Source of the DNA: a virus
Lineage: Duplodnaviria > Heunggongvirae > Uroviricota > Caudoviricetes
Virus record (IMG/VR): IMGVR_UViG_3300029847_000114
Reading direction: 5' to 3' (one strand)
Length of the DNA: 4,023 nucleotides
Each line of letters starts with the position of its first letter. Positions within the stretch are counted from its first letter, which is position 1. The notes beneath the pieces were generated by a model. It did no database searches and had not been told where the DNA came from. It was given only the letters and a program-made list of their open reading frames with translations. Positions 1 through 4,023 of the stretch are shown in pieces. The position numbers and the translations under genes are program-made.

Positions 1-1021
1 GTGCGGCATTTTTGTTGAGAATGGTGATTGCTGCGCTACTTGCCGCATTAGCATCAACGTTTGCATATGGTCGGCTGGCGACATCCGCGTTGTCAGGCGG
101 CAGAATTTTCGGGGAGATAGTTACTGTCGTTCCGCTTACTGCCAGAACGCGGAATACCTGCGGCTGCCCGGTGGTATCTTTGGTGATCTGGTGTACAGAA
201 TTCACCCCTGCGATGGTAAACGCATCGCCAACCTGCAAACCTTCAGCAGATACCGTAATGGTCCCCTGCCGGTTATCAACTGGCATATCGTTAGCATCTT
301 TCGCTTCAACTTTGTGCGCAGGTGCTGCTGCCAGCGTAATGGAAGTTGCTGTACCCTTCGGAACACGACCAGAAATATCGGTCTTGTAGCTATCGAAGGA
401 CGCAACCGGAGGGATCTGCGCTTTTTCGTATGCTGTCAGGGTTGCGCCCTGAGCATAGGCACGGTGACCAAGCTCGCCAGCAAGGTCTTTGTAGTTGAAG
501 GGGTTCCAGAAAGAGCGGCGGTTGATACCCTGTGGTACACCAATCGCCGTCATGGTGGCATCAATACCTGCCGCACAGTTCCACAAATCACGGCCCTGTG
601 AACCAGTGGTTGAGTCAGCCATTGTGATCACGTTAGTAGCACGCTGCGTGACCATGGAAATCAGGTCAGAGTCAATCTGTGCAGCAAGGCGCATACCTGC
701 GGCGCGACCAGCTTCAGTTTTATGTTCCGGGTCACGCATTTCACGCGCATCCAGAGTGTACAGAATGTTTTTCGGCTCCTTGAACACTGAAGGAACAAGG
801 CGCTGAACCAGTGCTGTTGGCGTTTTGCTGCTGAGATCGAGGCCTTCCTCAATGTTCATGTGGTAATGCTGCGGACGATACAGAACATCACCTGCTCGCT
901 GCATTGCTGTATCACCGGGACGGAATTTTTTAGCGTTACGGGAAACTACGCAGGCGGCCTCAAAGCCTTCAACGTAGTTTTCGAACATGATTTCAAGGTC
1001 TTTTGCTAATTGGTTAGCCAT
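1..1021 (-). CDS. Phage coat (major capsid) protein, P22 gp5-type; 3'-partial (C-terminus lies beyond window start)
   Basis: ATG at 1021..1019 with GGAG at 1033..1030, 8 nt upstream. Frame is open to position 1 (340 codons). My own reverse-complement translation, spot-checked at the N-terminus, at the FWNPFNYKD motif and at the window edge: MANQLAKDLEIMFENYVEGFEAACVVSRNAKKFRPGDTAMQRAGDVLYRPQHYHMNIEEGLDL ... GVPQGINRRSFWNPFNYKDL ... PYANVDANAASSAAITILNKNAA. Matching P22 gp5 motifs as recalled: [46 protein letters not shown]. Confidence 0.9.
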   Translation of the reverse strand, partial: MANQLAKDLEIMFENYVEGFEAACVVSRNAKKFRPGDTAMQRAGDVLYRPQHYHMNIEEGLDLSSKTPTALVQRLVPSVFKEPKNILYTLDAREMRDPEHKTEAGRAAGMRLAAQIDSDLISMVTQRATNVITMADSTTGSQGRDLWNCAAGIDATMTAIGVPQGINRRSFWNPFNYKDLAGELGHRAYAQGATLTAYEKAQIPPVASFDSYKTDISGRVPKGTATSITLAAAPAHKVEAKDANDMPVDNRQGTITVSAEGLQVGDAFTIAGVNSVHQITKDTTGQPQVFRVLAVSGTTVTISPKILPPDNADVASRPYANVDANAASSAAITILNKNAA

Positions 1022-1029
1022 GCTTAATG

Positions 1030-1033
1030 CTCC
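1030..1033 (-). promoter_or_regulatory. Ribosome-binding site (GGAG) for the coat gene, inside the 18-nt scaffold-coat spacer
   Basis: Minus-strand GGAG at 1033..1030, 8 nt upstream of the coat ATG at 1021. The scaffold stop TAA is at 1042..1040. Confidence 0.55.
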
Positions 1034-1039
1034 GATAGG

Positions 1040-1933
1040 TTATTTTTTTGCCTTTTTAGCGGCGAAATACGGCGTCCAGTCACCAGTTTCCAGCGCCTTG
1101 GCTTTCAGTTTGTCGAGGTTATTGATTACTGCGCCGTTGCTCCCCTTAACTGTCGGGGTTGTGGCTGCCGTGGTTTTTGCTTTTGGCATGATTCTGGCCT
1201 TCGATTCGATACGTTCCAGCAGACGACCAATTGCTACGGGGTTGGTAGCTTCTGCCAGTTGCTTGCGCAGTTCAGCGTTGCGGCCGAGCGCCAGAACAAC
1301 GATTTCCGGCTTCTCTGACTCAAGAAGGATCATGTCCTGAATATGAACAGGAACATCTTCGCGTACAGCCTGCTCTGCATCCTGGTAGCCAGCCACTTTC
1401 AGTGCTTTTACTCTCTGCATGTAATTGGCTGCTTTCTGCTGAAGCGTTGCGGTACGCGCCTCTTCCTCTCGTTTCCGCTCTCGTACTTGCTCCTGGTATT
1501 TGCCGTTTTCCTCTGCCCACTTAGCCATGCGTTGCTGGTAGATTTCTTCATCGAAACCGATGTCCTCATCGTCCAGTTTTGGCATTCGCGGTGGTTGAGT
1601 GATTACCGGCTGCTGCTCGACGGGTTTCTGAGACTGACGCATCAGCTCTTTCAGCTCGCGGTCTTTCTCTTTAATCGTCTTGCGCAGGTGTTTTACCAGT
1701 CCATGCTCTGCGCCATCTTCGCTGGTTGGCGAATCCAGCTTTTCGTCACCAAAGTAGAATTCCTGTTCTGATTCGTCGTCATCAGTTTCAGTAGCTTCCT
1801 CTGCATCATTGCCGGAGGACTCACTGCCATCTTCTGTTTCGACTTCTTCAGCCAGTTCGACATCATCAGGAATCTGCTCTGACGCGTCGGTTTCGATTTC
1901 AACTTCTGGTGTGTTTTCTGCCATCTGGTCCAT
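1040..1933 (-). CDS. Phage scaffolding protein, P22 gp8-like, 297 aa
   Basis: Complete ORF, ATG at 1933..1931 and TAA at 1042..1040. AGGGG Shine-Dalgarno at 1944..1940, 6 nt upstream of the ATG. Sits between portal and coat as in P22. Very acidic N-terminal region, charged helical middle (KEKDRELKELMRQ, RERKREEEAR), and a basic C-terminus (LDKLKAKALETGDWTPYFAAKKAKK) resembling the helix-turn-helix coat-binding tail of P22 gp8. Confidence 0.85.
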   Translation of the reverse strand: MDQMAENTPEVEIETDASEQIPDDVELAEEVETEDGSESSGNDAEEATETDDDESEQEFYFGDEKLDSPTSEDGAEHGLVKHLRKTIKEKDRELKELMRQSQKPVEQQPVITQPPRMPKLDDEDIGFDEEIYQQRMAKWAEENGKYQEQVRERKREEEARTATLQQKAANYMQRVKALKVAGYQDAEQAVREDVPVHIQDMILLESEKPEIVVLALGRNAELRKQLAEATNPVAIGRLLERIESKARIMPKAKTTAATTPTVKGSNGAVINNLDKLKAKALETGDWTPYFAAKKAKK

Positions 1934-1939
1934 TTGTTA

Positions 1940-1944
1940 CCCCT
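1940..1944 (-). promoter_or_regulatory. Ribosome-binding site (AGGGG) for the scaffolding gene
   Basis: Plus-strand cccct at 1940-1944 reads AGGGG on the minus strand, 6 nt upstream of the ATG at 1933. Confidence 0.55.
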
Positions 1945-2023
1945 GTTTACTCGATGTTCAGCCCATCGGAAGGCAATAGGGTGCCAGGCCTCATAAAGAC
2001 AGCCATTGCACGTTATGGGTTAA

Positions 2024-4023
2024 TTACTGCTGTGGTTGTTGTTGAGTTGATTTTTGCAGGATGCTGCTGATGTCCATGCGCTGCGCATGGCCCTGTGCCT
2101 GACTTCTCAGGACAAGCTCTGCATCAGCACGGGCATTGTCTCCTTGCTGTTGCTGGAACTGTCCGAGCAGTTTCAGAGCCTCGCGGATATCAGATTTCTG
2201 CTGGCTATCGGCAGATGCGAGGATTTTCACAACATTTGCCGCTGCAACCTGAGCATCAGTCTGTGCCTGGAATGCTTTAACCTGAATGGCTGCCTGTTCG
2301 TTCTGCGCTTTCTGCAATTCAGCCTGACCAGCAAGCAGCTGACCTTGCGCTGCAACCATAGCCGGATCTGGCTGACTGGCCTGTTGTTGTTTCGCCTGCT
2401 CAACCATTTGCTGTTCTTCTGGCGTTCTCGGCTTGATAACTCCAGACAGAAGCAACTGATTGCGGTTGTATTCTTTAAGGTCGTCCATCCCTTCGCCGTC
2501 CATATTGTCGAGAATCATCGACGATACAAGGTCGTGCTTCGGCGTTCCTGGTGGGATAAGTGCCAGCATGGAAAGTAACGACTTAACCGTTGCGTCACGG
2601 CGAGTAGCGAACGACTGACCGACATCGACAGTCACTTCATAGTTACCCTGCGAAAGGTCGTTAAGTGCGATAACCTGCCCTGTCTGACGGTCAACNNNNN
2701 NNNNNNNNNNNNNNNNNNNNNNNNNNNNNNNNNNNNNNNNNNNNNNNNNNNNNNNNNNNNNNNNNNNNTAGAAAGCCACACGACGCCAGCACGGCGCATG
2801 GATTTAGCCATGTTGTCCATGTAGATATAGGACTGCGTGTCCATCCGGTTAAAGATGCTATCAACGGTATCGGTAGCGACGTTGCTCGGCATGTTCTCAA
2901 GCTGCGACGCGCCTGTAATTTGCTGAATAGCCGTTCCGGTGTACTGCAATAGCCCGGCAAGAGCAGGAGGCATTTGTGTCGGAGGTGTCCAGCCAGCAAC
3001 CTGAGCCTCTGAAATGACCGTTCCGTTTTTGTCCTTCTTGCTGGTCATGGGAAGAACTGCAGGTCTTTTCTTATTCCTCTCTGCCCAGTGATTCATTAAT
3101 GGACCGGGAATGAAATCAACATCCACGATAGGAATGCCATCACCGCCAGCCTGAGTAGCGTTATCTGCAATCATGGAAACCATCAGGTTCTCAAGACGCT
3201 GTGCATCCATCGCTTTTGCTGCGTGGCCTTCGATTCGCTCCTGATTATCAACAAATGAGCGACGCCCATATACCGGGATGAGTGGAATATGTTCTCCCGG
3301 AATACGCTTTGGTTCTTCCAGCCATTCAGCGCCAGACAGAAGACCGCAATAAACTCGGCGTTTCTTCACTGTCCGCTCACCGATCAGTTCGAATGCACCA
3401 TCGGTTAGCTCGTCGACAATATCTTTGATTTGCTCTTCATCATAGATTGCCGTTTCTCCGCTAACAGAGTTACGCCACGCCGTGAGCTTCACCTTCTCTA
3501 TGCGAACTTCGTAGTAGCGACCAACATAGATAGCATCAGGCGTTGACCAGTCATATTGAGTGCCAGTGTCATCACGAGAAAGACTTGCCGCGATGGAATC
3601 AGGGTATTCAGCCTCGAACGCTTTAGGCGTCATGGAGAACATTTCCATAGCCCACATAGCATCAGAGCGGTCATATTGCTTGCTGTCCTGATCGAAGAAG
3701 ACGCATGTCGCTGGGTCGTAAACCGGGAGAAGGCTTATACGGCGTTGCTCGTTACTCGGATCCATTTCATCTTCGTAATCGGCACACATGCGGAAACAAC
3801 CGAATCCGCCCGTTACAGCATCATCAAATGCGTTATCACACGCTTCGCCACCGGATGTTTCCTGATAGTCAGCGCGGAATTTGCCGTTCATTTTTTCGGC
3901 TAACGCTTCCGATGCCTTATCGTCCTTCGGTCTGAATTTAACGCTTATGCGATTCTGTCGATACTCGCCAATGATGCGATCACATTCACGGGCAATCTTA
4001 TTCAGTTCAAAGCGCGGGTAATG
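2024..4023 (-). CDS. Phage portal protein, P22 gp1-like; 5'-partial (N-terminus lies beyond window end); interrupted by N-run 2696-2768
   Basis: Track ORFs 2632..3891 and 2024..2779 are the two halves of one minus-strand gene, split only by the N-run. The frame also stays open from 3891 to the window edge at 4023 (my own translation: ...FELNKIARECDRIIGEYRQNRISVKFRPKDDKASEALAEKMNGKF...). Motifs matching P22 portal as recalled: GEHIPLIPVYG (P22 GEHIPIVPVFG), KKRRVY, DPAMVAAQGQLLAGQAELQKAQN (P22 [23 protein letters not shown]), and C-terminal HAQRMDISSILQ (P22 HKQRMDIANILQ). Stop codon TAA at 2026..2024. Confidence 0.9.
2696..2768. other. Run of 73 N (assembly gap or masked bases) inside the portal gene
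   Basis: Directly visible. The flanking coding sequence is in frames that cannot be joined by exactly 73 nt. Confidence 0.99.

Follow-up and report, generated by a model that had tools for sequence, protein, structure and literature searches.

Portal proteins of the closest described phages

The best solved relative of the portal protein considered here is the gene 3 protein of Shigella phage Sf6 (PDB 7SFS, 7SP4 and 7SPU), which matches residues 7–694 of the intact portal of a relative (E = 8e-248). The Sf6 portal differs from it as another allele, with many substitutions and a length of 708 rather than 732 residues. The portal protein of Salmonella phage P22, gp1 (PDB 3LJ5, 5JJ3 and 5JJ1), is also a member of PF16510 and is collinear over residues 12–731 (E = 1e-116), but is far more divergent than the Sf6 protein. 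In the procapsid form of the P22 portal, the ‘hammer’ loop of the wing (residues 456–505) touches the crown (PMC5290284).

The DNA analysed here (the whole stretch of 4,023 nt, hereafter the window) carries an ordinary, well-known portal gene of the P22/Sf6 type, interrupted by a run of N. Alignments with Sf6 gp3 and P22 gp1 were made via the intact portal protein of a relative. The segment hidden by the N-run aligns, free of gaps, with residues 478–507 of the Sf6 protein (MAREVYGSEREVRIVNEDGSDDIAVLSAQV) and with residues 467–496 of P22 gp1, which are 30 residues with no indel. Judged from these alignments, the hidden segment would most likely encode a part of the hammer loop of the portal wing.

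The nearest named phages are of the Lederbergvirus Sf6/Sf101/CUS-3 type, with phiv205-1 at 97.3% identity, and JEP4, Kapi1, Sf101, Huey and CUS-3 at 94–95% identity to the window. The best BLAST matches reached 98.3% identity among complete Escherichia coli genomes, 98.0% among plasmids and 97.3% among phages, and the same module is carried by roughly 420 of the 5426 complete genomes of E. coli. The nearest kin of the locus are E. coli and Shigella phages of the Sf6/Sf101/CUS-3/phiv205-1 type and not P22, which had served as the reference in the preliminary description of this DNA.

Gene content of the window

All recognisable genes in the window lie on the minus strand. The 5′ part of the portal gene occupies positions 2769–4023 and comprises codons 62–479 and the first base of Met480, the start codon lying beyond the window end; codons are numbered according to the 732-residue portal of two draft E. 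coli genomes, L008 and L011. The 3′ part of the gene, at positions 2024–2695, comprises codons 510–732 (VDRQTGQ...QQPQQ) and the stop codon at 2026–2024. An intact scaffolding protein gene of 297 codons spans positions 1040–1933, and positions 1–1021 hold the initial 340 codons of a coat protein gene of P22 type (PF11651, E = 5e-60), which runs off the window. The readable part of the coat gene is identical to that of L008 and L011.

The genes follow the terminase–portal–scaffold–coat order of P22-like morphogenesis modules, with portal, scaffold and coat inside the window and the terminase located upstream in all near relatives; the E. coli prophages in L008 and L011 have the same order. With its scaffolding gene intact, the morphogenesis module is otherwise undamaged. 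A scaffolding protein identical over all 297 residues is present in 396 blocks of the public collection, and a portal gene of 732 or 733 codons adjoins it in 10 of the 10 places shown. A Pfam search with this protein returned no match at E ≤ 0.001, and it is still labelled as a hypothetical protein in some RefSeq records.

Both flanks of the N-run match the P22_portal profile, PF16510, well above its gathering score of 26.1 bits, by which Pfam membership was judged, in agreement with the earlier assignment of the gene to the P22 family. The N-terminal part covers profile positions 43–439 (E = 2e-111, 373.6 bits) and the C-terminal part positions 468–594 (E = 2e-34, 119.3 bits), so that about 28 positions are missing between them and the flanks are collinear pieces of one protein.

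The N-run and the portal reading frame

The window contains a single N-run, at positions 2696–2768 and assigned to neither strand, in which 73 N were counted, leaving 3950 readable bases; the preliminary description had given the same coordinates and count. Read on the minus strand from position 4023, the portal frame runs through 418 codons with no stop, after which one base remains, the A at 2769, as the start of a further codon. On the other side of the N-run, a codon starts at position 2695 (GTT GAC, encoding VD), and the frame continues from there to the stop codon. Joining the two frames requires a length of 2 mod 3, whereas 73 is 1 mod 3. The leftover base, the point of resumption and the wrong modulus had all been noted before, and re-deriving the frame arithmetic confirmed them. 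In the relatives, the place of the N-run is taken by the last two nucleotides of codon 480 and by codons 481–509 of the portal gene, and comparison with them shows the sequence of the window to be free of errors up to both edges of the N-run.

The hidden segment in near-identical relatives

Of the 3950 readable bases of the window, 3949 are shared with each of two draft E. coli genomes, L008 (GCA_054545515.1) and L011 (GCA_030510745.1): all 1255 nt upstream of the gap and 2694 of the 2695 nt downstream. The lone difference, at window position 2042, sets a minus-strand CAA codon against CAG, both encoding glutamine, and neither flank of the portal has an amino-acid change in its readable part. 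One synonymous difference in 3950 nt gives no sign of relaxed constraint, although this is a weak test, as a very recent inactivation would look alike.

At the position of the gap, both genomes have 89 resolved bases in place of the 73 N of the window, and their portal gene encodes an uninterrupted protein of 732 residues. On the minus strand the 89 nt read TGGCTCGTGAAGTCTATGGCAGCGATACGCCAATGCGCATCGTTAATGAGGACGGCAGCGATGACGTGGCGCTGATGACTGGTGAAGTG, comprising the last two bases of codon 480 and 29 further codons, and encode the peptide (M)AREVYGSDTPMRIVNEDGSDDVALMTGEV.

Length of the segment across wider relatives

The gap-equivalent segment measures 89 nt in 103 of the 103 related loci that were fetched, comprising 12 NCBI genomes, 2 phage or complete-genome records, 1 GTDB genome, 1 metagenome contig and 87 IMG/VR contigs, the last retrieved with a pattern that permits 60–90 nt between the flanks. 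The preliminary description had expected about 30 residues, or about 89 nt, at this point, a figure borne out by these loci and by the indel-free alignment with P22 gp1. Across the 103 loci the segment occurs as 24 DNA alleles that encode an almost invariant peptide, which, together with the fixed length, indicates purifying selection on both length and sequence. The metagenome relative (98%/92%), found with a 62-nt flank, and the GTDB relative, E. coli SCPM-O-B-8794 (96%), found with a 40-mer from a conserved portal stretch immediately beyond the window, each have 89 nt at the gap. The exact 136-nt gap flank had no match in GTDB species genomes or in IMG/VR.

Complete genomes give the same picture. 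Among the matches listed from complete E. coli genomes, 64 of 65 rows (40 of 40 and 24 of 25) span 16 nt more than the query, as do 11 of the 11 full-length phage matches. The remaining row, NZ_CP063483.1, spans 15 nt more; the same record is among the 917-nt matches to the gap region, which span 16 nt more, and its missing base therefore sits outside the gap. Exact-protein look-ups with six possible products of a broken gene (a 223-residue fragment, a 251-residue open reading frame containing X, and the products of four internal starts) found none recorded.

A direct repeat at the edge of the gap

In the relatives, the upstream edge of the gap-equivalent segment has the arrangement GGCTT-TCTATGGC-TCGTGAAG-TCTATGGC-AGCG, an 8-bp direct repeat with a period of 16. 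The readable part of the window ends after GGCTT-TCTA, leaving only the TCTA half of one repeat copy visible, at positions 2769–2772 of the minus strand. Because the repeat has a period of 16, alignment at this edge of the N-run is ambiguous by exactly the 16 nt that separate 73 from 89. With a 16-column gap placed before TCTA, the MAFFT alignment pairs the 73 N one to one with 73 nt of the relatives. The TCTATGGC pair is the only period-16 direct repeat of at least 8 bp in the 2199-nt portal gene, and for a randomly placed gap edge a shift match of at least 4 nt at a distance of 16 would be expected by chance in 0.8% of cases per flank.

The portal gene has four direct repeats of at least 8 bp with a short period (at most 40 nt). 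Two of these lie within the hidden segment or touch its edge (L008 positions 5146–5238, corresponding to window positions 2696–2772), namely TCTATGGC with a period of 16 and GGCAGCGAT with a period of 36; in addition, the 7-mer GTGAAGT recurs 72 nt apart. Such repeats might make this part of the gene prone to deletion by slippage, though none of the relatives shows a deletion.

Origin of the N-run

The count of 73, the two frames, and the length and content of the segment in relatives can be read directly from the sequences; what we infer from them is that 73 is an estimated number and that the 89 nt of the relatives are present in this strain too. On these comparisons the portal gene is very probably intact, and the N-run is very probably a scaffolding gap whose size was estimated and came out 16 nt too short. 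The source would be a P22-like prophage of E. coli type (Lederbergvirus, Sf6/Sf101/CUS-3-like) in a scaffolded draft, in which two contigs were joined and the assembler’s estimate of the distance between them, 73, was entered as N. The true distance would be 89 nt, the estimate having fallen 16 nt short and out of frame by chance. The hidden bases in this strain would most likely be TGGCTCGTGAAGTCTATGGCAGCGATACGCCAATGCGCATCGTTAATGAGGACGGCAGCGATGACGTGGCGCTGATGACTGGTGAAGTG, as in L008 and L011, and the portal would be intact.

An intact gene is favoured by the near-identical intact relatives, the invariant length of the segment, the collinearity of the flanks and the lack of other damage in the 3950 readable bases. 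The number 73 differs from conventional fixed gap lengths such as 10, 50 or 100 N. Odd N counts introduced by scaffolders are typically estimates of distance from paired reads, with errors of tens of bases. The N-run resembles other sized gaps in scaffolded drafts in its unconventional length, in its collinear, error-free flanks and in a count that is near but unequal to the true distance: the flanks are collinear with those of resolved relatives, and 73 N stand against 89 nt in 103 of 103 loci. The preliminary description had offered a choice between a placeholder of arbitrary length and a genuine frameshift that would mark the prophage as defective. The intact near-identical relatives and the invariant length strongly favour the former, and the latter is unlikely.

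Two observations tell against an estimated gap. The 16-nt discrepancy equals the period of the 8-bp direct repeat at the upstream edge of the N-run; if the N-run were purely a gap estimate, such a match would arise by chance about 1% of the time (0.8% per flank). In addition, nothing within the 89 nt accounts for a break in a short-read assembly, the local repeats being of 7–9 bp and too short to break a k-mer assembly. A mosaic or recombination boundary was rejected as the cause of the break, as the density of mismatches with eight relatives has no step at the gap. A single-nucleotide bubble in a de Bruijn graph (89 = 2 × 45 − 1) was likewise rejected, because the one site that commonly varies around the midpoint of the segment is position 53 rather than 45; such a bubble is also disfavoured because flanking unitigs would normally reach up to the polymorphism. 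In all relatives the portal is encoded in a single frame, which speaks against programmed frameshifting.

The coincidence with the repeat period fits an alternative that we regard as improbable, in which the 73 N are masked or uncalled bases of true length and 16 nt have been genuinely deleted between the two TCTATGGC copies by slipped-strand or microhomology-mediated events. GGCTTTCTATGGC would then join directly to AGCGATACG, and the frame would shift after Met480 and reach a stop 18 codons later, after VVWLSMAAIRQCASLMRTAAMTWR (also given as WLSMAAIRQCASLMRTAAMTWR). The resulting protein of 498 residues would be truncated inside the hammer loop, with an incomplete wing and no crown or barrel, so that the prophage could make no virions. 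Deletions between short direct repeats are a well-known class of bacterial mutation. The N-run begins within the first copy of the sole period-16 repeat of this size in the gene, and the MAFFT alignment fits 73 N to 73 nt once its 16-nt gap is placed before TCTA; the low chance, given above, of a shift match at either flank speaks for the deletion as well. Yet only 4 nt of the repeat are visible, and length-true N-runs are a minority in bacterial drafts. The deletion was seen in 0 of the 103 loci, its junction GTCGTGTGGCTTTCTATGGCAGCGATACGCC had 0 matches in IMG/VR compared with 87 intact contigs, and all the listed complete E. coli genomes are of full length across the gap, which together put the base rate of a frameshifting indel in an 89-nt stretch very low, at roughly 1e-4. 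Across hundreds of complete genomes, the portal gene very rarely carries a frameshifting indel. A BLAST search of complete E. coli genomes with a synthetic 67-nt deletion junction gave intact sequence in 12 of the 12 listed rows, matched in two pieces with a span of 83 nt, a result that is uninformative as a count because two half-matches of an intact gene are merged into one place. Because no secondary mutations have accumulated beyond the putative frameshift, any inactivation would also have to be very recent. By our own estimate, the small priors that the deletion requires multiply to a value far below the roughly 1% of the coincidence.

The same 89-nt evidence from L008, L011 and the 103 loci would serve equally well if the gene were intact and the N-run had arisen through some other processing artefact, such as a stretch of low quality, low coverage or contamination converted to N after trimming, or a partly filled gap with a decremented count; flanks that are free of errors up to the N edges fit deliberate masking as well as they fit contig ends. 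Simple masking preserves length, however, and would leave 89 N, so that an additional trimming step is needed, and we consider such an origin very unlikely. Least probable of the explanations considered is that the N-run conceals sequence foreign to the family, either an insertion (an IS element or a homing-endonuclease gene) or a replacement of the segment by divergent sequence. Short-read assemblies do break at IS insertions, and the preliminary description had cautioned that anything inserted at this point would be invisible. That caution holds only if the N count is uninformative; a count as specific as 73 resembles an estimate of a short gap, which speaks against a large insertion and points to a short measured distance. 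A concealed insertion or replacement is further opposed by the invariant length in all 103 relatives, the near-identical L008 and L011 included, and by the mismatch density against eight relatives, which marks no mosaic boundary at the gap.

Implications for annotation

On these sequence comparisons, the apparent incompatibility of the frames most likely has no biological basis. Automatic annotation would label the portal a frameshifted pseudogene, and the prophage defective, from an N count that most likely carries no information about the frame. The 30 missing residues can be imputed with high confidence from the near-identical genomes. Were the 16-nt deletion real, the window would represent a P22-like prophage that had only just been inactivated and in all else matched its active relatives, and one more case of prophage inactivation by microhomology deletion, a known process.

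Observations on related records

E. coli EM03-18-08 carries the module twice, in its chromosome (NZ_CP063483.1, positions 2559586–2563623) and in a separate 39-kb record (NZ_CP063485.1, positions 12900–16938). Over the stretch equivalent to the window, the chromosomal copy is 1 nt shorter (4038 versus 4039 nt). The pair may reflect an excised or replicating phage genome together with an assembly indel.

In the record of phiv205-1 (MN340231.1, positions 464–904 and 5519–6772), two annotations disagree with those of its relatives. The 417-residue product of the gene after the scaffold is labelled ‘terminase small subunit’, whereas relatives have the P22 coat protein (PF11651) there, and the 146-residue product of the gene before the large terminase is labelled ‘HNH homing endonuclease’, where relatives have a small terminase of Sf6 type (PF20901). 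Both labels are probably mistaken.

A 258-nt stretch at window positions 2294–2551, which codes for the C-terminal crown and barrel region of the portal, is 97.7% identical to sequence in the 254-kb record of Aeromonas phage AP1 (MT713136.1). The portal-like stretch occurs at two places in that record and is annotated as a hypothetical protein, which is unexpected in a jumbo phage of Aeromonas; the record could be contaminated or a chimeric assembly, or the stretch could have been transferred recently.
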